A stretch of DNA of 64,000 bases from Eutreptiella sp. 'Long Island Sound 2002' (Eukaryota; Protista; Euglenida): assembly GCA_964036045.1 (NCBI GenBank), contig OZ038378.1:16244001-16308000 (forward strand), in the 5' to 3' direction. A program made the position numbers and the translations under genes. Shown here one piece after another: positions 1 to 64,000 of this stretch. The notes under the pieces were generated by a model, which ran no database searches, had not been told where the DNA came from, and saw only the letters and a list, made by a program, of their open reading frames with translations. How positions within the stretch are numbered: the stretch's first letter is position 1; each line of letters opens with the position of its first letter.

Positions 1-3000
1 CACCGCAGGAGTCATGTTATTTAAGGGGCCACAGGCAAGGCGGTACACACAGAACGCGGTGCCCACACAAGGCGGTGCACAAAAAAGGCAGCCTGTGGCC
101 ACCGCAGGAGTCATGTTATTTAAGGGGCAACAGGCAAGGCGGTACACACAGAACGCGGTGCCTACACAAGGCGGTGCACACAAAAGGCGGCCTGTGGCCA
201 CCGCAGGAGTCATGTTATTTCAGGGGCCACAGGCAAGGCGGTACACACAGAAGGCGGTGCCTACACAAGGCGGTGCACACAAAAGGCGGCCTGTGGCCAC
301 CGCAGGAGTCATGTTATTTCAGGGGCCACAGGCAAGGCGGTACACACAGAAGGCGGTGCCCACACAAGGCGGTGCACACAAAAGGCGGCTTATGGCCACC
401 GCAGGAGTCATGTTATTTAAGGGGCCACAGGCAAGGTGGTACACACAGAAGGCGGTGCCCACACAAGGCGGTGCAGACAACAGGCGGCCTGTGGCCACCG
501 CAGGAGTCGTGTTATGTAAGGGACCACAAGCAAGGCGGTGCACGTAGAACGCGGTGCACACAAAAGGCGGCCTGTGGCCACCGCAGGTGTCATGTTATTT
601 TAGGGGCCACAGGCAAGGCGGTACACACAGAAGGCGGTGCCTACACAAGGCGGTGCACACAAAAGGCGGCCTGTGGCCACCGCAGGAGTCATGTTATTTA
701 AGGGGCCACAGGCAAGGCGGTCCACACAGAAGGCGGTGCCTACACAAGGCGGTGCACACAAAAGGCGGCCTGTGGCCACCGCAGGAGTCATGTTATTTAA
801 GGGGCCACAGGCAAGGCGGTACACACAGAACGCGGTGCCCACACAAGGCGGTGCACACAAAAGGCGGCCTGTGGCCACCGCAGGAGTCATGTTATTTCAG
901 GGGCCACAGGCAAGGCGGTACACACAGAACGCGGTGCCTACACAAGGCGGTGCACACAAAAGGCGGCCTGTGGCCACCGCAGGAGTCATGTTATTTCAGG
1001 GGCCACAGGCAAGGCGGTACACACAGAAGGCGGTGCCCACACAAGGCGGTGCACACAAAAGGCGGCCTATGGCCACCGCAGGAGTCATGTTATTTAAGGG
1101 GCAACAGGCAAGGCGGTACACACAGAAGGCGGTGCACACAAAAGGCGGCCTGTGGCCACCGCAGGAGTCATGTTATTTAAGGGGCCATAGGCAAGGCGGT
1201 GCACATAGAACGCGGTGCACACAAAAGGCGGCCTGTGGCCACCGCAGGAGTCATGTTATTTAAGGAGCCACAGGCAAGGCGGTACACACAGAAGGCGGTG
1301 CCTACACAAGGCGGTGCACACAAAAGGCGGCCTGGGGCCACCGCAGGAGTCATGTTATTTCAGGGGCCACAGGCAAGGCGGTACACACAGATGGCGGTGC
1401 CCACACAAGGCGGTGCACACAAAAGGCGGCCTATGGCCACCGCAGGAGTCATGTTATTTCAGGGGCCACAGGCAAGGCGGTACACACAGAAGGCGGTGCC
1501 CACACAAGGCGGTGCACACAAAAGGCGGCCTGTGGCCACCGCAGGAGTCATGTTATTTAAGGGGCCACAGGCAAGGCGGTACACACAGATGGCGGTGCCC
1601 ACACAAGGCGGTGCACACAAAAGGCGGCCTATGGCCACCGCAGGAGTCATGTTATTTAAGGGGCCACAGACAAGGCGGTGCACATAGAACGCGGTGCACA
1701 CAAAAGGCAGCCTGTGGCCACCGCAGGAGTCATGTTATTTAAGGAGCCACAGGCAAGGCGGTACACACAGAAGGCGGTGCCCACACAAGGCGGTGCACAC
1801 AAAAGGCGGCCTGTGGCCACCGCAGGAGTCATGTTATTTCAGGGGCCACAGGCAAGGCGGTACACACATAAGGCGGTGCCTACACAAGGCGGTGCACACA
1901 AAAGGCGGCCTGTGGCCACCGCAGGAGTCATGTTATTTCAGGGGCCACAGGCAAGGCGGTACACACAGAAGGCGGTGCCCACACAAGGCGGTGCACACAA
2001 AAGGCGGCCTATGGCCACCGCAGGAGTCATGTTATTTAAGGGGCAACAGGCAAGGTGGTACACACAGAAGGCGGTGCCCACACAAGGCGGTGCACACAAA
2101 AGGCGGCCTGTGGCCACCGCAGGAGTCATGTTATTTAAGGGGCCACAGGCAAGGTGGTACACACAGAAGGCGGTGCCTACACAAGGCGGTGCAGACAACA
2201 GGCGGCCTGTGGCCACCGCAGAAGTCGTGTTATTTAAGGGACCACAGGCAAGGCGGTGCACGTAGAACGCGGTGCACACAAAAGGCGGCCTGTGGCCACC
2301 GCAGGAGTCATGTTATTTTAGGGGCCACAGGCAAGGCGGTACACACAGAAGGCGGTGCCTACACAAGGCGGTGCACACAAAAGGCGGCCTGTGGCCACCG
2401 CAGGAGTCATGTTATTTAAGGGGCCACAGGCAAGGCGGTCCACACAGAAGGCGGTGCCTACACAAGGCGGTGCAGACAAAAGGCGGCCTGTGGCCACCGC
2501 AGGAGTCATGTTATTTAAGGGGCCACAGGCAAGGCGGTACACACAGAAGGCGGTGCCCACACAAGGCGGTGCACACAAAAGGCGGCCTGTGGCCACCGCA
2601 GGAGTCATGTTATTTCAGGGGCCACAAGCAAGGCGGTACACACAGAACGCGGTGCCCACACAAGGCGGTGCACAAAAAAGGCAGCCTGTGGCCACCGCAG
2701 GAGTCATGTTATTTCAGGGGCCACAGGCAAGGCGGTACACACAGAAGGCGGTGCCTACACAAGGCGGTGCACACAAAAGGCGGCCTGTGGCCACCGCAGG
2801 AGTCATGTTATTTCAGGGGCCCCAGGCAAGGCGGTACACACAGAAGGCGGTGCCCACACGAGGCGGTGCACACAAAAGGCGGCCTGTGGCCACCGCAGGA
2901 GTCATGTTATTTAAGGGGCCACAGGCAAGGCGGTGCACATAGAACGCGGTGCACACAAAAGGCAGCCTGTGGCCACCGCAGGAGTCATGTTATTTAAGGA

Positions 3001-5742
3001 GCCACAGGCAAGGCGGTACACACAGAAGGCTGTGCCCACACAAGGCGGTGCACACAAAAGGCGGCCTGTGGCCACCGCAGGAGTCATGTTATTTCAGGGG
3101 CCACAGGCAAGGCGGTACACACATAAGGCGGTGCCTACACAAGGCGGTGCACACAAAAGGCGGCCTGTGGCCACCGCAGGAGTCATGTTATTTCAGGGGC
3201 CACAGGCAAGGCGGTACACACAGAAGGCGGTGCCCACACAAGGCGGTGCACACAAAAGGCGGCCTATGGCCACCGCAGGAGTCATGTTATTTAAGGGGCC
3301 ACAGGCAAGGTGGTACACACAGAAGGCGGTGCCTACACAAGGCGGTGCAGACAACAGGCGGCCTGTGGCCACCGCAGAAGTCGTGTTATTTAAGGGACCA
3401 CAGGCAAGGCGGTGCACGTAGAACGCGGTGCACACAAAAGGCGGCCTGTGGCCACCGCAGGAGTCATGTTATTTTAGGGGCCACAGGCAAGGCGGTACAC
3501 ACAGAAGGCGGTGCCTACACAAGGCGGTGCACACAAAAGGCGGCCTGTGGCCACCGCAGGAGTCATGTTATTTAAGGGGCCACAGGCAAGGCGGTCCACA
3601 CAGAAGGCGGTGCCTACACAAGGCGGTGCAGACAAAAGGCGGCCTGTGGCCACCGCAGGAGTCATGTTATTTAAGGGGCCACAGGCAAGGCGGTACACAC
3701 AGAAGGCGGTGCCCACACAAGGCGGTGCACACAAAAGGCGGCCTATGGCCACCGCAGGAGTCATGTTATTTCAGGGGCCACAAGCAAGGCGGTACACACA
3801 GAACGCGGTGCCCGCACAAGGCGGTGCACAAAAAAGGCAGCCTGTGGCCACCGCAGGAGTCATGTTATTTCAGGGGCCACAGGCAAGGCGGTACACACAG
3901 AAGGCGGTGCCTACACAAGGCGGTGCACACAAAAGGCGGCCTGTGGCCACCGCAGGAGTCATGTTATTTCAGGGGCCACAGGCAAGGCGGTACACACAGA
4001 AGGCGGTGCCCACACAAGGCGGTGCACACAAAAGGCGGCCTGTGGCCACCGCAGGAGTCATGTTATTTAAGGGGCCACAGGCAAGGCGGTGCACATAGAA
4101 CGCGGTGCACACAAAAGGCGGCCTGTGGCCACCGCAGGAGTCATGTTATTTAAGGAGCCACAGGCAAGGCGGTACACACAGAAGGCGGTGCCTACACAAG
4201 GCGGTGCACACGAAAGGCGGCCTGGGGCCACCGCAGGAGTCATGTTATTTCAAAGGCCACAGGCAAGGCGGTACACACAGAACGCGGTGCCCACACAAGG
4301 CGGTGCACACAAAAGGCGGCCTGTGGCCACCGCAGGAGTCATGTTATTTCAGGGGCCACAAGCAAGGCGGTACACACAGAACGCGGTGCCCACACAAGGC
4401 GGTGCACAAAAAAGGCAGCCTGTGGCCACCGCAGGAGTCATGTTATTTCAGGGGCCACAGGCAAGGCGGTACACACAGAAGGCGGTGCCTACACAAGGCG
4501 GTGCACACAAAAGGCGGCCTGTGGCCACCGCAGGAGTCATGTTATTTCAGGGGCCACAGGCAAGGCGGTACACACAGAAGGCGGTGCCCACACAAGGCGG
4601 TGCACACAAAAGGCGGCCTGTGGCCACCGCAGGAGTCATGTTATTTAAGGGGCCACAGGCAAGGCGGTGCACATAGAACGCGGTGCACACAAAAGGCGGC
4701 CTGTGGCCACCGCAGGAGTCATGTTATTTAAGGAGCCACAGGCAAGGCGGTACACACAGAAGGCGGTGCCTACACAAGGCGGTGCACACGAAAGGCGGCC
4801 TGGGGCCACCGCAGGAGTCATGTTATTTCAAAGGCCACAGGCAAGGCGGTACACACAGAAGGCGGTGCCCACACAAGGCGGTGCACACAAAAGGCGGCCT
4901 ATGGCCACCGCAGGAGTCATGTTATTTAAGGGGCCACAGGCAAGGCGGTACACACAGAAGGCGGTGCCCACACAAGGCGGTGCACACAAAAGGCAGCCTG
5001 TGGCCACCGCAGGAGTCATGTTATTTAAGGGGCCACAGGCAAGGCGGTGCACATAGAACGCGGTGCACACAAAAGGCGGCCTGTGGCCACCGCAGGAGTC
5101 ATGTTATTTAAGGAGCCACAGGCAAGGCGGTACACACAGAAGGCGGTGCCTACACAAGGCGGTGCACACGAAAGGTGGCCTGGGGCCACCGCAGGAGTCA
5201 TGTTATTTCAAAGGCCACAGGCAAGGCGGTGCACACAGAAGGCGGTGCCTACACAAGGCGGTGCACACAAAAGGCGGCTTGTGGCCACCGCAGGAGTCAT
5301 GTTATTTAAGGAGCCACAGGCAAGGCGGTACACACAGAAGGCGGTGCCTACACAAGGTGGTGCACACGAAAGGCGGCCTGTGGCCACCGCAGGAGTCATG
5401 TTATTTAAGGGGCCACAGGCAAGGTGGTACACACAGAAGGCGGTGCCCACACAAGGCGGTGCAGACAACAGGCGGCCTGTGGCCACCGCAGGAGTCGTGT
5501 TATTTAAGGGGCCACAGGCAAGGGGGTGCACGTAGAACGCGGTGCACACAAAAGGCGGCCTGTGGCCACCGCAGGAGTCATGTTATTTTAGGGGCCACAG
5601 GCAAGGCGGTACACACAGAAGGCGGTGCCTACACAAGGCGGTGCACACAAAAGGCGGCCTGTGGCCACCGCAGGAGTCATGTTATCTCAGGGGCCACAGG
5701 CAAGGCGGTACACACATAACGCGGTGCGCACAAAAGGCGGCC
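1..5742. repeat. Tandem satellite, 99-bp monomer with interspersed 83-bp variant monomers; runs off the left edge
   Basis: Consensus GCCTGTGGCCACCGCAGGAGTCATGTTATTT(A/C)AGGGGCCACAGGCAAGGCGGTACACACAGAAGGCGGTGCC(C/T)ACACAAGGCGGTGCACACAAAAGGCG repeats continuously. The 33-aa periodicity of the ORFs confirms 99 bp. Short monomers lack one 16-bp subunit. Confidence 0.97.
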
Positions 5743-5930
5743 GGCGGTTTGGCCGGCCGATTTCGGCCGGCCGGCTGGCCGGCCGAACCGCCGGAACCTA
5801 CCCGGCCGGCGGTGTCGGCCAAATTTTCGGCCGAAATCCTCAACGGCGGTCTCGGCCGGCCGATTTCGGCCGGCCGGACCGCCGCCGAGTTTTTCGGCCG
5901 AGGACCGCCGCCGAGCCCCACCGCCGTTTC
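5743..5930. repeat. GC-rich palindromic cassette (CGGCCG cluster) abutting the satellite
   Basis: Hairpin GGCCGGCCGA-TT-TCGGCCGG(CC) at about 5751 and again at about 5854, perfect palindrome TTTCGGCCGAAA at about 5825-5836, and many CGGCCG sites. Confidence 0.7.
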
Positions 5931-7159
5931 ATTCCGATGAGCTCCACCCCTGGTTTATTTAGCTTTTCTGCCCACTCCAGTCCCACGTTTTTCGTCCTTT
6001 CCCCAATCCCTCCCATTTTTCTTGCCAATTTCAGTCATGTCTTCCACTCACTACTCACTGAATTGGAGCCTTTGCTGAATTACATCCTATTGCTATTTTT
6101 GTTGCCTTGTGTTCTTTCACACATATGGATATCCATATCGCAATACTTCAAGGGAGAACCAGAGCACATGCACTGGACCTAAAAGGTGATACTTTTCCAA
6201 AGTCATGGCGGGTGGGAAGACCATGGCAGAGACCAACACACACACCGGAACCAAAGTTTTGTCGCTAGCCCAGTAACCCATTGCAATTCGCTCAAAAGTC
6301 TTGTGACAACATACCTTTTTAAGAATGTGGTGAAACATGGTCAATTGTCGGTATTGTGTGGCTCTTGTTGGCTTGCAGAGCTAGTTCACCGCCATGGTGG
6401 CTAGTATGGATGGGTGCTGACCCATTGCAACGATCAAGTTGAGGTTCTCTATGAAATATTTTGCAAATGGGTCGGTACATGGCAATACTGTGTTGTATAA
6501 TATGTGTCCCGTTGTATAACATGTGTCCCGTTTATGTCCCATGTGTCCGATTGTATCCTGAAAAAATTTCTACTGTATCCCAATGTATCCCACAAGGCGG
6601 GGGTGGTGCGCCAGTCCTTGTATGTGAAGCCCCCCCCCCCCCCGACCCCCTCCCCCAAAGGTTTTGAGAGATAATGGTTTTGGTGGTGTGTGGAGTGTGG
6701 CCGTGGTTGGTCTCATCCGGCCCGGCAAATTTTTTCTTGACCCTAAATAGTGAGGCTATAGAACTAACAAGTACCTAGGGCAGTTGTGTAGGGTGTGGGC
6801 GTTTGTGGTTTTCTTGCTTCTCTTTGTGTTCTCTTTGTACATCTTAGTGACACATCATGAGTAACAAGGCGAAGAGCCCTTCGCACACTTTGGACATTGA
6901 TTGTTCGCAGCCGTGCCCAAGCCGGCTTTCGTTGCCCTTCGCTTGGCAACGCCCATGACACCCATACCTCGTCGGTGCCCCCTCATTCAAGATCATTCAA
7001 GACCGTTCCAGATTATCCTATTCTTTTGGTTAGGGGTGGTGCGTGAGTCAAGCTATGTGGTCCGCATACCCAACTGTTCGGAGGTGCTACACCCCCCATC
7101 CCACCCCCCCAAGCCCCCCCCCCCCCCCTCCGGGTGGCCACTCGACGATGGTAGAGAGG

Positions 7160-7620
7160 TGGGTCCGGCAGATGGGATAAAGATTGTCCTACTAACCAAA
7201 TTGTCGAAGGAGTTGGACAAAAGGTTTCAAAATCAGGCATACGAGCACCTAGAGGCTGCCGGTTTCAGGTCTTGGCATACGGCACAAGTGAGAGACCAGG
7301 AAACAAAAAAGGTGGTTGCATCAGAGTTAAAATGGGGGGCAGAGCCTAGAGCCTAGAGCGGATGGGTGCCCACAAGCATTATGGGCTGGCCAAAAGACCG
7401 TTTAACATTCCTTGTGTAGACGAGGCAGAAATGAATGTGTGGATGCTTTTGTAAGTTTTGGAAGACAATTGTAGCTGATGACAGCCTACCGATGCCCTTC
7501 AGGTTGAATGGTCCAGTTGTTTTGTTGTCTTCTCCATCCTTATGTGATGCGGAAAGGGCCGTTGTAATCCTATTGTGAGGCCCTCCGTAACAACCGCGCT
7601 GGCCTATGATCCGCATGCAT
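7160..7620 (+). mobile_element. Possible decayed hAT transposase C-terminus (dimerisation-domain-like)
   Basis: Frame at about 7440-7565 reads VDAFVSFWKTIVADDSLPMPFRLNGPVVLLSSPSLCDAERAV, resembling the hAT W...P..L...L..PS....ER..S pattern. It is preceded by a coding-like helical stretch (LLTKLSKELDKRFQNQAYEHLEAAGF). Frameshifts and stops are present. Confidence 0.4.
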
Positions 7621-9712
7621 CTAATTGGGGCCAAGGACATTAAGGACATTGATCGTGATGGGTATCCACATACCCTGGTGGCCTGGTCATGGGGTGCTGT
7701 AGCACGCCGACAACGCTCTTCTCAAAATGTAAGGAAGTGCCAAAAGGACAAGGGAAAGGGATGGAAGGAGACATGTGTCGTGACCGAATCTATAGCATAC
7801 ACTTACCATCTAGCGCATATCTCTGATGGAGAAAGCTCCTTGTCCTCTTTTGAACGTCTCTCAACGGATGGCTCTGGCTGTCGTCAGTATAAGTGATAGT
7901 GAGAGCAACAATAGTAATGGTGAAAGTCCCAACAATGTCGGAGAGGGCAACAATGATTAACAAGCCTGGAAAAACAAAAAAAAACTATTTGTTGGAAAAA
8001 CAGAAAAAAAGTATTTGTTGCAGTATGCAGTTTGTTTTGCATGTGTTCCTTTGCCTCACCGGATGCATTACATGCTTCGTCACAGCCTGTGGAGCTGAAT
8101 ATGGGGCTGTTTTTTTTTTGTGATGCATATTGTGATGCTTCATCATGGCATGGGTGGGGGGTGGGGGGTGGGGGCGAGCTATGCCCATCCCTGCCTCAAT
8201 CGCCATGGAATTTTTGATAGATAGTTGGGGGGTGGTTCGTAGCGGAACTAGGTCTAGCTGCAAGTCGCATGGAATGCACACCAACCGAAAGTCTAGTCTA
8301 TGTATCTATGGTTGCGGGGGGGTCGCAAGCATGGTGTGCACACCGTGCGCATAATGCGGGTGTACCAAGAGCCCACACACCCAGTTTGGAGGGTTGTGCT
8401 TGTGCGTGAGCGGTCACACGGATTCAAGATATGTCCCCTCATGGTAGCCACTGTTTGATGTTATGCCCATCTTCTTGCCCTATTTTTAGCTGTTGGTATT
8501 GGTGGTGATGCACATGCAGTTGCAACAAAGCGGCTTTTTGTGGGAATGGTAGTGTGGCATTCCTCTTGTCGTGCATTGAGTGCTAGCATGTGTTTGAATA
8601 TGCAATTCTAGGCCTCTTGTGAGTGTTGTGTCATTCCCCGTGCTTCCAAGGCACACGTACAGGCCTCCTTATTTAAATGTGGTCTCGCCGTTTGTACACG
8701 CCGTTGTTAGGCGAACTTTTGCCTGTCACGATTGCCATGATTGTGGGTACCTAGAGCGGGGGCCAGATTTCATCAAGAACACATACAAGCCGCGCAAGGA
8801 GGAGGTGCCCTGAAAATTCCAAGAATGTTGAAGTCATCTGACAGCCACCAACGAGTTACAATAGTCAAAGCCCCAACCAAGGAATCACCCAGGACAAGTA
8901 TACCACATTTTGAGCACCTCAAAGAGACACTATTTTGAGGGTTTCTGATGGGGGGCCACTAGCACTAGTTTTCATCAAGTGGTGCACGGTGTGGGCATGG
9001 TGTGCGCACAGCGCACGCACGTGGTGCGCGGCCACCCCCTGCATGCGCGCATGTGTGATCATTGATGCCTAAAGGCTTAGGCCAGTGTACGCATGGAGAG
9101 ACACGGGGCTGGACCCAAAACCTGAACCCTAGTCTGGACCTAGATCCCCTGGTTTTCGCAGCCCTGGGCAGCACCCGTGGTGTAGCACACAGGGCTGCAC
9201 AAGCGCTGCATACACCTGCGTGCTTGTGTGCGTTTGTGTGTTTGTGTGCGCGTGCTTGTGGGTGTGTCCATTTGTGGTTGCTGACTGACAATGCCACAAT
9301 ATTGAGTGCAGCTTTCTTGTTGCCTTCTGTGTTGTTTGTCAAGATGTGTGCTTGTGTCTTTGCTACTTATGGATGCTAGTCGCAAAGGATTATGCCACCC
9401 AAATAAAACACTACTCAAACAAAATTTCAGCACTGCAATCTATTAAGATGTCTTCCCCGTCGTTCGACGTTGTGTATGTGTGCACGTGCGTGTAACCGCC
9501 ATTAGTCGCCAACTGACCATGACTGCCTATTCTGGGGGCCTGCTTTTCCTTTTCCTCTGTGTCCCTGCAGAAAAGTGCCTAGCCTCTGACATGCAACATG
9601 TTTTATCATTGTTGGCCCGACCAGAAGTCCCAGTGTCCAGTGGTCTTTGCTGTGCGATCGCTGAAGGGCGTGCGTGGGTATTGGCGCGTGCGTGGGTATT
9701 GGCGTTCTCGCA

Positions 9713-9750
<38 letters not shown>

Positions 9751-9839
9751 CGTGTCTTCGAATGTGTGTGCTCGTGTCCGGATCCTCAGGCCTAACGTCC
9801 CAACCCTGATTTTCTTCTATCTATCTATGCCCTACACAG

Positions 9840-9967
9840 AAGCAGTATGTGGTGTACACAGCGGAGCCCAACCTGGGTGTTCTGGGCAAGCGGCTGAAGG
9901 GAGACGCGAAGAAGATCGGACCTGAGATCAAGAAATGGACCCATGACGATGTGGCCCAATTCCTGAA
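9840..9967 (+). CDS. IARS1: Cytosolic isoleucyl-tRNA synthetase, internal exon (first visible)
   Basis: CAG acceptor at 9837-9839 and GTATGG donor at 9968. Translates KQYVVYTAEPNLGVLGKRLKGDAKKIGPEIKKWTHDDVAQFLK, matching the eukaryotic IleRS AEPxxxxLGKRLKG segment. Ends in phase 2. Confidence 0.9.
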
Positions 9968-11127
9968 GTATGGATGTGTGACAGCAGTCTGAAACAGGAT
10001 GAGCAGTGTGGGCCATCATTGTGGGTGTGTGCAGCACAACACGGAGGGGTGGTGGATGCAAGGGTTTGAGCAGAACACGGGGGGGATGTGTGTGTGTGTG
10101 TGTGTGTGTGGATGCATGAGTCTGCTGGGGGGGATGCGGGGGATCATGCTTTTGGGACTGGGTCAAGGGGGAGGATGATGGGTCAGTCACCTTGGCTGCT
10201 GACGGGCGTTTGCTCAGTGGTGAGGGCTGAGGGTGATTGTCTTTGACACCCAAACGTCTCGTGCAAAATGCACATCAGCCACAGAGGGGATCTTATGCCG
10301 CGTGCTTGTGTTGAGGTGCTTTCCCTCATTGGCGAGAAGAAAAAGGAAGGAATGTGGTCGAGGAATGGAATGGAAGCGTAGGGTTTTGGTGGCTGGTGTG
10401 CGCCAGAGCAAGATTTTTGCAGGATTTTGAGGCTGTTTGGGGAATGATGTCACTCAGTAAGAACAGCCCCTTGTTTTGGCAAATTTGAAGGCCCGTTGTG
10501 AACGCCTACTGCCCCAAGTCTCTCCGATTCCTTTTGTTTTTGTGAATTCTCGACCGCAAAACAGGGCGTTTCCTCCTCCATGTGTCCCTGGAGAGCAACT
10601 GGCCTAACACCATTGGGCTGCTGCAGTGATTGGTGCCATGGCCCCACGACGAACTGGCCACCCAGAGCCACCCCCGCATTTATGCCCCCCTCCCCCAAAG
10701 CGCTGTCCCGCCATTTCCCCAAATTAGTTGCGGTGAAGAGTCATGGGCCTGAAAATGACTGCATATGCAGCCTACTAGCGCTGGCAGGGGGGCAGTGTGC
10801 CGCACGGATGAGCCGTGAAATAAGACACTCTGACTCACACAACTGCACCTTCCCTGCCCCCACATTCGAGGGACGCTCAAAAAAGGATTTCGCACAACAG
10901 ACGTGGCACTGCACGCTGGCTGTGGTACACGGCCTCATGGAACATCCCCTAAGCAAGCCCCTGGTGCCTTGAGCCTCCCTCCTCCCACCCAGAGCAACGG
11001 CCGGGCTGCTGCCGTGACTGTGTGGCAAAGGAGGGTATGAGAGCTCAGGCCTTGATCCAGGTTGGTGCCAATGCCCGGCATAGTGGTGGCTGTGCCCGAC
11101 AGTGTGGCTGTCTCTGTCCCTCTGTAG

Positions 11128-11236
11128 TACCAAGAAAGCCGTGGTCCTGGGCCATGAGTTGGGCGAGGATGACGTCAAAGTGGTGCGGAATTTTGCCGAA
11201 GGATGTGGAGATTACCTCTCCAATGGGGACGGGCAG
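11128..11236 (+). CDS. IARS1: Cytosolic isoleucyl-tRNA synthetase, internal exon
   Basis: Pyrimidine tract plus TAG acceptor, CAG/GT donor. Phase 2 joins the previous exon (AA+T = Asn). Reads TKKAVVLGHELGEDDVKVVRNFAEGCGDYLSNGDGQ (IleRS GHELxxED motif). Confidence 0.9.
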
Positions 11237-11660
11237 GTCCGCTGCCGCTGCTCTGTTCCATGCACCCGCATGTCCCGGGCGGAGGAACACTGAGTCATGT
11301 GGCCGGGACGTTCTCCTCAAAGAGAAAACCCTCGTTGCTCCGCAACCCCATGGCCCTGTGTCACGTTCCCACATCATTTGTGGTGCAGCACCCCCTGAAC
11401 CGCGCGCTTCGGGAATGACTCCATGTGAAGCCTCTGCTGGCGCTGGCAGGGGAGTGCACGCGTTTTGCCAAAAATGATACTGGGCCCTTTGGGATGCACA
11501 AACAAGTGAAATGAGCCCACTTTGAGCCCGTTTTGACTTTTTTGGGCCCATCGAATGTCCTCTAAACCGTTGAAAATAGGTCATTTTGGAACCAAAAATG
11601 TGTCAAAATAGCAGTGGGACCACCATTCCAGTCTCTCCCACAGAGCCCCAAAGCCCCCTT

Positions 11661-11664
<4 letters not shown>

Positions 11665-11713
<49 letters not shown>
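11665..11713. repeat. (TC)n microsatellite. Others: (GT)n about 9715-9746 and 10088-10110, (GTGGT)n about 28352-28380, (GAAT)n about 48016-48036, (AGCA)n about 53977-54012, (TA)n about 57150-57190
   Basis: Directly visible simple repeats. Confidence 0.9.
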
Positions 11714-11717
<4 letters not shown>

Positions 11718-12330
11718 AATGACCTCCATGAACCAAAGCTGGTCACCCAAAAGCCATGGCACCGGGCTGCCCGCTCTGGCGCAGTGTTGCCATCGTGGGC
11801 AGTGGGACAACCTTTCCCCTCTCACCGCACAACTGCACCAAGCCCCCCCCCCCTCCACACAGCGAGCAATGGAAATGCCGCACCATCAAGCGACCGTCGT
11901 CCACAGCCCAGAGGGAAGCCTCTACAAAGCACAACCAAGTGCTTTACACTGGAAGTACCAACCGGCAAACCTGCATCATTTCAATAACTTAATCAGTTAA
12001 TCCCCCCCACCCCCTCACACACGTTGAAAACCAACAGACCCCATAGAACACCTTCTTTTTGCGCCACCGGTTTTAGTTGTTCACCATTTGTAGCCCCCCC
12101 AAAACAGCCATCACGACCCCCCCCGCACACACAAATTGCCTTTTCCAGCAGTGCGCCCAGCCAGACGTTTGGCGTAAGCCTGCAAACCGAATAGCCAGTA
12201 CTGTGGCGATTCCATGTTCAAAGTGCTGTGAGTGCACTGAGCGGTGTGTGTGTTTGCCTGCCCCTCAGTGTTTGTGTTTGTGGCTGTGCTGGGTCGCTTT
12301 GTGTGGTGTGGTGTGTGTGTGTGTGTGTAG

Positions 12331-12438
12331 GTGCTTGTGATGCTGGACAAAACCCAATCAGAGGAACTGCTGTTGAAGGGATTGGCTCGTGAATTCACCA
12401 ACCGCGTTCAGAAGTTGCGCAAGACGGCTGGTTTGCAG
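12331..12438 (+). CDS. IARS1: Cytosolic isoleucyl-tRNA synthetase, internal exon
   Basis: TAG acceptor and CAG/GT donor, phase 0-0. Reads VLVMLDKTQSEELLLKGLAREFTNRVQKLRKTAGLQ (hallmark GxARExxNRxQKLRK). Confidence 0.95.
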
Positions 12439-12939
12439 GTGTGCCCGCCTCTTCTGTGCTCGTGCTGATGATCAGCATCAGCCGGATTATTGTGCCCCTG
12501 CCCCCGTCACAAAATAGCAAGATACCCTGTGGTTCCCATAGCTGCATCCCAACCGCCCCCCTCGTGGTTCGAACTCCCCAGAAGCGGTGGTCATTGGTGG
12601 CTCTCTCTGAAGATGCAGCTCCATTTTCTCTTCCGCACCTGTGGCGCGTGGCATGCTACGCTCACAACACCGCACGGCATCTGAGTCCTAAATTGCATTT
12701 AGAGAACGCATATCACCAGTGCTTTCCACCCAATTGAAGAGTGAAGTGTCACGCGAGTGTAAAACAATGTGCACAAAAAGGCAATTTTTTTTGTAGTGTT
12801 AGCGGAAGTGTCTATTTTTTTTAGTGTCAGCGTGAATGTACCCCAAACAAGTCCAATTGCTTTTTTTCGCTTCCAACCCCCCCTTTTTGAGCATTCCCGG
12901 AGTATTTAGCCATTGTGGCCCAACCCACCAATCCGCCCA

Positions 12940-13190
12940 CTCGTGCGCCACTTCCGATTTTCTCCCCCGCTGTGAAGCGTTGGAGACCCCAGACGGCAGC
13001 AGTTCTGTAGCCAATGCGCCCACATGTGGGCCACTTCTGATTTTTCCCCGGCTGTGAAGCGTTGGGGACCCCAGCCGGCCGGCAGGGGTCATGTAGCCAA
13101 TCTGACCATTCGCAGGCCACTGCTGATTTTGTCCCTTGCTCGGAAGCGTGGGGGACTCCAGACGGCATGTGTTATATAGCCAATCCTCCA
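12940..13190 (+). repeat. Dispersed modular repeat family (GTAGCCACTTCTGATTT / GGGGACCCC), copy in IleRS intron
   Basis: Three degenerate units of GCCACTTC(C/T)GATTTT...GAAGCGTTGG(A/G)GACCCCAG...GTAGCCAAT. Confidence 0.75.
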
Positions 13191-13452
13191 TGCCTTTTTT
13201 TTGGGTGTCCATTGCCTTTTCCCTCTCCCTTTTGTTACAACAACTAACCTATCGTACAACGCATTTTTAGGTGCAGTGTATCCAATATTCATTGGTTCCC
13301 CGTCACCCCCTTCCTCTCCTATTCTTTGTGCTCATCAAACCCTATAGAGCCTAACCAACCAACTAATGTGTTGCACACCTGCTATTTGCGGTGCCAATCC
13401 AATCCAATGCCCGCCCATTGGTCTCCCCTCCTATCCCTGTCATCAATACCTG

Positions 13453-14045
13453 TTTGTGGACAATATAATGGCGCGTCGGGGAAAATGTAATGTGCGGTGT
13501 GGAAAAAGAACAAGGCGTTGTGGAAAATGTGATACACATTGTGGAAAATATTTCACTTATCACAAACCGACGTACACGTATCTCCGCCCTATTATCAAAG
13601 CGAGGGTCGCATGACCGACCCGAGCGATCCGTTGCCGCCACAGGGGGCTGCTGCAACCGACAATCGTAATCGACGCATGCACCAAGCGTTGTATAACACG
13701 TTCACCGCGTTCCAGTTCGGAACAGCGCGCATTACAACAGCCATTCATGGTTTATGGTTGAGGCCAGGTGACGGTTGCTAAGTCAACCGTGGCTACCTCG
13801 TCAGCCATTGGCCAATGGATGTTGACTGGTGGACATGCGGTGTTATGCAAAGTGGTGAATGAGCATTGATTTTTGTTTTGGCAATTGCCAATTCCTGGCC
13901 AAGGTGCACCCATTTTGAGGACATTTTCCACGACGCGGTTCACATTTTCCCCAATGCCCGTTATCTTTTGCCCAACGCACACAGATTGCATTGTCCACAA
14001 AGCTTATTTCATTTGCAACAATGCATGTGTCATTTCCCACAACGC
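13453..14045. mobile_element. Foldback/MITE-like element with inverted arrays of GTGGAAAATG
   Basis: Left array (TTTGTGGACAAT, GGGGAAAATGT, GTGGAAAATGT, GTGGAAAATA; 13453-13552) is mirrored by a right array (ACATTTTCCAC, ACATTTTCCCC, ATTGTCCACAAA, CATTTCCCAC; 13921-14045). Confidence 0.5.
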
Positions 14046-14599
14046 ATTCTAGGGATATGGCGCAGTCTTTTAGCAATGAGGTCCTTTGTTGTTGAGCGCC
14101 AATTGCCGGCACTTGACTGCCAACTGCTAGCGGTTAAACAACGACAGTATGCAAGGGAAGTGCGAAAAGAAGTTACTAGAAAGCGGCGGGAGGCATTTTG
14201 TAGCGGTTGTAACAGTGGTTGGCAGAGGTTTGAGTTTGTGAGGACCACCAGGCTGAGACCGTCGCCTGGTGCGGCCACCAGGCTGAGACCGTCGCCTGGT
14301 GCGGGGCCTCATGCTGCCATTGGTATTTTAGCCATCGGCCTCTTTTCGCGCGCTCTCGTGTGCAACCCTGCAGCTGCCCACCCCCTGAGGCGTAGTACCC
14401 TAGGGCGGTGCTCGTCCCTAGGGGCAACACAGCACCTGGATAGGGCATGGGCCGCCGCGCACAGAGGGACACCACACCCCCAAAGTGGCACACCATGCAG
14501 TAATGGGGGGGGGGGTGGTCTTTCCCTTGGAATTAGCAAAGGGGGAGTGGCAGCGTGCCAGGCGCGCGCCGGGCATCTTTTCGGGCCACATTTGATATG

Positions 14600-15776
14600 G
14601 AGATGTAATCCACACTTTTTGCATGGCCCCTGTCCGGTTGGGGATATGGGGAATGCCCCTTTCCACAAGTTTTTTGTTCCATACCGGGGTTACTTTTAGC
14701 TTTTTTATGCATTTTGGATGTGGCATACTTGAATTGTCACCCATTTTTACCCATTTTCCATCCCTCTTTTCTCCGCACCATGGGGACCCCAAGAAGGCAA
14801 GGGTTATGTAGCCATATTGATCTCTCCCCACCATGGGGACCCCAGAAGGCAGGGGTAATGTAGCCACATTGATCTCTCCCCACCATGGGGACCCTGAGAA
14901 GGTAGGGGTGATGTAGCCATATTGATCTCTCCCCACCATGGGGACCCCGAGAAGGCAAGGGTGATGTAGCCACTTCTGATTTTGTCCCCGTTGCCCATGT
15001 TCGCGAATATCTCAACCATGTTGTACAAGAAATTCGCTAGGCTCACAGGTTGAATCCTTTCAACCGGTTGAATCCTTTCAACCATTGTCCCCATTTTCCC
15101 TTTTTTATGACACATTTCACAGACTCCATGCCCATCAGTTCCATTGGTGGCATATGGAGTGCTGACCTGTGGAATCCTAAGTATGCATCGCACGTTTACA
15201 AGGGAACTCTTGCCGTTGATACGTTGGGAAACATTGTATGGATTTGCCCTTGGCCCTTCGGACATCTGCCGATGTTCTGATTTGGGATGGGTATGGACCG
15301 TCTCGTGCGCGTGGTGATTTCTTTGATTTTGAGGTTGGGGGCCATGAGGGCGCATGCAAAGGCCGGATTCATGTCATTGTGCCATTCATTGGAAGGAAGA
15401 ATGGAATTTCGACGGCCCGGCAACAGCCGTACGTGCATGGGTGGTATAGGGCACACATTGAGCATTTGTTTGGATTGGGGTTTGGTTAGGAATATCTAGC
15501 ATGGCGGCCCTTATGAGTTGCACTAGTCCGTGCGTGGTTTGTTCCATTTCACGCAATTTTGCGTTCAGAGATAGGTCCGTCACCCTCCTTATGGGCCAGG
15601 GGACCATGTCACGCCTCATGTTTGGACTGGTAAAAGATGAGGGAGAGGATGAGGCAGATGTGTGTGCGTTGTGTTATCAGAAGCGCTCCACCATCACAGT
15701 TTGTGGTGAGTGCCACCAGCTTTATTGTGACGAATGCATTGATGCCCACACTTGTGGGGAACAAGTTGTTTATTAG
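14600..15776 (+). mobile_element. Decayed PIF/Harbinger-superfamily DDE transposase, within IleRS intron
   Basis: Across frameshifts: HFP..MTHFTDSMPI (D1), WNPKYASHVYK, VDTLGNIVWICP, TSADVLIWD (D2 region), GGHEGACKG (LGDxGY-equivalent) and YRAHIEHLFG (RxxIExxFG), the DDE_Tnp_4 motif order. Stops and frameshifts are present. Confidence 0.75.
14779..14990 (+). repeat. About 53-bp x4 minisatellite of the GTAGCC family inserted in the Harbinger relic
   Basis: Unit ATGGGGACCCC(A/G)AGAAGGCAGGGGT(G/T/A)ATGTAGCCA(T/C)ATTGATCTCTCCCCACC at about 14779, 14832, 14884 and 14937. Confidence 0.85.
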
Positions 15777-16255
15777 CCAATACATGATGGATGCAGATTG
15801 TTGCTATTTTGACTTATGTAGCGCGCTTAGTGGGGAAAGTTTGCGGTCCACTCTGGTCGATTTGGGGGGCTCTTCTGGGGGAGGGGAAGTCCGGGGTTAA
15901 AGCCGGGATAAATAATACAAAAGCAGTGCACTGGGCGCGCGCCAGGCAAACACCTCCCCAAAGCCCCAGTTCAATGGCAGGTTGTCGTTGTTGTGTGTGG
16001 CTTCAGTGAATGGCCGTGGCTGTGGATAACATACGTCTTCACGCTGTCTACGGCCAACTGGATGTGTGCCCAAGACATGGCCGAACGGGCTGTGCTCCAC
16101 TCTTTTCGCCGAAGCATTGTGAGAAGTGTGGGGGGTTGGGGCAGGTCCTGTCACAGTGACAGCGCTCACTGGCCTCCCATGGCTGCACTGGAGGAGCGGA
16201 GGGAGTACTGGTGCTCAGGGAGTGTGGATAACTGCCTCCCGAACGTTGTCTGCAG

Positions 16256-16465
16256 CCTGGGGACGCCATCAAGATCTACTACGAGAACGTGGAGGACGAC
16301 GCACAGATCACTGGTGCCCTTGCCCAGGAGGCGTCGTACATCAGTGACACTGTCAAGCACCCTTGGGCCGATTTGAAGGCAGGAGCACCCCAGACGGACA
16401 TTATCATTCGTGAGGAACAGGAGCTGAATCAGAAGAAGGTGGTGTTCGTGTTGGCCAAACCGTGA
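16256..16465 (+). CDS. IARS1: Cytosolic isoleucyl-tRNA synthetase, last or penultimate coding exon
   Basis: CTGCAG acceptor, phase 0. Reads PGDAIKIYYENVEDDAQITGALAQEASYISDTVKHPWADLKAGAPQTDIIIREEQELNQKKVVFVLAKP*. The stop overlaps a canonical GTGAGT donor. Confidence 0.85.
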   Translation, partial: PGDAIKIYYENVEDDAQITGALAQEASYISDTVKHPWADLKAGAPQTDIIIREEQELNQKKVVFVLAKP

Positions 16466-19400
16466 GTACGAACGGTGTGATCAAAGGTGTGATGGCTGGC
16501 GGGTCTGGACGCCTGACCTGTCATGGGCGGGCAGGAGGGTGTGAGGGGCTGGATGCGTGAGGCCCGTGTGTGTGATGGGCGATGGATTGGGGGAAGGCTG
16601 GGCGCAGCGGGACAAGCTTGTTGGGGGCCCGGTGTGTGTACATTGTGGAGGCAAGTCGAGGATTGTTTGCCCTTCGTGGTCCATTTTAGGTTGCACTACC
16701 GAAATATTCTGCTGAAGAATTGTCGCGACTCCCGCTACAGTGGGCGAAGTGTGCATTAGCACGCTGCTGTTCTTGGCGCTTCCTTGCCCACCGAGGGGGT
16801 GCAGATCTTGTGGACTGTGCGCATATTCATTTTGTCTCCAAGAATTACTGAGTCACTGCAGTTGGGCCACATTTTTTTCCCACTGAAATACTGTTGGTAG
16901 AAGTGGAAGTTGAGTTACAGCAATTGAACTGGAGGATTTGGCAGCAGATGGATTGGCAGCAAAGAACGGCGATGGATGGGTGTAAACCTGGGCTTGTACA
17001 GAAGGGGCGGGAGCTGTGAGTGCCTGCAGGACGCGCGACAGTCGTCCACGGAGCTGAAAACAGCCTGTCCACACAAGACGGGAACGCCGTGACACTCTGA
17101 TCACTGGTTTGTTGACTGGGTCGAAGAGTCAATCGTGTTGTGGCAACAAAATGGTGCCAATTGGGGAGAACCAGGACCCTTCCATTTGGAGGGGGTGGCT
17201 GAGGACCGGTTGTATGGGGGAAGGGCTGGGGATGGACTCTGTTGCGATGGCATTGTGCACGGGGGCTTCTGTGAAATGGTCAGAAGGAGGGCGGGGGGTA
17301 CTCGAAGGCTCCAAGCACTGCCAATCATCGTTGTATGGAGGGGGTTGGCTGTGGAGTTATGGCGCGGGTCCCTCTGCCCCCGCACCCCCCCCCATGTCAT
17401 CACAGCACGCAAGAGGGACCCACCAGCGGATACTCACACTGGTCAACCGAGGCCCTCCTGGGGTTTCCTGCAGGTGACCCGCTGAAGGCGTCTGCCCCTC
17501 CTCCCGCCTTTCGGCTGCGGCGGCTGGGCCCTGAAACCTCCTGAAACGGCTGGGAAAAGTTCCCAAATTTGTGGTATACTTTCCCTGGATTTGGGGGGGG
17601 GGGGGGGTTGAAGCCCCTCGCCTTCACTGCTGCACGGCATTCTCTTGTGGCCAGCCACGGTGTGCCGTGCGCACGCCCACTGTGATCCCCTTGTTCGTGC
17701 AGGTGGTACGCCCCAACGGCTTTGCAGTTGCTGGGGTGACTGGAGGTGCTGCTGAGCATTGCCCATGCAACCAGGACCAGAGCGCAGATGGTGAACCAGA
17801 TGCTCAGCAATGTCCCCCATGGAAGCCCCTGTTGGACCATCCGGGCCGAGTCTTTGCGGGGTGCGCGGCACGCGCGGTGCAGAGTAGTCCCCATGGGACG
17901 TCATTCCGCAGGACGTGCTGCAGCCATCCACAACGCTACATAGCGACGCACATGGGGGGGGGGGGGGGGGCACTGGCGAGCCTGGCATAGTGGACGAGGG
18001 AGTTGTGTGGGCACCATGCTATCTGTGTGCAAGCACAACGGACGGACCTGGGGGGGGGGGGGGTTCACAGTACTGTATTCTCGCAGGCTTTTTTTCTCCC
18101 TACCGTTGGTGGGGGCCGGGGGTTGGAGGCAGGCATCTCTGCCTGCTGCCCACGCGCAAAATGCGTTTCATATATTAGATTTCCCAGACCCCACGCCCAC
18201 TGCCCCTTTCCGCACACCCCCTCCCTCACACACACACTGCCCCATGCAGCGCAATGTAGGGTCCCGCAGCTGGTCCGTTGGGCCTTTCTGCTCCACGATA
18301 TGCCCCCAATTTCCCCCTCCGCAACGGCTGCACATGATATGTCTCATGAAGCACACCGCCCCTCAGGCATGCACCGCACCCCCGCATGTGGGCGTGGGCC
18401 CTCCGTCACCTCATTCAGTCCAAAGTGGACCGGTGTCTTTGGCAATGTGGCCTCCACCAAGCGCAGCGGACTGCCCGACGTGGCGGCGCTGGTTCGTGAG
18501 TCGCCGGTTCACAATTTGCCAACGCGGTTTGGCAAGTAACCGACAGCAGTTACTGGCTTAATGACGCCTTTGTTAGGTCGGCCGAAACAGAGTCCTGTAG
18601 GCTTCATGTCCCCTCCCCTCCTCCCCCTCCCCCTATCAAGGACCGCCCTGACTGCAGAGAGCCATGGCGTGAGACGGGATGGCACTCCCTGCATCTGGGA
18701 CGATACCCATTTTCAGAGGGCACAGGCTGACATGCAATTGCCAAATTCCACACGCGGTCCAACACCCCATCCCGATGCGGTCGCCAGGAGGGCTGTAGGG
18801 CGCAGGTTTGGAACAAAGCCATGCAGATGGGCTGTTTGGAGAGGGGATGCTGACGTAGTTCTTGTCCGCTAGAAATGACACTCAGAATGGAGGCGCGAAT
18901 GATGGGCTTCACGGGCAACAATACCTTGTTTTGATGACCATCTGAAAGCCCACACCTTCCACTGCCACAGCAGCCCATGGCGGTGCTGCAGTTGCAACAG
19001 CACAAATATGGGGATTCATTCATGTCTTTGTGCCTCTGTGTTGCTGCTGCACCAGAAACTGGTCTGGGCACTGTTTGGTGGAGGCAGGGGCTGGTTGCAT
19101 CTGGGACGCTGCGGGCTACTGCCAGGTGTACCCTGGGGGCGCTGGAGGTTGCGGAGGGACGTCCAGGGGGCGACAGGGCCTGCCGTGGGGGATACCCAAG
19201 GTGCTTGGGGCGGACGTGGGGTGCAGCAACATCGGGGTCACTGCAGGGCACATAAAGGGCGCCTGTGGCTGCCAACGTGCGTGCAATGGGGGGCCGTCAG
19301 CAGCTACCGGATTGCACTGGGGTGTAATTGGTGGGGCTGTGCAAGCGGTGCAGGGGCTGGTGCTGTGCAGGAAAAAGGGGGCTGTGCGGGGACTGGGGCT

Positions 19401-21904
19401 GCAAAGGGGATGGGGCTGCGCAGCAGGGCTAAGGGGGGAGGTCGTGCAAGGTGTGCCTCGTAGGGAGTCTGGATGTGGGGGGGGGGTGTGCAGGGGGCAG
19501 CGCCATGCATATGTGGGGGCATGCAGGGGTTGGGGCCCATGCATAGGGCCAGCCATACGGAGGGCAGGGCCCAGACTGCGTTTTTTGGGATTGGAATTCA
19601 GGAAGCTTTGACATGAGTAAGTCAAGCCGCCCGTGGAGTGTAGCAGCTTTTTCCCTTCGTTTGGCAATTTCTGACCGGGTTTTAGGGCTGTTTTGGACAA
19701 AAAAAGGCTGTTTTTGGCCCAAAACTGCGCAGATTTGGAAGAGCACCTCCCGACCTGGTGCCTACGCCCCAGGTCGCCACCAGCGAGTTCGGGGCTCAAA
19801 CTCTAGGTCGCGGTTGGACTGGGTGCCCTCGCAATCGCGTTTTGAGCCGCGTAGCCCAAAATACGGTTTTTTTGTTTGTTTCAGGCTGTCAGTGGCTAAT
19901 CTGCCCAAAATTTTGGGCTTTTTGGCGCTTTTGGGGGTGTTTCTCCGACATATTGTGGAATTAGAGCACACCAAAGGACTGACCAGAAACCACACTCTTG
20001 AGAGTGGTGTTGAGATGGTAGTGGTTATGAGCTTTGCAGCCCCAAGACAGCAAGGAGCATGTAGCCATGCCCCTCCTCCCCGCTTTGGAGATCTGGATAC
20101 AGCAGGGGTTATGTAGCTATGTCAGTCCTCCATTTTGGGAGATGCATGGTGCTTCGCATGTTTTCCCCTACCACCATATCATCCTATTTGAGAATTATTT
20201 TCTCTTGTGAAATGAAATTTTTTTTCCACCTTTGTAGCTTATCCACTGAGCTCAATGCTCGCCGCTCTTTTCGTGTTCCTGCTCAGCATATTGGTGTTGC
20301 ATATCTGTAATGCATGCCCAACGTCCACATCGCTTGTGTCTGTGTCTCTGACTGTCTGACTGTCTGTCAGTCTGTCTGTCCAGTGGGGATAACAAAGGAG
20401 GCAGAAGGACTTTTTGCTGTCTAAAACAGACTCTCATATTACAGTGAGCAGTCGCAGCGTGGCAACAGTGGCAGTAGCAGCAGCAAGACAATGCTATTGT
20501 CACTGCTGCTGCTACTAATACTATTACTGTCTCTCCTACTGCTACTGTTACTGCTTGGAGGCTGCTGCTGCACTTATCTGTTGCAACTTCTTCCTGCACC
20601 AAGGTTTATATGCCATGATGGTGCATAGCAAGAAGTAGCCCATGGCCTCTGGCTTATGATCCAAGCCCCTGGCGGTATCAATACCCCAGAGGCAGAAAAC
20701 CCTACAAAAAAAATTAGAAAAGGGACGCCCGCCCCTGCAAGCGAAAAGAAAAAGGGCGGCCTCATGCTTCTTGGAGGGTCTGAAACGCTGATGATCCCTA
20801 GGAATCCACGGATGTTGACATACAGGGACCTTGGTGGGTTCCTGAGGTCTGGGTGAATGTTGGCCCAAAATCCCATTAGACCGTGCCCCAGTATCAACAC
20901 AGTCTGGTGGGGCCATATTGGGGTTGGGGCTGCACAGGAGCTTGGGCTGTGGTGGGAGGTGAACCATGCCAAGGTGATGGGTGCCTGTCCAATAATGCAT
21001 GTGTTGAGCACTCTGGTGATGTGGTGCACCATGGTGCCATTGTTGCAGGCAAGGGGGCTGTCCAGCTTGTGGCAAGGTTCCCTTGGGAGTGTGACGTAGG
21101 AGGTGGGGAGATTTGAAGTGGGGTGGGGTGGGGTGGGGTGGGGGCTTGCAAGGGACCCCGCATAGCCAATCACCCATAGCCAATTTAAGGCCTGAGCGCT
21201 CCCGACTGGTGCTGTCCAACGTACCTCCACTGTTCTCGGGGGGGTGGGGGGTGCTGGGTCAGGTTTAGTCGGTGGCTTCGTTGGGGGATGTTAGCCGACA
21301 AGGTGCACGCAGCCATGGCGTGCGCCCAGCCGCAGTGCTTATTAGTCACCCCCAACCTCCACCCCAGAATGGCCATCAGGCATAATTTATAAGAGCTATT
21401 TTGCAAGGGGGGGGGGTCCTGGTTGGGGGGTCTAAAGCTCTGGACCCCCACCCCTCTGATAATTCCGAGGGTTTCCTGGGTTGGGCTCCCGCCACACCTT
21501 CTTTCTTTGGTCACAGGAGCCTTGTCTGGCTGTTTGCTGGTGCCCTTTTCTGCTTTGTCGTTGTACAGGTGGCAGTTTTTCAGATGGGGGACCTTTTTTT
21601 TGATAACATCTTAAACCTGTGGACCTTTTGTTGCACAAAACTATCAGAGCTGGTTCGTAGCCCAGTTGTCAAGGTACACGACTGCAGTTCCAGTGATCCC
21701 TGGTTCAAGCTCTGGGATTGTCCAGTTTTTGGTGTGTCACCCTTTGGGGTTGCCTAACACGGGAGAGCGCCTTGGCTTCAATTTGGTTCACAAAAAAATG
21801 CTCCCCACAGATTTATAAGAGGGGGGGGGGTCCTGGGTGGGTCAAAAGTTGGGTGGGTGGGTCCAAAGTTGGATGGGTGGGTAGCCCCTTGTCATTTTGT
21901 CTCA

Positions 21905-22440
21905 TTTCTTGGGGACCCCCAAGAACGCAGGGGTTACGTCGCAATTTGGCCCGGTTTCGGGCCCCCGAGAAGGCACCGGTGATGTAGCCACTTCTGATTT
22001 TCACCCCTTTTCCGGGGGCACCCGACAACACAGTGGTTAACCAGCAATACTGCCCACTGCCCCCCCCCAGGAAGGCAGGGCTGATGTAGCCACTTCTGAT
22101 TTGGTTCGCGGTTCCGGGGACCCGCGAGAAACACAAGGTGTTACGTAGCAATTTGGCCTCCTTTCGCGCCCCCTGGGAAGGCAGTGGTGAGGTAGCCATT
22201 TTTGATTCTGTTCTTTTTTTCGGCATCGTCGAGAACTGGGTAGTCGCGTAGCAATAATGCCCACCTCCGGGCCCCTAAGAAGGTAGGGATGAACTAGCCA
22301 GTTGTGACCCCTTTTTTCGGCACGTTCAGGAACACAATGGTCCGACAACAATACTGTGCACTGCTGGGCCCCCTGAGAAGGCACCGGCGATGTAGCCCCT
22401 TATGATTTTGTCCCCTTCTCTGGGGAGGCCCAAGAAGCGC
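21905..22440 (+). repeat. GTAGCC family dispersed repeat, longer copy
   Basis: Alternating GATGTAGCCACTTCTGATTT and TTACGT(A/C)GCAATTTGGCC modules with GGGGACCC/GAAGGCA linkers. Confidence 0.75.
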
Positions 22441-22690
22441 ATGGGTTAGTCTTGTCCAAAATGCCCCCACCCCTCTTATAAACGATGCCTGATGGCCATC
22501 ACTCTGAGGTGGTTTGGACCATGTTGGCGCCACAGGCACCAAGAGCCATGTCCCCAGGTGTGACCTGTTCAAAAAATGTCCACACCCCCTCCTTTAGGTT
22601 TCTCTAGACGTGCGGAATGTCATGGATATTTCGACAAAGGAACTTGCGTTGTGTCTTTGTAATCACCCACAGATCAACCCGCCCCCTGAG

Positions 22691-22749
22691 ATGGCAGCAG
22701 CGATGTGGCCAATTCAAGCTTCTCCCCAGGGGGCCCTGAGGTTGCAAGG
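22691..22749 (+). CDS. GT34-like (galactosyl/xylosyltransferase family) type II membrane protein, exon 1 (putative)
   Basis: ATG at 22691, 18 nt after a CACAG acceptor. Reads MAAAMWPIQASPQGALRLQ, phase-2 GT donor at 22750. The 145-bp intron carries TACTGAC (branch-like) and TGTAG. No homology support for this exon. Confidence 0.5.
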
Positions 22750-22894
22750 GTTATGCCGCCTGGTTGCTTCTTCCCTGCTGTGGCTCCTGCCGCCGGTCAG
22801 TATTTGGCCTCACCCCTGCCCCCTCCGCTTTTGAGGACCAAAATGCTGGGGCAAAGATTGCCTCTTTACTGACGTGCCTCTCTGTGCTTTGTAG

Positions 22895-23210
22895 GATCTT
22901 GTCTGGGCACAGGATCTTGCCACAGCATGCGATATACCACTGCTGTGCCCTGCCCAGCCCACGCTGGTTCATGAGGCTCTTAGCATTCTGCCTCTGGCTG
23001 CTGCTGGTCACCGTAGTGGTCTCGCTTGCAGTGTCGTTGGTCTTGCTGTATGCGGATTCAGCTGTGTGCCACCGTCCCGTTGCCAAGGCTGGCACAACGA
23101 CACAGGATGCAAGTCTGTGTGCTGTCACAGTGGTACCCACCTACATAGAAGAAGTCCCGAATGCCACTGCACGTCCGGCATCTCTGTCGATCATGGACGT
23201 GGTGCACCAG
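22895..23210 (+). CDS. GT34-like protein exon 2 (signal-anchor TM helix and stem)
   Basis: Open frame with hydrophobic LLAFCLWLLLVTVVVSLAVSLVLLYA. CAG/GT donor at phase 0 fits the exon at 26209. Confidence 0.65.
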
Positions 23211-24234
23211 GTTTGTGTGTGCAATCGTTCACCCAAAAGTGGGATACAGGACGGGGACAACACCACCTACATTTCCCCATCCTCCCCCTAGCCCCCCAGA
23301 TCCAGGTGGAGGATTTTTGCCAGCTGTGGCGTTTGCGATGGGTTTTTAGGAGACACTTGTCTTTAGCGGTGCTTTTTTGTGATTGTCCATGAAGATCATG
23401 GATTGTTTTTTGGTTTTGTAATTTGAGGCTGCGGATACTATTGTAGGGAAACTGGTTGCTGTCCTGCCACCCAAAGTCACCCCTCCTTGTCCTTTGGAGA
23501 TGGAATTGGGGAATCACCTGACGACCAGTACATTCACACTGCAACGGTCACTGCTTGTGTCTTCTTGCAGGGTGTGCGAACAACGCCCTTGTCAGAGCAA
23601 CAGTCGGTGCAGTAGGTGTTGTTTTCATCAAATTTAGTGCTTTTACCCTTGTTCTCGCAAGGGGCGGGGTATTTCTTTTCACCTACTGCCTGTTGTCAGT
23701 GTTTCTCTTTTGGAGCCGAGTGTGGGGGGCCCCCTCTCCAAGACCACGAAAATCTGCCTGTTTCCGGGGTGGAACAGCAGTCAGTCAGATCATTGAGAAG
23801 CCTCAAGGGTACAGAAATTCCCCCCACTCACACTGTACAGCCGTTTGTTTTGGCTGGTTTGTGTGGGAAGGGTGACGCTGGATTTGCGCTGGAGAATCCA
23901 GCGCAAACTCCACTGCTGATTGGGGCACAGCCATCAAGGGATAAAGGTTTCATTCAAGCTGCACCAGATAGAAAACAAGAGGCCAAAGGGGACAAGTGAC
24001 AAATGTCAAAGGTGGGGCCAGCAGAGCACTCTCACCCACCGAACTACTGCTTCACAAATCACCGCAATCAACCAGCAGGTCAGGGTTGGCAATAAGATTC
24101 AGGGGGGTGGGGGTGGGGTGGGGTGGGCAGGGGCTGGCTACCGGTGTCCACGGTTGGTTGTGAACTTGTGGACATTCCCATGGTCAGGTGTCCACGGTCT
24201 CCCACATTGTGCTGTCGACAGTCGGGTATGAACC

Positions 24235-24320
24235 CAACTTGGCCTGGGGTTATGTAGCCATGTTGATTTCTCCCCACTATGGGGACCCTGAGAAGGCAGG
24301 GGTTATGTGGCCATATTGAT
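24235..24320 (+). repeat. Short GTAGCC family copy in GT34 intron
   Basis: GGGTTATGTAGCCATGTTGATTTCTCCCCACTATGGGGACCCTGAGAAGGCAGGGGTTATGTGGCC matches the 53-bp unit at 14779. Confidence 0.8.
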
Positions 24321-26208
24321 GATGGATGGAATGTGCCTGCAAACACTGCGATGGAAACATTGGATCAAGTTGAAGCTGTTGACACCGCGTTACACTACTT
24401 GCCGGATGCCGTTGCTGGTTCAGCGGTTTGTTGCCGGAATGCTGTACTAATTGTCATTTGTGGTGAATGGTAAAAGGAGATTTTGCCCCACTTGTATTTC
24501 TTCAAAATGCCCAGAATGAAATGGGAATTCAAAAATGCCCCCAGAGCCTGAAAAGAAAATTTGAACCACCCCCCCCCCATTGTCTGGACCCCCCTCCCCA
24601 CGCTGTGGGGCCCGGGGTCCAGAACTGAACTGAACCCCCCCCCCCCCCCCACTTGTGGTCACCGGGACAGTGTGAAGAAGAAGGTTGTGACTGATGCCTG
24701 TGTGGACCCATGGACCCACCGACAGAGGGAGCGGAGGGGGGCTGCCGAGGGGGACCAACCTCCTCTCCCCCCTCTTAATTACCATCACTGCAGCAGATCA
24801 CACAAAAGACATGGCCCTGGACGCCCGTTTTTCTACTATGCAGTCCAAGCGGAACCCCTCCCCCTTCCCACACAATCCCCTCCTTTGGCATCCCCGCAGT
24901 GGGACAATTGTTGGAGCTGAGACAACTGCTCATTGTCTTCTTACAATGCATCGACCTGGCAATCCATTTGCTGGCCCTATTTCTGTCTGTCTGTCTGTAA
25001 GCAGTTGCCCATAGATCTTCCCTGCTTAGCCAAAGTGATTGTCCGAACTGAGCTTCTCGTTCCACACAAGCCCAAGGTAGTTGGGCCCGCTTTTCAGAAA
25101 TGCAACCTCCCACCTTAACATGAGCACTTGTTCATGCCGTGGACCAGCGCCTCCCCATAGCAGGGGAAGAAAAAGAGAATGAGTAGACCACTCATTTTTT
25201 CCTTGCCAGTTCCTGGTGAAAACATCCGAGGTCATAGATGCAACCTTTATTTCCACGCCCACATTAGCAGCCTCCTCTTTCTGTACCTTTCTGTACTCTA
25301 CTGGGCTCGGCAGCCATCTTTTCAAATTGGTTTGTCTGTTGCTTCAAGAAGTTCAATCAGTGCTGTCAACCCACTTGGGTGTCCTGCCTGAAATGGTTCA
25401 CAGGGTTTCTCTTTCTACTAAATTTGTCCACGCAACCTCCCAAACTGGTCGTAGACAGGGTTTTGCATTTTCTTCATTGTATCCAACTACATGAAATAAG
25501 CCCATCATTGCGCACTATCTTCAATGCTTTACCACCCAGACAACTGCTTTGAACCAAAGCTGGAGCCTATCATCTGCACGAACTCCACTGTGCAGAGAAC
25601 CGGAGCTTTTTTCTTCTTGTTGATGCGCAATCAAGGTCGCAGAGTGTCGCACCTTAACATAGTCCACATATGTGCCGTGAAAATTAGGCTGACTGGTGAC
25701 TCAATCAGGGAGAGACATACAGTGACCAGACGGACAAGCAAAGGCTACAGGATGGCAACATACCGGGATCATATCGCCATATCACCGAAATGCTACACGT
25801 GGAGTTTTCAGAAAACGGTGGTGTTCGTCGTTTATTGAAACGGAATTTCTTTCTGGGTCATGATCAGTGTCTCTTCCCCAGCACGGTACCAAACAGTGGA
25901 AATCCAATCCTGAGCAGCGTGACGTCTACAACTGATGGTGAATGCGGCCATCACTGGTGATAGCATGTTGTGCAACAAGGTGATGAAATGTTTAGGAGAG
26001 TGGTTTGGCGCAAGGATTGGTGCAGTTGGGAAATGGTGTACAGCCATTTTTCTACCCACCTACGCCCACACCTTAATCATGGCCTCAAATGCCACGGTGT
26101 ATGCTAGTCGTCCCACTGTACAGCCGTCCCAAGTACTGTGTGTCCCTCACAGGGCCTCATCAGCACCAGCACAGCAGGCAACCTCCAGATCATGCTTCTC
26201 CTCTGCAG

Positions 26209-26561
26209 GTCAGCGCCTTCTGGCCCTCCACTGCAATGGATCGCACCAGAATGTTGGCGCAGAAGTTCGAACTCACCACACAAATGCTCAGCAAGTACAT
26301 GTCCGCTGTCCAGCAGTCCTCTTATGCAAAGCAGCGGCTGCAGCTGCTCCGGCACCGTGTAGTCAATGCCAGCAGTGCCTTCTTTAGAAAGCGGCAGAAC
26401 CCGGTCAATGTGGCCATTGTGACCGATCAGGGCCCCAACACTTCGGCTGTTCAGATGGCTCACTACACCAAAGTGCAGTACTCCCGTCTACATTCATACC
26501 ACTTTATTCTTGACCAGAGTGCCCCTGCTGCACCACACACACGGGACGCTTCGTGGAATGG
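26209..26561 (+). CDS. GT34-like protein exon 3
   Basis: CTCTGCAG acceptor. Reads ...NVAIVTDQ...HYTKVQYSRLHSYHFI...RDASWNG (GT34 K..YA..HGY.F and R..SW motifs). Phase-2 GTATG donor. Confidence 0.8.
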
Positions 26562-29500
26562 GTATGCACTGTGCAAAGGGGGTGGGGCACAGGACGACCC
26601 CAAAATCACCAAAAGAAAAAAGACAGAAACATGCATTAACATGCGCCATGTTTATGGACAAGTGCTCCTTTGAAAGGCGCTGATGGCACTTGTGGTCTTG
26701 TAGGCGCAAAGGAGAGGGTAGAGGATACGTCTGGCAGGTGGTGGATGGGGCAAAGCGTGATCCTTGCAGCACCTACATTAATGTATTGAGAGAGACCCAA
26801 GAGCAGACGCAGGCAGTCGGAGTCCGAATATGAGCCAAAAAAATACAGAAAATAAAAGTGGGGGTACAACACTGCACAACACAGCGTAACACCCCACACC
26901 ACAAGACAAATCAACACAACACAACACAATGCACCGCACCGCAACGCAACACAACACAACATATTCTCCATCAACCTACACAAAGGAATCACAATACTGC
27001 AATGTATCTTGTGCCTCTTCATTTTGCTCAAGAATTGGACAAGGTGTTGGAAAATGCCCACACCAAGAGGGGTCAGGGGCGAATCGCTGAGGGGGGTGGG
27101 GCGAATCGTGGGGGGCGGGGCAAACCCGGCACGGGGGTGGGCAAATCGCAGAGGGAGGGGCAAACTGCAGACGGGGGGCAAATCGCGAGGGGAAGGGGGG
27201 TTATCGTCGGTCAAAATCAGTCCCAATTGGGGAGGGGGCACATTGCACAGCGGGGGGGGGGGGGGTATCGACACATGCCAGCTCACATGTATGTCTGGCC
27301 AGCTGCATGCTCTGGGCGTCGCCATGGACCGACGTGACGGGTACGGTGAGGTCTATGTTCACCCTTCTGCACTTACACCAGACTGGGGTTTGAAACAGGG
27401 AGCTCCCCTACAATCACCATGGGCTGTAAATGAGACGAGCTTAGCGAACCTGTTCACCGGAGTTTTGATGAACTGCCGAGTTTTTCTAAAATCTTGGGCA
27501 GAGTACTTGTTATCCGCAGCCGCCTGGCTACAGATCAGTTTATTGTGCCACCATCAACGTGCTATGACAGTGAGAGCCTGTCAAAAGTCCCTGCACCGGC
27601 TGCTGAGTTATACACCACACAATGCGGGGTTGAGCCAGCGCTGGATCACATACATTTCCCACGACATGCCTTGTAGCAAAACTACTGTGCGTTCCAAATT
27701 GGGGCAGTGGCTGCGTGTTCATGCCACATGGGATGATAATAGATATGCATCATGGCACATTCCCCACAGTGGACCCCATACTGACTGGTGTGGTGACTGG
27801 TCCACCTGCAGCGGTGCCACCATGAGCCCCCAATCAGGGGGCGGGGGGAGGGGGCCTGTTTGACGTTTGAGACCTGGTGTATGTCTGTAAGAGACACCAC
27901 AGTCGATTCCTTTCAGTGCGTTAAGATAGTCTGCAACTCATGGCATGGCTGGCCCAGTCTGAGCGGGCAACATTTCACTGTGCATATGCAGATTGTCCCG
28001 ACGCACGACTTTGGTTACAGACTTTGGTGAAAGGCGCCTAGGGCCGGTCGCTCCGGTCCGTGATCAGCCTTGATCTCTTTTCTTTGGCTGTGCATGTTGG
28101 TGCTTTCGCAATCTCCTTGATCGCAATCATCACTTGACACAACCACGTGTCACCGCACGGGGGGTATTGAAAGGCGGAAGACCCGACGGCCGGTCGAAAT
28201 CAGTCGAATCTGTCGAAATCGAGGGGATGGGCTCAATTGCGCACGGAGTGGGAGCAAATTGCGAAACGGGGGTGCAAATCGAGAAGGAGGGAAGTCTTGA
28301 TGATCGGTCGACATCAGTCGAAATTGGTGGAAATTGCGGGAGGGGGAGGGGTGTGGTGTGGTGTGGTGTGGTGTGGTGTGGCATGTGCTCGTGAAAGCCA
28401 GCTCGTCTCTATGAGAATCGGCGTTCCTGTTGTCAGAGGGGGTGGAGTGGGGTTTGGTGCTCCGCAAACATCACCCAAACTTTGAGCAGTGTTCTTGAGA
28501 CACAGTGCTCGTTGGCAAGTTCCCTGAGAATGGTAAGTTCATTTTCCACAAATTTCCGCCAATTTCACAAGGCCATTTGCAGGGAGAAGTTGTTTTGAGT
28601 CAGGATCAGGCTGCAGGAGGATCCCCGGACCCTACATGCCCATACCCCGCTTGTGCCGTGACCGCCTTGCACATCAACCAACCCCTGTTCAGAGTGCGCT
28701 CTTTTTTGCCTGTGTGGTCAAATGGTGAAACATGACTGGTTATTGTGCAAGGGGTGGGGTGGGGGGTTTCCACCCCCTCATTCCGACCCTCACCACCTCT
28801 TCGTTCCCACGCCAACCGCTTGTTCCCACATGTCACTTACTCAAGCTCACACCACCCCATGGAGTGTTTGGCTGAAACTGCTTGCTGCGTTACACGAGGC
28901 GCAAATCAGGCTCGGCGTGCGCCTCAGCAGCGCCAAACCCCCCCCCCGGGGTAATTTTTACCCACACTGTAGTCCGTAGATGCGGTCTGCCCCAATTTGA
29001 CGCGGTCTGCCAATTGCAGACATTGTCGGCATGTTGTAGACGCTATTTGTGAAGGGGTCAGAAGGCCTCCTTCCCCCAAAACGGTCCGCCAACATCGTTT
29101 ACCTGTGCACGTGGGCACAACTCTCGAGCGAGCAAGGAAGGTGCATGGGGGCAGGTCTCAAGCGAGCGAAGCGGCGAGGAAGCTGCGTACAGGCAGGCCT
29201 CGAGCAACTCGAGCAAGGAAGGTGCATGGGGGCAGGGGCAAGGGGTTAGCGCAATTTGGGGGATTTGGCGTGCTGGGGGTTTTGGCGCTGGCGAGGCACA
29301 AGAGGGGGGTGGAGGGTTTGGCTCTACCAAGGTGCATGCAGGGGTCGGGTTTGGCACAAACAAGGCGCACAATAGAAATTATCCCACAACCTCCCAGACA
29401 GTGATAATTTGTACCACTTGTAATATTTCTCCACCATGATCTTTTTACGTCCCCTAGCCAATGCTCTTTGACATTTGCGCCGCTGCATTTCAAGGCCTTG

Positions 29501-29730
29501 AAATATAGTCTGACGACCACCTGATAAACTGGGGAAAGATTGCTCGTCATTGTGCAATGGGGTTGTTGGGGGTAACAGGGTGGAGGGGATTATGATCTGG
29601 ATTTGCTGACTCCTGGAGGGGGGCATGGACTTTATTGGAGGACAGGGGCTGACGTGGTGAGTCCCCCCCTCTGCTGTTCCTGACGGCTGTGTCCACACAA
29701 TCATGCAACTGTTTGTTGTTGTCACTTCAG

Positions 29731-30049
29731 AGTTGCTGCCATTCGCAAACACTTGCCGCAGTATGACTGGCTCTTGTACTTGGAACCGCACACCGCAGTC
29801 TGCAACGTGTCCATTCTCTTAGAGGACTTCATCCACCAGTTTCCTAAGGACACGTACATTGCGGTGACGGATGGCCCCCTGGTGTTTAGTGCATCAGGGA
29901 TCTTCATTAGGAATGTGCCCTGGTCTTACCGTTTGTTGGAGCAGTGGTGGACCGCTGGGAACCGGTCGACAGCACCCGTTGTGTGTGATGGCTTGTCCGC
30001 ACAGTCCCTTGTGCATCACGGCCAATGCCTGTCACATTGGAACTCCCAG
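29731..30049 (+). CDS. GT34-like protein exon 4
   Basis: TTCAG acceptor, phase matches. Reads VAAIRKHLPQYDWLLYLEPHTAVCN...GIFIRNVPWSYRLLEQWW (GT34 YDW..W.DxD and FLIRN..WS...L..WW). CAG/GTACG donor. Confidence 0.85.
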
Positions 30050-31504
30050 GTACGTCTGCTACATATTGTCAACGCCCGGATGTTGTATGTATGTGTGTTG
30101 GGGGGTACTGTACCATACTGTGGCTTATATCCCGGCTGTTGCTGGCACAGTTTGCTGTCTACATGTGTCAAGGCCAGGTGGGGAGTGTCCTCAACAGTGC
30201 CTACGAGAGAAAATGAGCATTGGAGAGAAAATGAGGATTGCCGATTTCGTTTTTGTTGGAGAATTGCAGGAGGCATGCTGGGAACACTACGTCCACACTG
30301 TAGTTGCCATACTTTCTTGGCACCAAGTTAGAAAGTACCAAATTCGGACATGGAGGTGAGCATTGTTCAACAATGACCACCCTTTCTCACTACCACAACC
30401 GCTCACTGAATCCGATGTCCTTGGACAAAATCATGGATTTAGTGCAGCAACCTGTCAGTGGGCCAGTGGGTACAGGTGCACAAGGGTACCAGGGGCACGT
30501 GTCCAGAGTTACAGGAGTACAGGGTTACATGGATATGGGGGCACATGGGTGCAGGGGTACAGAGGACACAGGGCATACAGAGTAAGGGGGAACAGGGGTC
30601 TCTGCGTCTCTAACAACATCAGCCAGCAAAATAGATGGTTTCCATGGACCAACGGGATAGCTGGTTTTCTAGGAAAAAGAACTAAAACAAGAAGCGTTCT
30701 ATGACAGCTGGCAGGACTGAATGCCATACCAAGATTACAACGGCACGTCAAAACATACTGTGCGACCAAAATTGGACCATTTTCCCCAGTCTCTTATGGG
30801 TTTCAGCAGCCTGCACAACCTCTACCACTTGTAAAGCCCTGGAAAAAGTCACCATGTCGTGCATCAATTTTTCCTGTGCACACAGCAGCGTTTGATTGCT
30901 GATTCTAGGCTGACCCTCCGCTGGGCACTCCAGTGCCAGCCAAGGAGGGAGTCCTTCTGGAGGGGGTGTCGCCATGGCATGGCAGGGGGGTGGGGAGTTA
31001 CAGGCTGTCGGCATGAAATGACAGAGTTCTCAGAAAGGTATGGCCAAGGCGTTGTGGCAAGGGGGGTGATGTGTTGTCTTTCCTTCGTTTGCCAGCTGCC
31101 TGTGTTTGGGGGCATTGGACTGCCCGCAAGGTCTACAGTGGGTGATCAGTGGATTGTTTAGGAGGATTACAGTTTGCATCGAGTTTGCGTTGGGTGCCTG
31201 TTTATTGCCACGGTTGCCTCCCTCACAGTCATCGACACCGGATGGACACAGGTTGCCTGCTGGAGCATACGTAGCATGCACAACAAAGGAGAAGTCATTC
31301 CCACTTGATAACGCTCCATTCACCTTGCCATTCCATGAGCTTTGGTGTACTATTTTTCCTGGGTGAAACCATTTGGGGTTTGTGAGGTTGATTTAGATGT
31401 GTTTAAACATGTGGGGACGGCTGTGAGGGTTTCACTACGCCAAACTCAGTGTACCGGCCAGGATGTTGATGACCCTGTGGAAAACGCACCCATGTGCTGT
31501 GCAG

Positions 31505-31885
31505 GTCGCCCTGTGGGATCTGCTGCTGTCCTACTATCAGCAGCAGAGCAAGTCTAATGTCCCCATCTGCAAGACCTTTCCCTCTTCGGACTGGGAGCGG
31601 TCCATGCAATGCTACTCTCAGACCATGACCAACATGGGGTACCCATACAAAAAGCGTTCAGCCTTCCATGTCTTCTTCTGGTCACTGAATGCGTGGCCGC
31701 GGGGCTTCACTTTTTTTTATCAGGAGCGGAAGACTCTGGCCACATGGAAGCCCGAGGAGTTGTATCAGCCTGGGGACTTTGTGATTCACACCCACGTGGA
31801 CCTCATTGTTCAGGAATTGTCTGCTTTTCAATTCCTGAAGTGGATGGCACAGACCTTTCCGGAAATGCTGGCACTCAAGATGTAG
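31505..31885 (+). CDS. GT34-like protein terminal exon
   Basis: TGCAG acceptor, phase 0. Reads VALWDLL...YQPGDFVIH (GT34 W/Y.PGDF..H) to TAG. The full model is 1428 nt (475 aa). Confidence 0.85.
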   Translation, partial: VALWDLLLSYYQQQSKSNVPICKTFPSSDWERSMQCYSQTMTNMGYPYKKRSAFHVFFWSLNAWPRGFTFFYQERKTLATWKPEELYQPGDFVIHTHVDLIVQELSAFQFLKWMAQTFPEMLALKM

Positions 31886-34254
31886 GTAATGGCAAGTGCG
31901 AATCCCAGGTACAAGGCCTCAGGACGTGGCCTTTCCTGAGTCTCAGCGGCATTGTGCTGTCACTACGCCAAGCGACAACCATAACAGCGCAATTGAATAC
32001 CTGGGGACAGTGAGGCTTGAGCCTGGAAGGGTTGGGGAAGCGTGGAAAATGGGAGTCTACGACTGTTGTTGACCTCCGACTCAAATCCTACCAGTAACTC
32101 AAAGTTCTACATTCTAATAAACCATTTTGTTAAGCTTTTTCGGTCGAAATAAGGCTCAATCATCATTTTCCTGACCACTTGTGACGGAATTCGGTGACCC
32201 ATTTCAGGAGCTCCTGTAGATCTAGAAGATGGGCTTGACTATTCCTGCGTCTCCCTGCAGCATTCTTCCTGTGCAGACCAAAGCCAAGTTCTCATGCTCT
32301 CTTGCCTCAGCCATAACCCGTAGCTTTAGTTTGTGTTCCGTTTTGCGTTAATTTAGTTTTTGCCCATGCCTGGGCAATAACCACAGCCCTGACCCAGGCA
32401 GAAGAATGGTGCAGTGTGCCGAGGATGCGTGCAGGCAAATGCACGGCCATATTGACAGGCTGTTCCCTGCCACTTGCTGCCTTGTGTGGTGCATGAACCA
32501 TGTATCTTTCTGACACTGACAGTATGAGGCAGCGGCATTCTTCTCCATCCATTCACTGTGAAAGTCCATTCATAACTGAGAGGACACCCTGTTTGCCCTG
32601 GTGCTTGCATGTTTGTGCATGGTACATCCCATGCAAAGTGTTCAGAGAATCAGGTACAGCTAGCCAGATGTATTTGCGCTGATGATGGGTCTGTGGCTAA
32701 TTGTGCTGTTCACTCTTCAAGAAAAAAGGAGCAGAGTGCATTGAGAATCAAAAGGACGTTTGATTTGCCCAAAAGTTTGGCATTTGTCTTAATCTGAGTG
32801 CATCTGAAGAGGAACACCCCCAGCTAGAACCCACACAGCTGTGTGAACGCAATTTACACGCATACATATTTCCAAACTCTTGCTTTCAACCTGAAGTCCA
32901 AGCTGGTAAGGCAATTGGCTGGAGCCTCTTTTAAGTGTATCTATGAATAGATCTCCAATCCAAAAAAGTAGATGTGTGCTCTGAACGAGCTCAAAGCGGC
33001 TGTCCAACAAATTACACGTCAGCTGCGGTAGCCAAAGAGTGGGGTGGTAGACGCATCAGTCCCTGAGGCAGTTTTGCAGGCCTGGACTGAAACTACAATT
33101 GGTTCTTCATTAAGCTTATGCCCGGTTTCATGGCCCCTCCCCCCAAGTGTGCATTTCACTCTCAACTGTTCGGCGTCTCTTAGCCCCAGTTTATGGGCAA
33201 TCACAAACTGTACAGCCAAGACACAAAAGATTTTTTAAACATTGTTACAGCCATGGCATAGTTGGTGACCAAGTCAAATCCCCCAACCCAATTTGCCAAT
33301 TGATTCATTCAATGGCGGATCCTCTTCTCTTGGACTCAGGAAGCAAGTGTAATGTGCATCCACGAAGATGAACGCGGTGCCACTTCTCCATGCAAAAACG
33401 GTGCTGGTCAATTGAGCCCTTTTCCCAACCCCCCCTCCCCCCAGATGTTGTGGGCTCTGTTGACCCCCCCCCCCTCACTTGCAAGCCCAACATGCCCTGA
33501 GCTATTTTCTTCACTAAAAAGCAGATTGGGGCTGTTTTGACACGATCCCAAGAATCTTTCTTATCGCAACCAATGGTTCCATGTTGTGCAAAGCCTCTCT
33601 ACACTAAACTGCAATTAAAAATGCACCCAAAAGAGAGATAAATTGAGCTTTTGGTAAAACAGCGAAACCAATCCCTCCCTTGAACCAATAACCGTGTGGT
33701 TATTATAAAAACAAACTGTCTTCTTAGAAAACACCCATTTGCACCATAAAATCAGGTTGCTACGCAGAAAACTATTCATCTCCAACAATGAACATCGCCA
33801 CGTGCACGTGCGTACGCACGTTTATACGTATGCATTTGGTACGCACAGTAGTGGGTTGATTCAGTCTCATCAATAGTTAAATTTGCATTCATGTGGCGTT
33901 ATCTTGCGACTTGTTGCACCCAATTGCTTGTATATGCGTGCGTGCACATGTGTTGCGGAAGATGCTAAATGGCTTTTGTGTAAACCAAACATGTGTTTCC
34001 TAGAACCATGCCACCCTTCAATTCTTCATGTGTTGTTCTTCATGTGTGTGGATAATCTGTATACCAAGGTTTTGTCACCGTTGGGTTGGAACAAAATCTG
34101 CCAACCCTCCCCTTTTTGGGGGGTTCTGTTGAAACAATGTCACCCCGCTGGCTTGGACCCCCCCCCCCCAGGGCTCAATTGACGGGACCCCCCAAAACCA
34201 ACTCTCGGGACCTTCGTGGTTCAAATGGCAGTAGTATTTGTGTTTAAGGACACT

Positions 34255-34745
34255 TGGTCCCCAGTCAATTCCAGCTACACATGTGGGTAGCGCCACACCA
34301 AGGCCTTCCACGGGGGCCCACAAGGGGGCGGAAATGCTACGTAACCCCTGCATTCTTGGGGGTCCCCAAACAAGTGGACAAAATCAGAAGTGGCTACTTC
34401 ACCCCTAACTTCTCGGGGGCCCACAAGTGGGCGGAAGTGTTGTGTTCTCGGGGGTGCCCAAACAAGTGGACAAAATCAGAAGTGGCTACTGCACCCCTGT
34501 CTTCTCGCGGGCCCACAAGGGGGCGGAAATGCCACGCAACCCCTTGCATTCTCGGGGTCCCCAAACAAGGGGACAACATCAAAAGTGGCAACCTCACCCC
34601 TGCCTTCTCGGGGGCCCACAAGGGGGCGGAAGCGCTGCATTCTCGGGGTCCCCAAACAAGGGGCAAAATCAGAAGGGCCCCAAGAATAGGGGACGAAATC
34701 AAAGGTGGCTACATCACCCCAGCCTTCTTGGGGTTCCCCATAGCC
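34255..34745 (-). repeat. GTAGCC family dispersed repeat, reverse orientation
   Basis: Repeated CAAAATCAGAAGTGGCTAC and CCCCTGCATTCT(C/T)GGGG(G/T)CCCCAAACAAG, the reverse complement of the family modules. Confidence 0.8.
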
Positions 34746-37046
34746 AGGGGGCTCTATCAACCCCCCCGAACGTTGTCACTTCAAAGAGGTTTTTTTTCAA
34801 CCGGCTTCTACCAAGCATTCCAAAACAGCCCTTCCATAACATTTTCAGATGTGTTGTCAGACTTTTGCCAGCTTTCTACCTCAACTTCAGAGCTTAAATG
34901 CCAAAGAGGTCAAGAGAGGTGCGCTTCAGAACGGATTGATATTTTATTCATGATCGCTTGTAAGGTATTTTTGCCATTTTTGCGTGCCTCTTTTTTTGTT
35001 GGGAGTGTCACAAGTCCAAAAAGCAAGTGGACTCTATTCATTGGGGCCTTTCAAATGGAATTTATTGCAGTCTTTGCACAATAAGTTAGAATCATGTTGC
35101 TTGGCGGTAGGAGCATCAACTCTTTTCCTTTCCACGAAAGGTATCTTCATAATTCACATTGGTTGATCATGGTAAACCATGCAACAATTGGGGCGAATGT
35201 CTAGTCAAGCCTCTAATGCTCCAAAAATGCAATTTTTGTCCCCTTTTTTTAGTAGTCTTGCACCAACAATTGGGGCCATATGTTGGAAAAAACTTTTTGT
35301 GTTTTTGCTCCCGAGGAGCAGGGGGGTGGTGCTCATCAAGAGCACAAGTGCTCTTGAGGAGCAGGGGCGGTGCTCCCTAGAAGCCTTTGTTCGTGAGGAG
35401 CAAGGGTCGGTGCCCTTAGGATCTCCATCAGGGTCGGAGCTCCTCAAGAGCCAGGGGCAGTGCTCCTCAGGAGCAGGAGCCAAGAGCGGCTCTTGTCAGG
35501 AGCAGCCATCTCCCACCACCCGGGCGCTCTCATATCAAGTATTTCTGAAATACTCAATCCTTCAAACTTCAATGTCCCCTGTTCCATGCCCCCCTAGTTG
35601 GTTCTCAGCAAAAAGACGCCTACAAAAATGGTTCAGCACAGGCGCTTTCGTTACTTGCAAACGCTGAAATCCGGTAAAATCCCGCAAATCCAATCGCTCA
35701 ACCAAAAAAAAAAACCAGAGCAGATTCACAGCGGTGCGCTATACCTTGGTCTACTCAGCTGCTACGGGGAGTTTGCCTCATATTTCAGTTACCATCTCGG
35801 TTGGGGCCCCTCCCCCAGTCTGACTAGCAGGTTACCGCGGCCCTGCCGGGGCGAGGGGAAAAAGGTTTGAGGGGTCTGGAAAATTCACTGTGCGGAAGGG
35901 CAGCCGTATCTCAATTCCGCACTGCCCCTTGATCCCCCCCCCCCCCATGTCCACAGCCGCCTTGTGAGAATGAGCCTTCAGAATGACAGCTGATACAGCC
36001 GCGGCAGCAACCACCGTGTATTAACTCTTAAGATGGCATGAACGGGCGGAACAAATATGACACCATCTCCAACAACACTTCCTGGCGGGACAGCACAAGA
36101 GAAACACACCTTTTCCAAGTTTTTAACCAAGTTGATTCCACCCAAATTTGTCCCTGGCGGAAGCGGAAATATTTTTGCGCGGGGAGCGGAAATATTTTTG
36201 CGCGGGGAGCCGGAATTGGCCTGGGGTGGTTGAAAAATTGCAATTTCCAGGCGACCTCCAACAACCCCTGGAGACCTTTGGGCCGGGGTTGGGTGATCAT
36301 TTGGTGACAATGGGAGTACATTCAAACCCATGGAGAGCCATGTAGCACCAATTAGGCCCTGCTAGTGGGTTGGTGTATTGGCCCCCGAAAGTGCTGTTTT
36401 GGGCCTGTTTGCAGCGTGGTGGGAAAAACTTGTTTGTGGGGTCTTGAATGGGAGGTCATCCCAGATTTGGGGCGCTTGACCCAAAGGTGGCTGTTGCACA
36501 GGTGTATGGGGCTTTGGAGGCAGGGTTGCCCAAGAGGGGATGAAAGCAGCCCAAGGCAGTGGTGTTTGGGCTGCAACCGGCAGCTGAGGACACAATGGAG
36601 GTTGAGCAGGGGCCGGAGGACGAGTTCGGGAAGGTGCTGGGCGCCATGGAGCACCGCATGGACAGGGGCTGTGATATGTCTGTGCTCATTGCAGAACCAT
36701 TCCAATTCCGTGTTCTAAAAGCATTCTAATTGTAAAACGCTTCCAAAAAGCGTCGGCGGTTGCATGCACGTGCTGGATGTTGAGAGCAACATGTGCGACG
36801 CCATGGGCGTCCAAGTGTGGGTCCACCGGCCGACCGTGGTCTCCTTGGGGGCGTTGTGGGTGCGCATGCGTGTGAGCCCCATTCCCTGAGTTCCCCGAGG
36901 TCTGGTCCAAGGCCTATAGGCGTTCACGTCTTCCAGCCATGGGACGGGTGGATCAGCATTGAGCAGGAGTCATTGGCTGAACTCGTGCAAGCATCACCTC
37001 CTGGTGCGTGCGGTGTTGTGGTCCAATCAAGGCTAGAAACCAGGGT

Positions 37047-37078
37047 AAACGTTTCTTCCGTCTATTTTTTTTGTCGAG
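37047..37078 (+). promoter_or_regulatory. Putative trans-splice acceptor overlapping a relic spliced-leader-like sequence
   Basis: AAACGTTTCTTCCGTCTATTTTTTTTGTCG-AG lies 5 nt before the ATG. It resembles the euglenid SL as recalled from memory ((AC)ACTTTCTGAGTGTCTATTTTTTTTCG). Confidence 0.55.
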
Positions 37079-37083
37079 GCAAA

Positions 37084-40000
37084 ATGGCAAAGCATGGCCG
37101 ACGAGCAGAAAGCTTGGTGGACCTCAAGGAGAGACCAGCGCTAGAACGCAAGCCTTCAGTCGCACTACGCCCCATCACATTCGAGGCTGTAGCTTTCTCG
37201 GTCCATGGCGTGTTCGCAGAGACAAGAGAATTGCGTAAGACTGCATTCAAGGCGACATTGGATGATTATTTGTTGCGCCGCCAGAGCAAATACTATGAAC
37301 CATTCTTTGAATTCGAAGAGTCCGAATATGTGAGACTTATTGCTGGCCTTGGCACATACGATGGGATCCGGACGTTCTTGGCCTCCCGCAACATCACCAT
37401 TGCCGATGGTAAGCCTGATGATACCCCCCATGAAGAAACTGTCTGCGGCCTGGGAAACAAGGCCGACCGCAAATTTCATGATGCCATTGAGGATTCCAAT
37501 AGCCTCGCAGCCCCAAAGTCCACCTTGGCCCTGGTCCAGAATCTGAAGGATAAGGGCATCCGCGTTGGAGTTGTGTGCATGACGAATAATGCTGATTTTA
37601 TCTTGAAAGAGGTTGGGGCGCGTGACGCACCAGACTGTCTCTTGGACCCCTCAGTGGCTGACGCAAAGGGTCTGAAACCCTTTCCTGAGCCAGACTACTG
37701 GAAGAAGGTGGCGGATGCATTGGGCACTACCCCTGCCAAGCTTGTGGTCGTTGGGGGCTCCATCCCTGCGATGCAAGCAGCCCAGAAAGCAGGGGTTGCT
37801 CTGGCCGTTGCGGTGTCGCCTATTAAGAGCATTTGGAGTATTCTGAAGCAGTCTGGGGCAAATGTGGCGATCAAAAGCTTCGAGGGGTTCGATACTGCCG
37901 AGCACCTGCAGCGATGGGTTGATGCCAGCAATCGCGATGAAGACGGCGTGGTTGCCAACCGTGCAGAAATCCTGCAGCACTACCGCCGCCAAACGATGTG
38001 TGACGTCAAAATATCGGAGCTGTTCTCTCTTGAGCAGGAATGGTGTATTGTGGAGGATGAGTATGTCGAAAAGTTGCATCAGCTCAAGGAGACCATTTTC
38101 TGTTTGGGCAATGGTTTCATTGCAATGCGAGGCAACTTTGAGGAAGGCTTCCATGGGGCCCTGGGCGATTCGGTACCGGGAACTTACATGAATGGCTTCT
38201 ACGAGTCGTCGCCCATCAGGTACGCAGAGGCAGCATATGGGTATCCGGAAAAGCATCAGACCATGCTCAATGTCACCAATGCCCGCAAGCTGGATGTCTA
38301 CATATCTGACTGTGAAAGGGATGACCCCGTGGGACTGTTTGCAGGAGAGTACAGAGCCTACCGCCGTGTGCTGAACATGCAGGACGGAACTGTGACGCGG
38401 TCCTTTACATGGATGGACCACGAGCAGCGGGAGGTGGATGTCCAAACCACACATCTGGTGTCTTTTGAAAACAAGAATGTTGCTGTGATGAAGTACAGCC
38501 TGACCCCTCAGTTCGATGGCACGATGACATTTACCAGCTACGTGGACGGCGCAGTCTCGAACGTCATCACCAAGAGCGACCCTCGTGTAGGATCCGCCCT
38601 TCCTGGACCCACGCTTCAAGTCATCAACAAGGTACAGGAGGACAATGGGAAATTTGGGGCGGTTGTGCAGAGAACAACATACTCCAATCTGTTGCTTGCT
38701 TGCTGCGTGCAGCACGTCCTGCAGACCGCCAGCGAGCACAAGCTGATCCCCGTCATCAACGAACAAAATGTGGAGGTCACGTTCCAAGTTGAGGCTCAAA
38801 GCGGAGTCCCTATCACTTTATACAAGTACATCTCTTATTTCAATTCTCGCGACATCACGGATACGACGCAGCTTTTGAAAGAGGCCCGCCTCAGTGCAAT
38901 TGCAGCTGCAGAAGCCGGTTTGGAGACCCACATCAAAAAGCAGTCGGATTACTTGCAGAAGTTCTGGGATCAGTCGAGCGTGACTATTGAGGGTGACCCC
39001 AGCCTGCAGCAGGGAGTTCGCTTCAACATGTTCCATCTGCTGCAATCGGTGGGGCGCGATGGGAAGACCAATATTGGCGCTAAGGGGCTGTCAGGCGAAG
39101 GCTACGAGGGGCACTACTTCTGGGACACAGAAATCTACATCTTTCCGTTCTTCTTGTACACCATGCCTGAGATTTGCCGTTCCCTGCTGGAGTACCGCTA
39201 TTCGTGTCTGGACCACGCCCGGGCACGCGCTAAGGAGCTCGATCACAAAGGCGCATTGTACCCCTGGAGAACTATTATGGGGGATGAGGCGTCTGCCTAC
39301 TTCCCCGCCGGGACTGCCCAGTACCACATCAACGCAGATATCATCTACTCACTCAAGAGGTACGTCGAAGCCACGGACGACATGACTTTCCTGTTGCAAA
39401 TGGGAGCAGAAATGTTGTTCGAGACCGCCAGGTTTTGGGTGGACATCGGCAATTTTCGTGCAAGTGATGACTGCTTTGTCATCAATATGGTGACGGGCCC
39501 AGACGAGTACACGGCACTGGTCAACAACAATTGCTTCACAAATCTGATGGCCCAGAACAATCTGCAGTACGCTGTCGAGGTTGCGAAGAAAATGAAGGCT
39601 GAGCACATTCCAGATTGGAACAGACTCACAAAAGCGTTGAATCTGGAGCAATCTGAGGTTGATGAATGGGCCAAGGCCGCTGCGAAGATGTTTTTGCCCT
39701 ATGACGACCGACTCAAAATTTATTTGCAGGATGACTCATTCCTTCAAAAGAAGCGTTGGGACATCCAGGAGACTCCACGTGAAAAGTTCCCACTGCTCTT
39801 GAATTTCCATCCACTGTCCATCTACCGCTACCAGGTATGCAAACAGGCAGACCTCCTGCTTGCGGAGTTCCTCCTCGGCGAACGCTTCTCCATCGACCAG
39901 AAGCGCCGCGATTTCGAGTATTATGACGGTCTAACCACGCACGACTCCTCATTGTCGGCGTGCATCTTTGCGATCCTTGCTGCTGAGCTCGGCCACCATG

Positions 40001-40356
40001 ACAAAGCATACCACCACTTCGCTCAGACCGCGCGCATGGACCTGGACAACCACCACCACAACACGCAGCACGGGATCCACACTGCTTGCATGGCAGGCAC
40101 ATGGTTGAGTCTGACAGGGGGCTTTGCCGGCATGCGGACATACAATGGAAAGCTGAGTTTCTCGCCGTGGCTGCCAGACAAGTGGGAGGGATACTCCTTC
40201 AATATTGTATTCAAGGGCTCCGCGATCAATGTCAGCATTTCGAAGGACACTGTCACGTACAAACTGAAGAGTGGCAAGGGCCTTAGCTTTACGCACCGCG
40301 ACAATGCAGTGGTGCTGTCAACGGATGCCCCCAGTGTCTCCCGCTCGCTGAAATAA
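37084..40356 (+). CDS. Intronless fusion: degenerate beta-phosphoglucomutase-family HAD domain + GH65 glycoside phosphorylase (trehalose/maltose/kojibiose phosphorylase type), 1090 aa
   Basis: GH65 motifs ETIFCLGNG..MRGNFEEG, YEGHYFWDTEIY, YPWRTI.G.E.S, GTAQYHINAD, catalytic GPDEY, KQAD and phosphate-site HDSSLS. The N-terminal YDGIRTFLASRNI...G.PDD.P..ETVCGLGN matches the beta-PGM-family HAD cap. Start moved from the ORF-track 36793 to AAAATGG at 37084. Confidence 0.93.
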   Translation: MAKHGRRAESLVDLKERPALERKPSVALRPITFEAVAFSVHGVFAETRELRKTAFKATLDDYLLRRQSKYYEPFFEFEESEYVRLIAGLGTYDGIRTFLASRNITIADGKPDDTPHEETVCGLGNKADRKFHDAIEDSNSLAAPKSTLALVQNLKDKGIRVGVVCMTNNADFILKEVGARDAPDCLLDPSVADAKGLKPFPEPDYWKKVADALGTTPAKLVVVGGSIPAMQAAQKAGVALAVAVSPIKSIWSILKQSGANVAIKSFEGFDTAEHLQRWVDASNRDEDGVVANRAEILQHYRRQTMCDVKISELFSLEQEWCIVEDEYVEKLHQLKETIFCLGNGFIAMRGNFEEGFHGALGDSVPGTYMNGFYESSPIRYAEAAYGYPEKHQTMLNVTNARKLDVYISDCERDDPVGLFAGEYRAYRRVLNMQDGTVTRSFTWMDHEQREVDVQTTHLVSFENKNVAVMKYSLTPQFDGTMTFTSYVDGAVSNVITKSDPRVGSALPGPTLQVINKVQEDNGKFGAVVQRTTYSNLLLACCVQHVLQTASEHKLIPVINEQNVEVTFQVEAQSGVPITLYKYISYFNSRDITDTTQLLKEARLSAIAAAEAGLETHIKKQSDYLQKFWDQSSVTIEGDPSLQQGVRFNMFHLLQSVGRDGKTNIGAKGLSGEGYEGHYFWDTEIYIFPFFLYTMPEICRSLLEYRYSCLDHARARAKELDHKGALYPWRTIMGDEASAYFPAGTAQYHINADIIYSLKRYVEATDDMTFLLQMGAEMLFETARFWVDIGNFRASDDCFVINMVTGPDEYTALVNNNCFTNLMAQNNLQYAVEVAKKMKAEHIPDWNRLTKALNLEQSEVDEWAKAAAKMFLPYDDRLKIYLQDDSFLQKKRWDIQETPREKFPLLLNFHPLSIYRYQVCKQADLLLAEFLLGERFSIDQKRRDFEYYDGLTTHDSSLSACIFAILAAELGHHDKAYHHFAQTARMDLDNHHHNTQHGIHTACMAGTWLSLTGGFAGMRTYNGKLSFSPWLPDKWEGYSFNIVFKGSAINVSISKDTVTYKLKSGKGLSFTHRDNAVVLSTDAPSVSRSLK

Positions 40357-42390
40357 ACCTGTGAGGCGCTCTTCGCTTTTGACTTGGGCCCATGAGGGGC
40401 TGTGACCCAGCCTGCTCATAAAGGAGTCAATGTCTGCACAAACAGTCAGCAACCTGCATGATTCATTCCTGTGCAATGCAGCAGGAGCTCATAAGGTGTT
40501 ACGAGTAAATCCACATGAAGGCACTGCATTTAATGCAGTGGTCTGCTGCGTCTCGTGTGAACAGGAGACAGACCCTCCACCAGCCTCTTGGTCACTTTTG
40601 CAAGAGGCGTAGCGCACACACGTGTGCTTGGAGGAGATGAAAGATTGGTGTAGTGTGCGAATGCCCCTGCTACGTGCGTGTGTGGCTGTGTGTGTGTGTG
40701 TGTGTGGGTGGGTGGGTGGGTGGGTGTGTGTGTTCCCGTGGGCATCTGTCAATCCTGTCAGTAGCCCCTCCCACATCCTGAGGCATCGTGGTCCTGAACA
40801 GAACCGTACATGAAGAAAGCAGATGACTGAAACCAAGACCAAGCCCCTGTTCCGCCCTTTCAAGCGCACCCTCCACCCACAGCTATTGCAGCTGATCAGC
40901 GTTCTGGGAATTATGGGGGGCATCAATGAGCTGCAATGGGGCATTCAAGCAGCATGTTGAGCCACGCGGGGGCGTGCACCAATGGGGGCATGATCACCAC
41001 TGCGCCTACTGCACGCACTCCCATGTGCCACTATCTGCTGCTGTTCAGATCTTAGCAGGAACCAGCTGCATCACATGTCCAACTCAGTTGGATCCGGCTC
41101 CTTCTGATCCGTTGCCCTGGCAAACGCCACTGGCCGGTTTGTACACAGGAAATGTATTTGTGGGCATAAAGCTCTCGCAGCTTTGCATGTTTCCGACATG
41201 GTACAGGGAATTCATAGTGAAGCCCTGATACCCCCTGCAGGACTCCGTTTGACCCCATCTGCTGTCCCCTGATGGCCTAACCCTTCCTTTCCTCCCCACT
41301 GTGTGTCTGTGTGTGCACCTGTTTCCATGTTCCAAAAACAAAATTTCGTCCACTTAACTCTCCTGAAGCATTCGCATACAGCCCCACATATGAGCCAAGT
41401 GACCCTGTCCTCCAGGACAGGGGGCCGCTGGGGCATTTTGCAGGGAGCGATGTATGCATGCATCAGTGCACATGCATGTATGCTAATACGTGGTGATGAT
41501 GCAGTGCAAGTGTTGGTACGTTTAGTGCAGATGTGTGCAAGTCAGTGCCACAGCACCTCGGCATTTGCATGTGAACCAAAGGCCCATCTGTATGCTTGCG
41601 TCTGCTTTGGTGGCTGGACGGGAGGGTTACAGGGAGGGTCACACCGCTGCAAGTTTTTTGATTCTTACCTCACTGAGTGTGTCGCCCCTGGTGACCTGGT
41701 GACCCAAAGCTCGATGAGCAGGGAGTGCTATGACCCATGGGTGCAGCAGGGGAATTAGACATTGACGCATTTTCTGACCATACAGTCAGCAACAAACGGC
41801 TTTTCAGACCATGACACTGAACGCATATGCCAACTCTTGAGCCGGATAAGGCACTAGACATAGATCACCAGGCTCCCTACACCACCGAGAGCAATGAAAT
41901 GTTGTGAAAGCTTGATGGAGCTGATTGACAACAAACCAAAAGTGTGCAAAAGCCGTTCTGAAAGCGGTTGTAAACCCCATGTTCTAATTTCTAAATTCTG
42001 AAACTGCTTGCTTTCTGAGAATTCCGCTTACAATGATTGAATTTTATTCTCATAGCTATGCAGGGTGAGGCCAGGTTTGAGTCATTGATGGCTCGCCATG
42101 TTAAGTTCCATTTGGATAGGCAGCTGTTGGTACTGGGGACAACACTTATCAATCAGAAGCACCAAGCACTCATGCCTCCGGGATTTTCTAAGTGTCTGTT
42201 TCTTGATCCGGGATTTTTTAAGTGTCCGTTTCTTGAGGGTGTCATTTTTGCTGCTATGTAGAGGCTCCATGGAGGATATTGCTAGCAGGTGACGCCGATT
42301 TGCTCATCTGAGCTGCCTCTTGGGCTATCAATGCAAGACCACCATAAACAGACTGCTGCTAGTAGCACACAAAAGCAGCAGGATGCTCCG

Positions 42391-42978
42391 TATATAAGGT
42401 TTGGAATTGGATGGTTCAATAATACCCGATTTCCGTCGATTGTTTGGTTAAAAAAACTGATCGTACCAGTTATTATTTTTTAAAATAACGAAATCAATTC
42501 GATTGCACCCGGTGTAAATGACGCCCTCACCGGCGTTGCCGCAAGGACGATTGCCAAACTTGTGTTTTGACGATGCATCAAATTTCCTTAGGATTTAGAA
42601 CGCGCAAACCCAGGTAATCACTCATTTGTAACGAAAACCACTGTTGGGTTTCTGTTCCACCTCAATTTATTGGGTCTTAATCTGGGCCAAAAAATTGAAC
42701 CGGAACGGGTTTCGAAGTGACAGACATATATATTTCCTCATCATTCAATGATTCCTAAATTCTGAGTCTTCAAGTCTCCATAAAAAATCGGAGAAATTGT
42801 CAAAACAAACTTTTGAAAATCTCCAATGCGACAAAGCCGACGACGGCTGCAAGCAATTGGTTACTTCGAATGCTTTTAAAGAACAATCGATTTGATGCGA
42901 TTATATATTTTTTGAAGCCGATTAACGGCAATCAACCGATTAGTTAGTTAATTGGCTAAATCGATTCCGAACTGTATA
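42391..42978. mobile_element. Possible old MITE with imperfect TIRs and AATCGAT-rich ends
   Basis: Left TATA-AGGTTTGGAATTGGAT versus right-end reverse complement TATA-CAGTTCGGAATCGATT (10/16 identical). Both subterminal zones are AT-rich with repeated (A)ATCGAT motifs. Confidence 0.35.
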
Positions 42979-45900
42979 CCTAAAGCATGTTGGTCAAGCA
43001 AAAAGCTGTTGTAAGGGCACTGCTTTTTGCAACAGCTGCCATGTTTAATGAAGAGCGGCATTCTTCTTCAACATGCCCCCTTTGATACGTGTTTATCTTT
43101 TTCACGGCAGCTGCCTCCAAAGCCTTCGCACGTCTAGATGCTTGGACCTACACTCACTTTCTCCGGCGCTTCCAAAGTACATGTGATAGCGGCCTTTTTG
43201 TCTTTCACGCTTATCACATGCACTTTGGTCTATTTGTCATTCAATTGTGGTTGCAACGAGAGCAAAAAAGTTTTCCCTGCATGCATCTCTGAGATAGCAG
43301 AATGAATGTGGTTGGGGTACCGTTAGACCTCAACAGTGATCTGCGGCACACTGTGCAAATTAGTCACGTTAAACTATTGACACCTATTCTCGCCATGTAG
43401 CTGCGCAACCTCGCAGTCAAATTATAGGTGAACTCAACGAAACCGTAATTTTGACTTCTCTTATAGTGTTTTCGGAATGCATCTCTGCTAGTTTGATGCC
43501 CACAATATGTTGCTTGTACATGATGCACATAAGCCTCTGTCTGACCTCCATGCCCCGAGCCAATCAAAGGATCATGGACCAACAACACCACAAACACCAC
43601 CACGCCACGAACCACCCCCACCACATCCTCCTCCACCACCACCGACCACCCTCTCACCCAACGCAACCCCAACTAACCGCCCCGTACCCCGAGGCGCCCA
43701 TGCACTACCAACGCCAAGCCCTCCCACAGTGCCTCTTTAAGAATACCACCAACCCCCCCTCTGCAACCCGCCCCAGCGGGCTCCATTTTGACCATGCTAG
43801 TGGCGTAGTGCATCATGTGCTGTTGTGTTAAGGGACTTCTCCAGTTCTCGTTCTTGTCGGGGTTTGTTGTTGCTGTTGCTATGTGTGCTTTGCTGCCCAG
43901 GCTGTGGCTGCATCAACACTGGTCTAGGCTGCACTGCATCACGGTTGCGTGGTACCGGGGGCCATGGCGCCTGCTGCATCAGTTTCCATCCACACAACGT
44001 GGAAAAAGAAACCCTGAAACCCTGAAACCACTCTCTCTGAGTAGTTGGAGCAGGCGTGAGCAAGTATTGTATGTGCATGTTCAGAGGGTTACCGGTCTCT
44101 CTGGTCCCTCTATGTGACAGTCCGGCCTTGACATGGCGCATGTCACATCTTCTTGGCTGTTGTGTTACGTCTGCCTGCGTGTCTTCCAAGTGCTATTCAG
44201 GCATGCTCGTCAGGGCATCTGGGCATCCGGGGTACATATGGGTTGCTTCAGCCCTTGGCAGCACCTGAACACAAAGGTTATTTTAGCGAGAAAAGGCCTG
44301 AATAGCCCTTAAACACGGTAGAATGAATATATTCAAAACATTGTGCACTTGGAAAGAGTAAGCAAAAAGGCTGCTCCTAAACAGAACACCAGAGTATCAT
44401 GACACTCCGGGAGTGTGTGGCAATCCAACGTATAAGTACTAGATTTGCCGATCGGCCAAGTTGTATTGTGACTGGGCTTGGGTTCCCCATCTTGAGTTCC
44501 AAATAGATGTTGTACACTTGTTTGGCCCAATCTTCTCAAGACACCATTCCTTCAAGAGGCGACTTCCAATCACGATCATAAACTGGACCAACAGGGTGGT
44601 CCAATGACACTAATTAATAATTTCTAAACAACAAGAATCTTATTGATTAATTACATTAAAATAACAATAAGGCTTTTGAAAAAAGGTAAGGGAGTAACTT
44701 TCTAAATGTCTATTAATTACATGCCCTATCACTATGTAGTAATTTGTCATAGGGAACAAAAGAGAGCGACAACCGCGACAAGCTTATCGAAGCGTCAAAA
44801 TAGGTCCTAAATCGCTTCCAATAGATTAGAATTTCCTAGAATGTTATAAACCATGATTAGACCTCATTGGAAGCACATAGAATGTTATCATTCATGTATG
44901 GCTGCCAAAATATCTTTGCTATCTGTAGTGGAGATATGAGCAGTAGACTGTGGCAGCAAGAATTCCACTATTGTAGGCTTGAAATATAAGCCAACTATGA
45001 GCCAATATCTTAGTATCCAGGGATCTCGAAGCTTTGAGGGGTGTGGTAGAGATCTCCCCAAAGGCTTCTGAGTGGCCCAAATGCTCCAACTTACTACACC
45101 CCTTTCTTAAACATCATGGTGAAGAGGTATGGCCATAAAAAAAATCTCATATTGAGTGTCTACCAGATTCTTTCTAAGTATGTCATGTATAGTCTTTGTA
45201 CCTCCTTTGCAGAGGTAAAGATATATCATTACCAAAAAAGGCAAAAGTTATCCGGCTTAACTACCTATAGTAGGGCTCAAAATATATCAAAAGAAACACC
45301 AAGCCAAGAGCTAGCGCACAAAGTATCAACAATGACACTTCCAAACCTAAAGGAAAAGATCAAGGTTTGGAATAATGTATCAAGGTGTAATGAGCTATCC
45401 GGAAAATCAATAGCATTCATGCATGGAATGCAGCACATCAATTTGACCAACAAATTCAAGCTTTGCTGAAGCTATCTATGGACACCGCCTGTGTAGGTTT
45501 TGAACCAGGAGTTGAACTGCGTTGTTCAATGGACCTGATGCAATAGGTCTTCTAACGTGCATCATATGGATAGAGAAAGCCAAGCAATACAGCAAGGACC
45601 AACTGTAGATTAGTTTGGTAGGATGGCCACACACAATCAAGGAAGCTAAGCAAAAACAAACAAATAGCAAATATCAAGCTGTCCATCGTGTGACCCGGAC
45701 TTGCTCTTCTACCTACATTTCTATGTGTCACGAAATATTAGAAACAAAAGGTTTTGTAAAAAGAAACCTGTCCAAAAAACTGCATGCAAAGAAACACATT
45801 TTTTGGGATTTAGAATATGTGAAGCCTTAAAACTCTGCATCACTGCTACCGTAACATACATTCATTCATTCACATTTGGCATTCTAAGAATAGGTGCACT

Positions 45901-48830
45901 GCTAGATCAATATTTCATAAATCTTACCATTAACAAAATGTTTGTATTTTTGTACAAAACTCACCCTAGAGGGTGTCTTCTCCGAATGCAATTCTACATT
46001 GTGTTCAATATAATGGCGCATATTATTGTTCAAAATGACTTGAAACAATTTGTACCTCGTGGTACCCGTGGTAACCGTCATTGATTGAGCATCTTTCACA
46101 AAGCATGGCACACACAGAACACATTTGTGAAAGTCTTGAAAACTCTAGATCTAACGGCAGCCAAAATCCGGAATGGAAAAAAAACAGAGTGCCATTAATG
46201 ATTGCAGAAATATCCATACTCTTCAGTGAACAAAGCAAAAAATTGTGCTTGCACTAGCCACCCTACAATGTACTTAAGGTTATTTATGACCTGATGATCT
46301 CATCGGCGTACCCCTTGTCCAAATGTCAACTTTTTCACACCTAAGAGGTCGCGAGATAGTTTGCAAAATGGGAAATAATTGATCAAAAATTGCCACGTGA
46401 CACAACCCTTTGCCTGCCGTGTAAAATCGTAGGCGTCAAACCCTTCAGTGTCCGGGAACAAAAAGCGATAGCTTCACCTCAATCAATGATCCGTCGGAGG
46501 TGTGGGGCTTTGTACTAGTATTTGAAACAAACTTCTTAGGCGGCTCAAGTTGCATGGGTCTAAAACACCTGAAAATGTTGAAAATAGAAAGGGTCGGAAA
46601 GGAAGGAAATAATAATTCTTTTGAGAGAATGGTGTACCACCTCGTAAATGATTCTCAACGAATAAATTATTTCACTGAAGCGACACATACACCAAGCGTT
46701 CTCTCAAAAAGTATTGTTTTATGACAATCCTATGCGCCAGGCCTCGCGCATAGGACAACATGTATATCACAATAATGTATTACAACACAATACATTACTC
46801 AAGTTCTGGGAAAAGAGCAACATGCCGTCGACATACACGTAATGATGTGTAGCCTTATTAGAATGGACTGGTAGAAATGGACATAACAATACATATATTT
46901 CATTTTACTTCACTAGGTAATGTGTAAATGTATAATTGTTACAGAAGAAACCGCCATTCGATGCGCGAGGCCTCGCGCATCCAATGGCGTGTCGCAAACA
47001 ACAAATTATCGAGCTCCAATGCGCGAAGCCTCGCGCAATGAAGGTTCCAAACGCGCAGATAAATAAAAATGAGCATATCCATCAACTAAACAGCATGTAC
47101 GTTCCCTTTGATGCGGCGCTGCTGTATGGCCGGCCCTACAGGTGCTGACTTTAGTGCCCAACAGCGTCGGTAGCGCATCGCAACTGGATACAAGCAGGTA
47201 GCATTTACCAGCAAAATGTGGGAGTGCATGACAAAAATTGCGAACAAAAAATAGTGCACGCGACCAACAAATCGTCAAAACGTGGTCGCGCCAGAATTGT
47301 GTGACAGGTAGATGATTACTCCTAGAAGATTTTTCATAATTGCAATATGTAGGGAGGTACATCTGCGCAAATTTTCCTTACAGTGACAATGCCCCTACGC
47401 AAGGTGTCAGACCTGGAGAAAGCAGTGGCAGCGGCATCTGGAATATTCCGCGATGTGTGCTCAGTGAAACCGCCGTATCACACGGCAGAAGAGTTATGGG
47501 AAGGCCTAAAACAAAGGGATGAGGGCGCGCGATTGCTGTTTACTTTTTTCCTGCGGCTACGCAAAAATGAATGAAAGCGTTGCAGCGTCCAAAATGCAAT
47601 CGTGTCAGAGGGAAAGAGATGGGTGGACATTTTGCAGGAGGAGACTTGGTACCTTTATTTGTTGATGCGCTATCGGGCAGTTCCGTCTCAGTGGAAGCCC
47701 AAATCTGTAGTGGCTATCGAAGGGGCAGGGCGCAAGGACGCATTTTAGCCACGTCAGGTTTCGCGCGATACAACGCGCCATGGGTGAAAGAGAGGGCTAC
47801 AGTCAGGTTGCAAACAACGTGGCACAAAATATACCAGCAATGGGTTGTCTTGTCGATCGACAACTGGTATGACACACATAACAACTAAGTAGATACCTCC
47901 AGCGTAGAGCACAAGCCAACACCCTCTCACCTCCTATGTTGCACTTACACCCTTCTGAGTTCTCTTCTTACATGCACTGAATCGGACTTGTCCAGTGTAA
48001 AAGCCGCAACATAATGAATGAATGAATGAATGAATTCATTGGTGCATTGTTGCCGAAGATCATCGTACCGGCGACGGCTAGTAAAACCCATTTCCCTGTG
48101 CATTCTTAACCCTTTCTACAGCGCTACTCAGCTGCATGTCACGAATCTGCCGATTAAGAACATGAGGTCGGCATTTGACACATTTAAGATACATCACATG
48201 GATAATTGTACTCCTCCACAGCACCATGTGACGGTGGTGGTGTTGCAGCCGAATAGGAACTTAGAACGGAGAAGGCTACCATGATTGTGCAACTCCCGTT
48301 TGATTGAAGATTTGTGCCCTGCTTGACATTCAGCAGAGCTGGGCTGATGTGTTGGCACCTGTTTGGAAAATCCTACCTCTGTTACGGGAGTCGGCAACAA
48401 GCGGCAGTGGTTGATGCACATGCTGGAGATTCCTAGGGACACAGCACAGGCAATTGCTGCCCTAGTTGCTTGATGAAAATATCCACTACAGAACACTGAA
48501 GACGAGTGAAAACCATTGCAGCCAAATTTTTAGCCACCCCAACAGCACTGCGACCTTCCTGGCGAAAGTATGATGCAGCACATGCAATTTGCAAAACTCC
48601 TCAATGTGTACCCCCAAATCCTAGAAAGTACAAACAATGAGGGGATCACCAACAACTGGAACAACAAAAAATTGTACAGTAGGAGCATACCAAAAAATAC
48701 AACGCACAGTCGCGTGGGCCCCAGCAGAACGGCGACGCCTCAATCTGTGCCATTGGCGGGCCCACAGATACGACGCATACCATGTACAGCGCGCATACAT
48801 ACCTGCACACACAAACGCTCACGAGCTCCT

Positions 48831-51487
48831 ACCATATCGACTTCAAAACTATCGACCTGTCAGGGCAATCATTTTGATTCGGCGTGTAGTCAAGAAGCAG
48901 GCCCAGGAAACCCAGGGCCCAACAACCCATAACTTATGCACATATTCCTGAGAGGCTCTCTGCCGTACAACCCATAACCTATGAGGGCAGGGCAAAACTA
49001 CGCACGGGCGGGGAATGGTCAAGAAAAACTTCTTAAGGCCCTCAGGAGTATGCCTGCTGCAGTCAATTTTGGTGGGTGTTCGGACAGAACTGAACCGAAA
49101 TTACAACTACATCAAACACCAAGTGCCACAGCCAAAATTGCGCTGAGACCGCTCAGCGCCACCAAATGTGCTGCTGAGGTGCACTCAGCATGCAACGAAA
49201 TAACCTAGATCAAAAAACATGTAGTAAAACTGCGGGTGCCCATGCTGCCGCCAAAGCCAAAACGATAAAATTAAAAGAAATGTAAACACTTGTCGAAAGA
49301 CAATGGTAACTCTTGTTTCACAAAAGTCCACCGCTACCGACCCCAGTGCTGCGCTGCAAGCACCAGCTGGCGTATTAAATAAAAAGAAAACATCCAACAT
49401 GAGAGTAACCAAAAGTCCCAGTACACACAAACAGGCGACACATAGGCGAAAGACTTAGGAAGAGCAAGAGTGTAGAGTTGTGGGTTTCTTTTCACGTTGC
49501 TCAGTGCTGCAGACCCACTTCGTATCTACAAAGATATCCGAAGTATATAATCTGCACCCTTTCTTCTCCTTGCTCTTGCCTATAGACACAAGAAAACGAC
49601 AACAAAAGCCTACAAACAATTACAGAGCAACGAAGGAAAAATAAACACGCCATGCAAACTACCCACTATGTGGTCACGAAGCAACAAACATGCACCAAAG
49701 CGAAGACTAGCCGACCCAACTGTCCAAACCGCAGCATCAAAAAAACCACACAAGCAGGGAAACAGTCGGGAAAAAAAAAGCAAACCTGTCCATTAATGCA
49801 GGTAAAGAACTGCATACCCAAGTGATCTGAGAATGAAGAAAACACAGAGCGCCACTCAAATTTTCTCATTCCAATCAAGTCCACACACATGCCAGTCGCA
49901 TCAGGCAACACGCACACAACAACACATACCAGGCACTTGCTTCTGTGAACAGGCGTGGAAAAACAAAGAAAAAAGAAAATGAAAAGAACAACACCAAACA
50001 CGAAACGAGTGCACAACGCAACAACAGCAAGAGAACACACTAGAAAGCGTAGGGTGTGGTGCTGCTTTGTCTGTCAAACTCATTTTCGATCTCCTACTTC
50101 CTTCAAAAGAGGCCTAACAACAGAAATAAAGCAAACAAAGAGACACGAGAACATAAAAGCGTGTTGTTGGAAAAATTGTGGTTGCAACAACTGTTTCCTG
50201 GGAAAGGGCAGAAATGGGATTGCCTTGCAACTGGACGCCGTTGGAAAGTCCCAGAGGACGGTGACGCTACCATCAGCTGCTGTGGCTGCGGGGCCTGGTG
50301 TTCCCACCTGACAGCCAGGTATTAGGCCACAGATACCGCAGTGGCACCGCCTTTGCCCCTTGTCCAGTGGGGGGGGGGGGGGGGGCTATGTATATGCCGG
50401 CAACAATGTGCATCCATCAGCAGCACAGCGATCCTGGGTCACCACCCCTGAGGTAAATGTCAAATGCACTCGGCAATCCTGAAAATCCAATTTGACACCT
50501 CATTCCTGCACTGCCTGATGCTGCCAGGATTCATGTGTCTCCATGAGTATGGCAATGGTGTTGCACTCTGCAGCCGGAAATAGTCCCCAGAGACTGTCTC
50601 ATAGCCCCAGCATGAGCACAGAGACCTTCTCCCTGTCAGACTGGGGGCCTGGTACCAGTGCTGTTGCAGGTGCACACAGTGGCCACGCCGAGCAACAGCA
50701 TCCCCAATCACAAACATGGAATATGGGTACAACCCCCTCAAGCTCTCAGGATTAAGGAGCAGAGCTGCCCAATCCTACAATGGTCCCAAAGGGCCCTTTC
50801 TCAAAAAGTACCCAGTGGCCTGTTACAAACTGGAGTCTACAGACCACTTAATGCTTTAAGCGAAGGTCTCCAGATATCCTGAATGTCCTGAATGTGCTGA
50901 AGACATGAATATCAACCCATCACGTCATGCAGGCGGGGATCGCTGTACACTGCCTATGCAGACTCGGGATAGCTCGGAGTACAGCGCAGTCCACAGTAGT
51001 CAACTGTGGTTCAGTGTACGGTGCATTCCATGGAACTCAGTCATGGTTCACGGCATGCCGCATTAAGGTTCAGAGCTTTATGCTTCTACAAGTGTCGCGT
51101 GAAGCACGGTGCTCGCGGGCAAACAACTTCTAAATACCATTCAACGTGTCCAACTGTTGTCTCATGTACATATCCCGTTGTTACACAGGTCAACAATGCG
51201 CTATTCCTGTGCATCATGGGACAGTACTGCTTACAACATGACCACCGTGCACCACGTTTACTGCAATTCCCTGATGGTGCAAGCATCGATTGTTTATCAG
51301 TTCATCAGTGTCTCACATGTCGCGCAGACCAACCACAAGCTACTCCGTCGCTCCGGAAGAACAAGCACGATGGAAATCAGGGCATGACCAGTAATGAGGG
51401 CATGACACGAAATCAGGACACAAGGGTGCCCTTGAAAATACAGTTGAGGTGCTGATGCCACCTCACACCATGCTTTGTGGTACCATG
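48831..51487. repeat. Segmental duplication copy 1 (3' flank of the histidine kinase gene plus its last codons)
   Basis: 48831-49135 matches part of the 594-bp unit. 49821-50658 is nearly identical to 56406-58103 apart from the MITE. 51071-51487 matches 58497-58981. Confidence 0.92.
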
Positions 51488-53976
51488 ATGCGCTGAAAAT
51501 GCATGTGAGGCGATGATGCCACCTCACATGCTCTGAAAAAGCTATCACGCTCTGAAAAAACTATTGAGGTGCGGACAGAAGACATAAGGGACACACACCG
51601 CTGTCATCCATCCTTCAACGGTTGATGTTATGTTGCGGGGATGGTGTGACGCCAAGTAGCAAGACCGTATCATGAGCTCCTCCACACCTCTATCCGTATT
51701 TGTGGGTACCAGAGCTCTGATGAGCAACCCCCACAGCAGCCCCATGGGCAGCATGAGTTCTGAGCCCGATGTGTTGCACACTGCTCTGTCTCTTTGTTGC
51801 ACATTAGCAATAGGATTTTCATTTCTTTGTCTGCTTTTTTTCCGGCACTTTTTTGTTTGCACAGCGCATTTTGAGGGGTTGGTTTCGGTTGTGGCCCCCC
51901 ATGACATCCCTTAAATTGGGACATTTCCTGAAAACCTGTGGAAAAGTGAGGGCATTGGGACTCCCACTGTGCACTGCGGGGATGCACCCGTCGGAGCTGC
52001 TGGCACAACAGATGTGCCTCCATTGGGCTGTGGGGCCAGCGTCCCTTGATCACCTCCGCCGTGTCCTCTTTAGAGGCGCCAGAGGTACAAGGCAAAGGGG
52101 GGGCGGGCGCCACGAAACCCCCACACAGCGCAAAGCAACATGACGCCCTGAAGGACGGTCTATGCCACGCCACGCAGCAGTCTGGGATGCTTCGAGGGGG
52201 CTTTCTGGGCTGGGCCTCGCAATGGGCTCACACAAAACACACACACGCACACACACACGCACACGCACGCGGACATTCCCTTGCATGGCCCAACCAGCCA
52301 ACACAAAGCAATGACGGATCCAAATAATGGCGATGCTGATGCAATGCTTCGACCCAGTCCCATCACCGTCCCCGACCCTTTCCAGCTACTCGCCGCCCTG
52401 CACAATGGGCGCTGGGATGGGCCGCGGGGCATTCTTCAAGGAAGGGATTTGATTGTACTTTGTCTATGTGAGCTTTAGGAAACATGGTGCTTGGTCATGA
52501 AATTGTGCACACAATCTGTCATCCACTGCAGTCCGGTGGACCAATTTGTTGTTGTTGTTGCAAAGGAAGTGGACCTACAGGCGCCCAAGAGTAACCTTGG
52601 TGTGAATGATTTCATGCACAGCAATGATGTGTGGCGTGGCATTTGGCGGGAGAACATGAAAGAGGAGTAGGCCTAAGCGTTCTCTGATTGTGTTGCTTCT
52701 AGCTGTGCCACAACATTAGTTTTCTTTTTGTCTGACCAAGATTAGCTGGCGTAGTCTGCTCACTTTACCGTGCTCGAGATAACCTCTCGGAATCGACGTT
52801 CAGAGCTATCCAGTGCTTCAATCCCACAGTGGCTCTGGTGGCGGGTCTGATACGTAGTGAGGATTAGCTGAGTCGGAAACCGTGGATGCAGTGGGAGACT
52901 GCCACGCTCATAGGCTTCCCAGTGTGCATGAGGCACAATGAGTGTGCATGAGGCACAATGGCTGTAGGCTGAAAAAGGCAGCGGTGTGAAGATTGAAGGC
53001 CGAGATGAATCAGTGTCAGCACCAGAGAGGGAGGGGGAATTGCATTCAGGCACAGTTGGTCACTATGCGCTTAGGGGCAGAGAACACTGCTGTCCCTATT
53101 CCAGTTTAGGGGGAGTGGTCGGTGACACACAGGAGAGGACTGAGGAGGAACTAAAAACACCAGCAGGATTCGGGCGCGCTGGGGGGTGGCATTCCACACC
53201 TGTGGGGGAAAAATAGAAAAGGGAAGGGAGCCACAGGAGGGCCAACCTGCCATGGGTTGGTAGAAAAATCGTAACTGGCATGCAGCCGACACCACCGACA
53301 AGAGTAAGGATCAAGTGTCAAATGTCAAGTCTGTGGAGGGTTAGGTCATTGGTCTCCAGGGGGCCTGGCTACACTCCGACTCTGACTCTAGGGGGTTTGG
53401 GGGAGTGCGGGGCATGGGGGGAATCCTTGCACTGCGCGCGCACTGCGCGCTACTTTTAGACTATGTTCCCCCTGAAGAGCCCACAGACACGCCCCTTGGA
53501 AACACCCCTAGAATTAGGCGACCCAAACTGGACTGGAGGGGGCCTTGAGAGGGACCTTCCCAGTTCTTGTGTCTCACAAGCACAACACAAACTCAGGCAC
53601 GTGCTCCATCACTGGCCGCTGGTGGGCTGTGGGTTCAGTATTGTGTGAGTGTCCGTGAGTGTATGGAAACAACTCGTCATATAGGGCGGGCGGGCGGGCA
53701 GTGACCACCCAAATATCAAAATATTCTGAAATCAGACATGGACATGCATGGGAAATCTGGCGATTCCCTACCATGAATCCCTAATCAACCTCTCTTTTCA
53801 ACTTGTGGTACAACTACGCTTCCTCATCAGCAGGGATGCAGGGACGGGAATCAGGGGGGCGTCCAGCCAGGGGTGAGGGGGGGGGGGGTTAGGGTTAGGG
53901 TCACCGAGCTGGTGGAACCAGTCTTGGTTTTATAACCCTTTTTAGTGTCTAGGGTGGACCTACTAGGTTTAGCAGC

Positions 53977-54011
<35 letters not shown>

Positions 54012-54055
54012 AGTAGCAGCACGCGCGAAATGGGTAAAAATCAGATCTCCGTCGT

Positions 54056-56398
54056 ACCACAACATGCCCCTGGTCAAAAACAACGCCAAGCCAGAGCCTG
54101 AAATCCGAAACCCCACAGCCGGCGGTCACCATCTCCAAAAGCTGATTTCAGCAACAAGGGCAGCTGAGCCGCAGGGAAAACCTGAATTCGGACCTGAAGC
54201 ACAAAATTTGACAAAAAGGGTTGATCGGAATGTCCACCCGAGCCTACACACATGCTCACACCATATCGACTTCAAAACCATCGACGTGTCAGGGCAATCA
54301 TTTTGATTTGGCGTCAAGGTGTAGTCAAGAAGCAGGCCCAGGAAACCCAGGGCCCAACAACCCATAACTTATGCACATATTCCTGAGACGCTCTCTACCG
54401 TACAACCCATAACTTATGAGGGCGGGGCAAAAATTGTTACCGGTGGGGAATGGTCAAAAAAATTCTGAATGCCCGCAGGAGTGTGCGTGCTGCAGTCAAT
54501 TTTGGTGGGTGGTCGGACAGAACTGAACCGAAACTACGATGTTCACACACCAAGTGCGACAGCCAGAATGGAAGGTAACGGTTCCGTTGCCCCCCCGCTT
54601 ACTATGCCAGGGCAATTACTATGCAGGGGGAGGGGGTAGGGACGCAGGAACCACAACATGCCCCTGGTCAAAAACAACGCCAAGCCAGAGCCTGAAATCC
54701 GAAACCCCACAGCCGGCGGTCACCATCTCCAAAAGCTGATTTCAGCAACAAGGGCAGCTGAGCTGAGGGAAAACCTGAATTCGGACCTGAAGCACAAAAT
54801 TTGACAAAAAGGGTTGATCGGAATGTCCACCCGAGCCTACACACATGCTCACACCATATCGACTTCAAAACCATCGACGTGTCAGGGCAATCATTTTGAT
54901 TTGGCGTCAAGGTGTAGTCAAGAAGCAGGCCCAGGAAACCCAGGGCCCAACAACCCATAACTTATGCACATATTCCTGAGACGCTCTCTACCGTACAACC
55001 CATAACTTATGAGGGCGGGGCAAAAATTGTTACCGGTGGGGAATGGTCAAAAAATCTTAATGCCCGCAGGAGTGTGCTTGCTGCAGTCAATTTTGGTGGG
55101 TGGTCGGACAGAACTGAACCGAAATTACGATGTCCACACACCAAGTGCCACAGCAAGGGCAATTACTATGCAGGGGGAGGGGGTAGGGACGCAGGAACCA
55201 CAACATGCCCCTGGTCAAAAACAACGCCAAGCCAGAGCCTGAAATCCGAAACCCCACAGCCGGCGGTCACCATCTCCAAAAGCTGATTTCAGCAACAAGG
55301 GCAGCTAAGCCGCAAGGAAAACCTGAATTCGGACCTGAAGCACAAAATTTGACAAAAAGGGTTGATCGGAATGTCCACCCGAGCCTACACACATGCTCAC
55401 ACCATATCGACTTCAAAACCATCGACCTGTCAGGGCAATCATTTTGATTTGGCGTCAAGGTGTAGTCAAGAAGCAGGCCCAGGAAACCCAGGGCCCAACA
55501 ACCCATAACTTATGCACATATTCCTGAGACGCTCTCTACCGTACAACCCATAACTTATGAGGGCGGGGCAAAAATTGTTACCGGTGGGGAATGGTCAAAA
55601 AATTCTGAATGCCCGCAGGAGTGTGCTTGCTGCAGTCAATTTTGGTGGGTGGTCGGACAGAACTGAACCGAAATTACGATGTTCACACACCAAGTGCCAC
55701 AGCCAGAATGGAAGGTAACGGTTCCGTCGCCCCCCCGCTTACTATGCCAGGGCAATTACTATGCAGGGGGGGGGGGTAGGGACGCAGGAACCACAATATG
55801 CCCCTGGTCAAAAACAACGCCAAGCCAGAGCCTGAAATCCGAAACCCCACAGCCGGCGGTCACCATCTCCAAAAGCTGATTTCAGCAACAAGGGCAGCTG
55901 AGCCGCAGGGAAAACCTGAATTCGGACCTGAAGCACAAAATTTGACAAAAAGGGTTGATCGGAATGTCCACCCGAGCCTACACACATGCTCACACCATAT
56001 CGACTTCAAAACCATCGACCTGTCAGGGCAATCATTTTGATTTGGCGTCAAGGTGTAGTCAAGAAGCAGGCCCAGGAAACCCAGGGCCCAACAACCCATA
56101 ACTTATGCACATATTCCTGAGACGCTCTCTACCGTACAACCCATAACTTATGAGGGCGGGGCAAAAATTGTTACCGGTGGGGAATGGTCAAAAAAATTCT
56201 GAATGCCCGCAGGAGTGTGCGTGCTGCAGTCAATTTTGGTGGGTGGTCGGACAGAACTGAACCGCAATTACAATGTTCACACACCAAGTGCCACAGCCAG
56301 AATGGAAGGTGACGGTTCCGTCGCCCCCCCGCTTAGTATGCAAGGGCAATTACTATGCAGGGGGAGGGGGTAGGGACGCAGGAACCACAACATGCCCC
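54056..56398. repeat. Tandem array of a 594-bp unit (4 copies, one with a 47-bp deletion)
   Basis: ACCACAA(C/T)ATGCCCC starts at 54056, 54650, 55197, 55790 and 56384 (periods 594, 547, 593, 594). Copies are nearly identical. Confidence 0.95.
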
Positions 56399-56777
56399 CG
56401 GCCTGAGTGATCTGAGAATGAAGAAAACACAGAGCGCCACTCAAATTTTCTCATTCCAATCAAGTCCACACACATGCCAGTCGCATCAGGCAACACGCAC
56501 ACAACAACACATACCAGGCACTTGCTTCTGTGAACAGGCGTGGAAAAACAAAGAAAAAAGAAAATGAAAAGAACAACACCAAACACGAAACGAGTGCACA
56601 ACGCAACAACAGCAAGAGAACACACTAGAAAGCGTAGGGTGTGGTGCTGCTTTGTCTGTCAAACTCATTTTCGATCTCCTACTTCCTTCAAAAGAGGCCT
56701 AACAACAGAAATAAAGCAAACAAAGAGACACGAGAACATAAAAGCGTGTTGTTGGAAAAATTGTGGTTGCAACAACT

Positions 56778-57635
56778 CATGGGGGGGGCGACCCCTCGGT
56801 CCTGGACGCCAACTACCCCCCCAACTAACTGTTGGCCGAAGGCCCCTAGGGGGGGGGGCTTGGAGGGGGGGGTCTAGGAGGGGCGCCGGGGAGGGCGGTT
56901 CCCGGGGGGGGGGGGGGGGGTTCCCGGGGTTCCCGTGGGGGGGGGGGGTGTCGGGCACCTCCGAACAGTTGGGTATGCGGCCCAGGTGTGATCCGACAGT
57001 TCGCACCGCCCCTTCCCACAATAGAGGGTAGGGTATCATCGGCTTGGGTATTCCCAGCCACACTGGGAACCTCAGGGGGGTGGGCTCCTGAGGCGGCCAT
57101 GGGATTAGAGTTACACCATGCCACAAGACATACATACATACATACAAAGATATATATATATATATATATATTTTTATATTCATATATATAGGGGTTGGAA
57201 TGCAACTGCAAACGTGTGGTCATAGCAACTCGGGGCGGTGGCCTCAGACCACACCGCCATGATGGTACATCACCCCTCCCCGCTTACACCACACTTGCAG
57301 CAGCCTTCTCCCCAAACGTTTCGAGGAATGAAAAAGAAGGGCCTAAGACCAAGATTGACTCCTTGGAACTCCTTGGATCGACCTAAGGAAAGACCAAGAG
57401 TGGCTCCTTGGAACACTTTCTACGTATCGACCTAATAAGGGCACAGGAAAAAGCCCTTACTTAAATAACTCACCTTCACTTGATGAGCTATCAGAATCAT
57501 ATGCTGCGGCGGCCGACCTCTTCTTTGGCTCCTTGGGCTCATACCTTTGACAACTAACTGTCGGCCGGAGGCCCCTTGGGGGGGGGGGGGGGGGGTAGTT
57601 GGCGTCCTAGGACCCGCGGAGTCGCCCCCCCCGGG
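56778..57635. mobile_element. Non-autonomous hAT-type MITE (858 bp), 8-bp TSD CAACAACT, about 44-bp imperfect TIRs
   Basis: Left CAT-G8-CGACCCCTCGGTCCTGGACGCCAACTACCCC; right-end reverse complement CCC-G8-CGACTCCGCGGGTCCTAGGACGCCAACTACCCC. TSD at 56770-56777 and 57636-57643. The paralogous empty site has a single CAACAACT at 50185-50192. Confidence 0.88.
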
Positions 57636-58956
57636 CAACAACTGTTTCCTGGGAAAGGGCAGAAATGGGATTGCCTTGCAACTGGACGCCGTTGGAAAGT
57701 CCCAGAGGACGGTGACGCTACCATCAGCTGCTGTGGCTGCGGGGCCTGGTGTTCCCACCTGACAGCCAGGTATTAGGCCACAGATACCGCAGTGGCACCG
57801 CCTTTGCCCCTTGTCCAGTGGGGGGGGGGGGGGGGGCTATGTATATGCCGGCAACAATGTGCATCCATCAGCAGCACAGCGATCCTGGGTCACCACCTCT
57901 GAGGTAAATGTCAAATGCACTCGGCAATCCTGAAAATCCAATTTGACACCTCATTCCTGCACTGCCTGATGCTGCCAGGATTCATGTGTCTCCATGAGTA
58001 TGGCAATGGTGTTGCACTCTGCAGCCGGAAATAGTCCCCAGAGACTGTCTCATAGCCCCAGCATGAGCACTTTCTCCCTGTCAGACTGGGGGCCTGGTAC
58101 CAGATCCTAAATGCGGCATACCGTGAACCATGACTGAGTTCCATGGAATGCACCGTACACTGAACCACAGTTGACTACTGTGGACTGCGCTGTACTCCGA
58201 GCTATCCCGAGTCTGCATAGGCAGTGTACAGCGATCCCCGCCTGCATGACGTGATGGGTTGATATTCATGTCTTCAGCACATTCAGGACATTCAGGATAT
58301 CTGGAGACCTTCGCTTAAAGCATTAAGTGGTCTGTAGACTCCAGTTTGTAACAGGCCACTGGGTACTTTTTGAGAAAGGGCCCTTTGGGACCATTGTAGG
58401 ATTGGGCAGCTCTGCTCCTTAATCCTGAGAGCTTGAGGGGGTTGTACCCATATTCCATGTTTGTGATTGGGGCTGCTGTTGCTCGGCGTGGCCACTCAGA
58501 GCTTTATGCTTCTACAAGTGTCGCGCAGAGCACGATGCTCGCGGGCAAACGACATCGAAATAGCATTCAACATGTCCAATTGTTGTCTCATGTACATATC
58601 CTGTTGTTACACAGGTCAACAATGCGCTGTTCCAAGTACAAAAAAAAGCATCACAGGAAAAAAGAGCTGTGCAGCCAGAAGCAGTAGTGATTGTGCATCA
58701 TGGGACAGCACTGCTTACAACATGACCACCGTGCACCACGTTTACTGCAATTCCCTGATGGTGCACGCATCGATTGTTTATCAGATCATTAGTGTCTCAC
58801 ATGTCGCACAGACCAACCACAAGCCACTGCATCGCTCCGGAAAAAAAGGTGTGTCAGGGTACGATGGAAATCAGGGCATGACCAGTCATGAGGGCATGAC
58901 ACAAAATCAGGACACGAGGGTGCCCTTGAAAACGCAGTTGAGGTGCTGATGCCACC

Positions 58957-61719
58957 TCACGCCATGTTTTCTGGTTCCATGGTAGTGGAGCTTCGTTCTT
59001 CCACTCCGACTGTCTCCTCAAACTTCTTGTACTCTGCCCTCAACTGACTGACCATCTCGCGGAGCCACACCTCCTTCCCGACGTGCCAGTGCGCACCGCT
59101 GTTCAGGGACCGCTCTACGTCAGCGTCCGCAGAGTCGCCTGAGCGGATGCAGGCGAACCCTTTGTATCCAGCAGCGACCAGCTTGCTCACAATGATGCTG
59201 CCCCGGAGATCCTCGCCACCCAAATACAGATGCTCGTCCAGGATCAAGATATCCGCTGTCTCTAGAGCGGCGCGCTCAAACTCCTTGACATCGGCAATGC
59301 TCTTCCCGGACACGCAGATCTCGGCATTGGGAATTTCCTGCCTCAGCGTCGCTTGCAGATTTACCCGGGCGACGGCACTGTCGTCGAGGGCGAGGATGGT
59401 CAACCCGTCAGGGAAAGGGCAGGTCACGTGGAGCGGCTCTAAGACTGGCACTACACACGGTGGCTCAGCCGACGAGGCGGCGGCCATCGTATGAAAGCGA
59501 AGCTCCAAGAACACCTCCGCCTGCTGCTGCCATAGCTTCACCCTCATGCCGCACGCGTTTGCGACAGTACTGATGTGTTGAAGGCCGAGTCCGTCCGATA
59601 AAGCGGGCCTCCCCGGGTCGTTTGGCAAAGCGTTGCTGGGCACCTGCGACGACCAGCAGGCCCGGAGTGGACGGTCGGGATGCGCGCGGTTCGTCATGAC
59701 GAACCGCACTTCGACCGGGGTGTCGCACGGCGCGCCGCCGCAGGGCACCGGCTGCATCATCGCGTCGTGCAAAGGCAAAGCGGGGGCGCCCTCACTGATC
59801 TCCATCCGCAGCCGCACCCCCGGATCGGGCTGACGCCCGTGCCGCATGGCGTTCGTGACGGCGTTCTCCAGCACGAGACTGCAGGCGGCGCGGTCGAGCT
59901 GCACCAGTCGGGACGGACAGTCGACCGCCACCTCTCGGCCGATGGTGAAGTCCTGGACGAAGCGCTGGACATCCAGGGCCTCTTGCTTCGTCTCGTAGAG
60001 TCCGGCAACGATCTGCAGCATGGCCACACGCAGCTTGCACCACGACATCCCTCGGAACAGGGTGTTCCACGCCTTGGAAAGGAGCACGTGCTCGGCCTTT
60101 GTCTCAGGGGCGCTTTGTTGCCAAACCAATTCGATGGCCCCCAACGCATCCGCCATCGTATTTTTGAGAATGTGGTTGAGCACGCTATCGGCCTTCTGCC
60201 CATTCCTAAGATCCTGTCGGCTCTGAAGGAGGGTCTGTTGCAGGTCACCCATGTGCCTGGACTGCTGTTTGAACTCGGACTCCCATACGTAGCTGGACCG
60301 GATCAGGTGGGCCGTCCAGAGTCCCATGGCAATGACCCGGCAAAACACCCACGTGCTGTGCGGGTCTGAAAATAGGAACGGCCAGCTCGCAAACACGATC
60401 CACTGGATCACGCCAACGACGACGGCCACCCGCAATCCCAGACGGCACAGGAAGCTGGACTGCAGACAGTTCTGGAACAGCACGACAAAGCACGCGGCGG
60501 CGTCCAAGAAGTCGGGAACAGAGTGGCCGAAGGCGAACCCGTAGGGCGAGTCATACGGCGACGCTCTTGTAGGGGCATGGGCGGAAGTAGTGCCGTTGTG
60601 GATGGTCTGGTCTGGCATGAAAGGCTGCATCAGGGGGAGGCTGTCCTTGAACTGCGCCACGTGGCTGTCCCAGTGCCATGTCAGTAGGCATGTCATCAAC
60701 ACGGAGCCGACCGCCAGCAAATGGGCTGCATAGGGCCTGCTGCCCGCGACCCGCCAGTGGCTAAGGGCCGCGGTCAACGCGTACAAGAGCAGGAGGACGA
60801 CACCCCATTCCGAGGGGTGCGGGACGTATTGGTACCGATGGTGGAATGAGTCCGAAAGGAACTGCAGCGCCAGCAGTACGCCGACCGTCGCGCACCAGTG
60901 GTACAATTCCGTGCTGCAGATCGCTTCAGTGGTCCTCTGGAACGGGCCCTCCTCCTCACAAACCTCCACGTTCTCCTTCCCGTCGATGCCAGGCGCCGCA
61001 CTGCTGCTGGCCCCCGTGAAGTGGTCCGAAGGAGGGGCGTCTGTATGCGTATGCCACGTGGGGGTGGCTATGCAGGACAAGGCACGTGCTCTGTGTTCAG
61101 GTAGTTGAGACGAGCTCCACCTGCGGGAGCTGAAAGGGGTCGGATTGGACTTGCTGGAGCTCAAGGTGTTGCTCGGACCGGACTTGCTGGAGGTACTTAC
61201 TGGAAGTACCGGTGGGTACTCGCTTCTCTGCCCAATGGGGTCTTGGGCGTTGTAGGCGAAGCACCGATCGCTGCTTGGATGGGATGTGCTGGAGCTTGCA
61301 CACGAACCCTCTTGCGGTGGAAACGCGGGCCGGGTTGGATGGGGGTGGGGTTGTGTCATGTACGGGGGTATGAATGATAATTCGCCGCACATCAGCACGC
61401 TGGTGTCCCCCTTAAGCCAGTCAATGGAGGGACGCTCCACTGGGTTGCTTGAGGTAGTCGCCAAGGCTGAGGAAGTCGCCAGGTGTGAGGAAGTCGCCAG
61501 ATGTGAGGAAGTCGCCAGGTGTGAGGAAGTCGCCAGGTGTGAGGAAGTCGCCAGGTGTGAGGAAGTCGGCAAGTGCATGGTACTGTGCTGATGGGCCGAG
61601 CCTTCATGGAAGACGCCCTGGGAGCTCCTAGACGGCACAAACAAGCCGCTTTGAGAATAGCTCTCATCAAATGCATCCTGTCCTTCAACCGTTGGGCCAG
61701 TGAATATGTCGCTCAGCAT
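58957..61719 (-). CDS. Intronless membrane-bound hybrid sensor histidine kinase (about 6 TM + HisKA-like + HATPase + receiver), 920 aa
   Basis: TM helices in the middle third, H-box ADSVLNHILKNTMADA, N-box LENAVTNAMRHG, G2 SDGLGL. Receiver motifs LALDDS, DILILDEHL, CIRSG and VGKE. An AG acceptor lies 3 nt before the ATG. Confidence 0.9.
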   Translation of the reverse strand: MLSDIFTGPTVEGQDAFDESYSQSGLFVPSRSSQGVFHEGSAHQHSTMHLPTSSHLATSSHLATSSHLATSSHLATSSHLATSSALATTSSNPVERPSIDWLKGDTSVLMCGELSFIPPYMTQPHPHPTRPAFPPQEGSCASSSTSHPSSDRCFAYNAQDPIGQRSEYPPVLPVSTSSKSGPSNTLSSSKSNPTPFSSRRWSSSQLPEHRARALSCIATPTWHTHTDAPPSDHFTGASSSAAPGIDGKENVEVCEEEGPFQRTTEAICSTELYHWCATVGVLLALQFLSDSFHHRYQYVPHPSEWGVVLLLLYALTAALSHWRVAGSRPYAAHLLAVGSVLMTCLLTWHWDSHVAQFKDSLPLMQPFMPDQTIHNGTTSAHAPTRASPYDSPYGFAFGHSVPDFLDAAACFVVLFQNCLQSSFLCRLGLRVAVVVGVIQWIVFASWPFLFSDPHSTWVFCRVIAMGLWTAHLIRSSYVWESEFKQQSRHMGDLQQTLLQSRQDLRNGQKADSVLNHILKNTMADALGAIELVWQQSAPETKAEHVLLSKAWNTLFRGMSWCKLRVAMLQIVAGLYETKQEALDVQRFVQDFTIGREVAVDCPSRLVQLDRAACSLVLENAVTNAMRHGRQPDPGVRLRMEISEGAPALPLHDAMMQPVPCGGAPCDTPVEVRFVMTNRAHPDRPLRACWSSQVPSNALPNDPGRPALSDGLGLQHISTVANACGMRVKLWQQQAEVFLELRFHTMAAASSAEPPCVVPVLEPLHVTCPFPDGLTILALDDSAVARVNLQATLRQEIPNAEICVSGKSIADVKEFERAALETADILILDEHLYLGGEDLRGSIIVSKLVAAGYKGFACIRSGDSADADVERSLNSGAHWHVGKEVWLREMVSQLRAEYKKFEETVGVEERSSTTMEPENMA
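61450..61575 (-). repeat. In-frame 18-bp coding minisatellite (ATSSHL)n
   Basis: Plus-strand unit TGAGGAAGTCGCCAG(G/A)TG at 61468-61558 in steps of 18, with a degenerate unit at 61450. Confidence 0.92.
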
Positions 61720-61999
61720 CGTCTGTAGAAAGTGAGGCTCTGCACAAAGGTCCGTGCATCGCGTAAGTTATGCGGCATTTCCCCTTTCTCCTTTTCCCAA
61801 AAACACACGCGGCCTTGTCACCATTTCTCTGTTGCAAAGCATTCCAGCTGTAGCATCACCGGACGACACTGCTATCTGTCCCGATGTGCACATCGCGCTT
61901 GCATTCATATGTCGCCAATTTAGAGGTGTAGGATATGGCGAAGAGCTCCGCTTGTTAAAGGCTCTTCTTCTGCCAGCGGGGGCATAGGTGGCTTCTATA

Positions 62000-62900
62000 G
62001 AATCCCGTGTCCCCCAGCAGTCCCATCCTGAATCGTGACCCCTCTTCTGCCGCGTCGACGAAAATCTCCCGTGGTTTGTGCCTGCCCCCCCCCCCCCCAA
62101 GTCCCGCTGCAGCACCAGTGAAAAATCCCTTGGGGTTTGGGACCGTGAAAGATGCTAGCCAAGAACATCAGCAGGCTAATGGGGCAGCTGTGCTGGCTGG
62201 GAAGACCAAATATAGGTATTCCTGGGGGGCAGCATAAAAGTGCATGCTGGAGGGCAAGGGGGTTTTCTGCGCAAGGATGGGTATACATTGATGACATACC
62301 GCTGGCAGCGTGACGGTCAAAATTGTGTAACATGGTGCAGCAATGGTGGTGATGGCTGCACAAGGCTAGTTTTGTTGTTGAGGAAAAGAGCCCCCAGAGC
62401 TGACGGAGCAGCTGACGTTCATAGGCAAGGGGCTGGATACAGCCGAGGGAAACTGTGAGCAATGGGGTGGGGGAGCTGGTGGGGGTTTTCAGGGTGTGTA
62501 CCCCTGAGCGCTCCACAATAGCGCTCATGAGGGTTTGGCAAATGGCCGGGCTGAAGGACAACCCAAAGGGCAGCGGCTTGTATCTGTACAGTGTGCCCGA
62601 CATGCCTTGCAACCAGCTCGGTGATCAAGACTTACAACTAGGACCGAGCTGGGGCCTAGGCGTGCTCATTGCAGACAAAATCGCTGTGGAAGAAGAATGG
62701 CCCTCATTGAGATGCCTATATGACACATTCACGTGAACGCTCAGGACAATCATCCTGAAAGACTGGCCGGGAATGGCTCATTTTCACCTCAAAATAGACC
62801 AGGGCAAGGCACCACGGTGTGAGAGATGCCTCATTGAAAACCCCTTCACAATCATTTTGCATTTGCAGCAACTCAAGGTGCAGGACCTGCTAGGAAGGGG
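62000..62900 (-). mobile_element. Decayed DIRS/Ngaro-like reverse transcriptase with an internally inverted segment
   Basis: Minus strand LYRYKPLPFGLSFSPAICQTLMSAIVERSGV. Plus strand (62272-62498) QGWVYIDDIPLAA...ASFVVEEKS / ELTEQLTFIGKGLDT, the DIRS-type motifs 5-7. Confidence 0.75.
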
Positions 62901-63559
62901 TGTGCAAGATGGGGTGACTGAAAGTGATCGCGAGCCACCTTCCGGGACCAAGAGATGCCAGAAGTGGATGGGGTGGCAAAGTTGCAAGGGCTTGAATGGG
63001 AGATCACAAGGCTAAAGGGGAGAAACGCAGGGCGGCGGGGAATGGTAGAAAGCATGCTCATGGGGATGGGGCAGGAGGTCTCAAGCTGGAGGGTGGTAGA
63101 AGCGCACATGAGGCGCTGTCCCCTGTGAGGGCACATGACGGGGGCTACCTTGAAGATGACGAGCATGTTGAGTGTGTCAAGGGCTTGTCTTTGTCATTAG
63201 GGCCTTGCCGGCATGGTGTGTGGGATTAGAGCCACCCTCCCCTGGGTGTACACATTTCGAACTTGTGTCATCCGTCCTCAATGGTGTGGTTCTCTTTGGT
63301 TCAAAGCCATGATTCTATGACTTTCCAAGGGTGATGCATGACACATGATGTTTCCCACACCATTTGTGCCTTGTTGCCGTGCCTAGTGCTTCTTTTTAGT
63401 TTGTTTCTTCCGTACAAATGCTAGGTGGGTCCAAAGGTATCTTCCACTAGGGGTATGCATTTTAAAATTTGGGCATCATCATCCGCGTTCATTTTTGTTA
63501 GACAACTATGTTTGCAAAAAAGACCCAGGTCCAGCAAGTGACCACCCACCTTGTCCATT

Positions 63560-64000
63560 TGGCGGGTGCTCTAGGCCTTCAGGATGGGAATCTCGTTGGG
63601 TAGGTCTTAGCAGAATGGGCTGTCACCTCCCCACACGCTCAGCGCCAATTTGCTGTAGCTGTGCGTTTGGCCCAACCTAGTTGTATTCGGGAGGTACAGC
63701 ACAAGGCAATCACTAGGTACGCCTCCGAGGTGCTCGCCCCGGACGAGTGTTGCGAGCTCATCCTCAACCTACGTGCGCCCCAATCAGCATGGTGTACGCT
63801 CTCCCAGGTGTTCACCCTCCAGGGGTGGAAAGACATCGCGGCTACCGGGTTGCTGTTTGCACTCCCCATTTGCCTAGAGAGGGCCTTCTAGCGGCGCTTG
63901 CAAGAGCTATTGGCCCCGCTCTAGCTTGCCCCTCCGGTGAGCACATCTACCCAAAGGCCATAGGCGTCAGCTGGCCGTGGGCATCGTGGCTTCGGTACAT
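63560..64000 (+). pseudogene. Decayed unidentified ORF (transposase-like), runs off the right edge
   Basis: One frame stays coding-like for about 130 codons with scattered TAG stops: ...REVQHKAITRYASEVLAPDECCELILNLRAPQSAWCTLSQVFTLQGWKDIAATGLLFALPICLERAF*RRLQELLAP. Confidence 0.35.

What the first reader, a model, noticed from the sequence alone, without database searches (positions are those of the whole stretch)
37084..37950. Dead beta-phosphoglucomutase domain fused to an intact GH65 phosphorylase
Seen: HAD motif I FDxDG reads FSVHG (both Asp lost), motif II SSSKN reads CMTNN and motif IV ED reads GG. The cap sequence (YDGI..FLASRNI...ETVCGLGN) is well kept, and all GH65 catalytic and phosphate motifs are intact. 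Established: inverting GH65 phosphorylases release beta-glucose-1-phosphate, which beta-PGM converts. The two genes are often adjacent or fused in bacteria, and Euglena is the classic source of trehalose phosphorylase activity. Inference: a bacterial enzyme pair was fused and the mutase repurposed as a pseudo-enzyme module, possibly a sugar-phosphate sensor, regulator or oligomerisation domain. I do not know of this being described.
Basis: partly seen in the sequence, partly recalled or inferred. Interest (0 to 1): 0.8.

Follow-up and report, generated by a model that had tools for sequence, protein, structure and literature searches.

The report
Dead mutase domain on trehalose phosphorylase
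This euglenid alga's likely trehalose-splitting enzyme carries, at its front end, a well-folded copy of the partner enzyme beta-phosphoglucomutase that has lost almost every catalytic residue, yet has been kept by selection in three euglenid lineages.

Summary
Window 37084-40356 (+) is one intronless ORF of 1090 aa. It is expressed and spliced-leader trans-spliced.

- **Dead HAD domain.** Residues about 31-280 are a beta-phosphoglucomutase (bPGM)-type HAD domain of the Rv3400 kind. In L. lactis numbering it reads D8S, D10H, H20R, R49T, K76A, S114C, S116T, K117N, K145F, E169G, D170G.
- **Intact GH65.** Residues 319-1080 are an intact GH65 phosphorylase with the trehalose-phosphorylase signature (W-R and S-A-Y).
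- **Old inactivation.** Two other euglenid lineages have the same fusion. All three share K145F, seen in no other of 190 related domains. The other motifs are lost in different combinations.
- **Not decaying neutrally.** dN is 0.46-0.71 in the HAD domain, 1.25-3.9 in the adjacent linker and 0.26-0.32 in GH65. AlphaFold gives pLDDT 92.7 for the domain.
- **Sensor idea weak.** The canonical ligand-binding residues are not conserved among the three lineages. I favour a structural or regulatory module.
- **Origin only partly as proposed.** The GH65 module nests among stand-alone bacterial enzymes. The HAD resembles a different fusion family and the euglenids' own active bPGM. The fusion was probably assembled in euglenids.

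I found no description of this in the searchable literature. I rate it a new variant of a known kind, of moderate interest.

The parts
37047..37078 (+). Spliced-leader-like relic (T-rich tract) that ends in the AG trans-splice acceptor at 37077-37078. The mature 5' UTR is only 5 nt.
   Evidence: Sequence read. RNA contigs begin at 37078 with the loose end ATTTTTTTTC. JGI transcript L005 begins TTTTTTTTCG|GCAAAATG.
37084..37173 (+). N-terminal tail, aa 1-30, predicted disordered. It carries a conserved HGRRA motif and a basic-x-S/T site (RKPS here; RRGT and RRKS in the orthologues).
   Evidence: pLDDT is under 50 for residues 1-28. Identity to the orthologues is 41-59%, as high as or higher than in the HAD domain.
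37174..37923 (+). Catalytically dead bPGM-type HAD domain (aa 31-280), Rv3400 subfamily.
   Evidence: Pfam and NCBIfam hits. 8h5s at E 7e-21. AF2 pLDDT 92.7. Foldseek to 8h5s at E 2.8e-22, TM 0.79/0.86. Residue table.
37195..37209 (+). Remnant of HAD motif I, FSVHG. The nucleophile Asp is replaced by Ser39 and the general acid/base Asp by His41.
37345..37476 (+). Cap with the Rv3400-type insert (aa 88-131). It is the best-conserved part of the domain, although the phosphate-binding R49 and K76 equivalents are Thr91 and Ala127.
   Evidence: Alignments. Residue table. Shared-residue list.
37576..37590 (+). Remnant of HAD motif II, CMTNN (aa 165-169).
37681..37683 (+). Motif III Lys replaced by Phe200. 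This change is shared by all three euglenid lineages.
   Evidence: K145F occurs in none of the other domains aligned.
37753..37758 (+). Motif IV Glu-Asp (the Mg2+ ligands) replaced by Gly224-Gly225.
37924..38037 (+). Fast-evolving linker (aa 281-318) between the HAD and GH65 modules.
   Evidence: Identity among orthologues is 9-23% and dN is 1.25-3.9. pLDDT is under 50 for residues 285-312.
38038..40356 (+). Intact GH65 phosphorylase module (aa 319-1090) plus the stop codon. It carries the general acid E808 (39505-39507) and the trehalose-phosphorylase signature W728-R729 and S737-A738-Y739 (39292-39300).
   Evidence: Pfam 1.7e-125, 2.2e-56 and 5.2e-20. 1h54 at E 2e-116 with a printed alignment. 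Motif definitions from PMC11442529. Conservation among orthologues.

Best explanation
**What the gene is.** It encodes the euglenid inverting trehalose phosphorylase: a GH65 enzyme that converts trehalose + Pi to glucose + beta-glucose-1-phosphate. The sequence signature is shown here; the activity is inferred.

**What the N-terminal domain is.** It descends from an Rv3400-type bPGM. It was already inactive in the common ancestor of three euglenid lineages (shared Lys145->Phe). It then lost the remaining catalytic and phosphate-binding residues lineage by lineage. In this genome nearly all are gone.

**Why it is not a decaying vestige.** It still folds as a bPGM. It evolves two to three times slower than the neighbouring linker. 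It has almost no indels.

**Most likely role.** The canonical ligand-binding residues are not conserved among the orthologues. The cap insert, the core and the disordered N-terminal tail with a basic-x-Ser/Thr site are conserved. I therefore infer that it is a non-catalytic structural or regulatory module. It may set quaternary structure, dock a partner or carry phospho-regulation. It is tethered to the phosphorylase by a flexible linker.

**Where the mutase step goes.** It is done by separate active bPGM genes. This is shown for the sister lineage, which has both genes in one assembly, and inferred for this genome.

**Origin.** The fusion was most likely assembled in the euglenid lineage from two separately acquired bacterial-type genes.
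For: - **Domain identity and dead motifs:**
- **Fold kept:** AF2 pLDDT 92.7, pTM 0.88. Foldseek top hit is 8h5s, TM 0.79/0.86.
- **Orthologues:** P0015 and P0016 share the architecture and K145F. K145F is absent from all other domains among the 190 aligned. The three fused HADs form one clade, SH-aLRT 99.
- **Constraint:** identity is 38-45% in HAD, 9-23% in the linker and 64-69% in GH65. NG86 dN is 0.46-0.71 in HAD, 1.25-3.9 in the linker and 0.26-0.32 in GH65, with dS saturated at 1.7-2.7.
- **Expression:** full-length, collinear, SL-capped RNA contigs are found in cultures and in 4 metatranscriptome studies.
- **GH65 intact with TP signature:**
- **Independent origin of the modules:**
- **Active bPGM in the sister euglenid assembly:**
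- **Flexible linker and disordered tail:**
Against: - No biochemical data exist for this protein.
- Only three orthologue lineages were found, so dS is saturated and dN/dS is only bounded.
- Family-conserved catalytic positions are not lost significantly more often than other conserved positions (4/13 against 25/43, Fisher p 0.12). The whole domain has relaxed, not just the active site.
- P0015 still keeps D10, T16, H20, R49, K76, S114 and S116, so ligand binding in that lineage is not excluded.
- The structural or regulatory role and the phospho-site are inferences from conservation alone.
- I could not show an active bPGM gene in this genome itself (searches were uninformative).
- The position of the fused-HAD clade relative to the bacterial and euglenid active bPGMs is unresolved because of long branches.
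Confidence: 0.65

Rival explanations
1. The dead domain is an allosteric sensor. It still binds beta-G1P, G6P or beta-glucose-1,6-bisphosphate in the old cleft and tunes the phosphorylase.
For: The cap, including the family-specific insert, is the best-kept part. Orthologue P0015 keeps D10, T16, H20, R49, K76, S114 and S116, and so resembles a nucleophile-less substrate trap. The domain is under constraint.
Against: In the window protein both phosphate sites are dismantled (R49T, K76A, S114C, S116T, K117N, K145F, E169G, D170G). The three orthologues keep different subsets. The only universally shared active-site change puts a Phe where the phosphate-neutralising Lys was.
Confidence: 0.15
2. 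The domain is a neutral vestige. It is retained only because in-frame deletion is rare, and it has no function of its own.
For: It evolves about twice as fast as the GH65 module and sits on long branches. Loss of conserved residues is not restricted to catalytic positions.
Against: - It has been retained as an open frame with almost no indels in three lineages, even though the adjacent linker has diverged to 9-23% identity.
- dN is 2-3 times lower than in the linker.
- AF2 predicts the fold confidently.
- One lineage even carries two such domains in tandem.
Confidence: 0.12
3. The domain keeps some catalytic activity (mutase, phosphatase or other) through non-canonical residues.
For: Orthologue P0016 keeps both motif I aspartates and P0015 keeps the second one.
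Against: The window protein lacks the nucleophile, the acid/base, the Lys and both Mg2+ ligands. P0016 lacks the Lys and both Mg2+ ligands. P0015 lacks the nucleophile and the Lys. No HAD phosphotransferase chemistry is known without the nucleophile Asp (established knowledge of the HAD superfamily).
Confidence: 0.03
4. Alternative origin: the whole HAD-GH65 fusion was acquired ready-made from an unsampled bacterium and merely decayed in euglenids.
For: N-terminal Rv3400-type HAD-GH65 fusions are common in bacteria. Two of them (P0281, P0289) have a GH65 inside the trehalose-phosphorylase-like superclade.
Against: The euglenid GH65 clade nests (SH-aLRT 99) among stand-alone GH65s. None of the 117 nearest bacterial GH65 hits has an N-terminal HAD: 103 stand alone and 14 carry a C-terminal L. 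lactis-type bPGM. P0015's HAD is 43.7% identical to the active bPGM of its own genome, against 39.3% to the best bacterial fusion.
Confidence: 0.15

Closest known systems
Rv3400 beta-phosphoglucomutase of Mycobacterium tuberculosis (PDB 8h5s) and L. lactis bPGM (1lvh, 1o08 and others)
   Same: Same fold and the same C1 cap with the Rv3400-type insert. It is the best sequence match (E 7e-21) and the best structural match (TM 0.79/0.86).
   Different: All four HAD motifs and the cap phosphate binders are replaced. The score lies far below the NCBIfam bPGM cut-offs. The domain is fused to GH65 rather than free-standing.
Bacterial N-terminal bPGM-GH65 fusions (P0002-P0006 type, about 1045 aa; mycobacterial 1343-aa bPGM-GH65-trehalose-phosphatase-like proteins such as P0007, which I recall as OtsB1/Rv2006-like)
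   Same: Same domain order, and the HAD belongs to the same subfamily (33-38% identity).
   Different: Their HAD motifs are intact. Full-length identity to the window protein is only 26-29%, and their GH65 forms a distant clade.
Bacterial trehalose-phosphorylase-like GH65 enzymes, stand-alone or with a C-terminal L. lactis-type bPGM (for example P0017 Halanaerocella, P0031 Vulcanibacillus)
   Same: The GH65 module is 50-55% identical and nests among them. It has the same W-R and S-A-Y trehalose-phosphorylase signature and catalytic residues.
   Different: They have no N-terminal HAD. Where a bPGM is fused, it is C-terminal, of another subfamily, and catalytically intact.
Non-catalytic HAD-like (TPP-like) domains in trehalose-6-phosphate synthase families of plants and yeast (from my own knowledge; PMC6630311 cites Vandesteene et al. 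2010 on regulatory TPS-like proteins)
   Same: These are also enzymes of trehalose metabolism that carry a degenerate HAD-type partner-enzyme domain kept as a non-catalytic module.
   Different: They belong to a different HAD subfamily (TPP, not bPGM), have a different catalytic partner (GT20, not GH65), and are on the synthetic rather than the degradative side. This comparison was not tested here.

Membership tests
HAD superfamily / beta-phosphoglucomutase (EC 5.4.2.6) | Rossmann-like HAD core plus C1 helical cap fold | tested here: met
   AF2 pLDDT 92.7. Foldseek top hits are all bPGMs, with 8h5s at TM 0.79/0.86.
HAD superfamily / beta-phosphoglucomutase (EC 5.4.2.6) | Motif I DxD (nucleophile Asp8 and acid/base Asp10) | tested here: not met
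   The positions are Ser39 and His41.
HAD superfamily / beta-phosphoglucomutase (EC 5.4.2.6) | Motif II Ser/Thr (S114) and the S116-K117-N118 phosphate loop | tested here: not met
   The positions are Cys165, Thr167, Asn168 and Asn169.
HAD superfamily / beta-phosphoglucomutase (EC 5.4.2.6) | Motif III Lys (K145) | tested here: not met
   The position is Phe200, also Phe in both orthologue lineages.
HAD superfamily / beta-phosphoglucomutase (EC 5.4.2.6) | Motif IV acidic pair (E169, D170) that binds Mg2+ | tested here: not met
   The positions are Gly224-Gly225.
HAD superfamily / beta-phosphoglucomutase (EC 5.4.2.6) | Cap residues that bind the distal phosphate (R49, K76) and His20 | tested here: not met
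   The positions are Thr91, Ala127 and Arg51.
HAD superfamily / beta-phosphoglucomutase (EC 5.4.2.6) | Curated family score cut-off (TIGR01990 bPGM, TIGR02009 subfamily) | tested here: not met
   40.5 bits against a 189.4 cut-off, and 66.8 bits against 153.35.
GH65 inverting alpha-glucoside phosphorylases | N-terminal beta-sandwich, (alpha/alpha)6 catalytic domain and C-terminal domain | tested here: met
   PF03636, PF03632 and PF03633 are all far above their cut-offs. 1h54 matches at E 2e-116 over the full length.
GH65 inverting alpha-glucoside phosphorylases | General acid Glu (LbMP E487) and -1 subsite W-D and K-Q | tested here: met
   E808 in TGPDEY, W680-D681 and K920-Q921. All are invariant in the three orthologues.
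GH65 inverting alpha-glucoside phosphorylases | Phosphate-site Ser pair (H-x-S-S-L-S) as in phosphorylases | tested here: met
   HDSSLS at 953-958 aligns with HESSLS of 1h54. The role of these residues is from my own knowledge of LbMP.
GH65 inverting alpha-glucoside phosphorylases | Trehalose-phosphorylase +1 subsite signature (SAY in place of the maltose phosphorylase HNE; W-R of the WRA motif) | tested here: met
   S737-A738-Y739 aligns with H-N-E of 1h54, and W728-R729 is present. Motif definitions come from PMC11442529. One orthologue has SAF.
GH65 inverting alpha-glucoside phosphorylases | Pi-dependent trehalose cleavage that gives beta-G1P | not testable with these tools
   Activity is known for Euglena extracts (PMC4336185), but it is not linked to this gene in any paper I could search.
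Bacterial N-terminal bPGM-GH65 fusion proteins | N-terminal Rv3400-type HAD followed by GH65 | tested here: met
Bacterial N-terminal bPGM-GH65 fusion proteins | GH65 module of the same subfamily as in those fusions | tested here: not met
   Full-length identity is 26-29%. The euglenid GH65 falls in a separate clade among stand-alone GH65s.

The most novel reading that the evidence does not exclude
The dead bPGM domain and the conserved, disordered N-terminal tail (HGRRA and a basic-x-Ser/Thr site) together form a switch on a eukaryotic GH65 phosphorylase. The switch would be driven by phosphorylation or by a metabolite. Through it the cell would gate trehalose breakdown during osmotic stress. 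This would be a pseudoenzyme regulator built from the pathway's own next enzyme.
Probability: 0.2. Interest if true: 0.7.

Novelty: new variant of a known kind. Interest (0 to 1): 0.5.

Why it matters
- **A gene for a classic activity.** Euglena's trehalose phosphorylase activity has been used as a biocatalyst for decades. Yet the reviews I could read list no sequence for it, and one states that all characterised eukaryotic GH65 members are hydrolases (PMC11442529, PMC4336185). This gene is a strong candidate for that enzyme. If its activity is confirmed, it would be a eukaryotic GH65 phosphorylase.
- **A clean natural case of pseudoenzyme evolution.** The downstream enzyme of a pathway was fused to the upstream one, lost catalysis early through one shared Lys->Phe change, and was then kept for another role. 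Meanwhile the catalytic job went to separate gene copies.
- **A practical point.** Constructs for biocatalysis could be tested with and without the first 318 residues.

Tried and rejected
- **More orthologues.** Word searches with the HAD region, the GH65 region and a three-sequence alignment, plus the exhaustive representative search, found only three euglenid lineages. A dense orthologue test was therefore not possible.
- **dN/dS within the P0015 cluster.** Members differ by only 1-3 residues, which is too few.
- **dS between lineages.** It is saturated or undefined. I used the linker as an internal near-neutral yardstick instead.
- **Preferential loss at catalytic positions.** The test was not significant (4/13 against 25/43, Fisher p 0.12). 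I do not claim that the active site alone was released.
- **Active bPGM in the window's own organism.** The metagenome scan returned only bacterial-type loci of 65% identity or less, and none from that organism's JGI samples. The findings index gave nothing. Both results are uninformative.
- **Tandem Repeats Finder on L004.** It found nothing because the unit (756 nt) exceeds its period limit. The repeat finder resolved the array.
- **Papers.** The Rv3400 structure paper (PMC10949319) is not held. The supplement of the Euglena dark-proteome paper is not held. I therefore could not tell which protein its 'beta-phosphoglucomutase' is.
- **Longer annotated N-terminus.** I rejected the 1166-aa version in a public annotation (P0009). 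The mRNA is trans-spliced 6 nt before ATG 37084.
Full report
**The gene and its transcript.** Between 33 and 42 kb the window holds one long ORF, 36793-40356 on the + strand. Its translation contains a Met at 37084 that starts a 1090-aa protein.

RNA evidence fixes that start. Transcript contigs from a culture data set and from two estuary metatranscriptome runs lie collinear on 37078-40500. They show no differences and no joints, and they carry a loose 5' end ATTTTTTTTC. A JGI transcript of the same protein begins TTTTTTTTCG followed by GCAAAATG. This has four consequences:
- The gene is expressed.
- The gene is intronless.
- The mRNA is spliced-leader trans-spliced at the AG at 37077-78.
- ATG 37084 is the first ATG of the mRNA.

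The 1166-aa version in a public annotation (P0009) is therefore too long. The spliced leader identifies the organism as a euglenid. The species name is coded in the tools.

**Check of the observation.** Pfam finds a HAD hydrolase domain at about aa 46-241 and the three GH65 domains at 324-1078. NCBIfam's best HAD model is the bPGM family, but the scores are far under its cut-offs. The closest solved structure to the N-terminal part is Rv3400 bPGM, 8h5s, at E 7e-21.

I built a profile alignment of 190 domains of this subfamily and anchored it to L. lactis numbering through. The window protein reads as follows.

| L. lactis position | Window residue |
|---|---|
| D8 | S39 |
| D10 | H41 |
| H20 | R51 |
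| R49 | T91 |
| K76 | A127 |
| S114 | C165 |
| S116 | T167 |
| K117 | N168 |
| K145 | F200 |
| E169 | G224 |
| D170 | G225 |

Kept are G11, T16, G46 and N118.

The GH65 part aligns end to end with maltose phosphorylase 1h54 at E 2e-116. It keeps the general acid (E808), the -1 subsite W-D and K-Q, and the HDSSLS phosphate site. At the position of the maltose phosphorylase H-N-E motif it has S-A-Y, preceded by W-R. The 2024 GH65 review gives these as the trehalose phosphorylase pattern.

**Fold.** With a 20-sequence alignment AlphaFold2 predicts the domain at pLDDT 92.7 and pTM 0.88. Foldseek's best hits are all bPGMs, led by 8h5s (E 2.8e-22, TM 0.79/0.86). In the full-length model (pLDDT 81, pTM 0.70) residues 1-28 and the 285-312 linker fall under pLDDT 50. 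The domain is therefore tethered flexibly and its orientation on GH65 is not defined.

**Orthologues.** Searches found two further lineages with the same architecture.
- P0015 is 1094 aa, from MMETSP transcripts and one genome assembly.
- P0016 is 1226 aa, from a JGI transcript.

Both are euglenid, because their transcripts start with the spliced-leader tail. The P0015 gene is intronless in its genome too.

| Lineage | Lost | Kept |
|---|---|---|
| P0015 | D8A, K117S, N118S, K145F, E169D, D170E | D10, T16, H20, R49, K76, S114, S116 |
| P0016 | T16V, H20S, K76Q, S116M, K145F, E169G, D170G | D8, D10, R49 |

K145F is common to all three lineages and occurs in no other of the 190 domains. The three fused HADs form one clade (SH-aLRT 99) on long branches. 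The simplest reading is one fusion and one early inactivation by Lys->Phe, followed by lineage-specific erosion.

**Is it decaying neutrally?** No.

| Region | Identity among the three | NG86 dN |
|---|---|---|
| N-terminal tail | 41-59% | 0.49-0.77 |
| HAD domain | 38-45% (249 of 250 positions aligned without gaps) | 0.46-0.71 |
| Linker | 9-23% | 1.25-3.9 |
| GH65 | 64-69% | 0.26-0.32 |

Identities are and dN values. dS is saturated at 1.7-2.7. The domain therefore evolves about twice as fast as the enzyme but two to three times slower than the linker, which runs at about the synonymous rate.

One caveat applies. Family-conserved catalytic positions are not lost significantly more than other conserved positions (4/13 against 25/43, Fisher p 0.12).

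**What does it do?**
- The residues that bind the two phosphates of the substrate are not conserved among the three proteins. The shared change also puts a hydrophobic Phe at the phosphate-neutralising Lys. This argues against a conserved sugar-phosphate sensor that uses the old site, at least in this genome.
- Conserved are the hydrophobic core, the Rv3400-type cap insert, and a set of clade-specific residues (for example F75, F200, W206). The disordered N-terminal tail is also conserved, with HGRRA and a basic-x-Ser/Thr site just before strand 1: RKPS here, RRGT and RRKS in the others.
- I infer a non-catalytic structural or regulatory module. The phosphorylation idea is a hypothesis drawn from motif conservation only.

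**Origin.** The two modules have different nearest relatives.
- **GH65.** The GH65 clade nests (SH-aLRT 99) among stand-alone bacterial GH65s of 50-55% identity. Of the 117 nearest bacterial hits, 103 are stand-alone, 14 carry a C-terminal L. lactis-type bPGM, and none has an N-terminal HAD.
- **HAD.** The HAD is closest (33-38%) to the N-terminal HADs of a bacterial fusion family. Those proteins are only 26-28% identical to the window protein overall, and their GH65 forms a distant clade.
- **Euglenid active bPGM.** The genome assembly that holds P0015 also holds active-looking bPGM units of the same subfamily (P0141, all motifs intact). P0015's dead HAD is 43.7% identical to them, against 39.3% to the best bacterial fusion. 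A single clade of all euglenid HADs is not rejected (p-AU 0.75).

I therefore think the fusion was assembled in euglenids, possibly from a duplicate of their own bPGM. This is not resolved.

**Literature.** Reviews describe trehalose phosphorylase activity from Euglena gracilis and its use in synthesis, but give no sequence (PMC4336185; PMC11442529). The GH65 review states that all characterised eukaryotic GH65 members are hydrolases. Searches for Euglena with GH65, with bPGM, or with trehalose and phosphorylase, and for bPGM with GH65 and fusion, found no description of this protein or of a dead bPGM domain. A 2025 proteome paper reports a 'beta-phosphoglucomutase' that accumulates in dark-grown E. 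gracilis, but I could not see which protein it is.

**Verdict.** 'Pseudo-enzyme module kept by selection' holds. 'Sensor' is weak. 'Inherited bacterial pair' is probably wrong in detail. I rate it a new variant of a known kind, since bPGM-GH65 fusions and non-catalytic HAD domains in trehalose enzymes are both known. Interest is moderate.

Noticed in passing
L004:5001-12616 (ENA assembly ERZ25074135, contig ctg6686; the same assembly as the P0015 orthologue in L001): At least 10 head-to-tail units of 756/762 nt (252/254 codons), 96-100% identical. Each encodes a bPGM, nearly all with the catalytic motifs intact (two units carry a single motif II change). They run as long ORFs (871, 1021 and more than 1773 aa) that continue off the locus. 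Two spacings (746 and 755/761 nt) break the frame. It looks like a bPGM polyprotein or tandem gene array in a euglenid.
   Followed up: partly
L003:139-900 (JGI transcript that encodes P0016): Upstream of the 1226-aa ORF lies a second bPGM-like HAD domain. Its motif I reads FEVEG, its Lys is kept, and its motif IV reads E-A. The run of 10 N that separates it from the main ORF is flanked by the same 9 bases (ctgcgaacg), so it is a scaffold joint between overlapping ends. Collapsing the joint puts both parts in one frame. That lineage therefore probably makes a HAD-HAD-GH65 protein of about 1460 aa.
   Followed up: partly
window 37047-37083: The DNA just before the start codon resembles the 3' half of the euglenid spliced leader (TTTCT..GTCTATTTTTTTT.CG). 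RNA contigs show that today's trans-splice acceptor is the AG at its very end (37077-78). This fits the retrogene reading of the scan's note s1-228115. The orthologue in L001 is also intronless but has no such relic upstream of its acceptor.
   Followed up: partly
P0227, P0284, P0155, P0237 and P0280 (representative-search hits, bacterial-type HAD domains): A few metagenomic bPGM-type domains also carry substitutions at single or several catalytic positions. For example, P0284 has R49P, K76Q and K145N, and P0227 has D10N and K145I. Degenerate bPGM domains may therefore exist sporadically in bacteria too. Sequencing error is not excluded.
   Followed up: no
window 1-6000: There is a strong strand asymmetry here (AT skew 0.28-0.35 at about 60% GC), unlike the rest of the window. 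I did not examine it.
   Followed up: no
window 36900-40500, public runs: Near-identical full-length transcripts of this gene occur in four estuary metatranscriptome studies as well as in culture data sets. Either the organism or a very close relative lives in estuaries, or its RNA was added to those samples.
   Followed up: no
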